A stretch of 64,000 nt of DNA from an uncultured Candidatus Rokubacteria bacterium (GCA_963708025.1 CAVPSB010000012.1:160001-224000); one strand, 5' to 3'. Numbered from the stretch's first letter, positions 1-64,000 are shown. Made by a program: numbers and translations. The notes: a model not told the origin generated them from the sequence alone.

Positions 1-141
1 GCCAGCGCCACCGCCCTGGCCCGGGCCGAGGCCGGGCTGCCCGTGGCGCGCCTGGTGGAGACCGGGCTCGGCCAGGCCACCGCCGAGGAGTTCACCTTTC
101 CGTCCGGGTCGGCGCCGGCGTGGCCCGAGGTCGTGGGTTAG
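1..141 (+). CDS. 3' end of an upstream CDS (partial, unknown product)
   Basis: Frame 1 is open from base 1 (ASATALARAEAGLPVARLVETGLG...PEVVG) to TAG at 139-141, with GC3-rich codons. Confidence 0.55.
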   Translation, partial: ASATALARAEAGLPVARLVETGLGQATAEEFTFPSGSAPAWPEVVG

Positions 142-172
142 CTGCTCCCGGCCCGACTGAGGGCGGCCTGCC

Positions 173-1519
173 ATGTCAGACCTGTCGAAGGTGCTCGTGG
201 TGGAGGACGACGAGCGGATCCGCTCGCTCTTCGAGGATGCCCTCTCCGTCCTCGGCTACCAGGTCACCACCGCCAGCACGGGCGGCCGGGCCATCGAGCT
301 GATCCAGGGCCAGCTCTTCGACACCATCATCTGCGACATCCGGATGCCGGAGATGGACGGGTTGGAGATCCTGCGCGAAATCAAGCGGCACGACCCCTCG
401 GTGGAGGTCGTGATGGTGACCGGCTATCCCACCGTCAACACCGCCGTGGAGGCGCTGAAGCTCGGCGCCTACGACTACCTGGCGAAGCCGGTCCGGCTCG
501 ACGAGCTGCAGCACCTGATGGCGCGCCTGACCGAGCGCCGCCTCCTCCGGCGCGAGGTCAGCTCGCTGCGCACCCGGCTCGGCGAGCAGCTCCCGCTCAA
601 GGAGCTGATCGGCGCCTCGCCCCAGATGGTCCGCGTCAAAGAGGTGGTCGCCAAGATGGCGACGACCGACTCCCCGGTCCTCATCGAGGGCGAGAGCGGC
701 ACCGGCAAGGACCTGGTGGCGGCCGCCATTCACCGGCTGTCGAACCGCAGCAAGCGGCCGTTCATCCCGGTGAACTGCGGGGCGGTGCCCCCGGATCTCC
801 TGGAGTCCGAGTTCTTCGGCCACATCCGCGGTGCCTTCTCGGGGGCGGTGGCCGACAACCTCGGCCTCTTTCGCTCGGCGGACGGCGGGACGATCTTCCT
901 CGACGAGGTCGCCGAGCTGCCGCCCCCCCTCCAGGTGAAGCTGCTCCGCGTCCTGGAGGAGAAGGAGATCCGCCCCGTCGGCTCGGCCCGCAGCTACACC
1001 GTGGACGTCCGCGTCGTCGCCGCCACCAATCGGCTGCTGGAGCAGGCGGTCAAGGACGGGACCCTCCGGACCGATCTCTTCTACCGCCTCGACGTCGTCC
1101 GGATCGTGATGCCGCCGCTCCGCGAGCGCAAGGGTGACATCCCGGCGCTGGTAAGCTACTTCCTGCGCCAGCTCAACCAGCGCTTCGCCCGGGACGTGCG
1201 CGGCCTCGCCCCGGAGGCGACGGCGGCGCTCGTGGCGTACCACTATCCCGGCAACGTGCGGGAGCTGGAGAATCTGCTGGAGCGCGCTTACGCGCTCGGG
1301 TCCCGGGAACAGATCACGCTCGCCGATCTGCCGGCGCTGTCGGCCGGCACGCCGACCGTGACGCCGCTGGCCGACCTGCCGCGCCTCGCCGACGCCGAGC
1401 GCGAGCTGATCCTCCGCGCGCTCCGGCAGTACGACAACGACAAGGACCGCGCTGCCCGGGCCCTCGGCATCTCCCGCCGCACGCTCTACCGCCGCCTGAA
1501 GTCCTACGGCTTGCTCTAG
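173..1519 (+). CDS. Sigma-54-dependent response regulator (NtrC/AtoC family; receiver-AAA+-HTH)
   Basis: Receiver (VVEDD...ICDIRMP...KP), Walker A GESGTGKD, GAFSGA loop, Walker B IFLDEV, PGNVRELEN and a Fis-type HTH (AARALGISRRTLYRRL). Confidence 0.95.
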   Translation: MSDLSKVLVVEDDERIRSLFEDALSVLGYQVTTASTGGRAIELIQGQLFDTIICDIRMPEMDGLEILREIKRHDPSVEVVMVTGYPTVNTAVEALKLGAYDYLAKPVRLDELQHLMARLTERRLLRREVSSLRTRLGEQLPLKELIGASPQMVRVKEVVAKMATTDSPVLIEGESGTGKDLVAAAIHRLSNRSKRPFIPVNCGAVPPDLLESEFFGHIRGAFSGAVADNLGLFRSADGGTIFLDEVAELPPPLQVKLLRVLEEKEIRPVGSARSYTVDVRVVAATNRLLEQAVKDGTLRTDLFYRLDVVRIVMPPLRERKGDIPALVSYFLRQLNQRFARDVRGLAPEATAALVAYHYPGNVRELENLLERAYALGSREQITLADLPALSAGTPTVTPLADLPRLADAERELILRALRQYDNDKDRAARALGISRRTLYRRLKSYGLL

Positions 1520-1567
1520 CCTCGCGGTCCGGCTCGGCTGACGGTCCGCGCGAGCGCAGGGGGAGGC

Positions 1568-1775
1568 GTGTCAGCGTGACACCACGACGGAGCCGGTCCG
1601 TCACGACGCTCCACGATTCGCGCGCGCCTCGACCCTCGGTCACCGTCGTCTAGCCTGGGCCGGCGGAGGGGCTCGCCTGATCGAAAGGCGGCGCCCCGCC
1701 GAACCCTTCCAAGCAGGCCTACTACGAGGAAAAGTCGCGTGCCAGCCTGACATGTCACGGGTGCCATTCCGGCAC
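1568..1775. promoter_or_regulatory. Three palindromic putative upstream activator sites, GTGYCA-N3-YGRCAY
   Basis: GTGTCAgcgTGACAC (1568-1582), GTGCCAgccTGACAT (1739-1753) and GTGCCAttcCGGCAC (1761-1775). The last two are 22 bp apart and lie upstream of a sigma-54 site. Confidence 0.6.
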
Positions 1776-1837
1776 CAGGAGCCCCTCGGTCGGAGCTGGT
1801 CCCGCCAGTGTTTTCGTGGCTTTCCTCTCATCGCCCG

Positions 1838-1854
1838 CTGGCACCCGGGATGCA
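1838..1854 (+). promoter_or_regulatory. Sigma-54 (-24/-12) promoter
   Basis: CTGGCACCCGGGATGCA: GG at 1840-41 and GC at 1852-53 with exact N10 spacing, ~70 bp before the ATG at 1926. Confidence 0.8.
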
Positions 1855-1925
1855 CTCCCGCATCCGCGTCCCGCCCGTTTTCAGCTGCGTAGGTCCGTCT
1901 CGGATCGGAGGGGGGTTCAGGCGAG

Positions 1926-2288
1926 ATGGCCAAGGTGATGGTCGTGGACGACGCCTTCGCGGACCTCAAGCTCATGGAGTCCATCCTCGCCGGCGCCGGC
2001 CACGAGGTCGTCTCCTACGCCGACGGGGTCCGCCTCGAGGAGCGACTCTTGGCCGACCAGCCGGACGTGGTCCTGCTCGACATCGTCATGCCGAACCGGA
2101 ACGGCTACGACATCCTGCGATCGCTCAAGCGGGATGAGCGGACCCGCCACACCCCGGTGGTCCTGGTGACCTCGAAGAACCAGGAGAGCGACCGGATCTG
2201 GGGGAAGCGGCAGGGCGCCGACGAGTACGTGACGAAGCCGTTCACGCCGGAGCAGCTGCTGACGGTGGTCCGGCGCTTCGTCAAGTAG
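1926..2288 (+). CDS. Single-domain response regulator, PilH/CheY-like
   Basis: VVDD, LLDIVMP, VTSKNQESDRIWGKRQGADEYVTKPF; the SD..WG..QGA signature is typical of PilH. Confidence 0.92.
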   Translation: MAKVMVVDDAFADLKLMESILAGAGHEVVSYADGVRLEERLLADQPDVVLLDIVMPNRNGYDILRSLKRDERTRHTPVVLVTSKNQESDRIWGKRQGADEYVTKPFTPEQLLTVVRRFVK

Positions 2289-2328
2289 CACGGGCGGGCG
2301 GCGGGGCACCGACGGGAGGGATCGCGGC

Positions 2329-3927
2329 ATGGCGGGGATCAGCATCGCGGACGACCGGCACGCGGTGACGCTGCACGAGCGGGCGACGACGCTCTACGAG
2401 ACCGAGGAGTGGGTCGGCGTCGAGGACTGGCTGACCGTGCTCTCGGGTTTCCTGATGATCGTCCTCTCGCTGTACGTCTTCTTCGTCGGGGCGCCGGTCG
2501 CGATGCCGACCTTCCGCTGGGCGACCGACGGCGAGTTCGCCGGCACCGTCGCCGCGAACGGACCGGCCCTCGAGAAGCTGATCCAGACCGCCGGGATCCG
2601 GGGGGAGACGCCGGTCCTCTCGGCAGCCCAGGGCCTGCAGGCGGCCATCGCGGCCGGGGACCGGGCGGCCATCGGGGCAGCCGCGAAGAAGCTCGGCGAC
2701 GCGGCCCGGACGGCGCGGGATGCCGGGGCCGTGAAGGCGGGGTCCGACATCGCCCGGAAGATCGCCGGCGCCGCTTCGGCCGTGGTCGGCGACGTCTTCT
2801 CCGCCACCAATCTCTGGCGCGCCGCCCAGGTGGGCATCGTGTACCTGGTGGTCTGCGCGCTGGCCGTCGGCCTGATCGGCGGCCACGTCGGCAAGTACCT
2901 ACTGGGCTTTCCGATCGTGTACGCGCTCGCCTGCCTGGCGCGGGTCATCGCTGGCAACACGACCGTGAACTACTGGGGGATCGAGTACGTCGTCTTCGCC
3001 CTGCTGCTGGGCCTGTTCGTGAGCAACGTGATCGGGGTGCCCGCCTGGCTACTGGAGGCCGTCAAGACCGAGTACTACATCCGGGCCGGGCTGGTCATTC
3101 TCGGCGCGACCATCTTGTTCTCCGAGATTCTCGAGGCCGGAGCATTCGGGATTCTCCAGGCGCTCCTGGTCGTGACGGTCGTCTGGTATGTCTGCTTCTG
3201 GCTGTGTCGGCGGCTGAAGGTTGACGACGGGTTCTCCGCCATGCTGGCCACCGCGGTCTCCATCTGCGGCGTGTCGGCGGCCATCGCCGCCTACGGCGCG
3301 GTCCGCGGTGACCGCAAGAAGCTCTCCTACGTCACCTCCCTGGTCCTCATGGTCGCGGTCCCGATGATGATCCTCCAGCCCTGGATCGCCAAGCTCGTCG
3401 GGATGCCCGATCTGGTCGCCGGAGCGTGGCTCGGCGGCACCCTGGACACCAGCGCCTCGGTGGTCGCTGCCGGCGAGCTCATCAGCCCCCAGGCGATGAA
3501 GATCGGGACCATCGTCAAGCTGTCCCAGAACGTCCTGATCGGGGTCGTGGCCTTTCTGCTGGCCTTCTGGTGGGTCTTCCGCCAGGGCGAGCAGACGGGG
3601 GAGCGGCCGAGCCCGGCGTTGATTTGGAACCGGTTCCCCAAGTTCGTCCTCGGCTTCATAGTCGCCTCGGCGGCGTTCTCCTTCCTTCTCGAGCCCGAGG
3701 TCGTCACCGCGACGAAGGATCTGCTCTCCAACATGCGGACCTTCTGGTTCGCCCTGGCCTTCACCTGTGTCGGCCTGGAGACGCGCTTCACCGACCTGGT
3801 CCGGCTGGAGGGGGGTCGGCCCGCCCTGGCCTTCCTCGGCGCCCAGGCGGTGAACATCGTCTGGGCATTGATCCTGGCCTACCTGCTCTTCGGCGGGATC
3901 CTCTTCGCCCCGCGGGTGATCGGGTGA
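2329..3927 (+). CDS. YeiH/UPF0324 (putative sulfate exporter) family membrane protein
   Basis: Multi-TM protein with EYYIRAGLVILG, SICGVSAAIA, GAWLGGTLDT, KLSQNVLIG and FPKFVLGF motifs. Confidence 0.85.
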   Translation: MAGISIADDRHAVTLHERATTLYETEEWVGVEDWLTVLSGFLMIVLSLYVFFVGAPVAMPTFRWATDGEFAGTVAANGPALEKLIQTAGIRGETPVLSAAQGLQAAIAAGDRAAIGAAAKKLGDAARTARDAGAVKAGSDIARKIAGAASAVVGDVFSATNLWRAAQVGIVYLVVCALAVGLIGGHVGKYLLGFPIVYALACLARVIAGNTTVNYWGIEYVVFALLLGLFVSNVIGVPAWLLEAVKTEYYIRAGLVILGATILFSEILEAGAFGILQALLVVTVVWYVCFWLCRRLKVDDGFSAMLATAVSICGVSAAIAAYGAVRGDRKKLSYVTSLVLMVAVPMMILQPWIAKLVGMPDLVAGAWLGGTLDTSASVVAAGELISPQAMKIGTIVKLSQNVLIGVVAFLLAFWWVFRQGEQTGERPSPALIWNRFPKFVLGFIVASAAFSFLLEPEVVTATKDLLSNMRTFWFALAFTCVGLETRFTDLVRLEGGRPALAFLGAQAVNIVWALILAYLLFGGILFAPRVIG

Positions 3928-3934
3928 GGCGGGT

Positions 3935-4405
3935 ATGACCACCGAGGTCCTCGAGCGCGCGGGAACTGGAGCCGTCCGGGCCTGTCTGTTCGGGCTGGGC
4001 GGGGAGCGCTTCGCCATCGAGATCCAGCGCGCCCGCGAGGTGGTGGTCGTCGAGGAGCTCACGACCGTTCCCCGGGCGCCGGCCTACCTGGTCGGGGTGG
4101 CGAACCTGCGCGGGTACATCCTGCCGATCCTGGACGTCCGCCCGCTCCTCGGACTCGCCTCCCACCCGGTCGGCCGCGGGAGCCGGGCCCTCGTCGTGGA
4201 TCCGGGATCGGGCCAGGTTGGCCTCGCCATCGACGGGATCCTCGGCCTGGAGTCCTTCGACGGGGTCGCCCCGCTGGGCGAGGCGGCCCGGCGGGCGTAC
4301 GGCGAGCTCGGCGTGGGGATGGTGCGGTACGAGGGCGGCCCGATCACCCTGCTCGACGTCGGCCGGGTGCTGGACGCGCTGAAGCGCGGTGGTGAGGGGA
4401 GGTGA
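3935..4405 (+). CDS. cheW: Chemotaxis coupling protein CheW
   Basis: LTTVPRAPAYLVGVANLRGYILPILD, GLAID and LLDV motifs. Confidence 0.93.
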   Translation: MTTEVLERAGTGAVRACLFGLGGERFAIEIQRAREVVVVEELTTVPRAPAYLVGVANLRGYILPILDVRPLLGLASHPVGRGSRALVVDPGSGQVGLAIDGILGLESFDGVAPLGEAARRAYGELGVGMVRYEGGPITLLDVGRVLDALKRGGEGR

Positions 4406-4407
4406 TC

Positions 4408-5760
4408 ATGGAGCGACGACGCTTCCTCCACGTGCTGTCCGGCGGCATCGGCGCCGGACTCGTGGCGGGGAGCCGGGCGGCCCGGGCTCAGGATGCCGCA
4501 GCGCCGGCCGCGCCGCCGGCGGGCGCCGCGCCCAGGACGCCCGGGACGCCCGGGACGCCCGGGACGGAGGTTCCCGTCGCCAGCGCGCCCGGCGTGACCG
4601 CCAAGGGCATCAAGATCGGGATGAGCGCCGCCTTCAAGGGCACCCAGGCGGGACTCGGCACGGAGTTCTACCGGGGCGCGCAGGCCTACTTCACCGAGGT
4701 CAACGCCCGCGGCGGCGTCCACGGCCGCGTGATCTCGGTGGAGACGCTCGACGACAACTACGAGCCGGTGCCCTGCATCAAGAACACGATCCAGCTCATC
4801 GAGCAGGAGAAAGTCTTCTTCCTGGCCAACTTCGTCGGGACGCCCACTCTGACGCGGGCCCTTCCGGTGATGAAGCGGTACGGCGACGTGATCCTGGTCG
4901 GGAACTTCACGGGCGCCCAGCCGCAGCGCGAGGCCCCCTACGTGGAGCACGTCTTCAACATCCGGGCCTCGTACCGGCAGGAGATGGCGGCGTTGGTCGA
5001 GCAGTTCTGGCAGCAGGGGGCGCGCCGGTTCGGCGTCTACTACCAGGCCGACGCCTACGGCCGGAGCGGGACCGACGGCGTCGCCCGCGGTCTCGCGAAC
5101 CGGGGAGCGCGGATCGTGGCCGAGGCGACGTACCGGAGGGGGGCCGCGTTCGAGGAGAGCATGGCCGTCGCGGCCCGAGCGCTCCGCGAGTCGGGGGTGG
5201 ACGTCGTGCTGTGCACCGGCGCCTACCAGGGCTGCGCGGCCTTCGTCCGCGACGTCCGCGACCTCGGCTGGAACGTCCCGATCTCGAACGTCTCGTTCGT
5301 GGGGTCGGACGCGATGCTGGGGCTCCTCGTCCGGTACGGCCGGACCACCGGCCGCGACTACACCCGGGCGCTCGTCAACTCCCAGGTCGTGCCGAGCTAC
5401 GACGACGCGAGCCTGCCTGGTGTCGTCGAGTATCGGGGCCTCATGGAGCGGCACAACCCGGCGATCCCCGATTCGGTCCGGGACGCCAGCTACGCGCCCC
5501 AGAAGTACAGCTTCATCAGCCTGGAGGGGTTCATCAACGCCAAGGTGATCGTCGAGAGCCTCCGCCGGGCCGGAGTGAACCCGACCCGGGCGGGATTCCG
5601 TCAGGCCCTGGAGTCGCTCAGGGGCTTCGACCTGGGGATCGGCGCCCCGCTGACCTTCGGGCCCGAGCGGCACCAGGGACTGGACAACGTCTACTTCACC
5701 CGCGTGCACAACGAGCGGTGGGTTCCGGTCGCCGACTGGACCGCCGCGGTAAGGGCCTGA
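4408..5760 (+). CDS. Tat-exported LivK/PBP1-type periplasmic substrate-binding protein
   Basis: MERRRFL twin-arginine signal, Pro/Ala linker, then IKIGMSAAFKG, VNARGGVHGR, LDDNYEP and NIRASYRQE. Confidence 0.88.
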   Translation: MERRRFLHVLSGGIGAGLVAGSRAARAQDAAAPAAPPAGAAPRTPGTPGTPGTEVPVASAPGVTAKGIKIGMSAAFKGTQAGLGTEFYRGAQAYFTEVNARGGVHGRVISVETLDDNYEPVPCIKNTIQLIEQEKVFFLANFVGTPTLTRALPVMKRYGDVILVGNFTGAQPQREAPYVEHVFNIRASYRQEMAALVEQFWQQGARRFGVYYQADAYGRSGTDGVARGLANRGARIVAEATYRRGAAFEESMAVAARALRESGVDVVLCTGAYQGCAAFVRDVRDLGWNVPISNVSFVGSDAMLGLLVRYGRTTGRDYTRALVNSQVVPSYDDASLPGVVEYRGLMERHNPAIPDSVRDASYAPQKYSFISLEGFINAKVIVESLRRAGVNPTRAGFRQALESLRGFDLGIGAPLTFGPERHQGLDNVYFTRVHNERWVPVADWTAAVRA

Positions 5761-5763
5761 GCC

Positions 5764-7725
5764 ATGCCGACATCGAGCGTCGTCACGCTTCCGCGTCCGT
5801 CCCAGCCGGCGCCGGTCTCCGACGAGCGGCCGGCGATCTGGAAGTCCGGCGGGACCGCCGGGGCCTCCGGGGCGAACGGAGACGTCCTCCCCCGGATGGA
5901 CACGCCGACGGTCACCACACGCCTCCGGCTGGCCGGCGAGCTGCCGATGCGCTCGGGAATCCGGCTGGGCCTGCCCCTCAAGATCAGCCTCTTCCTGGCC
6001 ATCATCATGATCCCGCTGGCGTTCATGACGTGGCACATGTCCGTTCAGACCCTGCGCTCGCAGCTGACGGAGGAGTTCACGTCCAAGGGCACGGCGATCG
6101 CGAGCAGCCTGGCCAGCTCGGGCGCCGAGATGATCCTGACCCGCGACGCCTCCACGGTCCAGTCGCTGGTCGACCAGTTCGCCGCCATCAGCGGCGTCGC
6201 CTACGTCATGGTGTACGACCCGCAGAAGACGATGATCGCCCACACCTTCATGCCCCTCATTCCGTCCGGCATCATCGAGCGGAACCTCGTCCCCGGTGAC
6301 GCGACCAAGCCGCGGGTGCAGGAGATCCAGTATTCCGACCCGGCCACCGGCCAGACACGGGACATCATCGACATCGGGGTCCCCGTGCTGGGCGGCCAGG
6401 TCGGCACCGTGCGGGTCGGCATGAACAGGGGAATCATCAGCGCCGCCGCCGCCCGCTCCGGCAAGAACCTGCTGATGGTGTTCGGCGGCTTCGCGGTGGT
6501 CGTGGTCCTGGCCGGCGTCATCTTCGCCCAGCGCATCACCCGGCCGGTGGCGCTGCTGGTGCGGGCCTCGGAGCGGGTCGGCCGGGGCGACCTGTCCCGG
6601 GTGGTCCCGGTGACCAGCGGCGACGAGATCGGTCAGCTCGCCGAGACCTTCAACCAGACGATCGTCCGGCTGCGCGGGCAGGTGCAGACGGAGGCGGAGC
6701 GCGACGAGGAGAAGCGGAAGCGCGAGGAGCTGCAGCGCCACATCACCACGTTCCTCGACGCGGTCACGGAGATCGCCCAGGGCGACCTCACCCGTCGCGG
6801 GGAGGTGACCTCCGACGTCCTCGGCAACGTCGTCGACGCGATCAACGTCATGGTGGCCGAGATCGGCACGGTCATCGGCGACGTCCGGCAGGCCGCCGTC
6901 CGGGTCTCCCGGAGCTCGCACCAGATGATCGCCTCGGCCGGGCAGATGGCCACCGGGGCCCAGGCCCAGACCCGGGAGGCCATGACGGTCGCCAAGGTGG
7001 TCGACGAGCTGACCCGCTCGGTCCGGCAGGTCGCCGAGATCGCCGAGGCCTCGGCCCGGGCTGCCCGGCAGGCGCTGGACGCCGCCCAGAAGGGGGACCA
7101 GGCGGTCAAGAACAGCCTGGACGGGATGCAGCGGATCCGGGGCGAGGTGCAGACGATCTCCAAGAAGATCAAGGGCCTCGGCGATCGCTCGCTGGAGATC
7201 TCCGAGATCGTCAACACGATCGAGGAGATCGCGTCGCAGACCAACCTCCTGGCGCTGAACGCCGCCATCGAGGCGGCGGGGGCCGGTGAGGCGGGTCTCC
7301 GGTTCGCGGTGGTGGCCGACGAGGTGCGGAAGCTGGCCGAGCGCTCGGCCCGGGCCACCAAGGACATCGCGGCTCTCATCAAGAGCGTCCAGGCCGAGAC
7401 CCACGAGGCGATCGTCGTCATGGAGCAGGGAACCCACGAGGTGGAGGCCGGGCACCGGGTCACGGTGCAGGCCGGCGAGAGCCTCAAGGACATCGCCCAG
7501 ATCGCCCAGAAGTCCGCCGAGCTGGCCCATGACATCTCGCTGGCGACCCAGCAGCAGGTGCGCGGGGCGGAGGGGGTGGCCACGGCGGTGCAGTCGATCG
7601 CCGGCGTCGCCGTGCAGACCGAGCAGGGCGTCCTCCAGACCCGCAAGACGGTCGACGAGCTGGCCCGGCTGGCCGAGGAGCTGACCTCCAACCTGGCCCG
7701 GTTCAAGCTGGCCGTGAGCGCGTGA
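5764..7725 (+). CDS. Methyl-accepting chemotaxis protein (PilJ-like; TM-periplasmic-TM-HAMP-signalling)
   Basis: Two TM helices, HAMP (GDEIGQLAETFN) and the hairpin IASQTNLLALNAAIEAAGAGEAGLRFAVVADEVRKLAERS. The start could be a later ATG (5896 or 5947). Confidence 0.95.
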   Translation: MPTSSVVTLPRPSQPAPVSDERPAIWKSGGTAGASGANGDVLPRMDTPTVTTRLRLAGELPMRSGIRLGLPLKISLFLAIIMIPLAFMTWHMSVQTLRSQLTEEFTSKGTAIASSLASSGAEMILTRDASTVQSLVDQFAAISGVAYVMVYDPQKTMIAHTFMPLIPSGIIERNLVPGDATKPRVQEIQYSDPATGQTRDIIDIGVPVLGGQVGTVRVGMNRGIISAAAARSGKNLLMVFGGFAVVVVLAGVIFAQRITRPVALLVRASERVGRGDLSRVVPVTSGDEIGQLAETFNQTIVRLRGQVQTEAERDEEKRKREELQRHITTFLDAVTEIAQGDLTRRGEVTSDVLGNVVDAINVMVAEIGTVIGDVRQAAVRVSRSSHQMIASAGQMATGAQAQTREAMTVAKVVDELTRSVRQVAEIAEASARAARQALDAAQKGDQAVKNSLDGMQRIRGEVQTISKKIKGLGDRSLEISEIVNTIEEIASQTNLLALNAAIEAAGAGEAGLRFAVVADEVRKLAERSARATKDIAALIKSVQAETHEAIVVMEQGTHEVEAGHRVTVQAGESLKDIAQIAQKSAELAHDISLATQQQVRGAEGVATAVQSIAGVAVQTEQGVLQTRKTVDELARLAEELTSNLARFKLAVSA

Positions 7726-7748
7726 CGGCGGCCTGATCGAGCCCGGTC

Positions 7749-10674
7749 ATGTCCGATCACGATCGCGAGTTCCTCCTGAGCATCTTCCTCATGGAGGCCT
7801 GGGACACCCTGGCCACCCTCGAGGACGGCCTCGGCCGGCTGCGCGGGCCCGAGGTCTCTACCGTCGTGGTCGAGCCGCTGCTCGTGGTGAGTCATCGGCT
7901 GAAGGGCGCGGCGGCGCTGAACGGGTTTCCGGAGCTGGCCGGCGTGACCGAGACGCTCGAGCAGATCCTCGAGCGGGCGCCGGCGCTCCCGATCGGCGCG
8001 CGGGGAGCGGCGGCCGACTTCCTCGCCGACCTGCTGGCACTGCTGAAAAAGATGCTGGATGGCATCGGCGCGACCGGGCAGGAGGACGCCGAGGCGGTGG
8101 CGGCGTTCCGCGCCGGCCACGCGGGCTTCCTCCTCACCCCGGCCCCCGCGCCGGCACGGGCGGGCTCGAGTCACGGGACGTCCGGCGGGCCGCGCGGGGA
8201 GGTGGAGCGCTTCTTTGCCGAGAACCCGGACGTCCTCGTCTACTTCCGCCCCGAAGCCTCCGAGCACCTGGAGACCATGACCCAGGCACTGCTCGCCCTG
8301 GAGAAGGGCGGACGGAACGACGAGCAGCTCGGGAGCCTGTTCCGCGCGGTCCACACGCTCAAGGGAGCGGCGTACACGATCGGCTGCACGGTGGTCGGCG
8401 ATCTGGTCCACCGGATCGAGGACCTCATGGTCGCGATCCGGGAAGACCGGATGCCGCTGACCCCCTCCGTGATCGAGACCGTCCTGGTCGGAACCGACGC
8501 GCTCCGGCTCCTGCTCGGCCTGGCCGAGGCGCCGGCCGCCGAGGTCGACGCGCTGGTCGAGGCGGCCGTGACGCAGGTCGGACGTCTCATGCCGGCCAGC
8601 GACGCCGGGGCGGGCGTGGCCCCGGCGATCGCCGTGGAGGCTTCGGCCGGGGAGGCGCCCCCGGTCGAAGCGCCCGCCCCGGTCGAGGCGCGGATCCCGG
8701 CCGAGGCGACTGTGTCGCCGCGCCGGGCGGCCATCGTGGGGCCGGCCATCCGGGTGAGTCTCGACCGGCTCGATTCCCTGATGAACCTGGTCGGCGAGCT
8801 GGTGATCGCCCGGAGCCGGCTGGACCGGAGGCTCTCGGAGCTGGATCGAGCCGGGGAGCTCCTGCTCTTCAGCCAGGAGCGCATGGCGAAGGCCGTCAGG
8901 GACTTCGAGGTGAAGCGGGAGGCGGGAGGGTGGACGCCGCAGCCGGTCACCGGGCGCGACGGCACCGGCCCGTCCCCGGCGGGCGCGACGGCTGAGGGCC
9001 GCCCGGACGCCCAGCCTCGCACGCCGCTGACCCAGATCTTCGAGGAGCTGGAGTTCGACCGGTACGACGACTTCGACATCCTCGCCCGCAGCGTGGCCGA
9101 GCTGTCGGCGGACCTCACCGAGGTCCAGACGCAGGTCGGCGGCCTGATCCGGACCATCTGGGAGGACACGGCGCAGATCCAGCGGTTGACGGGGCACCTG
9201 AAGACCGAGGTCACGAGGGCCCGCATGGTGCCGGTGGCCCGGCTGTTCGCGCGATTCGGGCGGCAGGTGCGGGAAGCGGCCCGGGCTGCCGGCAAGACGG
9301 TCGAGTTGGAGGTCAGCGGCGAGACCGTCGAGATGGACAGCAGCATCACCGAGGCGATCGCCGACCCGCTCCTCCACCTCGTGCAGAACGCGATCACCCA
9401 CGGCATCGAGCCGGAGGACGAGCGGCAGGCCCGCGGGAAGCCGGGGCCGGGGACCATCCGCCTGCGCGCGGCCCACCGCGGCGGCTTCGTCAACATCGAG
9501 GTCGAGGACGACGGCCGGGGGATCGACGTCGAGCTGGTGAAGGCGGCGGCGGTGCGCCAGGGCTTCCTCTCGAGCGAGGCTGTCGCCGGCCTGTCTTCCC
9601 ACGAGGCGCTCGACCTGATCTTCCTCCCGGGCTTCAGCACCGCACCGGTCGTGACCACCGCATCCGGCCGCGGGGTCGGCATGGATGTCGTCCGGACCAA
9701 CGTCAGCCGGCTGGGTGGGGAGATCGCCGTCGAGACCGAGCCGGGCGTGGGCACCTGCTTCACGCTCCGGCTCCCCCTGACGGTCCTGATCTCGGACGCC
9801 CTCATGATTCGCACCGGAACCGAGACCCTGGCCATTCCCGTCAGCGCGGTGCGGATGATCCTGAACGTCCGTCCGAGGGCAATCCAGTCGGGAGATGGGA
9901 CCGAGCGGGTGCGGGTGGACGACCGGATGGTGGACCTGCTCCGGCTCGATCGACTCCTCGGGCTGGCCCCCGGGGCGACCCGGGAGCGGATCCCGGTGGT
10001 CGTCCTCCGATCGGGCGGCACCTCGCTGGCGGTGGCGGTCGACGAGCTGGGCGGGAAGGAGGAGGTCGTCGATCAAGAGCCTCGGGACGTTCCTCCAGGG
10101 GGGCACCCCCTTCACGGGCGCGACCATCTCCGGGGAAGGCCGCGTGATCCTCCTGCTCGATCCAGCCCGTCTGGTCGCGCTGGCCGAGGGCCTCTCCCGG
10201 GCGCCGGTGGCCGGGAGCCACCCGCGGGCGGCCGAGCCCGAGCCCGGCCAGCCGGCTCCGGCGGCAGAGGCCGCTCGTCGCGTCCTCCTGGTGGACGACT
10301 CGATCAGCGTGCGCCGGTTCGTCGGCCACATGCTGGAGCGGGCCGGCTTCCACGTCATCACGGCCAACGACGGGGCCGAGGCGCTCCGGCACCTGAACGA
10401 CGCGTCGGTCCACGCCGTGATCACGGACCTCGAGATGCCCCGGGTCAACGGCTACGAGCTGATCGAGGATCTCCGGCGCCGGCCGGCCACCCGGGACGTG
10501 CCCGTCGTCGTGCTCACGACGCGCGCCGGCGAGAAGCACCTGAACCTTGCCCGCCGGCTGGGCGTCAAGCACTACGTCTCCAAGCCAGTGGACGAGCACG
10601 CCTTCGTCCAGCTGATCGCATCGCTCACGGCGCCCGATCGAGTCGAGGGGGAGCTGGCGGGAGCGGTGCGGTGA
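7749..10674 (+). CDS. cheA: CheA/ChpA-type hybrid kinase (2 Hpt, dimerisation, HATPase, CheW, C-terminal receiver); one frameshift near 10071
   Basis: SHRLKGAA and VHTLKGAA Hpt motifs; LDSLMNLVGELVI; HLVQNAITHGIE; SGRGVGMDVV. Removing one base at gtcgtc(g)atc gives EEVVIKSLG and joins the receiver (LLVDDSISVR...DLEMP...KP), ending at 10674. Confidence 0.9.
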
Positions 10675-10745
10675 GCGGGCGGTGCGGTGGCGATCGTGGA
10701 GAGTTCGCAACAACCCTGGCGTTCCAGGGAATGTAGGAGGCGACT

Positions 10746-11207
10746 ATGGCGAAGGTGCTCCTCATCGACGCCGACTGGGAGAACCTGGTCGCGCTGCAGA
10801 AGGCCCTGGCGGTCGCCGGCTACGAGGTCGCGGTAGCGCTTTCCGGTTCCTTCGCACTGACCATGCTCGAATGGGACCGTCCGGATGTCATCGTCAGCCT
10901 GGCCGAGAACCAGGACATGGACGCCTACGAGCTGTGCTCGATCATCCGCGCCGACCCGACCACCAAGGGCATTCCGTTTCTCCTGCTGACGGGTGAGACC
11001 GCGCCGCTTCCCGGCGCGGCGGCCCGGGCGGGTGTCAGTCGGGTCATCGCCGGCAAGTTCAACGTCTCGACCCTCGTCTCTCAGGTCGGCGAGCTGTTGA
11101 GCGGGAAGATCGGGGCGACGTCCTCGCCGGCAATTCCCGCGCCCCCGGCGTCACCGGTGTCGCCAGCGTCGAAGATCAACCCGGCCGAGCGTTCGAACGT
11201 CAACTGA
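10746..11207 (+). CDS. Atypical (pseudo-)receiver domain protein
   Basis: Receiver fold (KVLLID...PDVIVS...IPFLLLT) lacking the phosphoacceptor Asp; AGGAGG RBS upstream. Confidence 0.8.
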   Translation: MAKVLLIDADWENLVALQKALAVAGYEVAVALSGSFALTMLEWDRPDVIVSLAENQDMDAYELCSIIRADPTTKGIPFLLLTGETAPLPGAAARAGVSRVIAGKFNVSTLVSQVGELLSGKIGATSSPAIPAPPASPVSPASKINPAERSNVN

Positions 11208-11219
11208 CGGGGTGGCTTC

Positions 11220-11322
11220 AGTGCCGTTCCAACGACACGAGCCAAAATGGGCAAGCGATTCTTGAAGCACGGGCTCGCCGCATTCCTCGAAAGCACTAGC
11301 TGGAACAAGTTGGAACGGCACT
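11220..11322. repeat. MITE/REP-like element with 14-bp terminal inverted repeats
   Basis: AGTGCCGTTCCAAC (11220-11233) and its exact reverse complement GTTGGAACGGCACT (11309-11322) flank a more AT-rich core. Confidence 0.7.
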
Positions 11323-11342
11323 AGCCTGGAGGTCAGCGGGAA

Positions 11343-12201
11343 ATGCCGAAGGTCCTGGTCGTCGACGACAGCCTGAGCGTTCGCAAGGTCGTCGAGCGAG
11401 CCCTGGAAGCCCGGAGCATCCAGGTCCTCACGGCGGCGTCCGGCGCCGAAGCGATCACCCGCATCGAGCGCGAGGCCCCGGATCTCGTGATCTGCGACGT
11501 CATCATGCCCGACAAGGACGGCTACGAGATCTGCGCGTTCGTCAAGAGCCACCCGGACCTCTCGAGGATCCCCGTGCTCCTCATCTCCGGCATCGTGAAC
11601 GGGACGGTCCTGGAGCGGGCCGCCAAGGTCCAGTCGGACGACGTGATGCGGAAGCCGTTCGCGGCCGAGGAGCTGGTGCGCAAGATCGACAACTTTCTCT
11701 CGCCGGGCGGGCCGACGACGCCGCTCCTGGCGGCGGCGACCGGAACGGTCGGGCGGACCGACTTGCCGACGCCGTCCCTGTCGTCGCTGACCGGACTCCC
11801 GACCCGGGCCCAGGACCCGGTGCCGGAGGCGAGCCCTTCGCCGGCGGCGCCGGACCTCAAGGCCGTCCTCGGCCAGTTCGCGGGCGTGTCCGGGGTGGTG
11901 GTGGCCGCGCTGGTGGACCGGGAAGGCTTCCTCATCGAGTTCGACCGGCGAGGCGAGGGACGAGGTCCACGTGGCCTGGGCCCTGGCCGCCTCGGTGGCG
12001 CAGTCGGCCGCGGGCACGGGTCAGGAGCTGAACCAGGGAGTGCTCCAGGCGATGATCCTCGAGTACGAGGGCGGGATCATCCTCCTGCACACGGTCGGGA
12101 GCGCGGCCATGCTCGCCGTGGTGCTGAACGACCCGACGATCCTCGGCAAGGTTCGCTACAACGTGAAGCGGGCGCTGCCCGACCTGCTCCGATCGATGTG
12201 A
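11343..12201 (+). CDS. Receiver-Pro-rich linker-Roadblock/LC7 (MglB-like) fusion; frameshift near 11940
   Basis: Intact receiver (VVDDS, ICDVIMP, KPF). GVVVAALVDREGFLIE continues after a 1-nt shift as STGEARDEVHVAWALAASV...LQAMILEYEGGIILL...LGKVRYNVKRA, a Roadblock pattern. Confidence 0.8.
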
Positions 12202-12217
12202 CGGGCGGCGGCCGGGC

Positions 12218-14245
12218 ATGACCAGCCTGTGGCGGCCGGCAGCGTGGCTCCTCGCGCAGGGCGGGGTCCTGCTCTACCTCTGGGCACCGTCGCTGCTGCC
12301 CGGCCGGACGCCGGGTCAGCTGAGCGGGGTCGAGGCCTGGGCGCCGCTCGTGGTTCCCCCGCTCCTGTACGCCCTGCTCGTCCTCTGCGTGCCGCACTCC
12401 TCGGCCCTCCGGCGGCTCGCCGGGATGCTCGTGCTCCTGGGCCTCCACGCCGGACTGGGGTTCGCGACGGCGGCCGCCTACGCGGTGGCGCGGCTGGGGC
12501 CGGCTCCGGGTCCCCTCGACCCCGCGCCCTGGGCGTTCCCCCTGGTTCCGGTCATGCAGCTCCTGTCGGTGCCCCTGGTCGCCCTTCCGCTCCGTCTGTT
12601 CCTGGTCCGGCCCGACGAGGGCGATGCCGCTCACCGCCCGGTGGCGCCCGTCGGCGTGGCCGCCACGCCGACACCGGTACGCCGGGAACGGGGCTGGGAC
12701 GAGACCGATCTCCACACGGTCGGGGGGGAGCGGTTCCGCGAGGACGATGCCCTGTCACCAGGCTCACCGGACCGGCGCCTCGTGCGACGGGAGCCGACGC
12801 GCCCGCTCCCGGTGCGGGTGGAGCCGGCGGTCGGTTTCCCGCCGAGTCGGTCCACCGAGACGCCAACCCGTCCCACGTGGCCACCGAGAGCCCCGGTTCC
12901 GGCGCTGCTCGACGTGGTGGCCCCCCGGGAGCCGGAGGTCGCGACGCCGCCAGTCGCGATCCTCCCGCTGCCACCGGCGCCACCCACGTCCGAGGTCACA
13001 CCCGTGCCTCGAGTCGAGCCCACGTCCCCGGGGGCGCCGGTGTCGGCCGCGCCGCTGGCGCCGGCGGACGTCTCTCGGATCGATGAGTCGGTCGCCCCGC
13101 CGGCGGGACGCGACCCGCTCACGCCGACGCCCGTCGAGGCGAGGCCTGAGCGTCCCGAGGCGGCCGGAAGGGTCGCGGCACCGCTGTCCATCGACGATGA
13201 CGTGCTGGCGATCGTCGCCGCGCCGCCGGAGACGGTCGTGGCGCCGCCGGTGACCGTCCCGCAACGACCGACCGAGGACGCCCGCCCGGTCGTGACGACC
13301 ACGCCGGTCACGAACGCGGCTCGAGTGGAAGCGCCGGTCCAGGCCGCGATCGAAGCACCGCCCCGGGCCGGGGCCGAAGCCCCCGTCGAGCCGGCGCCCT
13401 GGGTCGAGCCGGCAGCCGCCGGCGACTCTGCGATGGCGGCGCCACCGGTGGTGCCCGTCGAGGACATCGCCCGGACCCTTGCCGGAGCGGGGCCGCTCGA
13501 GGTCGACACCCACGCGGTGATGGGGATCGTGGTCTACACGGCCTGCTCCCCGCAGCTGGCGGAGGATGCGGTGGTGCGGGCCGCGTTCCGGTTCCTCTCC
13601 TTCCTGGCGGAGAGCCCGGGCGGCGAGGCCGTGACCCAGACCACGGTCCGGGGGGCAGCCGGCGCCATGGTGCTGACTCCCCTCGGCCCGCTCGGCGCTG
13701 GCGGTCCCGTGCTGGCCGCGGCCATTCCCCAGCGGGGCGCGCTGGCGCTCCTCGAGATCCTCTCCCTGCGCGTGGCGGCCGAGTACCGGGCGAGCGAGCC
13801 GGGCTCGACGAGCCCCGCGACCGGGTCCACCCCGGCGCCGGCCTCCCCGGCCGGACTCGGCGAGGCGCCGCTTCCGCCGCGCCTGGAGGGGCTGGCCCGC
13901 TCGCTCACGGCGTACGGGCCGCTGCAACCGCTCGGCCTCACGGATCAGACCGGCCGGCTCCTGCTCTACGTCCTGGCCGGCCCCGGGGTCGACGCGCATG
14001 GCGTCGGCCGTTTCGCGGCGGACCTCTACCGGGTCATGGAGATCGACGGCGATCCCGGTGGGGTGGGGCCGTTCCAGTCGGTGGTGGTGCGGCTCGGCGA
14101 CCAGCGGGTTGTGGTGCGCCCGGTCGCCGAGGCTCCCGGACATTCCACGGTCCTGGTGGCAGCCGGGCCCGCGAGCGACCGGCCCGGGCTCGTCCAGCTC
14201 CAGATCGAGCGCGCCGCCGCCCGTCTGGCCGCGCCGCCGGGGTGA
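12218..14245 (+). CDS. Hypothetical membrane protein: 4 N-terminal TM, long Pro/Ala-rich linker, two C-terminal Roadblock-like repeats
   Basis: Hydrophobic N-terminus, ~280 aa Pro-rich region, and two similar C-terminal segments (VTQTTVRGAAGAMVLTP / FQSVVVRLGDQRVVVRP). Confidence 0.7.
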   Translation: MTSLWRPAAWLLAQGGVLLYLWAPSLLPGRTPGQLSGVEAWAPLVVPPLLYALLVLCVPHSSALRRLAGMLVLLGLHAGLGFATAAAYAVARLGPAPGPLDPAPWAFPLVPVMQLLSVPLVALPLRLFLVRPDEGDAAHRPVAPVGVAATPTPVRRERGWDETDLHTVGGERFREDDALSPGSPDRRLVRREPTRPLPVRVEPAVGFPPSRSTETPTRPTWPPRAPVPALLDVVAPREPEVATPPVAILPLPPAPPTSEVTPVPRVEPTSPGAPVSAAPLAPADVSRIDESVAPPAGRDPLTPTPVEARPERPEAAGRVAAPLSIDDDVLAIVAAPPETVVAPPVTVPQRPTEDARPVVTTTPVTNAARVEAPVQAAIEAPPRAGAEAPVEPAPWVEPAAAGDSAMAAPPVVPVEDIARTLAGAGPLEVDTHAVMGIVVYTACSPQLAEDAVVRAAFRFLSFLAESPGGEAVTQTTVRGAAGAMVLTPLGPLGAGGPVLAAAIPQRGALALLEILSLRVAAEYRASEPGSTSPATGSTPAPASPAGLGEAPLPPRLEGLARSLTAYGPLQPLGLTDQTGRLLLYVLAGPGVDAHGVGRFAADLYRVMEIDGDPGGVGPFQSVVVRLGDQRVVVRPVAEAPGHSTVLVAAGPASDRPGLVQLQIERAAARLAAPPG

Positions 14246-14268
14246 CCGCCATGCGCCTGCGCGGCTCG

Positions 14269-14297
14269 TTGACCCTGGTCGCCGGTCTGGATAGACT
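14269..14297 (+). promoter_or_regulatory. Sigma-70-like promoter, probably giving a leaderless mRNA
   Basis: TTGACC-N17-TAGACT, followed by 7 nt and the ATG at 14305. Confidence 0.6.
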
Positions 14298-14304
14298 GGC
14301 CGCG

Positions 14305-14691
14305 ATGCCAGCGCCGCGCATCGTCGTCGTCGAGGATGAGGCCGAGGTGCGCGCGCTCCTGGTGGAGGCGCTCGAGGTCGCGGGCTACTCCGTCCGGGGC
14401 TTCGCGATCGGCGCCGAGGCGCTGGCCGAGCTCGGCGGCGTGGCACCCGATCTGATCCTCCTCGACATGATGATGCCGGGGATGGACGGCTACGAGTTCC
14501 TGGCTCGGCTCCGCACGGACCCCGGAACGAGGCCGATTCCGCTGCTGATCGTCTCCGCGGTCGGCGAGTCGCTGGCGATGTCGCTCGACGACCGCGGCGC
14601 CCGGACGCTCGGGGTGGCCGGCGTTCTGACCAAGCCGCTCGACCTGGCGAATCTCCTGGAGCACGTCAAGCGCATCGTCGGCCCTGCTTAG
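14305..14691 (+). CDS. Single-domain response regulator
   Basis: VVEDE, LLDMMMPGMDG, IVSA and TKPLD motifs. Confidence 0.9.
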   Translation: MPAPRIVVVEDEAEVRALLVEALEVAGYSVRGFAIGAEALAELGGVAPDLILLDMMMPGMDGYEFLARLRTDPGTRPIPLLIVSAVGESLAMSLDDRGARTLGVAGVLTKPLDLANLLEHVKRIVGPA

Positions 14692-14799
14692 GGCGGGGCC
14701 GATGAGCGTCGCAACGTTCATCTCGGTCGCGACGCGCTCGGCCTGCGTCGATCGGACAGCCTTCGGCCTGGGGGCGCTGCTCGCTCCTCGGCCCCGCCC
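14691..14799. repeat. Dispersed structured repeat family B, degenerate copy
   Basis: Terminal IR GGGCGGGGCCGA...TCGGCCCCGCCC. Shares GGGGCCGATGAGC and GCGCTGCTCGCTCCTCGGCCCCGC with the reverse complement of 31159-31280. Confidence 0.6.
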
Positions 14800-14853
14800 G
14801 GCCAAGGGCCGCGGGTACCCGCGTCGGCCCGCCTCCCAGAAGGGGGACTACCG

Positions 14854-16029
14854 TCAGGGGGTGACGTGGAGGACGAGGCGCGCCGTCGGCGAGCCGTCGT
14901 CACCGAACCAGCGCTCCCCCTCCCGAACCAGGTCGAGCTCGACCAGGAACGCACCGGGCTCGACGGGCGCCCGGAGCGTGAGCGTCATCGCCGCCCTCCC
15001 TCCAGGGCCGACGTCGTGGGGGAGAGGGCTCCGGGCGAGGTCCCGATCCAGGACCCGTCCGTCCGGGTCGAGCAGGTGGGCACCGAGCAGGACCGCCCCC
15101 GGCCCCGTCCCGGCGTTCCACGCGGTCGTGCCGAAGTTCTCCACGCGGAGGGTGAGCGAGGCGCTGGTCCCCGGCGTCACGTCGAGGAAGCGACGGTCGA
15201 GCACGATCCGGGCCCGGTCGGTGTCGCCGGGACCGGCGGTGCCGTCGGGCCGGATGGCCACGACGAAGAGGGTGCCGCCGAGGTGCGGCAGGCGGTTCAG
15301 CAGCGAGGCGACCCACGCTCCCGCGCCCCGGCCACCGTCGGCCCGGGTCGGTGTCCAGGTGTGCAGCCGGCTCATCTGGAGGCCCACCGCCTCGAGAAGG
15401 CACGCCACCTCGTCCGGCGCATACTCCCGCCGGTGGACCCACTCGTTCATCCGGAAGGTCCGCCCGATCCCGAACAGGTGGGTCTGAGGCGACCACCCGC
15501 CGAGCGCGCGCAAGCGGCCGCGGAGGTCCACGACGTTGGGGGTCGTGAGATACAGCGCGCCCCCTGGCCGCAGGACGCGCCGGCACTCGGAGAGGAACAG
15601 GGCGGGATTCGCCAGGTGCTCCAGGATCTCGGTGGCGAGGACCCGACCGAAGCTGGCATCGGCGTACGGCAGGGGCTCCCGCTCCAGGTCCACGTCCGCG
15701 ACCGGGATGCCGCGCTCGGCCATCCACCGGCAGAAGGCAGGCGGCACGAAGCGACCCACGCCCGCGATCTCCACCCGGTCCAGGCCAGCGAGCGCGAGCG
15801 TCAGGTGCCCGGGGTAGACGCCGGCGTCCAGCAGCGGGCCCCGTGGCCCGGGGCCGGCCTCGAGCCACGCCAGCGTGTGCACGTACCGGCCGATGTTCTC
15901 GAGGCCGTAGCCCTCCTCGCCGGGCGGCCCCCCGGTGACGACCTGCTCCACGATGCGCCGCAGCTCGCGCCGAGCCGGTCCTCCGCTCACCGCGCCGTCC
16001 CCCCCCGACGCGGCCGGTAACACCACCAC
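14854..16029 (-). CDS. Class I SAM-dependent methyltransferase with a C-terminal Ig-like domain
   Basis: LLDAGVYPG, TEILEHL, RVLRPGGALYLTTPN; C-terminal VENFGTTAW...LGAHLLD...ELDLVREGERWF. Confidence 0.8.
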   Translation of the reverse strand: MVVLPAASGGDGAVSGGPARRELRRIVEQVVTGGPPGEEGYGLENIGRYVHTLAWLEAGPGPRGPLLDAGVYPGHLTLALAGLDRVEIAGVGRFVPPAFCRWMAERGIPVADVDLEREPLPYADASFGRVLATEILEHLANPALFLSECRRVLRPGGALYLTTPNVVDLRGRLRALGGWSPQTHLFGIGRTFRMNEWVHRREYAPDEVACLLEAVGLQMSRLHTWTPTRADGGRGAGAWVASLLNRLPHLGGTLFVVAIRPDGTAGPGDTDRARIVLDRRFLDVTPGTSASLTLRVENFGTTAWNAGTGPGAVLLGAHLLDPDGRVLDRDLARSPLPHDVGPGGRAAMTLTLRAPVEPGAFLVELDLVREGERWFGDDGSPTARLVLHVTP

Positions 16030-16337
16030 TCCAGGTTCATCCGTGGGCTCCTCCCGCCCGGGCCTGCCTCGCCAGTCCCGGGCCCAGGCTCCGACTACGC
16101 TAGCAGAACCGCCCCGGCCGTGCTCGGGCTGCGTGACTCCGGGACCAGCGCCTTGCGGAGCGCCGGTGGCTCGCCCGTGTGGTACCGTGAGCGGTCGAGG
16201 GATCGCGTGAGGAGACCTCGTGCGAGGGGTCTGGTTCCAGTCGTCGCGGAAGGCCTGGGGCTTCTCCTCGCGTTCGCCGCCGGCGAGCTGGTGGTCTGCC
16301 CGGCGGCGAGGCCGGTCCCGGGAAGGGAAGCGAGCGC

Positions 16338-17144
16338 GTGAGAGTCCAGCGATCCGTCACCGAAGTCCTCTCCAAGGTTCGCTTCAAGAGTGTCGTGCAG
16401 ACGCTGCGGCTCGTCCGGGACGTGGAGCAGCCGCTCCACGAGCTCGGGCTCTTCCTCGGCATCGGCCGGGCTCCGGATCACCGTCGGATCCGGCTCCGCA
16501 ACGGGTACCAGATCCACATCGACTCCGTCAACGAGTTCCGGCAGTCCTTCTGGGATTGCTGGGTGCGTGAGCCCTACCGCGTGCTCGCGTCGGACGAGCT
16601 GATCATCGATGCCGGCGCCAACATCGGCTGCTTCTCGATCTACGCGGTGAGCAAGTCGCTCCGGGGACACGTCTTCGCGCTCGAGCCGTCGTCACGGAAC
16701 TTTCAACGTCTCGTGGACAACATCCAGCTCAACCGGCTCGATCGTCGGATCACCGCGCTGCCGGTGGGCGTGGCTGGCCGGAGCGGAACGCAGGAGCTGG
16801 ACGTCAGCCACGCCAGCCCTTACCACTCCGTGTACACGGAAGTCGGGCCCTACCGGGAAACGATCCGCGTGCTGTCGCTCTCCGCCCTGCTCGGGGAGAT
16901 CGGCAGTCCCGAGCGGGTCGATCTGTTGAAGATGGACTGCGAAGGGGGCGAGATGGAATGTCTCCTGGAGTCCTCCCCCGGGGACCTCGGCCGCATTCGC
17001 CGGATCGCCGTCGAGTACCACGAGTGGGCCGGCTACAGCTTCCCGTCGCTGGTCGAGCGCCTGCGGGCGAGCGGCTTCACCATGCGGTCGCACGTGCGGT
17101 GCGAGAAGGACCGGACGGGCGTGGTGGAGTTCGTCGGCCGGTGA
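16338..17144 (+). CDS. FkbM family methyltransferase
   Basis: IIDAGANIGCFS, ALEP, DLLKMDCEGGE and VEYH motifs. Confidence 0.9.
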   Translation: MRVQRSVTEVLSKVRFKSVVQTLRLVRDVEQPLHELGLFLGIGRAPDHRRIRLRNGYQIHIDSVNEFRQSFWDCWVREPYRVLASDELIIDAGANIGCFSIYAVSKSLRGHVFALEPSSRNFQRLVDNIQLNRLDRRITALPVGVAGRSGTQELDVSHASPYHSVYTEVGPYRETIRVLSLSALLGEIGSPERVDLLKMDCEGGEMECLLESSPGDLGRIRRIAVEYHEWAGYSFPSLVERLRASGFTMRSHVRCEKDRTGVVEFVGR

Positions 17145-19545
17145 AGGACGGGTCCGCCCCCCCGGTCTCGAAGCGGTCCGGCTCCGCCTCCCGGCGCGCG
17201 TACGGCGCGCTCCTGCTCGGGCTCGGCCTGATCGTCGTCATCGCCCCGTTCGGCGCGGGCGGGTGGGCCGTCTCCATCCTGGGCCTCGTCGTGATCGTGG
17301 CCGGGGCGACCGAGGTCGTCCGGGGACTGCGCGCGTCGTCGCCCGACTCGACGTGGGTGACCTACCTGACGGGCGTCCTGATGATCCTGGGCGGGCTGCT
17401 GCTGGTCGCGCGACCCGTGATGGTGATCGGCGGGCTGCTGGCGCTCCTGGCGCTCATCCTGTCGGTCAACGGCCTCGCGAAGGTCGTCAGCGCCTTCCGG
17501 GACCGGGCCGGCGCGGCGCGCTGGTGGACGCTCTTCAGCGGCGTCGTCAATCTCCTGCTGGCGCTCCTCGTCTGGCGGCAGGGCGCCACCACCGGGGCGG
17601 TGGTGCTCGGCCTGAGCCTCGGCTTCTACGTCATGTCCACCGGGTGGACGGCGCTCCTGGCGCCCGACGAAGACGTCGAGGATCGTCGAGGGGCCAGGGG
17701 GCCAGCGAGCACCCGGACGAGCGGCTCGGTCTGCCCGCGCATGCGGAGCTCGGCCGGCTGCGGATCGCCGCCGTCGAGGGCGAGGTGGCCGCGCTGCCGG
17801 TCAACCGGTTCTGGATCGTCGTCCTGATCGTGGTGTTCTTCGCCATCCACGCCGGACGCCTGCAGTCGGACTGGACGTGGCTGGGCCTGATCTCGCCGGC
17901 GGTCGCCGTCGCCGGTGACGTGCTCTCGGCGCTGCTGGTGGCGGTGCTGTTGCTGCCGGTCTGGCTGAGCTGGCGCGCGCTCACCCGGCCGATCGAGCGC
18001 CGCGCCTGGGCGCGCCGCCTCTCGGGCCAGGCGGAGGCCCACGGCCTCGAGCTCGGCGAGCGCGCCGTCAACTGGTGACTCGACAGCCGACTCCGTTGGG
18101 GCGTGCGGCTGCGGCTGGCCCGCGGGTCGCTCCGCACGGCCCTCCAGCAGTGGCTCCGGACCGGCCTCCCCATCGTGGCGGTGGTGGTGGCCATCAACCC
18201 CATCTGGGGCTTCAGCTGGTACTTCAACACGGAGAACTGGGCGAGCGGCTTCTGGGAGCGGGTCACCGAGGCCCGGACCGACCACTGGCGCGAGGCCATG
18301 ATCGCGGCGGTGGAGCGCGCGGTGGTGCCGACCGGTGTGCCCCGGGCGGCCCTGTTCGAGGTGCGGCCGGACGGCGTCGGCGACGCCACGGATTTCAGCT
18401 TCGTCGTCATCGGCGATCCGGGCGAGGGCGACTCGTCCCAGGCGTCGCTGCGCGACCGCTACCTGGACCTCGGCCGGCGCCCCGACGTCAGGTTCCTCGT
18501 CGTGGCGTCCGACGTGATCTATCCCGGCGGCGCGATGCGCGACTACGAGTTCAACTTCTACCTGCCGTTCAAGGGCTTCCAGAAGCCGATCTACGCGATT
18601 CCCGGCAACCACGACTGGTTCAGCGCGCTGGACGGCTTCGCCGCCAACCTCATGGAGCCGGTGGCCGCCCGGGCGGCGATGGACGCCCGCGAGCAGTTGA
18701 CCGCGCTGGTCACCCCGCCGGACCGGAAGGGCGTCGCCAGCGCGGTGGCCGAGGCGGCGCGGCTGCGCGCGGAATACGGGGTCCGGACCGCCGAGCAGCG
18801 GGCCCCGTTCTTCGAAGTCCACGGGCGGGAGTTCTCCCTGATCGCCGTCGACACCGGCATCTTGCGCCGGATCGACCCCTCCCAGGCCGCGTGGCTCGAG
18901 GGCGCCCTGTCCCGGGCGCGTGACCGGTTCACGATGGTGATTCTCGGCCACCCGCTCTACGCCGGCGGCGCCTACCAGGGGTTCGACGAGGCGTTCGGCC
19001 GGATCCACGGTCTCCTGCGGCAGTACCGGGTCCCGGTCGTCATGGCCGGGGACACGCACGACTTCGAGTACTACCGGGAGCGGTACGACAGCCCCGGAGG
19101 CCCACGACTGATGCATCACTTCGTCAACGGCGGGGGCGGCGCCTATCTCAGCATCGGGACCGCCCTCGACTGGCCGCCGACACCACCAGTCCCGGACTGG
19201 GCCTTCTACCCGGCCACGGACGCCGTCCGCGCGAAGCTCGAGAGCGAGACCAGCCGGTGGAAGTGGCCGGTGTGGTGGTGGATCAAGCGCTTCAACGCCT
19301 GGCCGGCCTCGGTCGAGGCGCTGTCGGGGGCGTTCGACTTCAACCGCGCCCCGTTCTTCCAGAGCTTCGTGGAAGTCCGCGTGGAGGGCTCCGCACGGCG
19401 GGTGCGCTTGATCCTCCATGGCGTCGGGGGCCCGCTTCGCTGGCGCGACCTGCAGACCGGCGGCGCCGCCCGTTCGAACGGGGCGGGGCCGGACGACGCG
19501 GCCGAGTGGATCCTGCCGATGGAGGCCGCCGCGTCGGGGAAATGA
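17141..19545 (+). pseudogene. HdeD/DUF308-TM-calcineurin-like metallophosphoesterase fusion, interrupted by a frameshift (~17690) and an in-frame TGA (18076-18078)
   Basis: HdeD-like hydrophobic N-terminus from GTG 17141. The frame after the TGA (LDSRLRWGVRL) runs straight into GDPGEG, SDVIY, PGNHDW, GHPLY and AGDTH motifs. May be intact in vivo if these are assembly errors. Confidence 0.7.
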
Positions 19546-19699
19546 CTCCCCGGGGGTGTTCGGGCACCGGCCGACCCAGGCGTGCCGCCCACGATGCGAT
19601 TCGAGCCGGGAGCTGAGCTATACTGCGCACCACTTCCTCCAGCCCCCCTCCTCCCGGTGGGTGGGGGAGGGGGCTGGAGGCCCCGAATGGAGGTGAAGC

Positions 19700-20374
19700 A
19701 TGAACTCCGACGGTATCGGCGTGGTGGTGATCGGTCAGTCGCCGCGGCCCGACATCGAGGCGGAGCTGCGCGAGGTGCTGGGGAATCGGGTGCCGATCCG
19801 GCTGGTGGGCGCCCTCGACGGGCTGAGCCGGGCGGAGATCGACCGGCTCCGGCCGAGCGGCTCGCACGACGCGCTCTTCACCAACCTGCCGGACGGCTCC
19901 GGCGTCGTCATCAGCAAGGCCGAGGTGACCAAGCGGTCCCAGGCCCGGCTCGACTGGCTGGCCGAGCAGGGGATCGACGTGACGCTCATGAACTGCACCG
20001 GCGTCTTCGAGGGGCTCGTGCCCCGCGGCCACCTGGTCTTCCCGTCGGCGGTGCTGACCGGCCTGGTGCTGGGACTGCTGCCGCGAGGGCGACTCGGCGT
20101 GTTCATGCCGATCGCCGAGCAGGAGGCCGCGATGAAGGACAAGTGGAGCCAGGGCGAGTGGGAGGTCTCGGCGCTCCCCCTGCGACCCCGGACCGAGGGC
20201 GCGGAGCTCGACGCCGCGGCTCGCGAGATGGCGCGGGGACGCCCCGACCTGGTCGTGCTCGACTGCATGGGCTACGGGCAGGCGATGAAGCGCCGCGTTC
20301 GGGAGGTCACGGGGCTCCGCGCGGTGCTGGCCATCTCGGCCGCCGCCCGGGCCCTGCAGGAGCTGATCGCCTGA
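19700..20374 (+). CDS. aroM: AroM family protein
   Basis: IGQSPRPDI, GALDGLS, NCTG and VVLDCMGY motifs; GGAGG RBS. Confidence 0.88.
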   Translation: MNSDGIGVVVIGQSPRPDIEAELREVLGNRVPIRLVGALDGLSRAEIDRLRPSGSHDALFTNLPDGSGVVISKAEVTKRSQARLDWLAEQGIDVTLMNCTGVFEGLVPRGHLVFPSAVLTGLVLGLLPRGRLGVFMPIAEQEAAMKDKWSQGEWEVSALPLRPRTEGAELDAAAREMARGRPDLVVLDCMGYGQAMKRRVREVTGLRAVLAISAAARALQELIA

Positions 20375-20397
20375 TGGGCTCGTGAGCGAATCGCGCC

Positions 20398-20686
20398 GTC
20401 CGGTCCGCCCCCCGCCACCGGCCGAAGGCCGTCCGATCGGTAGGGAGGGGGGAGGGCGGGAGGTCCCGAGGTGAGAACGGGTAAAGGAGTGGGCCCCGTC
20501 CGGCCCCCCCTCCCCCGGCCAAAGGCCGAAGGCCGTCAAACAGTGGGGGAGGGGGGGTTGGGGGGGAGGGCGGGAGGTCCCAAGGTGAGAACGGGTAAAG
20601 GAGTGGGCCCCGTCCGGCCCCCCCTCCCCCGGTGGGTGGGGGAGGGGGGGTTGGGGGGGAGGGCGGGAGGTCCCAAAAGTCGCGCC
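20398..20686. repeat. G/C-rich repeat family A, 2-3 tandem copies inserted at the 5' end of the DUF917 gene
   Basis: GGGAGGGCGGGAGGTCCC x3; GTGAGAACGGGTAAAGGAGTGGGCCCCGTCCGGCCCCCCCTCCCCCGG x2 (20471, 20585); flanked by TCGCGCC direct repeats at 20391 and 20680. Confidence 0.8.
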
Positions 20687-21777
20687 CGGTCGCGCTCGAG
20701 GAGATCGAGCAGCTCGCCACCGGGGCCTGGATCCTCGGCACCGGCGGGGGCGGCAGCCCGTATCACGGCCTCCTCAACATGCGGAAGCTCTACCGGGAGG
20801 GGTCCGTCGTGCGCCTCCTCGACCCCGCCACCCTGGCCGACGACGACGACGTGGCCGTGGTGTCGTTCATGGGGGCGCCGCTGGTCGGCCAGGAGCGGTT
20901 CAAGGACCCGCGGGCGATCGCCCGCGCCGTCCGCATGATGGAGGAGTACACCGGCCGTCGGTTTCGCGCCGTCATGGCCGTCGAGATCGGCGGCGGCAAC
21001 GGGCTGGCCCCGTTCATGGCGGCCGCGCTCCTCGACATCCCGGTGGTGGACGCCGACGCGATGGGCCGGGCGTTCCCGGAAGCGCAGATGACGAGCTTCG
21101 CCATCAAGGAGCTGCCGTGCTTTCCGCTCACGCTGGCCGACGTGCGGGACAACGGCGTCATCGTGGCCCGGGCGGCGAGCTGGAAGTGGATGGAGCGCCT
21201 CTCCCGTAAGGTCTGCACCGAGGTCGGCTCCACCGCCGCCACCTGCAAGGCGCCGCGCACAGGCAAGGAGGTGAAGGAGGCCGGGATTCTCTACACGACC
21301 ACCAAGGCGATCCGGCTCGGCGCCACCGTCCAGGCGGCCCGACGCGCCCACCGCGACCCCATCGACGCCATCCTCGAGGCCGAGGGCGGTCGCGCGCTCT
21401 TCCGCGGCAAGGTGCGGGACGTCGCCCGCCGGACGACCGAGGGCTTCCTCCGCGGCACCGCCAGCCTGGAGGGGCTCGACGAGTTCGCCGGCCAGCGCTT
21501 CGATCTCGCCTTCCAGAACGAGTGGGCGGTCGGGTGGCACGACGGCGCTCCCCGGGTGACGACCCCGGACCTGATCTGCGTGATCGACAGCGTGGCGGGA
21601 GAGGCGATCGGGACCGAGACCCTGCGTTACGGCCAGCGGGTGAGCGTCGTCGTCCTGCCGGCGCCCGAGATCCTGCTGACGCCGAAGGGGCTCGACCACG
21701 TCGGCCCGCGAGCGTTCGGCTACGACCTCGACTTCCGGTCCGTGTTCGCCGAGGCGCCGACGGCGAGCCGGTCGTGA
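20632..21777 (+). CDS. DUF917 domain protein (start uncertain)
   Basis: GAWILGTGGGGSPY, MGAP, EIGGGNG, DADAMGRAFPE, FQNE and TETLRYG motifs. Confidence 0.9.
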   Translation: MGGGGGVGGEGGRSQKSRPVALEEIEQLATGAWILGTGGGGSPYHGLLNMRKLYREGSVVRLLDPATLADDDDVAVVSFMGAPLVGQERFKDPRAIARAVRMMEEYTGRRFRAVMAVEIGGGNGLAPFMAAALLDIPVVDADAMGRAFPEAQMTSFAIKELPCFPLTLADVRDNGVIVARAASWKWMERLSRKVCTEVGSTAATCKAPRTGKEVKEAGILYTTTKAIRLGATVQAARRAHRDPIDAILEAEGGRALFRGKVRDVARRTTEGFLRGTASLEGLDEFAGQRFDLAFQNEWAVGWHDGAPRVTTPDLICVIDSVAGEAIGTETLRYGQRVSVVVLPAPEILLTPKGLDHVGPRAFGYDLDFRSVFAEAPTASRS

Positions 21778-22400
21778 GGCGGATCGGGCGTCGTGGCCCA
21801 GCCGGCCCCCGAGATCCTGCTGGCACCCAGGGGATTCGGCACGTGGGGCGGGCGGTGAGGCGGATCGGGCGTCGTGGCCCAGCCGGCCCCCGAGATCCTG
21901 CTGGCACCCAGGGGATCGGGCACGTGGGCCGGGGCGATGAGGCGGATCGGGCGTCGTGGCCCAGCCGGCCCCCGAGATCCTGCTGGCACCCAGGGGATTC
22001 GGGCACGTGGGGCCGGGGGCGTTCAGCCGTGAGGCGGATCGGGCGTCGTGGCCCAGCCGGCCCCCGAGATCCTGCTGGCACCCAGGGGATTCGGGCACGT
22101 GGGGCCGGGGGCGTTCAGCCGTGAGGCGGATCGGGCGTCGTGGCCCAGCCGGCCCCCGAGATCCTGCTGGCACCCAGGGGATTCGGGCACGTGGGGCCGG
22201 GGGCGTTCAGCCGTGAGGCGGATCGGGCGTCGTGGCCCAGCCGGCCCCCGAGATCCTGCTGGCACCCAGGGGATTCGGGCACGTGGGGCCGGGGGCGTTC
22301 AGCCGTGAGGCGGATCGGGCGTCGTGGCCCAGCCGGCCCCCGAGATCCTGCTGGCACCCAGGGGATTCGAGCACGTCGGGCCGCGGGCGGTCGGCCATGA
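21774..22400 (+). repeat. Tandem array of 7 units (81, 82, then 5 x 92 bp)
   Basis: Units start at 21774, 21855, 21937, 22029, 22121, 22213 and 22305, each (G/A)TGAGGCGGATCGGGCGTCGTGGCCCAGCCGGCCCCCGAGATCCTGCTGGCACCCAGGGGAT... Confidence 0.97.
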
Positions 22401-23941
22401 GGCGGATCGGCGTCGACGTCGGCGGGACCAACACCGACGCCGTGCTGCTGGACGGGTCGCGGGTCGAGCACGCGGTGAAGACGCCGACCACCGGAGACGT
22501 CACCTCCGGGATCACCGAAGCCCTGCGCCGCCTGCTGGCGGCCGTCCCGGCCGAGGCGCGCCGGGTGGATGCCGTGATGATCGGCACCACCCACTTCACC
22601 AACGCGGTGGCGCAGCGCCGCGACCTCACGCCGGTGGCGGCGGTCCGCATCGGGCTCCCGGCCAGCGCCTCCCTGGAGCCGTTCATCGACTGGCCGGAGG
22701 ACCTGGCCGCGATCGCGCGCGGCCGGGTGTTCATGGTCGAGGGCGGCCACGAGGTGGACGGCCGGCCGATCGTGCCCTTCGACGAGACGGCGATGCGCCG
22801 CGTCGCCCGCGAGATCCGGGCCTCCGGTCTCCGCTCGGTCGGGGTCACCGCGATCTTCTCGCCGATCGACCCGGGCGGCGAGAAGATGGCGGGCGCCATC
22901 CTGGCCGAGGAGTGCCCGGGCGTCGCCGTCACGCTGTCCCACGCGCTGGGACGCATCGGGCTGCTCGAGCGCGAGAACGCCTGCCTGCTCAACGCCGCCC
23001 TGGTCGAGCTGGCCCGCACGACGACCCGGGCCTTCACCGACGCGCTGGCCGCCAGCGGGATCGACGCGCCGCTCTACCTCACCCAGAACGACGGGACGGT
23101 GACGGTGGCCAGCCAGGCCGAGGCGTTCCCGGTCTACAGCTTCGCCTCCGGGCCCACCAACAGCATGCGGGGCGCCGCGTTCCTGTCCGGGCTCGACGAC
23201 GCCGTGGTGATCGACGTGGGGGGGACCACGACCGACGTCGGCTGCCTGAAGCACGGCTTCCCGCGCGAGGCCAACGCCGTCGTCGAGGTCGGGGGCGTGC
23301 GGACGCTGTTCCGGATGCCCGACCTGCTCTCGCTCGCGCTCGGCGGCGGGACGCTGGTCGAGCCGTCGCCGCTCTCGATCGGCCCGCGCAGCGTCGGCTT
23401 CCGGCTGACCGAGCAGGCGCTCGTCTTCGGCGGCGACCGGCTCACCGCCACCGACCTCGCCGTCGCCGCCGGGCTGATCGAGCTGGGTGATCCGGCCCGC
23501 GTCGCCCACCTCGGCCGCGACCTGGTCGAGGCCGCCATCCGCGCGATCCACGGGCGGATCGCCGAGGCCGTCGACCGCATGAAGACGGATGCCCACGACG
23601 TGCCCGTGGTGGCGGTCGGCGGCGGCGCCTTCCTGGTGCCGCCCACCATGCCCGGCGTCTCGCGGGTGGTCCGGGTGGCGCACCACGCGGTCGCCAACGC
23701 GGTGGGCGCCGCCATCGCCCAGGTCAGCGGGGAGCTGGACCAGGTCTTTCAGAACATGAGCCGCGAGGCGGCGATCGCCGAGGCCCGAGGCCTGGCCGAG
23801 GAGCGCGCGGTCCGGGCCGGCGCCGCCCGGGAGAGCCTCAAGGTCGTCGAGGTCGAGGACATCCCGCTGGCCTACCTGCCGGGCAACTCGCTGCGGACCC
23901 GCGTCCGCGTCGTCGGCGACATCGCGGGGGTGTCGGGCTAG
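22397..23941 (+). CDS. Hydantoinase A/oxoprolinase family protein
   Basis: MRRIGVDVGGTNTDAV, GTTHFTNA, LLERENA, QNDGT, SGPTNSMRGA, IDVGGTTTDVG and ANAVGAA motifs. Confidence 0.93.
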   Translation: MRRIGVDVGGTNTDAVLLDGSRVEHAVKTPTTGDVTSGITEALRRLLAAVPAEARRVDAVMIGTTHFTNAVAQRRDLTPVAAVRIGLPASASLEPFIDWPEDLAAIARGRVFMVEGGHEVDGRPIVPFDETAMRRVAREIRASGLRSVGVTAIFSPIDPGGEKMAGAILAEECPGVAVTLSHALGRIGLLERENACLLNAALVELARTTTRAFTDALAASGIDAPLYLTQNDGTVTVASQAEAFPVYSFASGPTNSMRGAAFLSGLDDAVVIDVGGTTTDVGCLKHGFPREANAVVEVGGVRTLFRMPDLLSLALGGGTLVEPSPLSIGPRSVGFRLTEQALVFGGDRLTATDLAVAAGLIELGDPARVAHLGRDLVEAAIRAIHGRIAEAVDRMKTDAHDVPVVAVGGGAFLVPPTMPGVSRVVRVAHHAVANAVGAAIAQVSGELDQVFQNMSREAAIAEARGLAEERAVRAGAARESLKVVEVEDIPLAYLPGNSLRTRVRVVGDIAGVSG

Positions 23942-24017
23942 CCTGACCCGTTCACCACGCGCGCGGGTCCGAGCCACGGCACGGTGTCCACGGTCAGGCC
24001 TCGTCGGGCGGGCCGAG

Positions 24018-25496
24018 CTACCGCACGCCTTGCTTCGCCTTGCGCCGCTCTTCCGCTTCCTCCATGGCCAGCGTGTAGGCCACGTAGTACTTGTAGATGT
24101 TGCTCACGTACTGCACCGTCTCCCGGCCGATGCGCTCGGCGGCGACCCGCTCCACGTTGTTGAACCAGAGGTTCGGGTTGAGCCCGCGCCGCTCGGCCTC
24201 CCGCCGGAGCTGGTCGACCCGCCCCGGTCCCGCGTTGTAGGCGGCGAACGCGAAGAGCCCCTTGTTCAGGGCGTCCATGGGCTCGTCCGCGAAGTACTGG
24301 TCGATCATGAACCGGATGTACTTGACGCCGGCGTGGATGTTCGGCTCGAGCCGCTGGATGTCGCCGACCTTCAGGTCCTTCGCGGTCTTGGGCATCACCT
24401 GCATCACGCCGACGGCGCCGACGGGGCTCTTCACGTTCTGGTCGAGCCGGGATTCCTGGTAGCCCTGGGCCGCCATGAGCAGCCAGTCGAGCTTGTAGCG
24501 GTCGCCGTACTTGCGGAACAGCGACACCGTCTCCCGGAACCGCTTCATGTCGGCGGTGTTGGTGGCGCTCTTCACGAACTTCGTGCTCTTGAGGTAGCGC
24601 TGCGTGAGGATGTTGCCGAACGTGGTTTGCGCGCCGTGTCGCTTCAGGAACGCATCGATCTCCGCCTCGAGCTTCGGGCTGTTCTTCCGGATGGCGGGAG
24701 CGGTCATGGCGTCCCGACGCACCGCGAGATCGAAGTGCGGCGTGATCGCGGGGAAGACCTGCTTCCAGAACGTCGCCAGGTAGCTGTCCACGATCGTGAT
24801 CTTGACCAGGCCGGCGTTCAGCATCTCCAGGATGTCTTCGGTCTCCAGGGCCTCGGGGGCGGCCTTCAGCACGACTTCCTTCTTGCCCGCGGCCTTGAAG
24901 CGCCGGTTCAGCTCGACCAGGCTCTCGTGATAGCTGCTGGACCGGCGGACGAAAACCTCCCGGCCGGCCAGGTCCTCCAGGCGGGCGATCCGAGGAGCTC
25001 CGGGCCCGGTGACGACGACCTCGTCCACCTTGGTGCGCCCGGGAGCGGTGAAGTCGACCAGCTTTTCCCGCTCGGGGGTGACGGTGAGGCCGGCCACGAC
25101 CAGGTCCCCCCGACCTTCCACCAGGCCGGGCAGCATCTCGTCGCGTGAGACCGGCACGAACACCACCTGCACCCTCAGGAGGCCGGTCTTGAGCCTGGCG
25201 TTGAGCTCCTCCTCGAGCTTCCGGCCCATCTCGTACGCGACGCCGTGCTGGTCCCCCTTGTCGACGAAGTAGTACGTCTTGCTGTAGGGGACCAACATGC
25301 GAATCATTCGCCGCTCGATCATGCCGTCCAGATCACCGGTCCACTTGGCCGTGATCTGCTCCAGCGGGATCGTCGTCGGCGCTGGCGACTGGGCGAAAGC
25401 GACCCCCCCGCCGGCCGCGCACAGCAGCAGGACCGATAGCGCTCTGATGATCATGGCACCTCGCTTCCCCTCGCTTTTGTCGGCGACGCTGCCCAT
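24018..25496 (-). CDS. mltF: MltF-family lytic transglycosylase (SBP_bac_3 + SLT)
   Basis: Signal peptide, WTGDLDGMIERR, AQGYQESRLDQ, GAVGVMQV, AAYNAGPG and ETVQYV motifs. The start may be ~25454. Confidence 0.9.
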   Translation of the reverse strand: MGSVADKSEGKRGAMIIRALSVLLLCAAGGGVAFAQSPAPTTIPLEQITAKWTGDLDGMIERRMIRMLVPYSKTYYFVDKGDQHGVAYEMGRKLEEELNARLKTGLLRVQVVFVPVSRDEMLPGLVEGRGDLVVAGLTVTPEREKLVDFTAPGRTKVDEVVVTGPGAPRIARLEDLAGREVFVRRSSSYHESLVELNRRFKAAGKKEVVLKAAPEALETEDILEMLNAGLVKITIVDSYLATFWKQVFPAITPHFDLAVRRDAMTAPAIRKNSPKLEAEIDAFLKRHGAQTTFGNILTQRYLKSTKFVKSATNTADMKRFRETVSLFRKYGDRYKLDWLLMAAQGYQESRLDQNVKSPVGAVGVMQVMPKTAKDLKVGDIQRLEPNIHAGVKYIRFMIDQYFADEPMDALNKGLFAFAAYNAGPGRVDQLRREAERRGLNPNLWFNNVERVAAERIGRETVQYVSNIYKYYVAYTLAMEEAEERRKAKQGVR

Positions 25497-25542
25497 GGCC
25501 TAGACTCTACCATCGGTGCGGGTGCAGCGGACCCGCATCGGA

Positions 25543-25947
25543 CTACTGGCTGCCGACCCCCGGGCGGCGGCTCCGGTCCGTCGCGATCGCCTGCCGGACG
25601 GCGTCCAGGAGCACCTCGTCGTCGAAGGGCTTCGCCAGGAAATCGGCGGCCCCGGACTTCATCGCCCGCACGGCCATCGGGATGTCGCCGTGTCCGGTGA
25701 TGAAGACGACCGGGATGTCGTGGCCGCCGGCCACCAGCACCTCGTGCAGCTCGAGGCCGCTCTGGCCCGGCATCCGGACGTCGAGCACCAGGCAGCCCGC
25801 ACCCTCGAGCCGGCCGAGCTCCAGGAACTCGCGGGCCGACGCGAACGTCTCGACCCGGTAGCCGACGGAACGGAGCAGTCGCTCCAGGCCGCGGCGGACC
25901 GAGGCGTCGTCGTCGACGACGAAGACGGTCGCCCCGCGGTCGCTCAC
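25543..25947 (-). CDS. Stand-alone FixJ-type receiver domain protein
   Basis: VVDDD, LDVRMPG, FITGHGDIPMAVRAMKSGAADFLAKPF; no HTH. Confidence 0.9.
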   Translation of the reverse strand: MSDRGATVFVVDDDASVRRGLERLLRSVGYRVETFASAREFLELGRLEGAGCLVLDVRMPGQSGLELHEVLVAGGHDIPVVFITGHGDIPMAVRAMKSGAADFLAKPFDDEVLLDAVRQAIATDRSRRPGVGSQ

Positions 25948-28575
25948 GGGGCCGGGTCGCCGGCGACCGGCAGCGCGAAGTGGAAGGTCGCACCCCGGGT
26001 CGGGTTGTTCGCAGCCCAGATGACGCCGCCGTGCGCCTCGATGATCGACCGGGCGATCGCCAGCCCCATCCCCATCCCGGCCGGCTTCGTCGTGTAGAAC
26101 GGCTCGAAGACCCGGTCGTGGGCGCCGTCCCGAAGTCCGCTGCCGGTGTCCTGCACCGACACGTGGAGGGCCTGCACCTCGGTGTTCCGGGTCCGCACCA
26201 GGACGGTGCGGTCGCCATCGACGCCGTCGCTCATCGCGTCCATGGCGTTGAGCAGGAGGTTCAGGACGACCTGCTGGAGCTGGACCCGGTCCCCCTTGGC
26301 CATCGGCAGCGTCGGGTCGAGCTCCAGCGCGACCGAGACGTTGCGGATGATGGCGTCGCTGCCCAGGAGCTTCGCCACGTCGCGGATCAGGGCGTTCAGG
26401 TCGAGGTGAGACAGCTTGGGCTCACCCTTCCGGAGCAGCTCGCGGAGCCGCTGGATCACGTCGCTGGCGCGCTTGTCGTCCTCGACGATGTCGGTCAGGA
26501 TCCCCCGGAGCTCGCCGAGATCGGGCGGGGTGCGCTCCAGGAACCGGCGGGCGGCCTGGGCGTTGGTCAGGATCCCGGTGAGCGGCTGGTTCAGCTCGTG
26601 GGCCAGCGAGGCGGCCAGCTCGCCCATCGTCGACACCCGGGTGAAGTGAGCCAGCTCCTGGCGGCTCCGCTGAGCATCCATCTCCGCGCGCTTCCGCTCG
26701 GTGATCTCGGTGTGCGAGACGATCGCCCCGCCCTCGGGGCGGTTCAGGGGCACCACCGACATCGCGAACCAGCGCTCGACGACGGGGGCCGGGAGGGCGA
26801 AGTCGAGCGCGAACGCAACCCGCGAGCCGCCCAGCACCGCCTCGATCCCGGCCAGCGCCTCGCTGGCGTGGGGGACGCCCTGGCGGGCCGCCTGCCGGCA
26901 GACGTCGAGGTAGCTGACCCCGACCGCCGGCGTCCGTCGCCGAGCCGTTGTCGCGCCCGAACCGACTCCAGTTCTCGTTCACGGTGACGATCCGGCCCTC
27001 CCGGTCCAGGACGGCGACGTTGCTGCTCAGGGAGGCGAGGATGGCCGCCTTCATCAGCTCGCCGGCCCGGAGGGCGTCCTCCATCCGCTGGCGCGAGAGG
27101 GCGCCGGCAAAGACCTCCGTGACCAGGCGCAGCCGCTGGACGAGCGCCTCCGGCCAAACCCGGCCGGCCGCGGTGACGAACGCCAGGCCGCCCACGACCC
27201 GGCCGCCGGCGACCAGCGGCAGCGTGAGGCCCGATCGGCGGCGCGCGCCCTCGTGCCCGGCGTCGTCGGGCAACCCGTCGGGATGCCAGACGGCGGCGGG
27301 CTCGCCGCGACGGAAGCCCTCGACCGCCCATGGAAAGTCCCGGCCGGTGACGACGGGCAGCTCGGCGTCGTCGATCCCGGCAGCGGTCCAGGAGTACCGG
27401 ACCGCCGGGGCCTGCTCGTTCTCCGCGAGCCGGAACAGCGTGAGGCGGTCGAGCCCGAAGAACTCCCCGAGCTGCCGGAGCCACGTGTCGATGGCGGGGT
27501 CCATCTCGCGACTGGGGAGGTGGACGAACGCGCCGGAGAAGCGGGCGAGCAGGTTCTCGAAGCGGAGCCGCTCCTCCAGGGCCTCCTGGGCCCGCCGCCG
27601 CTCCTCGATGACGCTGGCCAGGGCGAGGAGCGGGATGGCGATGACGCTCAGGAAGATCTGCAGCGCGAGGACGCTCTCGGCGGCCGGGAGTGTCGTGAAC
27701 GGCCCCTGCCCCCGGGTGCCGGCCCAGATCGCCAGGAGCGCGGTGGTCAGGAGCGCGAGGCTCACGCCTCCCGGACCGAACCGCACGGCGGCCCACAGGA
27801 AGAAGGGCAGGACGAAGGCCAGCGGCGTGCGGGGCGATCCGGGGATGAGGCCCGGGATCCCGGCCGCTCCCGCGAAGGCGACCAGCCCGACCGCCACCAG
27901 CGCCAGGGTCAGGAGCGCCGCCTCCAGGTGCCGGCGAGGCGGGGCCGTCCGGACCCATCTCGGTCCGGCGGTGATCCCCATGACGAGCGCCGGCACCAGC
28001 GTCAGCTCCGTGAGGACGTTGGAGAAGAAGCGCGTGCGCCAGACGAGCCAGTAGGGCTCGGCCCGCAGCCAGGACACCGCGGCGGCGTCCACGAACGACG
28101 ACACGAAGGGCGCGGTGAGCACCGCCGCGACCATGAAGACCGTCACGCGGCGCAGCGTGTCGAACCGGGTGGGCGCGTCGCTGAATCGACGCACGCCGGC
28201 GGCCGCGATCAGGGCCTCGCTGCAGTTCGTCACGAAGAGCGCGGCCACCAGCGAGATCGGGAAACCCGCCTGGAGCTCGACGAGCGCATGGGCGGGGAGC
28301 GCGGCGAGCAGGTAGATCCACCACCGCCGGGGCCGCGTGAGCAGGAGCGTGGCCGTCAGGATCGCGTTCGGTGGCCAGAGCACGGACGAGGTCGCCGGAG
28401 GGAAGCTGAGCACGAAGCCGATCGTCGAGCCGAGGTAATAGGCGGCGCCGACCCCCAGCGCGGTCGCCACGGTGGCCGCCGACGACCGGGCGGACGAGGT
28501 CCTCACCTCCCCCCCTGGCTGCTTCGATCCCGATGTCGCCTCGTCGGTCACCGGCTGCGTCGCCTTTCGTGCCAT
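25944..28575 (-). CDS. MASE1-GAF-PAS sensor histidine kinase (FixL-like); frameshift near 26926
   Basis: MASE1 (SVLWPPNA...NCSEALIAA), GAF-like region and PAS (VLDREGRIVTVN). After a 1-nt shift: SYLDVCR...LAHELNQPL, QVVLNLLLNA, DTGSG, GMGMGL. Confidence 0.88.
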
Positions 28576-28785
28576 TCGGGGTCGGCTCGCCGCCCACCGA
28601 GCCCTCCATACTGGTACACCGCCAGCCCGGCCCCGACAAGCGCGTTCTGGGGCGCCGGCCCCCGGGTGTTTCTGGCTGGATCGGGGGCCCCCCTGGTGTA
28701 CGGTGGGGCTGCCGAGACCCTGGGTGGTGGTGGGCATGAGGTCCTGGCGGATGTGGACCGAACGCAGGTCAGGGGAGGAGGGGCG

Positions 28786-29178
28786 ATGGGTGGCGCGCGG
28801 GCCCGGATCCTGGCCACGGCCGTTCTGGTCCTCGCGTTGCTGGCGGGATGTGCCCACGGAATGGGCTCTCGCCAGCGCTGGGTGGGCACGAGCACCGGCT
28901 CGGCCGGCGACTGTGCCGCTCTCGAGTTCGAGATCGTGATCTTCGAAGGGCAGATCGAGGGCTGGGCCACGTCCGCGCTGCCGCAGGGGCCCGTGTCGTG
29001 GGACGTGCGCGGCTCGGTCAGCCCCGACAATCAGGTCTCGGTGGAGACGGTCACCGCAGACCCGCGCATCGGGCAGCGCCGGGTCTCGTGGCGCGGCGTG
29101 AGGAAGGTGCTGGAGGTGACTCTCACCCAGGCATCTCCTGGCGCGTGCCAGCCTCCACGGGCGGCGACCCTCGGCTGA
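28786..29178 (+). CDS. Hypothetical lipoprotein
   Basis: GGAGGAGG RBS, signal peptide with lipobox LAGC, 130 aa. Confidence 0.65.
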   Translation: MGGARARILATAVLVLALLAGCAHGMGSRQRWVGTSTGSAGDCAALEFEIVIFEGQIEGWATSALPQGPVSWDVRGSVSPDNQVSVETVTADPRIGQRRVSWRGVRKVLEVTLTQASPGACQPPRAATLG

Positions 29179-29224
29179 CCGATCTCAGGGCCTGCGGCCA
29201 ATGCCGGCGGCTCTCACTCAGTTC

Positions 29225-29286
29225 GGGACCTCCCGCCCACCCCCCCAACCCCCCTCCCCCACCCACCGGGGGGAGGGGGGAGCCGG
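29225..29286 (-). repeat. G/C-rich repeat family A, dispersed copy
   Basis: Reverse complement is near-identical to 20614-20674 (CCGG..CCCCCTCCCCCGGTGGGTGGGGGAGGGG..TTGGGG..GGGCGGGAGGTCCC). Confidence 0.8.
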
Positions 29287-29313
29287 AGCACCCCATTCCT
29301 TCACATGCTCTCA

Positions 29314-30060
29314 TCAGAGCGGCCATCGGCTTCTCGCAACTCTCTGACCCCGGCCCCGCGGCCGGGGCGTTCCACTTCGAGCCGCGGCTCCCCCGCGGCC
29401 TCCGAGGGGAGGCCGCGGGGATCTTCCAAGACCCCCGAAGATCTCAAGGCGCCTCCCCCCACGCTCCAGCATCATCCGGACGAGGTCCGCGACCGACTCC
29501 GCCTGCATCTTCTTCATGACCCGCCCGCGGTGGACCTTGATCGTCTTCTCGGCCGCCCCCAGCTCGGCCGCGATCTGCTTGTTGAGCTTGCCCGAGACCA
29601 CCCGCGCCAGCACCTCCCGCTCCCGGGGCGTCAGCGCATCGAGCCGGCGCTGGACGCGGGCCCGCGCGGTCCGCTCGGCGCGGCCCTGGCGGCTCCGGGC
29701 CAGCGCCCGCTGGATGGCCTCGAGCAGCGCCTGGTCCTCGAAGGGCTTCTGGAGGAAATCGAGCGCGCCCTCCTTCATGGCTCGCACGCTGGTCGGCACC
29801 GAGGCGTGGCCCGTGATGAAGATGATCGGCATCGTGCGCTGGGCGCGGCCCAGGGAGGCCTGGAGCTCGAGGCCGCTGGGACCGGGAAGCCGCACGTCGA
29901 GAACGAGGCACGACGGACGGTCCGGCGGCCGGTACGCCAGGAAGGCCGGGGCGGACGCGAAGGTCTCCACGTCGAGGCCGAGCGAGCGGATGAGCCGGGC
30001 CAGCGCCCTTCGCACCGACTCGTCGTCGTCGATCACGTAGACTACGCCATCGGGTGTCAT
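29314..30060 (-). CDS. FixJ-family response regulator (receiver + LuxR HTH) with a repeat-derived C-terminal extension
   Basis: VIDDD, LDVRLPG, LTPREREVL, LNKQIAAELG, TIKVHRGRVMKKM. Confidence 0.92.
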   Translation of the reverse strand: MTPDGVVYVIDDDESVRRALARLIRSLGLDVETFASAPAFLAYRPPDRPSCLVLDVRLPGPSGLELQASLGRAQRTMPIIFITGHASVPTSVRAMKEGALDFLQKPFEDQALLEAIQRALARSRQGRAERTARARVQRRLDALTPREREVLARVVSGKLNKQIAAELGAAEKTIKVHRGRVMKKMQAESVADLVRMMLERGGRRLEIFGGLGRSPRPPLGGRGGAAARSGTPRPRGRGQRVARSRWPL

Positions 30061-30191
30061 GCCGGTACCTCGTCCGGGACCGCTCCCATCCCCCGCCCGT
30101 CCGCTCTACAGATATACCCCGGTCTCCCGGTGACGGAGAACACGACCCGGTCCCAGGTGGGAGCCGCCGTCCTTCGCCGACGACCGGCGGC

Positions 30192-31148
30192 TCACGCTCT
30201 CCGGATGGTCAGGGTCACCACCGCCCCCACCAGGAGCAGCGCTCCCAGGCTGCCGAGGGACCCCAGGCGGTCACCGAAGAAGAAGACGCCGAGGAGCGTG
30301 GCGGTGAGCGGCTCGACGAGCGAGAGCACGCCCGAGACGGCGACCGGAGTGGTCCGCATACCCACCACGTACAGGATGTACGCGACCGCCGTCGGGACGA
30401 CGCCGAGATAGGCCAGGAGTCCCCAGGCCGCGGGCCCGGCGTCGACCGGCTCGGTGGCGAGCGCGGGGGCGAGGACGACCGCGGCCACGCTGAACGTCAG
30501 CGCCGCGACGGCGAGCGGCGGCAGCCGGCCGACGAGGTCCTTGACGACCACGGCGTACAGCCCATAGAAGAAGCCGGCCCCGAGGGCCAGCAGGGCGCCG
30601 GTGGCGAAGGCGGCGGGCAGGGTCCCGGGCCCGTGGGGCCCGAGCGTCAGGAGAGCGGCCCCCGTCACGCCGGCGGCCAGCGCCGCGACCGTGGTCGCCG
30701 TCACCCGCTCGCCGAGGAGCGGCACGGCTAGCCCGATGATGAACAGCGGGGCGCTGCAGATCGCGATGAGGGCGCCGACCGCGACCGACGTCTTCGCGAC
30801 GCCCCAGAAGTAGCAGATCTGGTAGGCCCCCATCGCCACGCCGCCCGCGAGGAGGCGCCAGCGGTCGCGCGGGGCCGGCAGCCGGATCGGGCCGGCCACC
30901 GCCCACGCCGCGAGGAGCAGGCACGGCGCCGCGATCGCCATGCGAAAGAAGCCGACGAGCGGCGGCGACATAGGGGAGTGGCGGGCGACGAGCTGCATCG
31001 TCGCCCCCGTCGTCCCCCAGCTAACGGCGGCAAGCGCGATCAGCAAGACGCCGAGTCGCGACCCCGCCGCGCTCAGGGCCCGTGAAGAAACAACGGCGCC
31101 AAGACCCTCCCCTGGGTCACCCACCCGAGTGCGTGGCCGATGAGTCAA
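30192..31148 (-). CDS. DMT/EamA family transporter (start uncertain)
   Basis: About 10 TM helices; AVSWGTTG, FFRMAIA, PLLGER and SLVEPLTATLLG motifs. Confidence 0.88.
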   Translation of the reverse strand: MTHRPRTRVGDPGEGLGAVVSSRALSAAGSRLGVLLIALAAVSWGTTGATMQLVARHSPMSPPLVGFFRMAIAAPCLLLAAWAVAGPIRLPAPRDRWRLLAGGVAMGAYQICYFWGVAKTSVAVGALIAICSAPLFIIGLAVPLLGERVTATTVAALAAGVTGAALLTLGPHGPGTLPAAFATGALLALGAGFFYGLYAVVVKDLVGRLPPLAVAALTFSVAAVVLAPALATEPVDAGPAAWGLLAYLGVVPTAVAYILYVVGMRTTPVAVSGVLSLVEPLTATLLGVFFFGDRLGSLGSLGALLLVGAVVTLTIRRA

Positions 31149-31158
31149 GTTCTCGGGG

Positions 31159-31280
31159 CGCGGGGCCGAGGAGCGAGCAGCGCTAGGACGCAGGGAGTCG
31201 CCGACCGCAGGCGTACTCCGAGTACGCCGAGGATCGGCGACGACCGAGGACGACGCGATGCGAAGCTCATCGGCCCCGCG
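31159..31280. repeat. Dispersed structured repeat family B
   Basis: Terminal IR CGCGGGGCCGA/TCGGCCCCGCG, internal hairpin GGCGTACTCCGAGTACGCC, core shared with 47480-47605. Confidence 0.8.
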
Positions 31281-34200
31281 GGCGGGGGCCTGGATAGCCG
31301 TCGCACGTGAGCCGCTCCCCGTCGCCGTGGAAGCCGGCGTCGGCCAGCGCCTCGAGCCAGCCCGAGGCGAGCGCCGGCTGGTCCTCGACGCTCTCCACCG
31401 TGAGCCGGCGGCCCCGCCGGCCGGCCACGAGCGCGGCCAGCGCGTCCCGGCGCGCGTCGGCGGCCAGGTCGGCGGTCGCCCAGAGCCGGGTCCCCTCGAG
31501 CCCCAGGAGCGGCTGCCCGCCGCGTAGGACGACCAGGTGGCCCGGGTGGCGAACGAGGCGCGGCTCGGGGAAGGCGGCGCCGTAGCCGAGGGCTGGATCG
31601 ACGGCGGAGAGCACGAGGAGGCGCGTGTCGGGGCGGCGCCGGACCTCCCGGAGGTGATCCACCGCCGCCGGTAAGCCATATTGCTCGCCCGAGGCCGGCT
31701 GGACGAAGACGCCGCGGCGGACCGTCCCCGCGTACTCGCGCCGGCGGTAGACCGCCACCAGCTCCCGCCACGGTGGCGCGTCCTCCTCCATCCGCGCCAG
31801 CTCGCGGAAGACGATGCCGTACCGCGCCAGGAGCAGGTCGGCCCACGCCTCCGCCCGCGCCTCGCCGTCCGCGGCGCCGGGCGGCAGCAGCGACCAGCGC
31901 CCGGGCAGGGTCCGGAGGGTGACCCGCAGGCGCAGCGCCGAGCGACTCGGCCGCGCCTCGCCGGCCCGGGCGTGCCGCAGTCCCTGGCGGCCCTCGAGCG
32001 AGCCGAGCAGCCGCACCGCCTGGAAGCCATCACTCGTCACGAGGCCGGCCCGGACCAGCTCCCAGAGCGCGGCCAGGACGTCAGCTGGCTCACGCGCGAG
32101 GAGTCGCGCCAGCTCGTCCACGAACAGGGCGCCCCGGCTCTCCAGGGCGGCGAGCGCTGCCCGCGCGGGGCCGTCCAGCGCCTCGAGCGTGGACGTGCCA
32201 TCCGGCGGCGGCTGGCGGAGCCAGCCCGCGTCCGCGCGGGCGAGGAACGCCACCGGGGGCGGGCCGCCCGGTCGCGCCGCGGCCGGCTCGCTCGCGCGCG
32301 CCCACGGCGCCAGGCGACCCCAGAGAAACGCGCCCGACAGCGTGAGCTGGTCGAGGAGCTCCGGCCGGTAGTCCGCGATCCGCACCGCGAGGATGTCCCG
32401 CTCCCACCCGAAGGCCGGGCGCTCGAGCCCCTGGAGCTGGGCCAGCACCTCCTGGAGCCCGCCGACGCCGTGGAGGCGCGCGTCGGGGCCGGCCCGCTGC
32501 CAGCGGCAGAGGAAGTCGGTGAACTCCGCCGGGCCCACCGGCTCGATCTCGGCGCGCAGCCGGCTGAGCGTCAGGCGGTGGATCCGGTCGAGCACCGTCC
32601 GCTCGCACCACTGCTCGGCCGGCCCCCGGGGATCGTAGCGGCCCCGGAAGACGACGCCCTCCGCCTCGAGGGCGGCCAGGGCCTGGACGACGGCCTCGGT
32701 CGGGAGCGCGAGCGCCGCCGCCAGGTCGGCGACGCCCACCGGTCCGGCGTGGCGCAACCGGCGCCGGCACAGCTCGCGTCGCGCCGTCTCGGGCTCCCAC
32801 GCCTCGGCCGCCAGCGCCGCCGGGAGCGTCACCCCGGGCGCCTCCGCCAGCTCGGGGTAGGCCGCCCGGCAGAGTGGCAACGTCTCGACGGCGATCCACA
32901 CGGGAGCGCCGCTGCCGCGATCGGTGCGTGTCACGCGGCCCTCGGCAGCGAGGCGGACGAGGAGCGGCGCCGGGTCGCCGGCCACGCGGAACGCCAGCTC
33001 GGCGTCCGTCTGGGGCCCGGCGTCCTTCAGCGCCTCGCACAGCTCGTCGGCGTCGCGCGCCTGGGTGGCCGGCGTCCGCCCGCCCACCTCCTCGGCGACG
33101 CGCGCGATCGCCTCCGGGTCGAGCACGCCCGCCAGCCGGTCCCCGGGCGCCACCTCCTGGAGGAGGCCGCGGTGCGACTGGACCGTCCGGCTCCGCCGCT
33201 CCTCCCGCGGCGCGTCATCGATGAAGCTGTAGTCCCACGCGGCCAGGATCTGGTGAGCGAACGGGGAGGGCGCCGGCACCTCCCGGCTCACGGTGCGGAT
33301 CGTCCCCAGCCGGATCCCTTCCAGCACCGCGACCAGCCGGCGGAGGTCCAGGGCGTCCTCGAGGCACTCCCGGAGCGTCTCGTGGACCAGCGGGTGATCG
33401 GGGATCGGGACGTCGAGGTCAGCCGGCCGGTTGTCCAGGCACGCCTGCTGCTCGGGGAAGCAGGCGGCGAGGAGATCCGTCGCGCGGAGCTTCTGGAGGT
33501 ACGCCGGGACCCGCCGCCCCCCGGCGTGGCGCAGGAGGACGAGCGCGCGGACGGCCGCCTGGCGGAAGCGGGCCTCGAAGAGCGGCGACTGGAGGACGGC
33601 CTGGACCAGCGTCTCCCGCACCGTCGCCGGGTGAAGGTACGACCAGATCGTCTCCAGCGGGAAGGCGTGGCGCGGGCCGAAGGCGAGCAGGACGGCGTCG
33701 TCGGTGGCGGAGGACTGGATCTCGAAGTTGAACGTCCGGCATACCCGCTTGGAGAGGGCCAGACCCCAGGCGCGGTTCACCCGCATCCCGTACGGCGCGT
33801 GGAGGACCACCTGCGTCCCGCCCAGGCTGTCGAAGAAGCGCTCGGCGAGCAGCTCGGTGTCGGTCGGCACGACCCCGACCGCCGCCTGCTGCCGGGCCAC
33901 GTACTCCACCACCTGTCGCGCGGCGTCGGGCTCGACGGCGGCCTCCGCCGCGAGCCACCGGGCGGCCGCCTCGGGCTCGGCGAGGCGCGCGGCGATCTCG
34001 GAGCGGAGCCGGGCCACCCCGGCCGAGAGCTCGGCCGTACGCCCGGGGGCCTCGCCGTGCCAGAAGGGGATCGTCGGGGGCAGCCCCGCCGCGGACTCCA
34101 CGACCATCCGGCCCCGCTGGACCCGCACGATCCGCCAGGGGCTGTTCCCCAGCGTGAAGATGTCCCCTCGCATGGACTCCTGGGCGAAGTCCTCGTTCAC

Positions 34201-35758
34201 CTGGCCGAGGACGAGCCCCTCCGGCTCCAGCACCACGTCGTAGTCCGTCGTGTCGGGGATCGTCCCTCCCGAGGTGATGGCAGCCAGCCGCGCCCCCCGG
34301 CGGCCACGGACCCGACCCTGGATCGTGTCCCAGTGGATGCGCGGCGCCACGCCCCGCGGCTCGGTGGGCAGCCGCTCGGCCTCCATCCGGAGCACGCCGT
34401 CGAACGCGGCGCGGTCGAGGTCCCGGTAGGGCGGCGTGCGGCGGACCAGGTCGAAGAGCCGGTCGGCTTCCCACTCGGTGTCGGCGCAGGCTGCCACCAC
34501 CTGCTGGGCGAGCACGTCGAGCGGGCCCCGGGGGATCTCGACCCGGTCGAGCCGTCCCGCCCGGATCTCGCGGACGAGCGCGGCGCACTCCAGCACGTCG
34601 TCGCGGGTGAGCGCGAAGAGCCGCCCCCGCGGCGTGGCCCCGAGCCAGTGCCCCGAGCGCCCGACGCGCTGGACGGCGGTGGCGACGGCGCGCGGCGACT
34701 CCACCTGGCAGACGCACTCGATGGCACCGACGTCGATGCCCAGCTCGAGCGAGCCGGTCGCGACGATCGCCCGGATCTCCCCGGCCTTCAGGCGCGCCTC
34801 CGCCTCCAGGCGCCGCTTCCGCGACAGCGAGCCGTGATGGGCGGCCACCATGTCCGGGCCGAGCCGCTCGGTCAGGCGGACCGCCAGCCGCTCGGCGAGG
34901 CGGCGGCTGTTGGCGAAGACGAGCGTCGTGCGGTGCTGCTGGATGATGGCGGCCAGCTGCGCGTAGGTGGCGTCCCAGACGGCGTTCGTCGCCACCGCCC
35001 CCAGGTCGCGGGTGGGCGCGACGACCTGGAGGTCGAGCGCCCGGCGGCGGCCGACGTCGACCACCCGGCAGGGGCGCGGGGGACCGCCCGGCGTCTCCAG
35101 GCCCGTGAGGAGCTCCGCGATCTCCCCGACCGGCTCGACGGTCGCCGACAGGCCGATCCGCACGGGCGGCGCGGCGGCGAGGTCGGCCAGCCGCTCGAGG
35201 GTCACCGCCAGGTGGACGCCGCGCTTGGTGCCGGCCACGGCGTGGATCTCGTCGACGATCACGAAGCGCACCGCGGCCAGCGCCCGGCGCATCCGCTCCG
35301 AGGCCAGGAGGATGAAGAGGGACTCCGGCGTGGTGATCAGGATGTGCGGCGGCCGGCGTCCCATCGCGGCGCGATCGGGCGCGGGCGTGTCCCCGGTCCG
35401 CACGGCCGCCCGCAGCTCCGGCAGCTCGAGTCCGAGCTCCCGGGCCGCCTCCCGGATGCCGGCCAGGGGCTCGGCCAGGTTCCGGTGGATGTCGTTGTTC
35501 AGCGCCTTGAGCGGCGAGACGTAGACGACGTCGATGCGGTCGGCGAGCCGCGCCGGCCGCCGCGTCCTGGACGAGGGCGTCCAGGGCCCAGAGGAACGCG
35601 GCCAGCGTCTTGCCGGAGCCGGTGGGCGCGGTGATCAGCGTGTGGTGTCCCGCCCCGATGGCCGGCCAGCCGTGGCGCTGGGGCTCGGTGGGCCCCGGGA
35701 AGCGACGGCTGAACCAGGCGCGGACGGCGGGATGGAAGCGCTCGAGTACGGGATCCAT
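31267..35758 (-). CDS. lhr: Lhr-family ATP-dependent helicase (long form, ~1490 aa); frameshift near 35551
   Basis: [21 protein letters not shown] after a 1-nt shift, [31 protein letters not shown], plus the long C-terminal region. Confidence 0.92.
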
Positions 35759-35771
35759 CACGGCTCGGGTC

Positions 35772-35824
35772 ATTGTACCAGCGTCGGCCGAGCCCTTGAC
35801 TCGCTGCCGCCTCCCGCCTAGCAT
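35772..35824. promoter_or_regulatory. Divergent sigma-70-like promoters for lhr and the coxS-like gene
   Basis: Minus strand: TGgTACAAT (35780-35772). Plus strand: TTGACT-N17-TAGCAT (35796-35824). Confidence 0.55.
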
Positions 35825-35858
35825 CCCGCCAGGGGTGGACGGGGTTCCAAAACCAGAC

Positions 35859-36359
35859 ATGATCGATGGATTCCAGCTGACCGTCCGCCTGAGGGTGAAC
35901 GGCCGCGACTACTCGGAGGTCGTGCCGCCACGGTTGCTCCTGTCGGATTTTCTCCGGGAGCGCCTGGGCCTCACCGGCACCCACGTCGGCTGCGAGCACG
36001 GGGTCTGCGGCGCCTGCACGGTGCTGCTCGACGGCGACCCCGTCCGCTCCTGCCTGATGTTCGCGGTGCAGGTGGACGGCGCGGCGATCACGACCGTGGA
36101 GGGGCTGGCGCCGGACGGCGAGCGGCTGCATCCGGTGCAGCAGGCGTTCCGCCAGGAGCACGGGCTCCAGTGCGGCTTCTGCACGCCGGGCATCTGCTGA
36201 CCACGGTCGCCCTCCTGCGCGAGACACCCCGAGCCGAGCGACGAGGCGATCCGGACCGGCCTGGCCGGGAACCTCTGCCGCTGCACCGGCTACCAGAACA
36301 TCGTGCGGGCCGTGCGTCGGGCCAGCCAGCTCCTGGCGGGCGAGGCCAAGCGGCCGTGA
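35859..36359 (+). pseudogene. CoxS/CutS-like [2Fe-2S] subunit, frameshifted
   Basis: [24 protein letters not shown] and GNLCRCTGY are spread over different frames (shifts near 36195 and 36240). Confidence 0.85.
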
Positions 36360-38780
36360 CCACGCGGTAGATCGGGGCGCCGATCCCGCGCAACGAGGAC
36401 CCGCGCCTCCTGCGGGGGCTCGGCCGCTACGTCGACGACCTGAACCCGCCCGGGGTGCTCCACGCCGCCGGGCTGCGCAGCCCCCACGCCCACGCCCGCA
36501 TCGTCTCCATCGACGTCGACGCGAGCCCGCGCCGCGCCTGGCGTCCACCTGGTCCTCACCGCCGCCGACCTCGGCGCCGCTCAACCAGCCGATGCCGCTC
36601 CTGATCCCGCACCCGGGCCTGACCGAGCCGCGCACCCAGCACCCGCTGGCGGCGGACGAGGTCCGCTACGTCGGGGAGGCGGTCGCCTTCGTCGTGGCCG
36701 AGGACCGCTACGTCGCCGAGGACGCCGCCGGGCAGATCGAGGTCGAGTACGAGCCGCTGCCCGCGGTCATCGATCTGGAGGCCGCCCTGGCCGAGGGCAG
36801 CCCGCGCGTGCACGCCGACGTCCCGGACAACCTCGCCGCGCGCCTGGTCCAGCGCGTGGGCGACGCCGGACCAGGCCTTCGCGCGCGCGGCCGCACGTCT
36901 TCCGCGAGCGGCTCTGCGATCGAGCGGAGCGGGGGCAGCCCCATCGAGACCCGAGGCGTGGTGGCGGAGTACGACCCGCGGACCGGCGCGCTGCGAGCCT
37001 GGATCGCCGACCCAGGCGCCGCTGCCGATCAAGAACGGGCTCGCCCGCCTCTTCGGGCTCCCGGAGTTCAAGGTCGAGGTCATCGCCCCCGACGTCGGCG
37101 GCGGCTTCGGCACGAAGATCATGCTCTTCTATCCGGAGGAGATCCTGGTCCCAGCGGCCGCCATCCGGCTGGGTCGGCCGGTGAAGTGGATCGAGGACCG
37201 GATGCGAGCACCTGGCCAGCGCCAGCCAGGAGCGCGGCCAGCTCCACGAGGCCGAGGTGGCGACCGACGCGGCCGGCCGGATCCTCGCCGTCCGCGACCG
37301 GTTCCTCCACGACACCGGCGCCTACACGCCATACGGCATCGTCGTCCCGCTCATCACCGCGACCCAGCTCCCCGGCCCCTACCGGCTCCGGCACTACCAC
37401 GTCGAGTTCGACGTCGTGTACACGAACAAGGTCATGGTGACCCCGTACCGGGGCGCCGGCCGGCCGCACGGCTGTCTTCGTGATGGAGCGGCTGATCGGG
37501 CGCATCGCGCGGCGAGCTCGGGCTCGAGCCGGCCGAGGTGCGCCGCCGGAACTTCATCCAGCCCGACGAGTTCCCGTGCGACGTGGGCCTGACCTTCCAG
37601 GACGGCGGGCCGACCCGCTACGACAGCGGGGACTACCCGGCCGGGCTCGAGCAGGCGCTGGCCCTGATCGGCTCGGCGACTTCCGGGCCCGGCAGGCGGC
37701 GGCCCGGGCCGAGGGCCGCTACCTCGGCCTCGGCATCGGGTGCTACGTGGAGGGGACCGGCGTCGGGCCCTACGAGGGGGCCCACGTGCGCGTGGAGCCG
37801 AGCGGCCAGGTGTACGTCGCGACCGGGCTCACGACCCAGGGGCAGGGGCACCCGACGATCTTCGCCCAGATCGCGGCGGAGGCCCTCGGCTGCGACCCGG
37901 CCGACGTCACGGTCGTCACCGGCGACACGAGCCGCTTCAACTGGGGTGCCGGCACGTTCGCGAGCCGCGCGCTCGTGACCGCCGGCAACGCCGTCGGGAT
38001 CGCGGCGGCCAAGGTCCAGAGAAGGCGCTGCGGCTGGCCGCCGAGCTCCTGGAGGCCGCGCCGCACGACCTCGAGCTGGCCGGCGGCGCCGTCCGGGTCA
38101 AGGGCGCGCCGAGCCGCCGGCTGGCGCTCGGCGCGCTGGCGACGGTGGCCAACCCGATCCGCTACGCCTACGGCAAGGAGGCGGCCGAGGCGGCGCTCCG
38201 GCTCGTCGAAGCCGCGCCAGGGCGCCGTCCTCGCGGCGGGCGAGGAGCCGGGCTCGAGGCCCACGGCTACTACTCGCCGCCCCAGGCCACGTTCGCCAGC
38301 GGCTGTCACGCCGCGATCGTCGAGGTCGACGTGGAGACCGGGGAGGTGCGGTTCGTCAGGTACGTCGTCCAGCACGACTGCGGGACGGTGGTCAACCCGA
38401 CGATCGTGGAGGGACAGGTCCACGGCGGGGTCGCCCAGGGGATCGGCGGGGCGCTCTACGAGCGGATGGTCTACGACGCGAGCGGCCAGCTCCTCTCCGG
38501 GAGCTTCATGGACTTCCTGATCCCCACCGCCATGGAGGTGCCCGACATCGAGATCGCGCATCTCGAGACGCCGTCGCCGCTGAACCCGCTCGGCGTCAAG
38601 GGGGTGGGGGAGGCCGGCGCGATCCCCGTGCCCGCCCTGGTGGCCGAGGCCATCGACGACGCCCTCGCCCCCTTCGGCGTCCGGGTCCGCGAGATGCCGC
38701 TCGCCCCGCCCCGGATTCTCGAGCTGATCCGGGAAGGCCGCGCCCGGGGAGGCGCCGCCGGGTCCGGCCCGGCGCGGTAG
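36356..38780 (+). pseudogene. Xanthine dehydrogenase/CoxL form II-like Mo subunit with an in-frame TAG and many frameshifts
   Basis: MTTR*IGAPIPRNEDPRLLRG; DVGGGFGTK; PYRGAGRP; QGQGH; HDCGTVVNP; GVKGVGEAG, distributed across frames. Confidence 0.85.
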
Positions 38781-38847
38781 TATGTCCGAGTATCCCGGGT
38801 CTGCGCCGGCCTATTCTCGATGAGGGACCCCATGGAGGATCGCTTGA

Positions 38848-38876
38848 TTGACCCCTGGATGCCCTCGCGGTAGTCT
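38848..38876 (+). promoter_or_regulatory. Sigma-70-like promoter of the DUF433 operon (probably leaderless)
   Basis: TTGACC-N17-TAGTCT, 7 nt before GTG 38884. Confidence 0.6.
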
Positions 38877-38883
38877 TGACCCC

Positions 38884-39111
38884 GTGAACTATCGACAGCT
38901 GATCACCATCGAGCCCGGCAAGCGCGGAGGCAAGCCGTGCATTCGCGGCCTGCGCATCACGGTCTACGACGTCCTCGAATACCTGGCCTCCGGCATGTCG
39001 GAGGCCGAGATCCTGCACGACTTTCCTGACCTCACGGCCGAGGACATCCGAGCCTGCCTCGCATTCGCCGCTGACCGAGAGCGCAGGATCGTCTGCGCTC
39101 CTCCGGAGTGA
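38884..39111 (+). CDS. DUF433 antitoxin
   Basis: ITIEPGKRGGKPCIRGLRITVYDVLEYLASGMSEAEILHDFPDLTAEDIRACL. Confidence 0.92.
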   Translation: MNYRQLITIEPGKRGGKPCIRGLRITVYDVLEYLASGMSEAEILHDFPDLTAEDIRACLAFAADRERRIVCAPPE

Positions 39112-39338
39112 AGCTCCTCTTCGACCAGAACCTCGCACCACGGCTGGCGGACGCCCTGGCGGACCTGTACCCCGGCTCGACCCATGTCCGTGAGGTTCGG
39201 CTGCAGGCGGCGGACGACGACTCCGTATGGACCTATGCCGCCAGACGCGGCTTCGCCATCGTCTCGAAGGACGCGGACTTCCGTCAACGGAGCTTCGTGT
39301 TGGGACATCCTCCTAAGGTGGTCTGGATCCGGCGCGGC
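39108..39338 (+). pseudogene. DUF5615 PIN-like toxin, C-terminally truncated
   Basis: MKLLFDQNL...IVSKDADF...GHPPKVVWIRRG, after which the ORF runs into the antisense of the cyclase remnant. Confidence 0.8.
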
Positions 39339-40220
39339 GAGGGCCCGATCCAGGGAGAACAGCTTGCCTGTGACCTTCTCGCGGACCTTGCGCGCGTCAT
39401 CGCGCGCCTCGATCTGAAAGTAGGTCCGAAGCAGGTCGATGAGCGGCAGGAACGCGGTCACCTTCCCGTAGGAGACGGAGCTGCTCTCGACGATCACCCA
39501 GCCCTGGGTGCGGTGCGAGTGGGTGAACTCCCAGAAGAGGCGCGACTTGCCGACGCCGGGGTCGCCGACGACGGCCACCACCTGACCGTGCCCGGTGCGG
39601 GCCCGCTCCAGGGCCTGCCGGAGCTGGTCCAGCTCCGGGTCACGCCCCACGAAGCGGGTGAGCCCCGGGCGGCGGCCGCCTGGAGCCGCGAGCGCACGGT
39701 GGTGGCCCCGACGACCTCGTAGACCTCGATCGGGGCCGGGAGCCCTTTGATCGGCAGCGGGCCGAGCGGCTTGACGTGCACATACCCTTCGGCGAGGCTC
39801 AGGGTGTCGGCGGGCATCATGATCGACCCGGGCACTGCCAGCTGTTCCATGCGCGCGGCGAGGTGAGTGGTCTGGCCGACGGCGGTGTAGTCCATGTGGA
39901 GGTCGCTTCCGATGGACCGGACGACGACCTCGCCGGAGTTCAGGCCCACCCGGATCTGGAGCGGGATGCCCTCGCTCCGCCGGATGCCCCCGGCGTACTG
40001 CCGCACGGCGTCCTGCATCCGCAAGGCGGCGTAGCACGCGCGCACGGCGTGATCCTCGTGGGCGAGGGGGCGCCGAAGAGGGCCATGATCCCGTCCCCCA
40101 TCACCTGGTTCACGGTGCCCTCGTAGCGGTGAACCGCTTCCATCATCCGCTCGAGCACCGGGTCCAGGAGCCTCCTGGCCTCCTCGGGGTCGCGGTCGGC
40201 GAGGAGCTCCATGGAGCCCT
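39339..40220 (-). pseudogene. Class III adenylate/guanylate cyclase-AAA ATPase fragment, truncated at both ends with 2 frameshifts
   Basis: SMELLADRDPEEA, MGDGIMALFGAP, RVGLNSGEVVV, GQTTHLAARMEQ, FVGR and GDPGVGKSRL; lacks the first catalytic Asp strand and the C-terminus. Confidence 0.85.
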
Positions 40221-40313
40221 CCGGAACGGGGGCCCCTCCCGGGACGCACGCTCAAGCCCACCGGGGCCCGAGGTGTACTACCATGGCTTCACCGGCTGGA
40301 GGGCGCGGGCCGG

Positions 40314-42773
40314 ATGGAGGAGGGACCCATGACCAGGCCACCACGCGGCTCGAACCCCTGGGACGCCTGCGCGCGTTTCACGGCCGGCCTCGCGAGACCC
40401 GTAGACCGGCGGACCGCCCTGGCGGGGCTCCTCGGCCTCGCCTGGGGAACCCGGGCCCTGGCCCAGACGCCGGCCCCGGGCCAGGCGCCTCCCGGCCCGA
40501 GCGGGGCGGCCGGTACGGGGGCCGCCCCCGACTGGCCGAAGGTGGCCAAGGCGGGAGCGGCGACGATCTCCATCTATCTCCCGCAGGTCGACTCCTGGGA
40601 CGGCCATCGCCTGGAGGCCCACGCCGCGGTCAGCATCACCCCGTCGGAGCACGACGCCCCGGTGTTCGGCGTCCTGGCGGTCGTCTGGGACACCGAGGTG
40701 GACAGGGGCGCGCGCACGGTGACCCTCGACGGCCTGCGGATCGCGCGGGTCACGTTTCCCTCGGCCCCTGACAAGGAGGCGACCTACAAGAAGCTCCTCG
40801 AGGAGCAGGTGCCCAAACGGGTCCGCACGATCGAGCTGGACCGGCTGGAGGCGGCGCTGGCGACGATCGAGGCGCGGGAGAAGGGGGAGAAGAAACCCCT
40901 CCGGAACGACCCGCCCCGCATCGTGTTCTCGAAGACGCCGGCCATCCTGATCCCGATCGACGGCGCCCCGGTCTACCGTGCGGTGCCGAACACGCTCTAC
41001 ACCCGGGTGATCAACACCCGCCCGCTCGTGCTGAAGGACGGCGCCGGCACACACTACCTGCGCCTCTTCGACGGCTGGATGACGGCGCCGGCCGTGACGG
41101 GGCCCTGGAGCGTCGCCCAGCGACCTCCGACCGACCTCGACTTCATCATGCAGCTGGTGGCCAAGAGCGGCAGCGTCGACCTCCTGGAGCTGGCCGACCC
41201 GAAGGACTCGCAGGACCGGCCGTCCCTGGCCAAGGGCCCGGTCCCCGCGATCCTGGTCGCGACGGAGCCCACCGAGCTGATCGTCACCCAGGGGACGTCC
41301 ACCTACACGGTGATCGAGGGCACCCAGCTTACCTACGTGTCGAACACGACCGGCCACGTCTTCTGGCACCGGGGCGAACAGCAGACCTACGTGCTCGTCA
41401 GCGGGCGCTGGTTCCGCGCCCCGTTCACGGACGGCCCGTGGACCTACGTGGCGGGCAAGGACCTGCCGCCCGACTTCGCGAAGATCCCCGACGACAGCCC
41501 CAAGGAGAACGTGAAGGCGTCGGTCCCCGGCACGCCGCAGGCGCAGGAGGCGGTGATCGCCAGCACAATCCCCGAGACCGCGGCGATCAAGCGCAGCGAG
41601 GTGAAGCTGCCGCCCCCGACGTACGACGGCGGCTCGCCCCAGCTCGAGCCGATCGAGGGCACGCCGCTGGCCTACGTGGTGAACAGCCCGTACCCGGTCA
41701 TCCAGGTGAGCCCCACGAGCTACTACGCGCTCCAGAACGGGATCTGGTTCGTCGCGCCGACCCCCCAGGGCTTCTGGGAGACCGCGACCTCGGTCCCACC
41801 GGTCATCTACTCGATCCCCCCGAGCTCGCCGCTCCACTACGTCACGTACGTCTACGTCTACCGGGCCACGCCGACCGTGGTCTACGTCGGCTACACGCCC
41901 GGGTACTACGGCACCTACGTGTACGAGGACGTCGTGGTCTACGGCACGGGCTACGTCTACCCGGCGTGGGTCGGCACGGTGTACTATCCGGCCCCGGTCA
42001 CCTACGGGTACGCGGTGGCTCCGACCTACACGCCGTGGACCGGCTGGGTCATGGGCTTCGGCTTCGGCCTGGCGTTCGGGGCGGCGACCGCGGGATGGGC
42101 GTGGGGCTGCTACCCGGCGTGGGGTCCATACCGCTACAGCTCCGGCGCGGCGGTGGGACGCTACGGCGCCGCAGCCTGGGGGCCCGGCGGCTGGGCGGCG
42201 ACCACCGGGAACGTTTACCATCGCTGGGGCGACACGGCGGCCGTCACCCGCCACTCGTCCGGCTTCAACGCCTGGACCGGGAACGCGTGGGCGGGCTCGG
42301 CCGGCATGTCGTACAACTCCCGCACGGGCACCGTGGCGGCGGGACAGCGATCGGCGGTGGGCAACGCCTACTCCGGCAACTGGGCCGCCGGCAGCCGTGC
42401 GACTGCCGTGAACCCGCGGACGGGCCAGGCCGTCACGGCCGGGCGGGTCGCGGGCGGCAACGTGTACTCCGGCACCGGCGGCTCGGCCGGCTACGTCCGC
42501 GGCGAGTCCGGCGGGGTGGCCCGGGTCGGCAACGACGTCTACGCCACCCGCGACGGCAACGTCTACCGCAACACCGGGAGTAGCTGGGAGCAGCGCAGCG
42601 GCGGGGGCTGGAGCGGCACGTCGGCCCCCAGCTCGGTGAGTCGCGACGCGCAGGCCCGGTTGACCGGCCAGGCGCGCGTGAACAGCTATAATGCCGCGGG
42701 CGGGGCCTCCTACTCGGGAGGCTCCCGCGCCGGCGGCGGGGGTTCCCGGGGCGGCGGCGGCCGGCGCCGGTGA
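40314..42773 (+). CDS. Large secreted hypothetical protein with Tyr-rich and Gly-rich C-terminal regions
   Basis: RR-containing signal-like N-terminus, YLPQVDSW, NDPPRIVFS, GRWFRA, VVYGTGY, DVYATRDGNVYR and an RGG tail; consistent GC3 bias. Confidence 0.8.
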   Translation: MEEGPMTRPPRGSNPWDACARFTAGLARPVDRRTALAGLLGLAWGTRALAQTPAPGQAPPGPSGAAGTGAAPDWPKVAKAGAATISIYLPQVDSWDGHRLEAHAAVSITPSEHDAPVFGVLAVVWDTEVDRGARTVTLDGLRIARVTFPSAPDKEATYKKLLEEQVPKRVRTIELDRLEAALATIEAREKGEKKPLRNDPPRIVFSKTPAILIPIDGAPVYRAVPNTLYTRVINTRPLVLKDGAGTHYLRLFDGWMTAPAVTGPWSVAQRPPTDLDFIMQLVAKSGSVDLLELADPKDSQDRPSLAKGPVPAILVATEPTELIVTQGTSTYTVIEGTQLTYVSNTTGHVFWHRGEQQTYVLVSGRWFRAPFTDGPWTYVAGKDLPPDFAKIPDDSPKENVKASVPGTPQAQEAVIASTIPETAAIKRSEVKLPPPTYDGGSPQLEPIEGTPLAYVVNSPYPVIQVSPTSYYALQNGIWFVAPTPQGFWETATSVPPVIYSIPPSSPLHYVTYVYVYRATPTVVYVGYTPGYYGTYVYEDVVVYGTGYVYPAWVGTVYYPAPVTYGYAVAPTYTPWTGWVMGFGFGLAFGAATAGWAWGCYPAWGPYRYSSGAAVGRYGAAAWGPGGWAATTGNVYHRWGDTAAVTRHSSGFNAWTGNAWAGSAGMSYNSRTGTVAAGQRSAVGNAYSGNWAAGSRATAVNPRTGQAVTAGRVAGGNVYSGTGGSAGYVRGESGGVARVGNDVYATRDGNVYRNTGSSWEQRSGGGWSGTSAPSSVSRDAQARLTGQARVNSYNAAGGASYSGGSRAGGGGSRGGGGRRR

Positions 42774-42814
42774 CCATCGGACCGACCGGAATCCGGACGA
42801 AGGAGAGTCAGGCC

Positions 42815-43279
42815 ATGCGGAGCATGCTCGCGGCAGCAGTGCTGGCGGTCCTGGTCCTGCCGGGAGGGTGCGCGACGACGCCCGGGGGCATCGCGGTCCC
42901 GGCGGCGGACGTGGACGCGGTCAACCAGGTGATCCAGTCCCAGCGGGTGGCCTTCAACGCCCGGAACCTGGACGGGCTCCTGGTGGCCATCGCGGACGAC
43001 GCCAAGGTCGTCTCGCTGCCGGTGTTCGGATCGGGTCGCGGAAGCGACGACGCGCAGGTGTCGAAGGTGCAGTACCGGACGGACATGGCCGCGCTGATGG
43101 CGCGGGGCGACCGGACCCTGCTCGAGCACGCCCAGTGGAACGTGTCGTTCGCCGACCCCACCCACGCGACGGCCATGGGGCAGGTCCAGGTGGGCGAGCG
43201 CAAGGCGGACTTCATGTACAAGCTCGAGAAGCGCGCGGGACGCTGGATGATCGTCGAGTCGATGGTGATGCGGAAGTAG
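42815..43279 (+). CDS. Lipoprotein, probable SnoaL/NTF2-like fold
   Basis: AAGGAG RBS, lipobox-like PGGC, AFNARNLDGL and the LEKRAGRWMI terminal strand. Confidence 0.65.
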   Translation: MRSMLAAAVLAVLVLPGGCATTPGGIAVPAADVDAVNQVIQSQRVAFNARNLDGLLVAIADDAKVVSLPVFGSGRGSDDAQVSKVQYRTDMAALMARGDRTLLEHAQWNVSFADPTHATAMGQVQVGERKADFMYKLEKRAGRWMIVESMVMRK

Positions 43280-43409
43280 GCGGGCCCCGAGGGATCTTCG
43301 GGGGGATTCCGCGCCCCCCGATGACCCGGCCGGGACGAGGCTTCCGTCCCGGCCGCCCGCTCCAGCCGAGGAACGTGCCCGCGAGGCGTCTCACGCGCTG
43401 GCCGGTCGC

Positions 43410-43622
43410 AGCTTCCGAGACCCGGAGCGCCGGGTCGGCCACGACCCGGGCCAGCAGGGCGCAGTAGTCCACCACCATCGCCGCGATCGTTTCCCGATCG
43501 TGCCGGTACAGCTCGCTGTCCTGGTGAAACCACCCGCCGGTGCCAGACCGCGAAGTCGCCGTACTGGAATGCCGGCTCCGGCAGGGGCGACGGTTCACCG
43601 CGGGAGAAGGCCTCGTAGCGGT
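43410..43622 (-). pseudogene. Remnant of an NRPS condensation domain
   Basis: RYEAFSRGEPSPLPEPAFQYGDFAVWHRR and, in another frame, DRETIAAMVVDYCALLARVVADPALRVSE. Confidence 0.6.
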
Positions 43623-43736
43623 CACGGCGTCCAAGCGCAGGTCGATTGGAGCAGCCGGGTCGGTCACGGGGCCGGTCAACGCGCCGCCGCCTCGAGGTCG
43701 GCGCTCACGGCCTCATGGTCGCCCATGGCCTGCCCC

Positions 43737-44246
43737 CTAAAGATCGATCGAAGGGCTCCCGGTCCAGGCCTGCGCCGCCGCCTGGATGGCTCGGACGATG
43801 TGCTCGTAGCCGGTGCAGCGGCAGAGGTGACCGGCCAGCATCTCGCGGATCTCGGCCTCCGACGGGGTCCGGTTCTCCTCGAGGAAGGCGTAGGCGCCGA
43901 GCAGGATGCCCGGCGTGCAGAAGCCGCACTGAAGCCCGTGATTAGCCCAGAAGGCCTCCTGGAGCGGGTGGAGCCCGCCGCCGGCCGGGGCCAGGCCCTC
44001 GACCGTGAGGATCTCCGAGCCATCGACCTGCGCCGCCAGGACGAGGCAGCTCCGGACCGGCGCCCCGTCGAGGAGCACCGTGCAGGCGCCGCAGACGCCG
44101 TGCTCGCAGCCGACGTGGGTGCCGGTGAGGGCGAGGTCCTCGCGGAGGAAGTCGGCCAGGCTCCGCCGCGCCTCCACCGTCCGCTCGTGCGCCCGGCCGT
44201 TCACCCGGACCCCGACGGCGCGCGCCTCCGTCGCCAGGCGGCTCAC
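43737..44246 (-). CDS. [2Fe-2S] small subunit (CoxS/CutS family)
   Basis: [20 protein letters not shown] and GHLCRCTGY; the GTG start overlaps the upstream stop. Confidence 0.93.
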   Translation of the reverse strand: MSRLATEARAVGVRVNGRAHERTVEARRSLADFLREDLALTGTHVGCEHGVCGACTVLLDGAPVRSCLVLAAQVDGSEILTVEGLAPAGGGLHPLQEAFWANHGLQCGFCTPGILLGAYAFLEENRTPSEAEIREMLAGHLCRCTGYEHIVRAIQAAAQAWTGSPSIDL

Positions 44247-45112
44247 GCTCCCCATCGCGTGACGGCCAGCGCGAGCGCCCGTCGCGTCAGCACCCCGGCG
44301 ACCTGACGGCGGTACTCCGCCGACGCGTGGAGATCCGCGTCGGGGCGGAGGGTCTCACTCACCAGGTCGGCAGCGCGCCGGAGGCGCTCCGCCGTCGGCG
44401 CCTGCCCCGCCAGCTCGCGCTCGGCGGCGCTCGCCCGGATGGGCGTCGACCCCACGCCGAACAGGCTGATCCGCGCCTCGCGCACAGTCCGGTCGGGCCC
44501 CGGCTCGACGACGACCGCCACGCCGGCCAGGGCGAAGTCGCCGTGGCGGCGGGCGATCTCCAGGAACGCCCAGCCGGCCGCGGGGGAGGGGAGGCGAAGG
44601 CGCACCTCGGTGAGCACCTCGTCGCCACGGAGCGCGGTCGTCATCAGGTCCTGGAAGAACTTCGCCCCGTCGATCGACCGATCGCCCCCGCGGCCCCGGG
44701 CCACGACCTCGCCTCCCAGCCCGACGAGAATCGCCGGCAGCTCCGCCGCGGGATCGGCGTGGGCGAGGCTGCCCCCGATGGTGCCGCGGTGCCGGATCGG
44801 CGGGTGGCCGACGAAGCCGAGGGCCTCGGCCAGGAGCGGGCACCGCGCCCGCACCGCGGCGTCCTTCTCCAGGCGTCGCTGGCGGGTCATGGCGCCGACG
44901 CGGAGGACGTCGCCGTCGAGGGTGACGCCGTCGAGCCCGGCCACCCGGTTGAGGTCGATGACGACCGCGGGGCGCACCAGGCGGAGGTTGAGGAGCGGGA
45001 CCAGGCTCTGGCCCCCGGCGAGGAGCCGGGCCTCGTCGCCGTGCTCGGCCAGGAGCGCCACCGCCTCGTCCACCGACCGGGGGTCGGCGTAGGCGAACCG
45101 GACCGGCTTCAT
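44243..45112 (-). CDS. FAD-binding medium subunit (CoxM/CutM family)
   Basis: LAGGQSLVP, IRHRGTIGGSLAHADPAAE, RRHGDFA and ASAEYRR motifs. Confidence 0.93.
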   Translation of the reverse strand: MKPVRFAYADPRSVDEAVALLAEHGDEARLLAGGQSLVPLLNLRLVRPAVVIDLNRVAGLDGVTLDGDVLRVGAMTRQRRLEKDAAVRARCPLLAEALGFVGHPPIRHRGTIGGSLAHADPAAELPAILVGLGGEVVARGRGGDRSIDGAKFFQDLMTTALRGDEVLTEVRLRLPSPAAGWAFLEIARRHGDFALAGVAVVVEPGPDRTVREARISLFGVGSTPIRASAAERELAGQAPTAERLRRAADLVSETLRPDADLHASAEYRRQVAGVLTRRALALAVTRWGA

Positions 45113-47463
45113 CGGGGTCGCGCCCCGCCGTCGCGGATCAGCGCGAGGACCCGCGACGGGTGGAGGGGGGTCGTCGTGACGCGCGCGCCGAACGGCGCCA
45201 GCGCGTCCTCGACGGCGTTGGCGATGGCCGCCGGCGCCCCGATGGCGCCGCCCTCGCCGAGACCCTTGATCCCCAGCGGGTTGCGCGGCGAGGGGTACTC
45301 GAGGCGCACCGTGGTGACCGACGGGACCTCCATCGCGGTCGGGAGGAGATAGTCCATGAGCGTCCCGGTGACGAGCTGACCCTGCGCGTCGTAGACCATC
45401 TCCTCGAGGAGCGCTCCGCCGAGGCCCTGGGCGACGCCGCCTCGGATCTGGCCCTCCACCACCAGCGGGTTGATCACGCGCCCGCAGTCGTGAGCCACCA
45501 CGTAGCGGAGCAGCCGCACGGCGCCGGTCTCGGGGTTGACCTCCACCACCGCCGCGTGCACCGCGCTCGCCCACGTCTGGCCCGGCACGTGGTGGTAGGC
45601 GGCGGCCTCGAAATCCGGCGTCCCGTGTCCCGGCCCGGCGAGGGTGGGGAGCGCCGACGTGACGACGCGGGAGAGCGTCACCGCGGAGCCGGGGACCCCG
45701 CGCACGAAGACGCGCCCGTCCTCGACTTCGAGGTCCTCGGCCTTCGCTTCCAGCAGCCGCGCGGCGACGCCCAGCAGCTTCTCGCGGACCTGCCCGGCCG
45801 CGGCCGCGATCGCGTTGCCCGCGGTGACGGCGCTCCGGCTGGCGAAGGTCCCGATCCCGAAGGGAACCTGCCCGGTGTCGCCGCCGGTCACCGTGACCGA
45901 CGCCAGCGGGACGCCCAGGGTGTCGGCGGCGATCTGGGCGAAGGTCGTCTCGTGCGCCTGGCCCTGCGAGCAGGCGCCGGTCGCCACGACGACGCCGCCC
46001 GACGCGTCGAGACGGACGACAGCGCCCTCGTACGGCCCGACGCCCGTGCCCTCCACGTAGGCGCCGAGGCCGACGCCCCGGTAGACGCCGTCGTGGCGGA
46101 GCCGCGCCTGCTCCGCCCGGACGGCGTCGTAGTCGACCGCCTCCAGCGCCCGGGCGAGCATCGCGGGGAAGTCGCCCGAGTCGTAGACGAGCGGGGAGGC
46201 GTCCCGGTCGAGCAGCCCGGCGTCGTACGGCATCTCACCGGCCGGGATCAGGTTCCGGCGGCGGACCTCGGCGGGGTCCAGGTGGAGCTCGCGCGCCACG
46301 CGATCGATTGCCCGCTCCATGACGAACGCGGCCTCCGGGCGGCCCGCCCCCCGGAACGGGGAGTTGGGCGTCTTGTTGGTGACCACCGCGTCGGCCGTGA
46401 ACGCGAAGTTCGGGATCCGGTACGGGCCGCGGAGGTGGGAGACCGTGATGTAGAGGAGCTCGATGCCCCACGGGTTGTAGGCGCCCTGGTCGAGCAGGAC
46501 GCGGTCCCGCAGCCCGAGGATCGTCCCGTCGCGCCGGGCGGCGATCTCGAGGTCGTGCACCTGGTCCCGCGCGTGGGCGGCCGCCTGCATGTGCTCGCGC
46601 CGGTCCTCGATCCACTTCAGCGGCCGGCCCAGCCGCGCGGCGAGGAGCGGCACCAGGACGTCCTCGGGGTAGAGGAGGGCCTTGGTGCCGAAGCCGCCGC
46701 CGACGTCGGGGATCGTCACCCGTACGCGATGGGCGGGGAGGCCGAGCACGGCGGCCAGGGCCGCCTGGACGAAGTGTGGGATCTGGTGCGACGTCCAGAC
46801 CGTGAGGGAGCCGGCCGGTCCGTTCGGGTCGGCCACGATCCCGCGCGGCTCCAGCGGCATCCCGACGTGACGTTGGATGCGGAACCGCTCGCGGACGACG
46901 ACGTCGGCCGTGCCGAAAGCGCCGTCCGGGTCGCCGATCGAGTGGGCGAAGTGGACCGCCACGTTGTCGTCCCACTCCGGGTGGACTCGAGGCGCCTCCG
47001 CCGTTAGCGCGGCCTCGGGATCGACGACCGCCGGCAGCGGCGCGTAGTCGGCCTCGATCAGGTCGAGGGCGTCCTCGGCCAGGGCGCGGCTGTCGGCGAC
47101 CACCGCCGCCACCGGCTCCCCTACGTAGCGGACCCGGTCCCGGCAGAGGAGGTCGGGGGTGGCGTGCCTGACCGTGAAGGCGATCCGGGAGGTCAGCCGG
47201 GGCGGCGCGATCTCGGCGTCGAGCGGGGGCACCCGGGCGCGCTCGCCGAGATCGGCGTGCGTGAGGACGGCCAGGACGCCGGGAAGCCGGCCGGCCGCCT
47301 CGGTGTCGAGGCGGCGGATCCGGGCGTGGGCGTGAGGGCTGCGCAGGAGGGCCACGTGCGCCATGCCGCCGAGCGCGATGTCGTTGACGTAGCGTCCCCG
47401 GCCGGTCAGGAGCCGGGGATCCTCCCGGCGCCGGACGGCGGCCCCGAAGTATCGCGCGCCCAC
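45109..47463 (-). CDS. Molybdopterin large subunit, xanthine dehydrogenase/CoxL form II-like
   Basis: RREDPRLLTGRG, DVGGGFGTK, active-site loop PFRGAGRPE, SQGQAHET and GIKGLGEGG. Confidence 0.93.
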   Translation of the reverse strand: MGARYFGAAVRRREDPRLLTGRGRYVNDIALGGMAHVALLRSPHAHARIRRLDTEAAGRLPGVLAVLTHADLGERARVPPLDAEIAPPRLTSRIAFTVRHATPDLLCRDRVRYVGEPVAAVVADSRALAEDALDLIEADYAPLPAVVDPEAALTAEAPRVHPEWDDNVAVHFAHSIGDPDGAFGTADVVVRERFRIQRHVGMPLEPRGIVADPNGPAGSLTVWTSHQIPHFVQAALAAVLGLPAHRVRVTIPDVGGGFGTKALLYPEDVLVPLLAARLGRPLKWIEDRREHMQAAAHARDQVHDLEIAARRDGTILGLRDRVLLDQGAYNPWGIELLYITVSHLRGPYRIPNFAFTADAVVTNKTPNSPFRGAGRPEAAFVMERAIDRVARELHLDPAEVRRRNLIPAGEMPYDAGLLDRDASPLVYDSGDFPAMLARALEAVDYDAVRAEQARLRHDGVYRGVGLGAYVEGTGVGPYEGAVVRLDASGGVVVATGACSQGQAHETTFAQIAADTLGVPLASVTVTGGDTGQVPFGIGTFASRSAVTAGNAIAAAAGQVREKLLGVAARLLEAKAEDLEVEDGRVFVRGVPGSAVTLSRVVTSALPTLAGPGHGTPDFEAAAYHHVPGQTWASAVHAAVVEVNPETGAVRLLRYVVAHDCGRVINPLVVEGQIRGGVAQGLGGALLEEMVYDAQGQLVTGTLMDYLLPTAMEVPSVTTVRLEYPSPRNPLGIKGLGEGGAIGAPAAIANAVEDALAPFGARVTTTPLHPSRVLALIRDGGARPR

Positions 47464-47479
47464 GAGGGTCAGCTGGCGT

Positions 47480-47605
47480 GCGCCGTGGCCGAGACCCGAG
47501 CAGCCCTAGGACGCAGGGAGGAGGCGGGCCGAGGCGTATGCCTCATACGTTGAGGCCCGCCGACGACCGAGGACGACGGGATGCGACGGGTATCGGCCAC
47601 GGCGC
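47480..47605. repeat. Dispersed structured repeat family B
   Basis: Terminal IR GCGCCGTGGCCGA/TCGGCCACGGCGC; CTAGGACGCAGGGAG and CGACGACCGAGGACGACG are identical to the 31159 copy. Confidence 0.8.
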
Positions 47606-48706
47606 TCAGACGTGGGCGAGGACGGCCACCACGCCGCCGCCCGGCGGGCCCTGGTGCTCGGCCCCGGCCGAGACGTAGCACATCGGATCGCCGGTCACCG
47701 AGGCCACGACGGCGTTGACGGCGCCCCGGATGTGGCGCGTGTAGCCCACGTCGGAGTCCTCGAACATGACGTGGCGGCGTCCCCGCGTCGCCCCCGAGCC
47801 GTCGGGCTCGCACTTCACGAAGACGTTGACGAGCCGGGCCCGGTCGCCCTCGGCCAGCTCGCAGTCGACCCCCAGCCCGGCCTGGCGCAGCGCCTGGCGG
47901 ACGGCCGGCGCGTCCAGCGCGTCCCGCATGACCGTGTGGGTGATCACCAGGTCGCTGGTCGACCGCGGGGAGTTGCCCATGACGATGATCTCGCAGTTCA
48001 TCAGCTCGATCCCCGAGGACGTGGAGGCGACGTCCGAGGCGAGGCCGAAGTCGGCGAGAATGGCGGCCGCGCCCAGCCGGCCCGCTGGTACCTCGCCGGT
48101 GGCCAGCCCGATCCCCAGCGCGGCGGCCGCCCGCCCGTACGCCATCGACTTCCCGGTGTCGGTCGTGACGACCTCCCGCCGGCGCCCTCGCGCCGCGGCG
48201 ATCCGCTCGGTCGTCAGCGCCCCGGTCTTGATCTGGACGAAGTGGATGTCCTCGGCCGCCTCGATCCCGGCGTCCTTGATCGCCGCCCGCACGCCCTCGG
48301 CCGCCACCTCGGCGTGGGTGAGCGTGCCGAACTCCTCGGGGAGGAGGTCGCGGGTGTAGCCGGTGCCCACGGTGAAGCGCTTCTGGCCGGACGGCGTCGC
48401 CCGGTCGGCCTCGCGGACGAAGATCGTGGCGTGCGGGCTCATGAGGCCCTCGGTGCCGCCCGACCAGATGATCGGCACCCGCTTGGCGATCTTCTCCACG
48501 GGGGCGCCGGATCGCTGGGAGAGGAGGAGCTGGAAGCAGAGGGTCGCCAGGCCCCGCGTGTAGTCGTTCACCCCGCCGTTCCCCTCGGTCTTCCCGAGGA
48601 TGGCGACGACGTCCTCGGCCCGGAAGGCCTTCTGGTCCAGGAGCCGGGCCGCCTCCGAGACGTCCTCCGGGCTCCGCATCCCCACCTTGAACGCGCTGGT
48701 CTTCAT
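47606..48706 (-). CDS. Ring-opening amidohydrolase (barbiturase/cyanuric acid hydrolase AtzD family)
   Basis: GKTEGNGGVNDYTR, SGGTEG..SPH, FVQIK, SSGIE and YVSAGAEHQGPPGGG motifs. Confidence 0.92.
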   Translation of the reverse strand: MKTSAFKVGMRSPEDVSEAARLLDQKAFRAEDVVAILGKTEGNGGVNDYTRGLATLCFQLLLSQRSGAPVEKIAKRVPIIWSGGTEGLMSPHATIFVREADRATPSGQKRFTVGTGYTRDLLPEEFGTLTHAEVAAEGVRAAIKDAGIEAAEDIHFVQIKTGALTTERIAAARGRRREVVTTDTGKSMAYGRAAAALGIGLATGEVPAGRLGAAAILADFGLASDVASTSSGIELMNCEIIVMGNSPRSTSDLVITHTVMRDALDAPAVRQALRQAGLGVDCELAEGDRARLVNVFVKCEPDGSGATRGRRHVMFEDSDVGYTRHIRGAVNAVVASVTGDPMCYVSAGAEHQGPPGGGVVAVLAHV

Positions 48707-48794
48707 GCCGGTCCTCCTATGCGGCCAGCTTCACTCTCGTGCAACGGGAGCTCTTCTGGTACGGGCGTGCACCGGCGACGCCAGCCTCACCCAT

Positions 48795-49217
48795 CTAGGG
48801 AGCGGCCGGGTCCAGCGGCAAGAGGCCGGCCCTCACGAGCCCGCTGTCCAGGATCGTCCGCAGGTCGCGATCGCGCGCCAGCACGCGGCAGTCGTTCTCC
48901 TCGGCGATGGCGGCAATCACGCAGTCTATGGTCGAGCGCACCGTTCGTCCCCTCTGGCGCAGCGACCTGTAGACCTGAGCGGCCCGGAAGTAGAGGTCGA
49001 TGCCGGAAGGCTCGAGAAAGGTGAGTTGCGCGAACAGGGCACTGATCTCGTTCCGACCCTTCTCGCGACGCAGACCCTGGAATACCTCGGCCACGACGAT
49101 CCCACACGTGCAGAGATCATCCTCGCCTTGAATGAGCCTCACCAGGGCCGACCGTTCCGGAGAGGCATGACCATTCAGGAAATCAACCCACACCGACGTG
49201 TCGACCAGGACTCTCAC
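48795..49217 (-). CDS. vapC: VapC PIN-domain toxin
   Basis: VLVDTSVWVDF, AEVFQG, TIDCVIAA and ARDRD motifs. Confidence 0.9.
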   Translation of the reverse strand: MRVLVDTSVWVDFLNGHASPERSALVRLIQGEDDLCTCGIVVAEVFQGLRREKGRNEISALFAQLTFLEPSGIDLYFRAAQVYRSLRQRGRTVRSTIDCVIAAIAEENDCRVLARDRDLRTILDSGLVRAGLLPLDPAAP

Positions 49218-49420
49218 CGTCGTTTCGGGTCCCGCTTCCTGAGATCGTCCAGGTTACCCTCCCATCGAATCCGACCCGCGAACTTGAGCAGTCCCCGCAG
49301 CCTTCGGCGGCGCGCATATTCCCGGAGCGCCTCGTTGATCACGTCGGTCTTCGTCTTGCCCCGGGCATGCCGCATGGCGCCCGCAAGGGCCTTGTGATCC
49401 AGGTTGAGCGTGGTTCGCAT
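49214..49420 (-). CDS. vapB: VapB antitoxin
   Basis: MRTTLNLD...TKTDVINEALRE...WEGNLDDLR; overlaps vapC by GTGA. Confidence 0.88.
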   Translation of the reverse strand: MRTTLNLDHKALAGAMRHARGKTKTDVINEALREYARRRRLRGLLKFAGRIRWEGNLDDLRKRDPKRR

Positions 49421-49427
49421 GTCTGCC

Positions 49428-49467
49428 TCTGCATGCAGATCATAGTCCGACGGGAGGTGGATGACAA
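49428..49467 (-). promoter_or_regulatory. vapBC promoter and palindromic operator
   Basis: TTGTCA-N17-TATGAT (49467-49439) and a perfect palindrome TCTGCATGCAGA (49428-49439). Confidence 0.65.
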
Positions 49468-49508
49468 GGCAGAGCCCATCTGTCGTCGCGGCCTTACGTC
49501 GGATGGCT

Positions 49509-50777
49509 TCAGGCTCGGGTGCCGCGATGGAGGCGCTGCTCGGTCAGGGTCTCGGCGACGACGCGGCCCCGGCGGACCACGAGGCGCCGGGGCGCCTGGA
49601 GGCGGATCGCCTCGGCCGGCGTGGAGGCGTCCAGCAGCATGAAGTCCGCCCGGTGGCCCGTCTCCACCGCGTAGTCGGGAATCCGGAGCACCCGCGCCGC
49701 GTGGGTCGTCCCCATGGCGAAGACCGTCTCGACCTCGGGGGGGAGGCTCAGGTGGGCGGCGTGGGCGGTTATGAGCGCGACCTCCAGCATGTCGGCCCGC
49801 CCGAACGGGTAGAACGTGTCCTTCACGCAGTCCTGCCCCATCGCCACGTTGACGCCGGCTGCCAGCAGCTCCTTGACGCGCGTGACGCCCCGGCGGACCG
49901 GCTGGCGGTCCAGGCGGCCCTGCAGCATCAGGTTGGTGGCCGGGTTGGTGATCATGTGGACGCCGGCCCGCGCCAGCTTGTCGATGACGGCGCGCGCGTA
50001 GTCGTCCGGGTAGGCGGCGAGCGCGCAGGTGTGGCCGGCGGTCACCCGGCCCTGATAGCCGTTGGCGAGGGTGAGGTCGGCGACGATCTCGAGCGTCCGG
50101 GACGCCGGGTCGTCGGTCTCGTCCACGTGCATGTCGATGTCGCGACCGTGGCGCATCGCGATCTCGAAGCAGATCTCGACGTGGCGGCGGCTGTCGGCGG
50201 GCGACGCCTCGTTGTGCGGCATGCCGCCGACCAGGTCGGCGCCGGCCTCGACGGCCTGCGCGAGCAGGTCGGCCGTCCCGGGGTCCCGGACCACCCCCTC
50301 CTGGGGGAACGCGACGATCTCGACGTCCACCAGGTCGCGGTAGCGCTCGCGGGCCGCCGCCACCCCTTCCAGGGGACGGAGCTTCCCGATCGTGTCCACG
50401 TCCACGTGGGTCCGGATGCGCGTCGTCCCGGTGATCACGGCCGACTCGATGACCTGGCCGGCCCGGCGGACGATCTCGTCCACCGTGTACGCCGCCTTCC
50501 GCTCCCACAGGATCGCGATCGCCTCGCCGAGGGTGCCCGATCGGTTGGGGCGCACGTCCTCGGCCACCAGCACCTTGTCGAGGTGGATGTGGGGGTCGAC
50601 GAAGGCCGGGGCCAGAAGCCGGCCACCCGCCTCGACCTCGCGGGCGCCCCGCGCCGCGACCGCCGGCGCGATCTCCGCGTACCGGCCGCCGGCGACCGCC
50701 ACGTCCCACCGGCCATCCCGGCCCCACAGGCGGGCCTGTCGGATCACGAGGTCGAGGGACGGCTCGGCGGCGCTCAT
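49509..50777 (-). CDS. Cytosine deaminase-like metal-dependent amidohydrolase (CodA family)
   Basis: DPHIHLDK, IRTHVDV, AFPQEG, DMHVDE, AGH and GQDCVKDTFYPFG motifs. Confidence 0.9.
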   Translation of the reverse strand: MSAAEPSLDLVIRQARLWGRDGRWDVAVAGGRYAEIAPAVAARGAREVEAGGRLLAPAFVDPHIHLDKVLVAEDVRPNRSGTLGEAIAILWERKAAYTVDEIVRRAGQVIESAVITGTTRIRTHVDVDTIGKLRPLEGVAAARERYRDLVDVEIVAFPQEGVVRDPGTADLLAQAVEAGADLVGGMPHNEASPADSRRHVEICFEIAMRHGRDIDMHVDETDDPASRTLEIVADLTLANGYQGRVTAGHTCALAAYPDDYARAVIDKLARAGVHMITNPATNLMLQGRLDRQPVRRGVTRVKELLAAGVNVAMGQDCVKDTFYPFGRADMLEVALITAHAAHLSLPPEVETVFAMGTTHAARVLRIPDYAVETGHRADFMLLDASTPAEAIRLQAPRRLVVRRGRVVAETLTEQRLHRGTRA

Positions 50778-50902
50778 CCGTTACTCCTCGGCTCAGGAGC
50801 GACGCGACGGTCGATCATGGCGTGGATCATCCGACTGTATACCAGGATGAGGAAGAGTGGTGGGCGCCGCGCGCGCGGTCAGGATCCCGCCCGGCGGCCG
50901 AG

Positions 50903-52327
50903 TCAACCGGTGGCCGCCGTGACCGGAACGAACAGGCCTCGGTAGTCGTGGATGGCCTCGTCGAGGATCACGTCGCTCGCGAACACGGGACGGCTGAGCG
51001 CGAGGCCGTCCAGGGAGCGACAGCGGCTCAGCGCGACGTACGTCTGGCCGTGGGCGAAGGCCCCGCGTCCGAGATCGAGGTGGACGCGATCGAAGGTCTG
51101 GCCCTGGCTCTTGTGGATCGTGAGCGCCCAGGCCAGCCGGAGCGGGTATTGCTGGAACGTCCCGATCACGCGCTGGTCGATCCGGTTCTCGCGGCGGTTG
51201 AAGACATACTCGACGTTCTCCCAGGTGTGTGGCTCCACCTCGTGCGAGAGACCGTCGATGGCGACGCGAAGCCCGGCGGGGCCGACTTCCTCCACCACGC
51301 CGATGCTCCCGTTGACCCATCGACCGTCGAAATCGTTTCGGAGCATCATGATCCGTGCGCCGACCTTCAGCCGGAGGGTCGGGTCGGTCGGGTAGGAGGA
51401 GGGATCGAACCTGCCGGCCACGACGGCCTCCAGGGCGTGCTCGGGACCTCGAAGGCCTCCGAGGAACGCCAGGTTGATCTGGAGCGCCGCCTGGTTCGTG
51501 GGGGTCAGGGTGACGTACTCGTCGAGGTCCTCCTGCCGCTCGAACGCCCGGACCCGGGCGTTCAGCGACTCCAGCACGCCCCGGTCGAGGCGTCGCTCCC
51601 TGACGGCGTTCAGCAGGTCCAGGAAGTGGGCATCGGTCTGCCGGTAGACTTTCTCGAGATCGGCGACGTGAAGCCGTGTCTCCTGGAAGACCGGAGCCTG
51701 GAAGAAGTAGGGACCGCCGTAGCGATCGGTGAAGTACTCGCGGAGCTCCCGCTCTCTCACGATCGGCGGGAGCTGGAAGAGGTCGCCGATCAGAACGACC
51801 TGGACGCCCCCGAACGGACTGCCCGGCCTGCCTCGCGTGAGCCGGAGGGCCGCGTCGATGCCATCCATGACGTCCGCCCGGACCATCGAGACCTCGTCGA
51901 TGACGAGGGTCTCCAGCCGGCGAAGGAGATCGGCGTGTCGGCTTGGGCGCAGACCCCGGGGGTCGATCAGGCGCGGCGGAAACTTGAAGAAGGAATGAAC
52001 GGTCTGGCCACCGACGTTGATGGCCGCCAGGCCGGTTGGCGCGAGGACGACGAGGGGTTTCTTCGTCGTCGCCCGGAAATAGCGAAGCAGCGTCGACTTG
52101 CCGGTGCCGGCCCTCCCGGTGATGAAGAGACTCTGCGGCGTGTGCTCGATCAGGGCGAGCGCGGTTCGGAAGTCGTCGTTGAGCTCGACGTCGCGAGCGT
52201 CGAATCCCGGATCGAGGCCCGCCGGACACGCGCCCGGTGACGCCGGAGGGCCGTCCGGATGCCGGCCCGGCTGGCTGGACCGGCGATCGCCGCGGCCGGT
52301 GTCTCGATCTGGATGGCCGTGAGTCAC
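50903..52327 (-). CDS. PIF1-like SF1B DNA helicase (start uncertain)
   Basis: ITGRAGTGKS, APTGLAAINVGGQTVHSFF, DEVSM, GDLFQLPP, YRQTD, QYPLRLAWALTIHKSQG and YVALSR motifs. Confidence 0.92.
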   Translation of the reverse strand: MTHGHPDRDTGRGDRRSSQPGRHPDGPPASPGACPAGLDPGFDARDVELNDDFRTALALIEHTPQSLFITGRAGTGKSTLLRYFRATTKKPLVVLAPTGLAAINVGGQTVHSFFKFPPRLIDPRGLRPSRHADLLRRLETLVIDEVSMVRADVMDGIDAALRLTRGRPGSPFGGVQVVLIGDLFQLPPIVRERELREYFTDRYGGPYFFQAPVFQETRLHVADLEKVYRQTDAHFLDLLNAVRERRLDRGVLESLNARVRAFERQEDLDEYVTLTPTNQAALQINLAFLGGLRGPEHALEAVVAGRFDPSSYPTDPTLRLKVGARIMMLRNDFDGRWVNGSIGVVEEVGPAGLRVAIDGLSHEVEPHTWENVEYVFNRRENRIDQRVIGTFQQYPLRLAWALTIHKSQGQTFDRVHLDLGRGAFAHGQTYVALSRCRSLDGLALSRPVFASDVILDEAIHDYRGLFVPVTAATG

Positions 52328-53265
52328 GCTTCGCCGCGCTTGTAGGGGGTGAGGAGCGACCCGGGGTAGGCGGCGCGGCGGGAGACGCTGACCAGGGCCA
52401 CGATGGTCAGGACGTAGGGCAGGATGAGGAAGAACTGGTAGGGGACCGCCTTGAACCCGACGGCCTGGAGGCGGAGCTGGAGGGCGTCGAGGCCGCCGAA
52501 GAAGAGGGTGCCGCCCAGGCACTTCCAGGGCCGCCAGTTCCCGAAGACGACCAGGGCCAGCGCGATCCAGCCGCGGCCGGCGACCATGCCGAAGAGGAAC
52601 ATGTTGAACTGGGCGAGAGAGAGGAAGGCGCCGCCGAGGGCCATCAGGACGCCGCCCGCGACCAGGCAGAGGTAACGGGTGCGAGCCACGCTCACCCCGG
52701 CCACCTCGGCCGCCTTCGGGTTCTCCCCGACCGTGCGGATCGCGAGCCCCAGCGGCGTCCGGAAGAGCAGCACGGACGTCAGCGGGACGAGCAGGAGCGC
52801 GACCCACACCAGCCCGTACTGCTGGAAGAGGATCGGTCCGATCACGGGGAGCTGGCCGAGCCCGGGGATCGTGAGGACCTCGAACGGCCGGACGGCGGGG
52901 GGGATGCTCGGCGAGCCGATCAGCATCCGGTAGACGTACTGGGAGAGCCCGGTGGCGAGGAGCGTGATGCCGAGCCCGCTGACGTGCTGGCTCACGCCGA
53001 GGGTCACCGCCATGAGCGCCATCAGGAGGCCGAGGCCGGCGCCGGCCGCGGCGGCGGCCAGGAGCCCGAGCCAGAGGCTTCCGGTGTGGTAGGCCGCCAG
53101 GTAGCCGGCCATGGCGCCCATCAGCATCGTGCCCTCGATCCCCAGGTTGAGGACGCCGGCCCGCTCGGTGAGCAGCTCGCCCATGGTGGCGAAGAGGAGC
53201 GGCGTGGCCAGCCGCAGCGTCGCCGCCAGGAGGCCCACCAGGAATGCCCACGAGAGAAAATCCAT
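52324..53265 (-). CDS. Nucleoside/sugar ABC transporter permease
   Basis: ERAGVLNLGIEG, GENPKAAEVAGV, GRGWIALA and LPYVLT motifs. Confidence 0.92.
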   Translation of the reverse strand: MDFLSWAFLVGLLAATLRLATPLLFATMGELLTERAGVLNLGIEGTMLMGAMAGYLAAYHTGSLWLGLLAAAAAGAGLGLLMALMAVTLGVSQHVSGLGITLLATGLSQYVYRMLIGSPSIPPAVRPFEVLTIPGLGQLPVIGPILFQQYGLVWVALLLVPLTSVLLFRTPLGLAIRTVGENPKAAEVAGVSVARTRYLCLVAGGVLMALGGAFLSLAQFNMFLFGMVAGRGWIALALVVFGNWRPWKCLGGTLFFGGLDALQLRLQAVGFKAVPYQFFLILPYVLTIVALVSVSRRAAYPGSLLTPYKRGEA

Positions 53266-53267
53266 CG

Positions 53268-54325
53268 TCAGGCGCGCCGTATGCGGATCCGGTAGTCGTT
53301 GAGGAGCAGCGCCGCCAGCATGGTCAGGAGGGTCACGCCCTGCATGACCTCCACGAGGTACGTCGGCACCCCAGTAGCCCGGCTCATGGTCTGGGCTCCG
53401 TTGTTGACGACGCCGAAGAAGAACGCAGCCAGGACCACGCCTACCGGGTGGAGACCGCCCAGCATGGCGACGACGATCCCGGAGTAGCCGTAGCCGGGCG
53501 AGAGGCCCTCCATCAGGTGGAACTGGATGCCCGCCAGCTCCCCGGCGCCCGCGAGCCCCGCCAGGCCGCCGGACAGGAGCGCGGCCAGCGCCACGACCCG
53601 CCTGGTGCGGATCCCCCCGAACTCCGCCGCCCGCGGGTTGGCGCCGGTGGCCCGGATCGCGTAGCCGAGCGGGGTCCGGCTGAGGAGGAGCCAGACCAGC
53701 GCCGCGCAGAGGAAGGCCAGCGGGATGCCGAGGTGGACCCGCGAGCGCTCCAGGAGGATCGGGAGTTGGGCCGCCTCCGCGATGTCGGGCGACTGGGGCC
53801 ACTGGCTGACCGGGTCCCGCCAGGGGCCGTCCACGAGCGCCGAGACGAGGTAGAGCATCACGTAGTTCAGGAGGAGCGTCGTCACGACGTCGTCGACGCG
53901 GAATCGGGCCTTGAGGAGCCCCGGCACCAGGGCCCAGAGGCCTCCGGCCACGGCGCTGGCGATGAGCAGCGCGGGGAGCAGGAGCCCGGGCGCGGTGTCC
54001 GGGAAGCCGAGCGCGAGCCAGGTGGCGGCGACGGCCCCGGCGTAGAGCTGCCCCTCGGCGCCGATGTTCCAGAAGCGGGCGCGAAAGGCCACCGCCACCG
54101 CCAGGCCGGTGAGGATCAGCGGCGCGGTCTTGACGAGCGTCTCGAGAATCGCGAAGCGGCTCCCCAGGGCGCCGGCGAAGAGCGCCGCGTAGGCGGTGGC
54201 CAGGTCGGCTCCCGCCCACACGACGAGCACCGCGCAGAGCGCGAGCGCGGCCGCGACGGCGAGAACCGGGAGCAGGGCCTGCTGCCAGCGGGGGAGGGGG
54301 TGGCGCCGCTCGAAGCGGAGGCCGA

Positions 54326-54329
<4 letters not shown>
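53268..54329 (-). CDS. Nucleoside/sugar ABC transporter permease
   Basis: WNIGAEGQ, TTLLLNYV, GANPRAA and GYGYSGIVVAMLG motifs. Confidence 0.92.
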
Positions 54330-55867
<1,538 letters not shown>

Positions 55868-55886
55868 GCGGGACGTCCGGGCGGTT

Positions 55887-55931
55887 CCCTCTCCCTCCCG
55901 GCCTCGGGGAGGGAGAGGGCCGGGGTGAGGG
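55887..55931. repeat. REP-like palindromic element
   Basis: Minus strand CCTCACCCCGGCCCTCTCCCTCCC...GGGAGGGAGAGGG forms a hairpin. Confidence 0.7.
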
Positions 55932-55937
55932 AGGGGG

Positions 55938-57005
55938 TCAATCGGAGCTGGGCTTGCTCTCGTCCACCGGCGCGCGGAACAGGCCGCTGATGATCTCGGC
56001 CTCCCGCTTCTTCACGAGCTCGACCACGTCCTTGGGGAGCTTCGTCTCCCAGGCGCGCAGCGGGGCCAGCCGGGCGCCGCCCTTCTGCATCATGGTCCAC
56101 TCGGCGTAGTCCATCGCCACGAAGCTGCCCCGGCGGACCGACTCCACGGCGAACTTGACGAGCGGGTACATGTCCCACACCGGGCTGGTGATGACGGTGT
56201 CGGGGGCGAGGGACTGCTGGTCGAGGAGGTTCCCGAACGCCAGCTTTCCGCGCTCCTTGGCGGCGTCGATCACCCCGTAGCGCTCGGCGTAGAGGAGATC
56301 GGCGCCCGCCTCGATCTGGGCCAGGGCCGCTTCCTTGGCCTTCGGCGGGTCGAACCAGCTCCCGATGAACGCCACCTTCACCTTGACGCCCGGGTTGACC
56401 TCGCGGGCGCCCTCCCGGAAGGCGTTGATCAGGCGGTTGACCTCGGGCACCGGGTGGCCGCCCACGACCCCGAGCACGTTGGACTTGGTGAGCTTGCCCG
56501 CGATCATGCCACAGAGGTAGGCGGGCTCGTGGATCCAGTCGTCGAACACCCCGAAGTTCGGCTGGGCGGCGCCGAGCCCGGAGCCGAAGAGGAACTTGAT
56601 CTTGGGGTAGGCCTTCGCCACGCGCCGGGCCGCCTGCTCCTGGCCGAAGGCGTCGCCCATCACGAGGTCGTAGCCCTTCTCGGCGTACTCCCGGACGACG
56701 CGCTCGAAGTCGGCGCCCGCGACCTTCTCCGTCCACTCGTACTGGATTCCCAGGTCCTTCTGGGCGCGCAGGAGCGCCTGGTGGATCGCGCCGTCCCACG
56801 GCTCCTCGATGGGGGTCTGGAAGATCGAGACCACGCGGAGCTTCTTGGCCGGCGCGGCGGCCGGCTTGGCCGGCTCGGGCTTCTTCGGCTGCGCGGGTGC
56901 CGGCTGCGCCTGCGCCCAGGCCGGCGAGGCGTGGACGCCCCCCAGGCCGACCGCGAGTAGGGCCGCAAGGAGCGCTCTCCGGGTGACGATGGCTGACCGT
57001 CTCAT
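55938..57005 (-). CDS. BMP-family (purine/pyrimidine nucleoside) ABC substrate-binding protein with a Tat-like signal
   Basis: TRRALLAA signal, PIEEPWD, WIHEPAYLCGMIAG, FIGSWFDPPKAKEAA. Confidence 0.9.
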   Translation of the reverse strand: MRRSAIVTRRALLAALLAVGLGGVHASPAWAQAQPAPAQPKKPEPAKPAAAPAKKLRVVSIFQTPIEEPWDGAIHQALLRAQKDLGIQYEWTEKVAGADFERVVREYAEKGYDLVMGDAFGQEQAARRVAKAYPKIKFLFGSGLGAAQPNFGVFDDWIHEPAYLCGMIAGKLTKSNVLGVVGGHPVPEVNRLINAFREGAREVNPGVKVKVAFIGSWFDPPKAKEAALAQIEAGADLLYAERYGVIDAAKERGKLAFGNLLDQQSLAPDTVITSPVWDMYPLVKFAVESVRRGSFVAMDYAEWTMMQKGGARLAPLRAWETKLPKDVVELVKKREAEIISGLFRAPVDESKPSSD

Positions 57006-57074
57006 GGCCGCACCTCCTGGTCGTGACGGGAATCCGCTGGGGCCTCGATCGTCGGGGACCGCTCGGTCGGCGCG

Positions 57075-57103
57075 ATTATAGGGCGGGGACGGGGTCCGGA
57101 CAA
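57075..57103 (-). promoter_or_regulatory. Sigma-70 promoter for the ABC/catabolic operon
   Basis: TTGTCC-N17-TATAAT on the minus strand, ~70 bp upstream of ATG 57005. Confidence 0.7.
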
Positions 57104-57263
57104 GCGCCAGCGGTCGCGGGTGAAGAGGACGACGACGGTCTTCATGGCCGCCTCCGTTCAGGCTATCATTTCTCGACGTGGCGAGCCCTTTGGACGTTCT
57201 CCATCGCTCACGGTGGCTGCCGGCCGGCCTCCGCGAGGCCGTCGGACTCCGGGAGACCGGCTC

Positions 57264-58736
57264 GTGATCGACGCGTCGAGCCCGGAGCGGGCCGCCGTCA
57301 ACCGGGCTGAGGCCGCGTGCCGCGCGGCGCGGCGGGCTCAGCTGGCGTGGGCCGCCCGCGATCTCGCCGAGCGGGGTCGGGTGCTGACACGGGCGGGGCA
57401 CCTCCTCGTCGAGGGGACCGAGGCGCTCCCCGCGATCCTGGGCGAGCGCTCCGGCCGGCCGGCGGTCGAGCTGTGGAGCGGCGAGATCCTCCCGACGCTC
57501 GACGCCCTGCGGTGGCTCGTCCGGGACGGCGTCCGCCAGCTGCGCCCGCGCGCTCTGCACCGATCCCGCCTCCAGTGGTACATCAGGGCGACCCGTCACG
57601 AGCTCATCTGGGAGCCGCACGGGGTCGTGGGCGTCGTCACCCCCGGGAACGCCCTCCTCTTCCTCGGGGTCACCCAGATCGCCGCCGCGCTGCTGGCGGG
57701 GAACGCCGTCGTCTGGAAGCCGTCTCCGGCCGGGACGGCCGTGGCGGAGGCGGCGACCGCGCTCTTCGCGAGGGCGGGGCTGCCCGCCGGGCTGCTCGAG
57801 GTCGTCCCCGGCGGGCCGGAGGCGGCGCGGGCGGTGATCGACGCCGGGGTCGACAAGCTCTTCTTCACGGGCGGCTCCGAGGCGGGCCGTGCCCTCTACG
57901 CGCGCCAGGCGGCGCGGGGTCGCCCGGCCGTGCTCGAGCTGTCGGGACGTCACGCGGCGGTAGTGCTGGCGGGCGCCGACCTCGGGCTGACGGCGCGCGG
58001 CATCGCCTTCGGCAAGCTCGCGAACGGGGGCCGGCACTGCGTGTCGGTCCAGCTCGTCCTGGTCGAGCGGGCGGCCGCCGCCGGGTTCCTCGAGGCGATC
58101 CGGGCCGTCCTGAGCGCGCTCCGCGCCGACGCGACTGACCCCGTCAACCCCGGCGAGCGCGGTCGGCTGGATGCGCTGGTCGCCGATGCCGTCGCCCGTG
58201 GGGCGCGCCGGCTGGCGGGCGACGATGGGGGCGTCACGCTGCTCGTGGACGTCGCCCCCGGCATGCGGGTCGTCGACGAGGAAGTGCGCGGGCCGATCCT
58301 GGCCGTGGCCACGGTCGCCTCCGCCGACGAGGCGGTGGCCTGGGTCAACGGCTCCCCCTACCGCCTGTCGGCGAGCGTGTGGGCGGCGCATTCCGCCAGC
58401 GCGCGCCGGGTCGCCGCGCGGCTCGACGTCGGCCAGGTGTGGATCAACGACGCCCTGCACCCGACCGGTCAGCCCGCGGTGACGCTGGCCGGCCGCGGGG
58501 CCAGCGGCTTCGGCGCGAGCCGGGGCCTCGCCGGTCTCCTGGAGATGGTGCAGCCCAAGGTGGTGTCGGAGACGCCGCTCCGCGCTCCGCGCCGGCACTA
58601 CCTGCCGGCGCCGGCCGGCACGGCCGACCTCTTCCGCGCGACCGCGCGACTGGCCGAGGGCGGGCTCCGCGGCCGGGGTCCCGCCGTGCTGGCGCTCCTC
58701 CGCGCCCTGGCCCGCCTCGCCCGAGGCCGCAGATGA
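57264..58736 (+). CDS. Aldehyde dehydrogenase family protein (candidate carotenoid aldehyde dehydrogenase)
   Basis: EPHGVVGVVTPGN, WKPS, FTGG, LELSG, catalytic Cys in GRHCVS, EEVRGP. The carotenoid role is inferred from context. Confidence 0.85.
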   Translation: MIDASSPERAAVNRAEAACRAARRAQLAWAARDLAERGRVLTRAGHLLVEGTEALPAILGERSGRPAVELWSGEILPTLDALRWLVRDGVRQLRPRALHRSRLQWYIRATRHELIWEPHGVVGVVTPGNALLFLGVTQIAAALLAGNAVVWKPSPAGTAVAEAATALFARAGLPAGLLEVVPGGPEAARAVIDAGVDKLFFTGGSEAGRALYARQAARGRPAVLELSGRHAAVVLAGADLGLTARGIAFGKLANGGRHCVSVQLVLVERAAAAGFLEAIRAVLSALRADATDPVNPGERGRLDALVADAVARGARRLAGDDGGVTLLVDVAPGMRVVDEEVRGPILAVATVASADEAVAWVNGSPYRLSASVWAAHSASARRVAARLDVGQVWINDALHPTGQPAVTLAGRGASGFGASRGLAGLLEMVQPKVVSETPLRAPRRHYLPAPAGTADLFRATARLAEGGLRGRGPAVLALLRALARLARGRR

Positions 58737-58933
58737 GACGCCCCACACATTCGGCGTCAATCCTCTTGTTCTACCGGTTGCGTGCCCCTTCGGAACGTCG
58801 GGTTGCCCCCCTCCCCCGGGGGGTGGGGAGGGGTCGCCACAGGCCGAAGGCCGTCGGTTGGTCGGGGTGGGCCCGCCGCCGGAGGGGCGCGACGTCCCGC
58901 GGGCCGTAGGCCCGAGGCGTCGCGGCGAGACGA

Positions 58934-60349
58934 ATGAGCCGCATCGTCGTCGTGGGCGGCGGGCTCGCCGGGCTGTCGGCCGCGCTGGCGCTCTCGGCCC
59001 GGCGCCACGCGGTGACGATCCTCGAGGCCGGCGCCGAGGTGGGCGGCGATGCCCGCCGCGTGGAGGCGGCCGGGGCGCGCATCGACGTCGGGCCCACGGT
59101 CCTCGTCGATCTCGAGCCGCTGCGGGCGCTGTTCGGCGTGGCCGGCGTCCGGCTCGAGGACGCGCTGCCGCTCGCGCGGCTGGACCCGGGGCTCGTCGCG
59201 ACATTCGGTAGTGGCGGTAGTGGTGGTGGCAAGAGCGTGGCCCTTCACGCCGATCCAGCCCGGATGCTCGCCGACCTCGACCACGCCCTCGGCCGCCGGG
59301 CCGTGGCCGACTGGCAGCGGCTCCTGGATCTTGGCGCCCGGGCGGATCGGCTGGCCGCCCACTACTACGCACGCGGCGACGTGGCGGGTCTCCGCGAGCT
59401 CGCGGGCTTCGTGGCTGGCGGCGACGTCCGGCTGCGCGAGCTGTTGCCGTTCGCCCGCCACGGCTCGCTGGCCCGGCTGCTGAACGCCGAGGTGGCGACC
59501 CCGGAGCTGCGGGTCCTGATCGCCCACTTCGCGCGCTTCCTGGGACTCGACGCCCGGCAGGCGCCAGCGGTCACCCTCGTCATCCCGTATCTCCTCGCCA
59601 CCCGCGGGGTCGCCTACCCCATCGGCGGCGTCTCCGCGCTGGCGAAGGCCATCGTCCGGCTCGCCGCCAAGCACGGCGCGGCGCTGGAGACGGGCGAGCG
59701 GGTCGTCGCGCTCGACGTCGCGGGCGGCCGGCTCCGCGCGGTGCGCACGGCCTCCGGCCGGCGATTCGAGGCCGACGGCTGCGTGGCGGCGGTGGACGCC
59801 GGCATTACGGCGGGCTGGCTCCCGGCGACGCCGCTGGCGGCGCGGGTCACCCGACTCGTGCCGACGCTCGCGGCCCGCATCGCCTGGTGGGTGGTGGAGG
59901 GGCGATCGCCGCTCGCGGTCCACAACCGCTTCCACTTCGGTCCGGGCCACGCGGAGCCGCTCTACGTGGCGACGCCCACCGCCAGCGACCCCACCCTGGC
60001 GCCGCCTGGCACCAGCGTGATCTACGCGCTGCTCCACGGACCGCCCGGCGAGGCCGCCTCCGCGGCCTTCGGCGAGCGGCTCCGGGCGGCGGTCGTGGAG
60101 GCTGGCCAGTGGCCCGATGGCCCCGTGCTCGCCCACGGCGTGGCCGGCGGCAGCGAGTCCTGCTACGGCTACGCCATCGGGCCGGGTCTCTTCGCCAGCT
60201 TTCGCCTCGCCCAGCGGGTCGCCGGGATCCCCAACCTCGTCCTCGCCGGCGGTAGCGTCTTTCCCGGGCCCGGCGTGGCGAACGTGGTCCGCTCGGGGCT
60301 CCGCGCGGCGGCGCTCCTCGACGCGACGCTGACCGAGAGCCCGCGATGA
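58934..60349 (+). CDS. Phytoene desaturase-family FAD oxidoreductase (divergent; CrtP/CrtN-like)
   Basis: VVVGGGLAGLSAA, DVGPT, YPIGG and GGSVFPGPGVANVVRSG motifs. Confidence 0.8.
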   Translation: MSRIVVVGGGLAGLSAALALSARRHAVTILEAGAEVGGDARRVEAAGARIDVGPTVLVDLEPLRALFGVAGVRLEDALPLARLDPGLVATFGSGGSGGGKSVALHADPARMLADLDHALGRRAVADWQRLLDLGARADRLAAHYYARGDVAGLRELAGFVAGGDVRLRELLPFARHGSLARLLNAEVATPELRVLIAHFARFLGLDARQAPAVTLVIPYLLATRGVAYPIGGVSALAKAIVRLAAKHGAALETGERVVALDVAGGRLRAVRTASGRRFEADGCVAAVDAGITAGWLPATPLAARVTRLVPTLAARIAWWVVEGRSPLAVHNRFHFGPGHAEPLYVATPTASDPTLAPPGTSVIYALLHGPPGEAASAAFGERLRAAVVEAGQWPDGPVLAHGVAGGSESCYGYAIGPGLFASFRLAQRVAGIPNLVLAGGSVFPGPGVANVVRSGLRAAALLDATLTESPR

Positions 60350-61140
60350 TCCCCGCGCGGCGGTCGGCGCCGATCCTCCGATTCTTCGACCGCTACGTCC
60401 GGCGCTACATCGCGCGCCGGTTCCACCGCTGCCAGCTCTGGGGCGACGAGGCCACGCTCCAGTTCCCGCGCGAGCGGCCGCTCCTGTTCGTGATGAGCCA
60501 CGCCTCCTGGTGGGACGTGCTGGTGGCCCACCACCTGGCACGGGAGGTCGTGCGGGTCAACAGCTACGCGCCGATGGACGAGCCCCAGCTCCGCCGGTAC
60601 CGCATCCTGACGCGCATCGGCCTCTACTCGGTGGATCGCGGATCCACCGCGGGCATGCGCGCCTTCCTCCAGTACACGACCCGCCTCCTCGAGCCGGGCC
60701 GGGCGGTGTGGATCACGCCGCAGGGCGAGATCGCCTCGAGCTGGCGCCGGCCGGTCCGCTTCCAGCCGGGCGTCGGCCACCTGGTGCGCCGGGTACCCCG
60801 GCTGGCCGTGGTGCCGGTGGCGATCGCCTACGAGTTCCTGGAGGAGCCACGCCCGGAGATCTTCGTCCGCTTCGGTCCGGCGCGCGTGTTCGAGGACATC
60901 AGGGAGACGGCCGCGGCGATCACCGGCGTGCTGGAGAAGGACCTCGAGCGGGAGCTGGACGCGCTCCAGACGGCGATCGCGGAGCGGCGGCTGGACGGCT
61001 TCCGGGTGCTGATCGCCGGCGCCACCTCCGCGAGCCTGGTCTACGACCGGGTCCGCGCGATCCGCGCCTGGGCGACCGGGCGTGCGGATCCTCGGCGGCA
61101 CGGCGACGTCGTGTCGGACCCGCGGCGGGGCCGCCCGTGA
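60346..61140 (+). CDS. PlsC-family acyltransferase (CruD-like)
   Basis: SHASWWD (HxxxxD), WITPQG, FQPGVG and YEFLEEPRPE motifs. Confidence 0.85.
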   Translation: MIPARRSAPILRFFDRYVRRYIARRFHRCQLWGDEATLQFPRERPLLFVMSHASWWDVLVAHHLAREVVRVNSYAPMDEPQLRRYRILTRIGLYSVDRGSTAGMRAFLQYTTRLLEPGRAVWITPQGEIASSWRRPVRFQPGVGHLVRRVPRLAVVPVAIAYEFLEEPRPEIFVRFGPARVFEDIRETAAAITGVLEKDLERELDALQTAIAERRLDGFRVLIAGATSASLVYDRVRAIRAWATGRADPRRHGDVVSDPRRGRP

Positions 61141-62280
61141 CCGTCCTCGCGCTCGCGGTCGTGCTCGGGCTGGCCGGCGTCACCGTGCTGGTGGCGGCGA
61201 ATCTTCGGATCTTCCGCCCGGCGCCGCCGGCGCTCCCCGATCCGCCGCCGGTGTCGATCCTGATCCCGGCCCGCGACGAGGCGGCCGGGATCGAGGCGGC
61301 CGCGCGCGCGGCGTGCGCGCAGACCGCGCCGGCGGTCGAGGTCGTGGTGCTGGACGACGGCTCCACCGACGGGACCGCGGAGATCCTGGCCCGCCTGGCG
61401 GCCGAGCTGCCCCGGCTCCGCGTCGTGACCGGCGCGGAACTCCCGCCCGGGTGGGCGGGGAAGGCCTGGGCCTGCTGGCAGCTCGCCTCCCGGCACGCCC
61501 GTCACGACTGGCTCCTCTTCATCGACGCCGACGTCCGGCTCGCCCACGATGCGGCGGCCCGCGCGCTGGCGGCGGCCCGGGCCCAGGACGCGGTCTTCGT
61601 CTCCGCGTTCCCCCGCCAGGAGACGAAGAGCGCGGGCGAGGCGCTGCTCGTCCCACTCGTCTACCTGGTGCTCCTCGCGTACCTGCCGATGGCGCTGATC
61701 CGCCGCCTCCCGATGCCGAGCCTCTCGGCGGCCTGCGGCCAGTTCATGCTGGTCCAGCGCGCCGCCTACCTGGCGGCCGGCGGTCACCAGGCGGTGCCGG
61801 CGACCCTCCACGACGGCCTGAAGCTCGCGCGGCGGATGAAGGCCGCCGGCTTCCCGGTCGGGCTCTTCGACGGCGGCGACATCGCGACGTGCCGCATGTA
61901 CGCCGGCTTCCGCGCGACCTGGCGCGGCTTCGCGCGCAACGCCTACGAGGCCCTCGGCTCCCCGGCCGCGCTCGCGACGATGGTGGTGCTCAACGGTGCC
62001 TTCTTCGTGCTACCCTTCGTCGCGCTACCGGTCGCGATCCTGACCGGCGCCGGCGTCGTGGCCACCGCGAGCTGGGGAATGGCGGCGGCGCTGGCCCTCG
62101 GGATCCGCGCCGCGCTGACGGTTCGCTTCGGGATCCCGGCGTGGACGGTCCTCGCCACCCCGGTGGCGGTCGCGTTCGATGATCGGCATTCAGCTCCACT
62201 CATTCGTGAGACACGCCACCGGACGGCCGGTGGTCTGGCGCGCGCGGGCCTATTCGAGCGCCGTCCGAGGAAAGGGTTAG
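61137..62280 (+). CDS. GT2 glycosyltransferase (CrtQ/CruC-like); frameshift near 62178
   Basis: SILIPARDE, LDDGSTD, LPPGWAGK, FIDAD, CGQF and CRMY. A 1-nt repair gives ...VVWRARAY...KG* ending at 62280. Confidence 0.85.
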
Positions 62281-62284
62281 TTTC

Positions 62285-63820
62285 ATGTCACGGACGATCG
62301 TCGTGGGAGCCGGGCTGGGCGGCCTGTCGGCCGCGATCCGCCTGGCGGCGGCAGGGTGGCAGGTCTCGGTGTACGAGAAGAACGGCCAGCCGGGCGGGCG
62401 CATGAGCACCGTGTCGGCGGGCGGCTACACCTGGGACGTCGGCCCGACCCTCATCATGATGCCCGAGGTGCTGCGCGAGCTGTTCGAGGCCGCCGGCCGG
62501 CGGCTCGAGGACTACGTCGAGCTGCGGCCCGTGGACCCGTACTACCGGGTGGCCTTCGAGGAGGGCGGGCACCTCGACTTCTCGGGGCACCTGCCCACCA
62601 TGCTGGCGAACCTGGAGGCGCTCGAGCCGGGCGCGGGCGCCGGGTACCTGCGCTTCCTGGCCCAGGCCGAGCGCCTCTCGCGCGTGACGCGGACCTCCAT
62701 CATCGGGCGCGCCTACGACGGCCTGCGCGACCTGAGGCGCCTGAACGTCCTCGCGTCGCTCCTGCGCGCCCGGCCGTTCGGCAGCGTGGCCTCGACGGTG
62801 GCCGCCCACTTCACGCGGCCGGAGCTGCGGCGCGCCTTCTCGTTCCAGACGCTCTACCTGGGGACGCGGCCGGAGGAGACCCCGGCCGCCTACGTCATGA
62901 TTCCCTTCGTCGAGGCCACGCTCGGCGTCTGGTATCCCCGGGGTGGCGTGCATCGCATCGCCCTGGCGATGGCGCGCCTGGCCCGGGAGCTGGGGGTCGA
63001 GCTCCACCTGGACACGCCGGTGGCGGAGATCCTCACCGAGGGACGCCGGGCGGTCGGGGTCCGCCTGGCGCGCGGCGAGGTCGAGCGGGCCGAGGTGGTC
63101 GTCTCCAACGCCGAGTGGGGCTACACCCAGCAGCACCTCCTGGCCGGCGGCGAGCGGGTGAACGGCCGGCGTTACGGCTGCTCGGGGGTCCTCTTCCTGC
63201 TGGCCGTCCGCGGTCCCGTCGAGGGGCCGCATCACACGTTCATCCTCTCGGGCGACTTCGACGGCAACCTGGCCGACATCTTCCAGCACCGCCGGCTCCC
63301 GGCGGCGCCGTCGATCTACGTCTCGCGGGCGACGGCGAGCGATCCCGAGCTGACCGGGGACGGCGTGGAGCTGCTCTACGTCCTGGTGCCGTGCCCGACC
63401 CTCGAGAGCGAGGTGGACTGGGCCCGGGAGCTGCCGGGGTTCCGCAAGGTCGTCTTCGATCGGCTCACCCGGGTGGGCATCGACGGGCTCGACGGGCGCA
63501 TCGTCGCCGAGACGGTGCTGACCCCCGAGGACTTCGCGACGCGCTACAATCTCGTCAACGGCTCGGCGTTCGGGCTGGCCGCGACCCTCTTCCAGTCGGG
63601 GCCGTTTCGCCCGACCATCCGCTCGGCGCGTTACGCGAACCTCTTTCACGCGGGCGCCAGCTCGCATCCCGGGGGCGGCGTCCCGATCGTCATGCTCTCC
63701 GGCCGGCTGGTGGCCGAGGCGGTGGAGCGCGAGTTCGGCGCGGTCCGGGAGCGGGCGGCCGGCCGCGTCGCGGCCGGCGTGGCCAAGGCGGGGGCATGGT
63801 CCGGCGCCGCCTCGTCGTAG
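62285..63820 (+). CDS. crtI: Phytoene/diapophytoene desaturase (CrtI/CrtN family)
   Basis: VVGAGLGGLSAA, WDVGPT, FSFQTLYLG, WYPRGG, GSAFGL, QSGPFRP and HPGGGVPIV motifs. Confidence 0.9.
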   Translation: MSRTIVVGAGLGGLSAAIRLAAAGWQVSVYEKNGQPGGRMSTVSAGGYTWDVGPTLIMMPEVLRELFEAAGRRLEDYVELRPVDPYYRVAFEEGGHLDFSGHLPTMLANLEALEPGAGAGYLRFLAQAERLSRVTRTSIIGRAYDGLRDLRRLNVLASLLRARPFGSVASTVAAHFTRPELRRAFSFQTLYLGTRPEETPAAYVMIPFVEATLGVWYPRGGVHRIALAMARLARELGVELHLDTPVAEILTEGRRAVGVRLARGEVERAEVVVSNAEWGYTQQHLLAGGERVNGRRYGCSGVLFLLAVRGPVEGPHHTFILSGDFDGNLADIFQHRRLPAAPSIYVSRATASDPELTGDGVELLYVLVPCPTLESEVDWARELPGFRKVVFDRLTRVGIDGLDGRIVAETVLTPEDFATRYNLVNGSAFGLAATLFQSGPFRPTIRSARYANLFHAGASSHPGGGVPIVMLSGRLVAEAVEREFGAVRERAAGRVAAGVAKAGAWSGAASS

Positions 63821-64000
63821 GCCTCGCGCTGGCGCTCGCGATGACGGGGGTGGCCGGGGCGCGCCCGTCGGTCCTCCCGAGCCTGGTCCTCGAGGACCAG
63901 GAGGAGCGGAAGCTCGACCTCGACGGGCTGCGCGGCCGCACCGTGGTCGTGGTCTACGGCGGGCGCGCCGGCGTCGAGCACCACGTGGCGTGGGGCAAGC
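63796..64000 (+). CDS. Partial secreted protein, redoxin/thioredoxin-like N-terminus
   Basis: MVRRRLVVGLALALAM...LPSLVLEDQEERKLDLDGLRGRTVVVVY; runs off the window. Confidence 0.55.
   Translation, partial: MVRRRLVVGLALALAMTGVAGARPSVLPSLVLEDQEERKLDLDGLRGRTVVVVYGGRAGVEHHVAWGK

Follow-up and report, generated by a model that had tools for sequence, protein, structure and literature searches.

A tandem array of chimeric 92-nt units between DUF917 and hydantoinase genes of a Candidatus Rokubacteria bacterium, probably grown from the gene junction that it occupies

In a 64,000-nucleotide stretch of DNA from an uncultured Candidatus Rokubacteria bacterium (GCA_963708025.1, CAVPSB010000012.1:160001-224000; the whole stretch is called the window here, and its G+C is 72.8%), seven head-to-tail units fill positions 21774-22396, with a DUF917/S-Me-THD gene upstream and a hydantoinase-A gene downstream. 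In each unit the opening bases of the downstream gene are joined to a diverged piece of the upstream gene. The array is probably a minisatellite confined to this lineage, which arose from the junction by microhomology-mediated tandem duplication and was tolerated because its copies recreate the stop/start signal of the two genes between which it lies.

The array was first noted, as seven units, in a sequence-only reading of the window, and it was confirmed by Tandem Repeats Finder (TRF) and by motif parsing. TRF reports a repeat with a period of 92 nt, 5.2 copies, 98% matches and a score of 907, nested in a larger array at 21773-22415 with a score of 1058, and this is the sole TRF array in the window with a score of 80 or more. 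Cut at a shared motif, the array yields units that start at 21774, 21855, 21937, 22029, 22121, 22213 and 22305, with the hydantoinase ATG next at 22397; the unit lengths are, in order, 81, 82, 92, 92, 92, 92 and 92 nt. The identities first given to the flanking genes were upheld by Pfam (S-Me-THD_N/_C on one side, Hydant_A_N/Hydantoinase_A on the other), and the features of the region are as follows.

19700..20374, plus strand: AroM-family gene (Pfam AroM, E 1.7e-62), heading the AroM - DUF917 - hydantoinase cluster
20632..21777, plus strand: DUF917/S-Me-THD-like gene (Pfam S-Me-THD_N 6e-56, S-Me-THD_C 7e-66)
21774..21854, plus strand: unit 1, 81 nt, without TTCAGCC and with shortened G/C runs
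21855..21936, plus strand: unit 2, 82 nt, with the same 7-nt loss as unit 1 and shortened runs
21937..22304, plus strand: units 3-6, four times 92 nt, identical except for the first letter of unit 3
22305..22396, plus strand: unit 7, 92 nt, unlike units 3-6 at 5 positions
22397..23941, plus strand: hydantoinase-A-like gene (Pfam Hydant_A_N and Hydantoinase_A)

By the table of stop codons, the TGA of the DUF917 gene (21775-21777) overlaps the GTG at 21774 with which unit 1 begins; unit 3 opens with ATGA, having A in place of G at its first letter, and units 4-6 open with GTGA. The Pfam match of the hydantoinase-A-like gene runs from residue 3, and relatives begin at the same M(R/K)RIG. Because a scan of 19500-24200 found no promoter-like or terminator-like site, the AroM, DUF917 and hydantoinase genes look like a single transcription unit.

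The composition of the unit is two-sided. Its positions 1-14 equal positions 1-14 of the hydantoinase gene, and its positions 15-91 align without gaps to a segment of the DUF917 gene.

21644..21720, plus strand: DUF917 source segment of unit positions 15-91

Over this alignment 63 of 77 positions are identical in unit 7 and 60 of 77 in unit 4 (78-82%). The relic had at first been taken for the 3' end of DUF917; it is in fact internal, 57-134 nt upstream of the stop. The peptides predicted from the sequence were recovered unchanged, both for the 31-codon ORF and for the relic, which reads PAPEILLAPRGFGHVGPGAFS. The hexamer GCGTCG occurs at both parent sites, at bases 14-19 of the hydantoinase gene and at 21644-21649 in DUF917, and thus the novel joint sits on a 6-nt microhomology. 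Two-sided composition, microhomology at the joint and absence from close relatives, the marks of a junction-spanning tandem duplication, are all found here. The original description of the array as an amplified gene junction is likewise borne out, as the unit is drawn from both sides of a junction at which relatives have a 4-nt NTGA overlap.

In the origin proposed here, the piece running from 21644 in DUF917 to base 14 of the hydantoinase gene has been duplicated in tandem at the GCGTCG microhomology. Duplication of 21644-21787 would give 144 nt, as against the actual unit of 92 nt, and the model therefore needs a second, putative event, of no fixed date or order, in which some 52 nt were lost; the downstream copy would have shed these bases, leaving a 92-nt seed unit of the unit 7 type. 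The joint bears one G more than the GCGTCG parents, an excess that a simple microhomology model does not predict.

The unit appears to be local in origin. A search of the whole genome (8.17 Mb, 49 contigs) found only the array of the window and the DUF917 source segment, the latter being the sole other match (78%, E 1.2e-10). No match spans a unit in another 40 genomes from the same family and order, which gave weak matches only (E 2e-4 or worse) that touch the opening bases of the query's array portion. Searched for exactly, the joint's 24-mer has 0 matches in metagenome contigs and 0 in genome contigs, in collections from which the bacterium's own genome was possibly excluded. A foreign source for the relic was also considered: the best of 171 homologous loci matches it at 64 of 77 positions, compared with 63 of 77 for the window's own DUF917, and since none of the 171 is closer than this, the relic is not a foreign allele.

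The units differ in apparent age, the inner ones being identical and those at the edges diverged. Unit 7, the nearest in sequence to the DUF917 source segment, is probably the old seed unit. Between this genome and the nearest relative, locus L031, third-codon-position identity is 0.79 for DUF917 and 0.76 for hydantoinase (21-24% divergence), and the identity of the relic to its source, counted at every position, is 0.82 (18% diverged, on 77 positions only). The divergence of the relic is therefore about that of a copy drifting freely since the split from L031, and the seed unit looks old; the identity of units 3-6, on the other hand, indicates a very recent expansion. From these comparisons we infer, roughly, an old seed and a recent expansion of units 3-6. 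The seed unit would have drifted for about as long as the lineage has been separate from its nearest relative, and would have been amplified much later, by slippage or unequal recombination, into identical copies.

Why such an insertion could be tolerated is suggested by its stop codons. All eight plus-strand stops in 21760-22410 are the TGAs of units, each within an NTGA (G or A before the TGA), and this agrees with the chain that had been proposed to run from the DUF917 stop to the hydantoinase ATG at 22397. The relay reading frames are these.

21774..22124, plus strand: relay ORF 1, 116 codons; it opens with a GTG overlapping the DUF917 stop and closes with a TGA overlapping the GTG at 22121
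22121..22216, plus strand: relay ORF 2, 31 codons, GTG start
22213..22308, plus strand: relay ORF 3, 31 codons, GTG start
22305..22400, plus strand: relay ORF 4, 31 codons, GTG start; its TGA overlaps the hydantoinase ATG at 22397

A ribosome that finishes DUF917 at 21775-21777 could restart at the GTG at 21774 and then at 22121, 22213 and 22305, and the relay would deliver it onto the hydantoinase ATG at 22397, leaving the array tolerated rather than polar. As judged from the placement of stops and starts, the relay probably hands ribosomes across the array by way of tiny reading frames. Each added stop and restart would lose some ribosomes, such that hydantoinase output relative to DUF917 should drop as copies increase. 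The claim that every full unit is a 31-codon ORF holds for the last three ORFs and fails for the first, of 116 codons: with units 1 and 2 at 81 and 82 nt, the relay is not a series of seven 31-codon ORFs. Moreover, each frame is open for 86 codons in the ORF listing, and so the figure of 31 codons hinges on picking the GTG beside the previous stop. Because the unit has no stop besides the TGA of its NTGA, any entering frame ends on a restart site and the chain is largely automatic. The idea that the array keeps ribosome coupling thus holds formally, but coupling of this kind is mostly a by-product. For a -4 overlap, simple arithmetic shows that units of 3n+2 each make one relay ORF and leave the relay unbroken whatever the copy number; units of 3n add an in-frame extension at the N-terminus, and a period of 3n+1 functions at even copy numbers only.

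Of the nine relatives read, seven have a GTGA or ATGA in which the DUF917 stop and the hydantoinase start share bases. Both genes were placed in 153 loci, and extrapolation gives them a spacing of -4 in 40 of these, of -1 in 53 and of no more than 10 nt in 115, without a clean separation of the -4 from the -1 class. In L031 (protein identity 94% across 356 columns) the junction is a plain GTGA overlap without any unit, and L032 has at the junction an unrelated spacer of about 110 nt with a hairpin. The 92-nt unit is thus absent from the closest relatives. A result beyond the sequence-only reading is that 11 related loci carry, at the same junction, unrelated tandem arrays of periods 36-74 nt. 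TRF alone detects 6 arrays among 108 loci with adjacent genes. A 21-nt core (at most 3 mismatches, gene strand) marks the junction in 17 of 160 loci, 12 of the 17 having 2-4 tandem copies. In the array-bearing subclade the hydantoinase has an N-terminal extension of about 20 residues, and the arrays are built from this extension.

The arrays of relatives are put together in several ways. Those of L079 and L154 have 74-nt units (3n+2), each a 25-codon truncated hydantoinase start, chained by ATGA; that of L035 has 46-nt units (3n+1) chained by an 11-nt overlap, which is the native junction of L035. The arrays of L037 and L064 (48 nt) and of L081 (45 nt) are in-frame repeats, and a period of 36 is also found among the in-frame junction arrays. 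In L016 an ORF of 50 codons, itself containing a repeat, bridges the junction by way of ATGA and TAATG. At another junction, in L155, a 77-nt duplication has produced a mini-ORF in which the start of a downstream permease-like gene is fused to the end of the upstream gene. Since the periods of relatives (36, 45 and 48 in frame, 46 as 3n+1 with its 11-nt overlap, 74 as 3n+2) span all three residue classes, there is no general 3n+2 rule, and the part of the sequence-only reading that treated it as one is not sustained.

This recurrence bears on an alternative in which the array is a selected rheostat, a contingency-like locus in Rokubacteria whose changeable copy number would set the hydantoinase:DUF917 ratio by serial termination-reinitiation or, in another form, whose G-rich units may slow ribosomes. 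On the sequences compared here, such a device seems unlikely. In a FastTree of 112 DUF917 proteins, 12 rows carry an array, and their placement calls for no fewer than 8 changes, at least 6 of them forced by well-supported (starred) branches, a count that, given a quick method and related rows, is to be read as at least 6-8 gains or losses; and with a TRF score above 200 there are nine arrays in 160 loci (847 kb), seven of which lie at the DUF917-hydantoinase junction. A mutational hotspot explains this recurrence equally well, whether it arises from the cryptic hexamer repeats at the hydantoinase 5' end or from the hairpin in the N-terminal extension of relatives. Translation stays continuous in all seven of the relatives' arrays that were read out, but continuity is largely automatic in stop-poor DNA of 72% G+C. 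Four independent arrays with non-3n periods (92, 74, 46, and 77 in L155) all fall in the relay-preserving phase class, where phase alone would predict about half; four events, from loci that share ancestry and so are not independent, are however too small a sample for testing. Copy number differs between near-identical strains, as seen at L081 (4 copies) and L092 (1 copy), whose flanks are 98.9% identical and whose array is unrelated to that of the window; strain variation is seen only at this pair, the contigs giving no copy number for the array of the window. Against any requirement for an array stands the nearest relative, L031, which manages without any unit.

No evidence was seen that the array is a selected device, and the array of the window is best read, from its sequence, as a tolerated by-product. 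Set against neutrality are the seven of the nine strongest arrays that lie at one junction and the relay-preserving phase of all the non-3n arrays. Room should be left for some selection or a local mutational hotspot, which would fit this clustering and phase class better than pure neutrality; the four non-3n events are too few, and their loci too related, to decide between selection and hotspot. A bolder version, which we hold to be doubtful, is that the junction is a selected, self-renewing copy-number dial, at which independent lineages of Rokubacteria would repeatedly build arrays out of junction sequence, in ribosome-passing phases only, with strain-variable copies setting the enzyme ratio via serial restarts, and with the array of the window perhaps reinforced by the G-quadruplex-type motif of its amplified unit variant.

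It is improbable that the assembler made the tandem structure, or most of its copies, from single-unit strain variants. The genome is a 49-contig assembly with an estimated contamination of 8.18%, units 1 and 2 differ from the others by run-length changes typical of consensus errors, and the unit 1/2 and 2/3 boundaries have no listed independent contig; yet four identical 92-nt copies are rarely invented by assemblers, and the unit recurs with its own sequence differences in public runs. Among the public runs listed, twenty from 17 studies contain some of 21300-22900, the highest share being 0.46, and four of these (X1, X3, X4 and X9) were compared, all as contigs. Beside the hydantoinase gene, the X1 contig (22319-22427, 6 other letters) covers 78 of the 92 nt of unit 7 and bridges a unit-7-like copy into hydantoinase with 78 + 31 letters, and the X3 contig (22304-22425, 4 other letters) has a whole unit-7-like copy and 29 letters of the hydantoinase gene. 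In X4, a contig of 107 nt (22028-22134, 1 other letter) includes one entire unit of the 3-6 type and, after it, the 14 shared bases. As these three contigs come from other runs, the chimeric insertion is real and is found in other strains.

Across a unit-to-unit boundary there is a single contig, that of X9 (22248-22330, 1 other letter), which has 57 letters on the unit 6 side of the unit 6/7 boundary and 26 on the unit 7 side; the 26 fall below the 31-letter boundary rule, yet include the letters that separate the unit from the hydantoinase gene. Support from independent runs for tandem repetition is weak, and the count of seven, together with the 81/82-nt lengths of units 1-2, comes from this single assembly alone. 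Hence, on the question of an assembly artefact, the unit is borne out by contigs of other runs and the copy number of seven is not corroborated.

Other readings of these contigs were considered and dropped. Contigs with at least 90% likeness are absent on 21840-21893 in all four runs, and X1 and X3 are likewise without a contig on 21840-22271; neither gap was kept as a sign of single-unit strains, or of units 1-2 as assembly noise, because contigs cannot show absence. A low copy number taken from depth in X4 (9.6, compared with 7-9 on the flanks) was set aside because contig depth is not copy number. Contigs joining 21749 to 22398 (one in X4, two in X3) were considered as an array-free allele, but their hydantoinase starts are unlike that of the window, and they most likely come from other organisms without the array.

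It is very improbable that the array exists for a functional product, be it 31-residue Arg/Gly/Pro-rich peptides, a structured RNA or a G-quadruplex array. The mini-ORFs are open and start beside a G run, but in the mini-ORF frame the three codon positions have G+C of 0.87/0.77/0.63, compared with 0.71/0.51/0.95 and 0.75/0.51/0.98 in the two flanking genes and 0.80/0.56/0.92 in the old DUF917 frame of the unit. With a third-position G+C of 0.63 against 0.95-0.98, the Arg/Gly/Pro-rich peptide is an out-of-frame read and not a selected protein; an earlier suggestion that the array produces a peptide could hold in the literal sense, but relay peptides would be by-products. Composition that is not coding-like and a unit that is absent outside this lineage both speak against a functional small protein. 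An Rfam search of the array at E<=1 gave no match, and a fold of two units (z +0.8, with 162 of 200 shuffles at least as stable) has no excess stability, so that nothing marks the array as a structured cis-regulatory RNA. Units 2-6 each contain, on the sense strand, a canonical motif of four G-run tracts, and the array supplies 5 of the 15 such plus-strand motifs of the window.

The closest known parallel is found in mycobacteria. Mycobacterial interspersed repetitive units (MIRUs) are dispersed, apparently mobile repeats that occur at many loci in variable copy number. According to a review (PMC12548453, citing Supply et al. 1997), MIRUs insert at start codons in such a way that the ORF within the unit and the gene are coupled at -4. 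The array of the window resembles them in its tandem units between co-directional operon genes (here seven of 81-92 nt), in unit ORFs chained by -4 NTGA stop/start overlaps and in an insertion predicted to have little effect on the downstream gene. It departs from them in the defining property, as its unit is unique in the 8.17-Mb genome and not interspersed, and also in its origin, since the unit is made from its own two flanking genes whereas a MIRU belongs to a dispersed family; the host, too, is a soil bacterium of the Rokubacteria, and the array is set beside the mycobacterial units by layout and not by sequence. It is thus a locally made look-alike of a MIRU, and involves no new mechanism.

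Other comparisons lead to the same place. NTGA is given as the commonest coupling motif in the same review (PMC12548453); each link of the relay is this motif and the unexpanded junction of relatives is a textbook -4 or -1 overlap, but the window has five links in series in place of one, with non-functional relay ORFs between them. Like a minisatellite or VNTR, the array has its joint at a 6-nt microhomology and has homogenised inner copies and diverged edges, and related strains (L081 and L092) differ in copy number at the same junction, in an unrelated array; unlike one, the duplicated piece spans a gene boundary, each copy recreating the stop/start signal, and one junction has been struck repeatedly in many lineages. 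The review (PMC12548453) also describes short upstream ORFs, or bicistronic designs, in which an ORF ending on the start of the real gene brings ribosomes there. The likeness is in a short ORF that serves only to bring ribosomes to a start codon, and the difference is that such designs, natural or engineered, are single, whereas the array of the window is an accidental, multi-copy by-product. A literature search found no paper on tandem repeats in Rokubacteria, and among the papers listed none was relevant to locally made junction arrays there or to DUF917 with hydantoinase.

In practical terms, junction arrays break short-read contigs, as in L071, whose contig stops inside its array, and they can mislead gene callers on start codons. 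For the biology of the group, the array of the window indicates that an operon junction can lengthen by hundreds of bases with translational coupling unbroken, and that MIRU-like relay repeats can arise locally in bacteria, with no mobile element needed. The array is chiefly of use as one natural experiment among many independent ones at the same junction. The many independent arrays at this one orthologous junction, some in frame, some with a -4 relay and some with a -11 relay, form a natural series that could test how spacing, phase and restart number affect coupling, and whether such arrays are neutral passengers or expression dials.

The DUF917 (S-Me-THD) gene is also disrupted at its other (5') end, over window positions 20372-20680. 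In relatives, the stop codon of the preceding AroM gene and the DUF917 start overlap as TGATG, after which the protein begins MGEEARAV.. or MGDPSRPV..; in the window, the ATG at 20374 encodes MGS only before reaching GTGA. Over approximately the next 300 nt, a G/C-run hairpin element is present as three tandem copies. The main part of DUF917 comes after them; the gene's sole remaining in-frame start is a GTG at 20632, within the last copy of the element.

The G/C-run hairpin element upstream of DUF917 (20397-20680) is a member of a family dispersed through the window's own genome. With positions 20495-20609 as query, blastn-short against that genome returned 394 HSPs; of these, 35 span 70 nt or more with identities of 85-95%. 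The element also occurs there in tandem arrays with a period of 100-111.

Example sites of the hairpin element in the window's own genome
C2:216010-216643
C32:131823-132320
C44:53037-53322

The 3' end of the element, GGGAGGTCCC, occurs 337 times versus about 87 expected. Because GGGAGGTCCC frequently lies 3-8 nt upstream of a gene's ATG, the element apparently supplies a Shine-Dalgarno-like site. The hairpin may represent a REP/MIRU-like element of Rokubacteria. A C-run/G-run hairpin and a GGCCAAAGGCCGAAGGCCG motif, resembling the window's element upstream of DUF917, are also present in the DUF917-hydantoinase spacer of the close relative L032 (1925-2035).

At the homologous locus L155 (1642-1798), a 77-nt sequence is duplicated (two copies) at the TGATG junction of two permease-like genes, creating a 25-codon mini-ORF that joins the first 14 residues of the downstream gene to the last 11 of the upstream gene. 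Some relatives carry an additional gene between DUF917 and the hydantoinase gene, of about 1.4 kb in genomes G033 and G006; in genome G002 it has an NTGA overlap at each end, and a contig break falls inside it.

Extra gene between DUF917 and hydantoinase in G002
L030 (G002:C69), 2080-2671
L029 (G002:C121), 1-160

Locus L038 holds about 660 nt more (3598-4258) between DUF917 and its 46-nt-unit array than does the 97.5% identical L035.

Within the window's own seven-unit array at the DUF917-hydantoinase junction, the sense strand of each of units 2-6 carries a canonical G-run motif of four tracts, of the quadruplex type.

Four-tract G-run motifs in the array
21911-21934, plus strand, unit 2
21993-22019, plus strand, unit 3
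22085-22111, plus strand, unit 4
22177-22203, plus strand, unit 5
22269-22295, plus strand, unit 6

These supply 5 of the window's 15 plus-strand motifs; the minus strand has 7. Unit 7, probably the older form, has no four-tract motif, and of the five changes that distinguish units 3-6 from it, three produce G runs.

The hydantoinase frame is open for 60 codons 5' of its ATG at 22397 (22217-22396) and includes a GTG at 22232. Initiation at this GTG would yield an N-terminally extended hydantoinase, whose extension would resemble the in-frame arrays of relatives.
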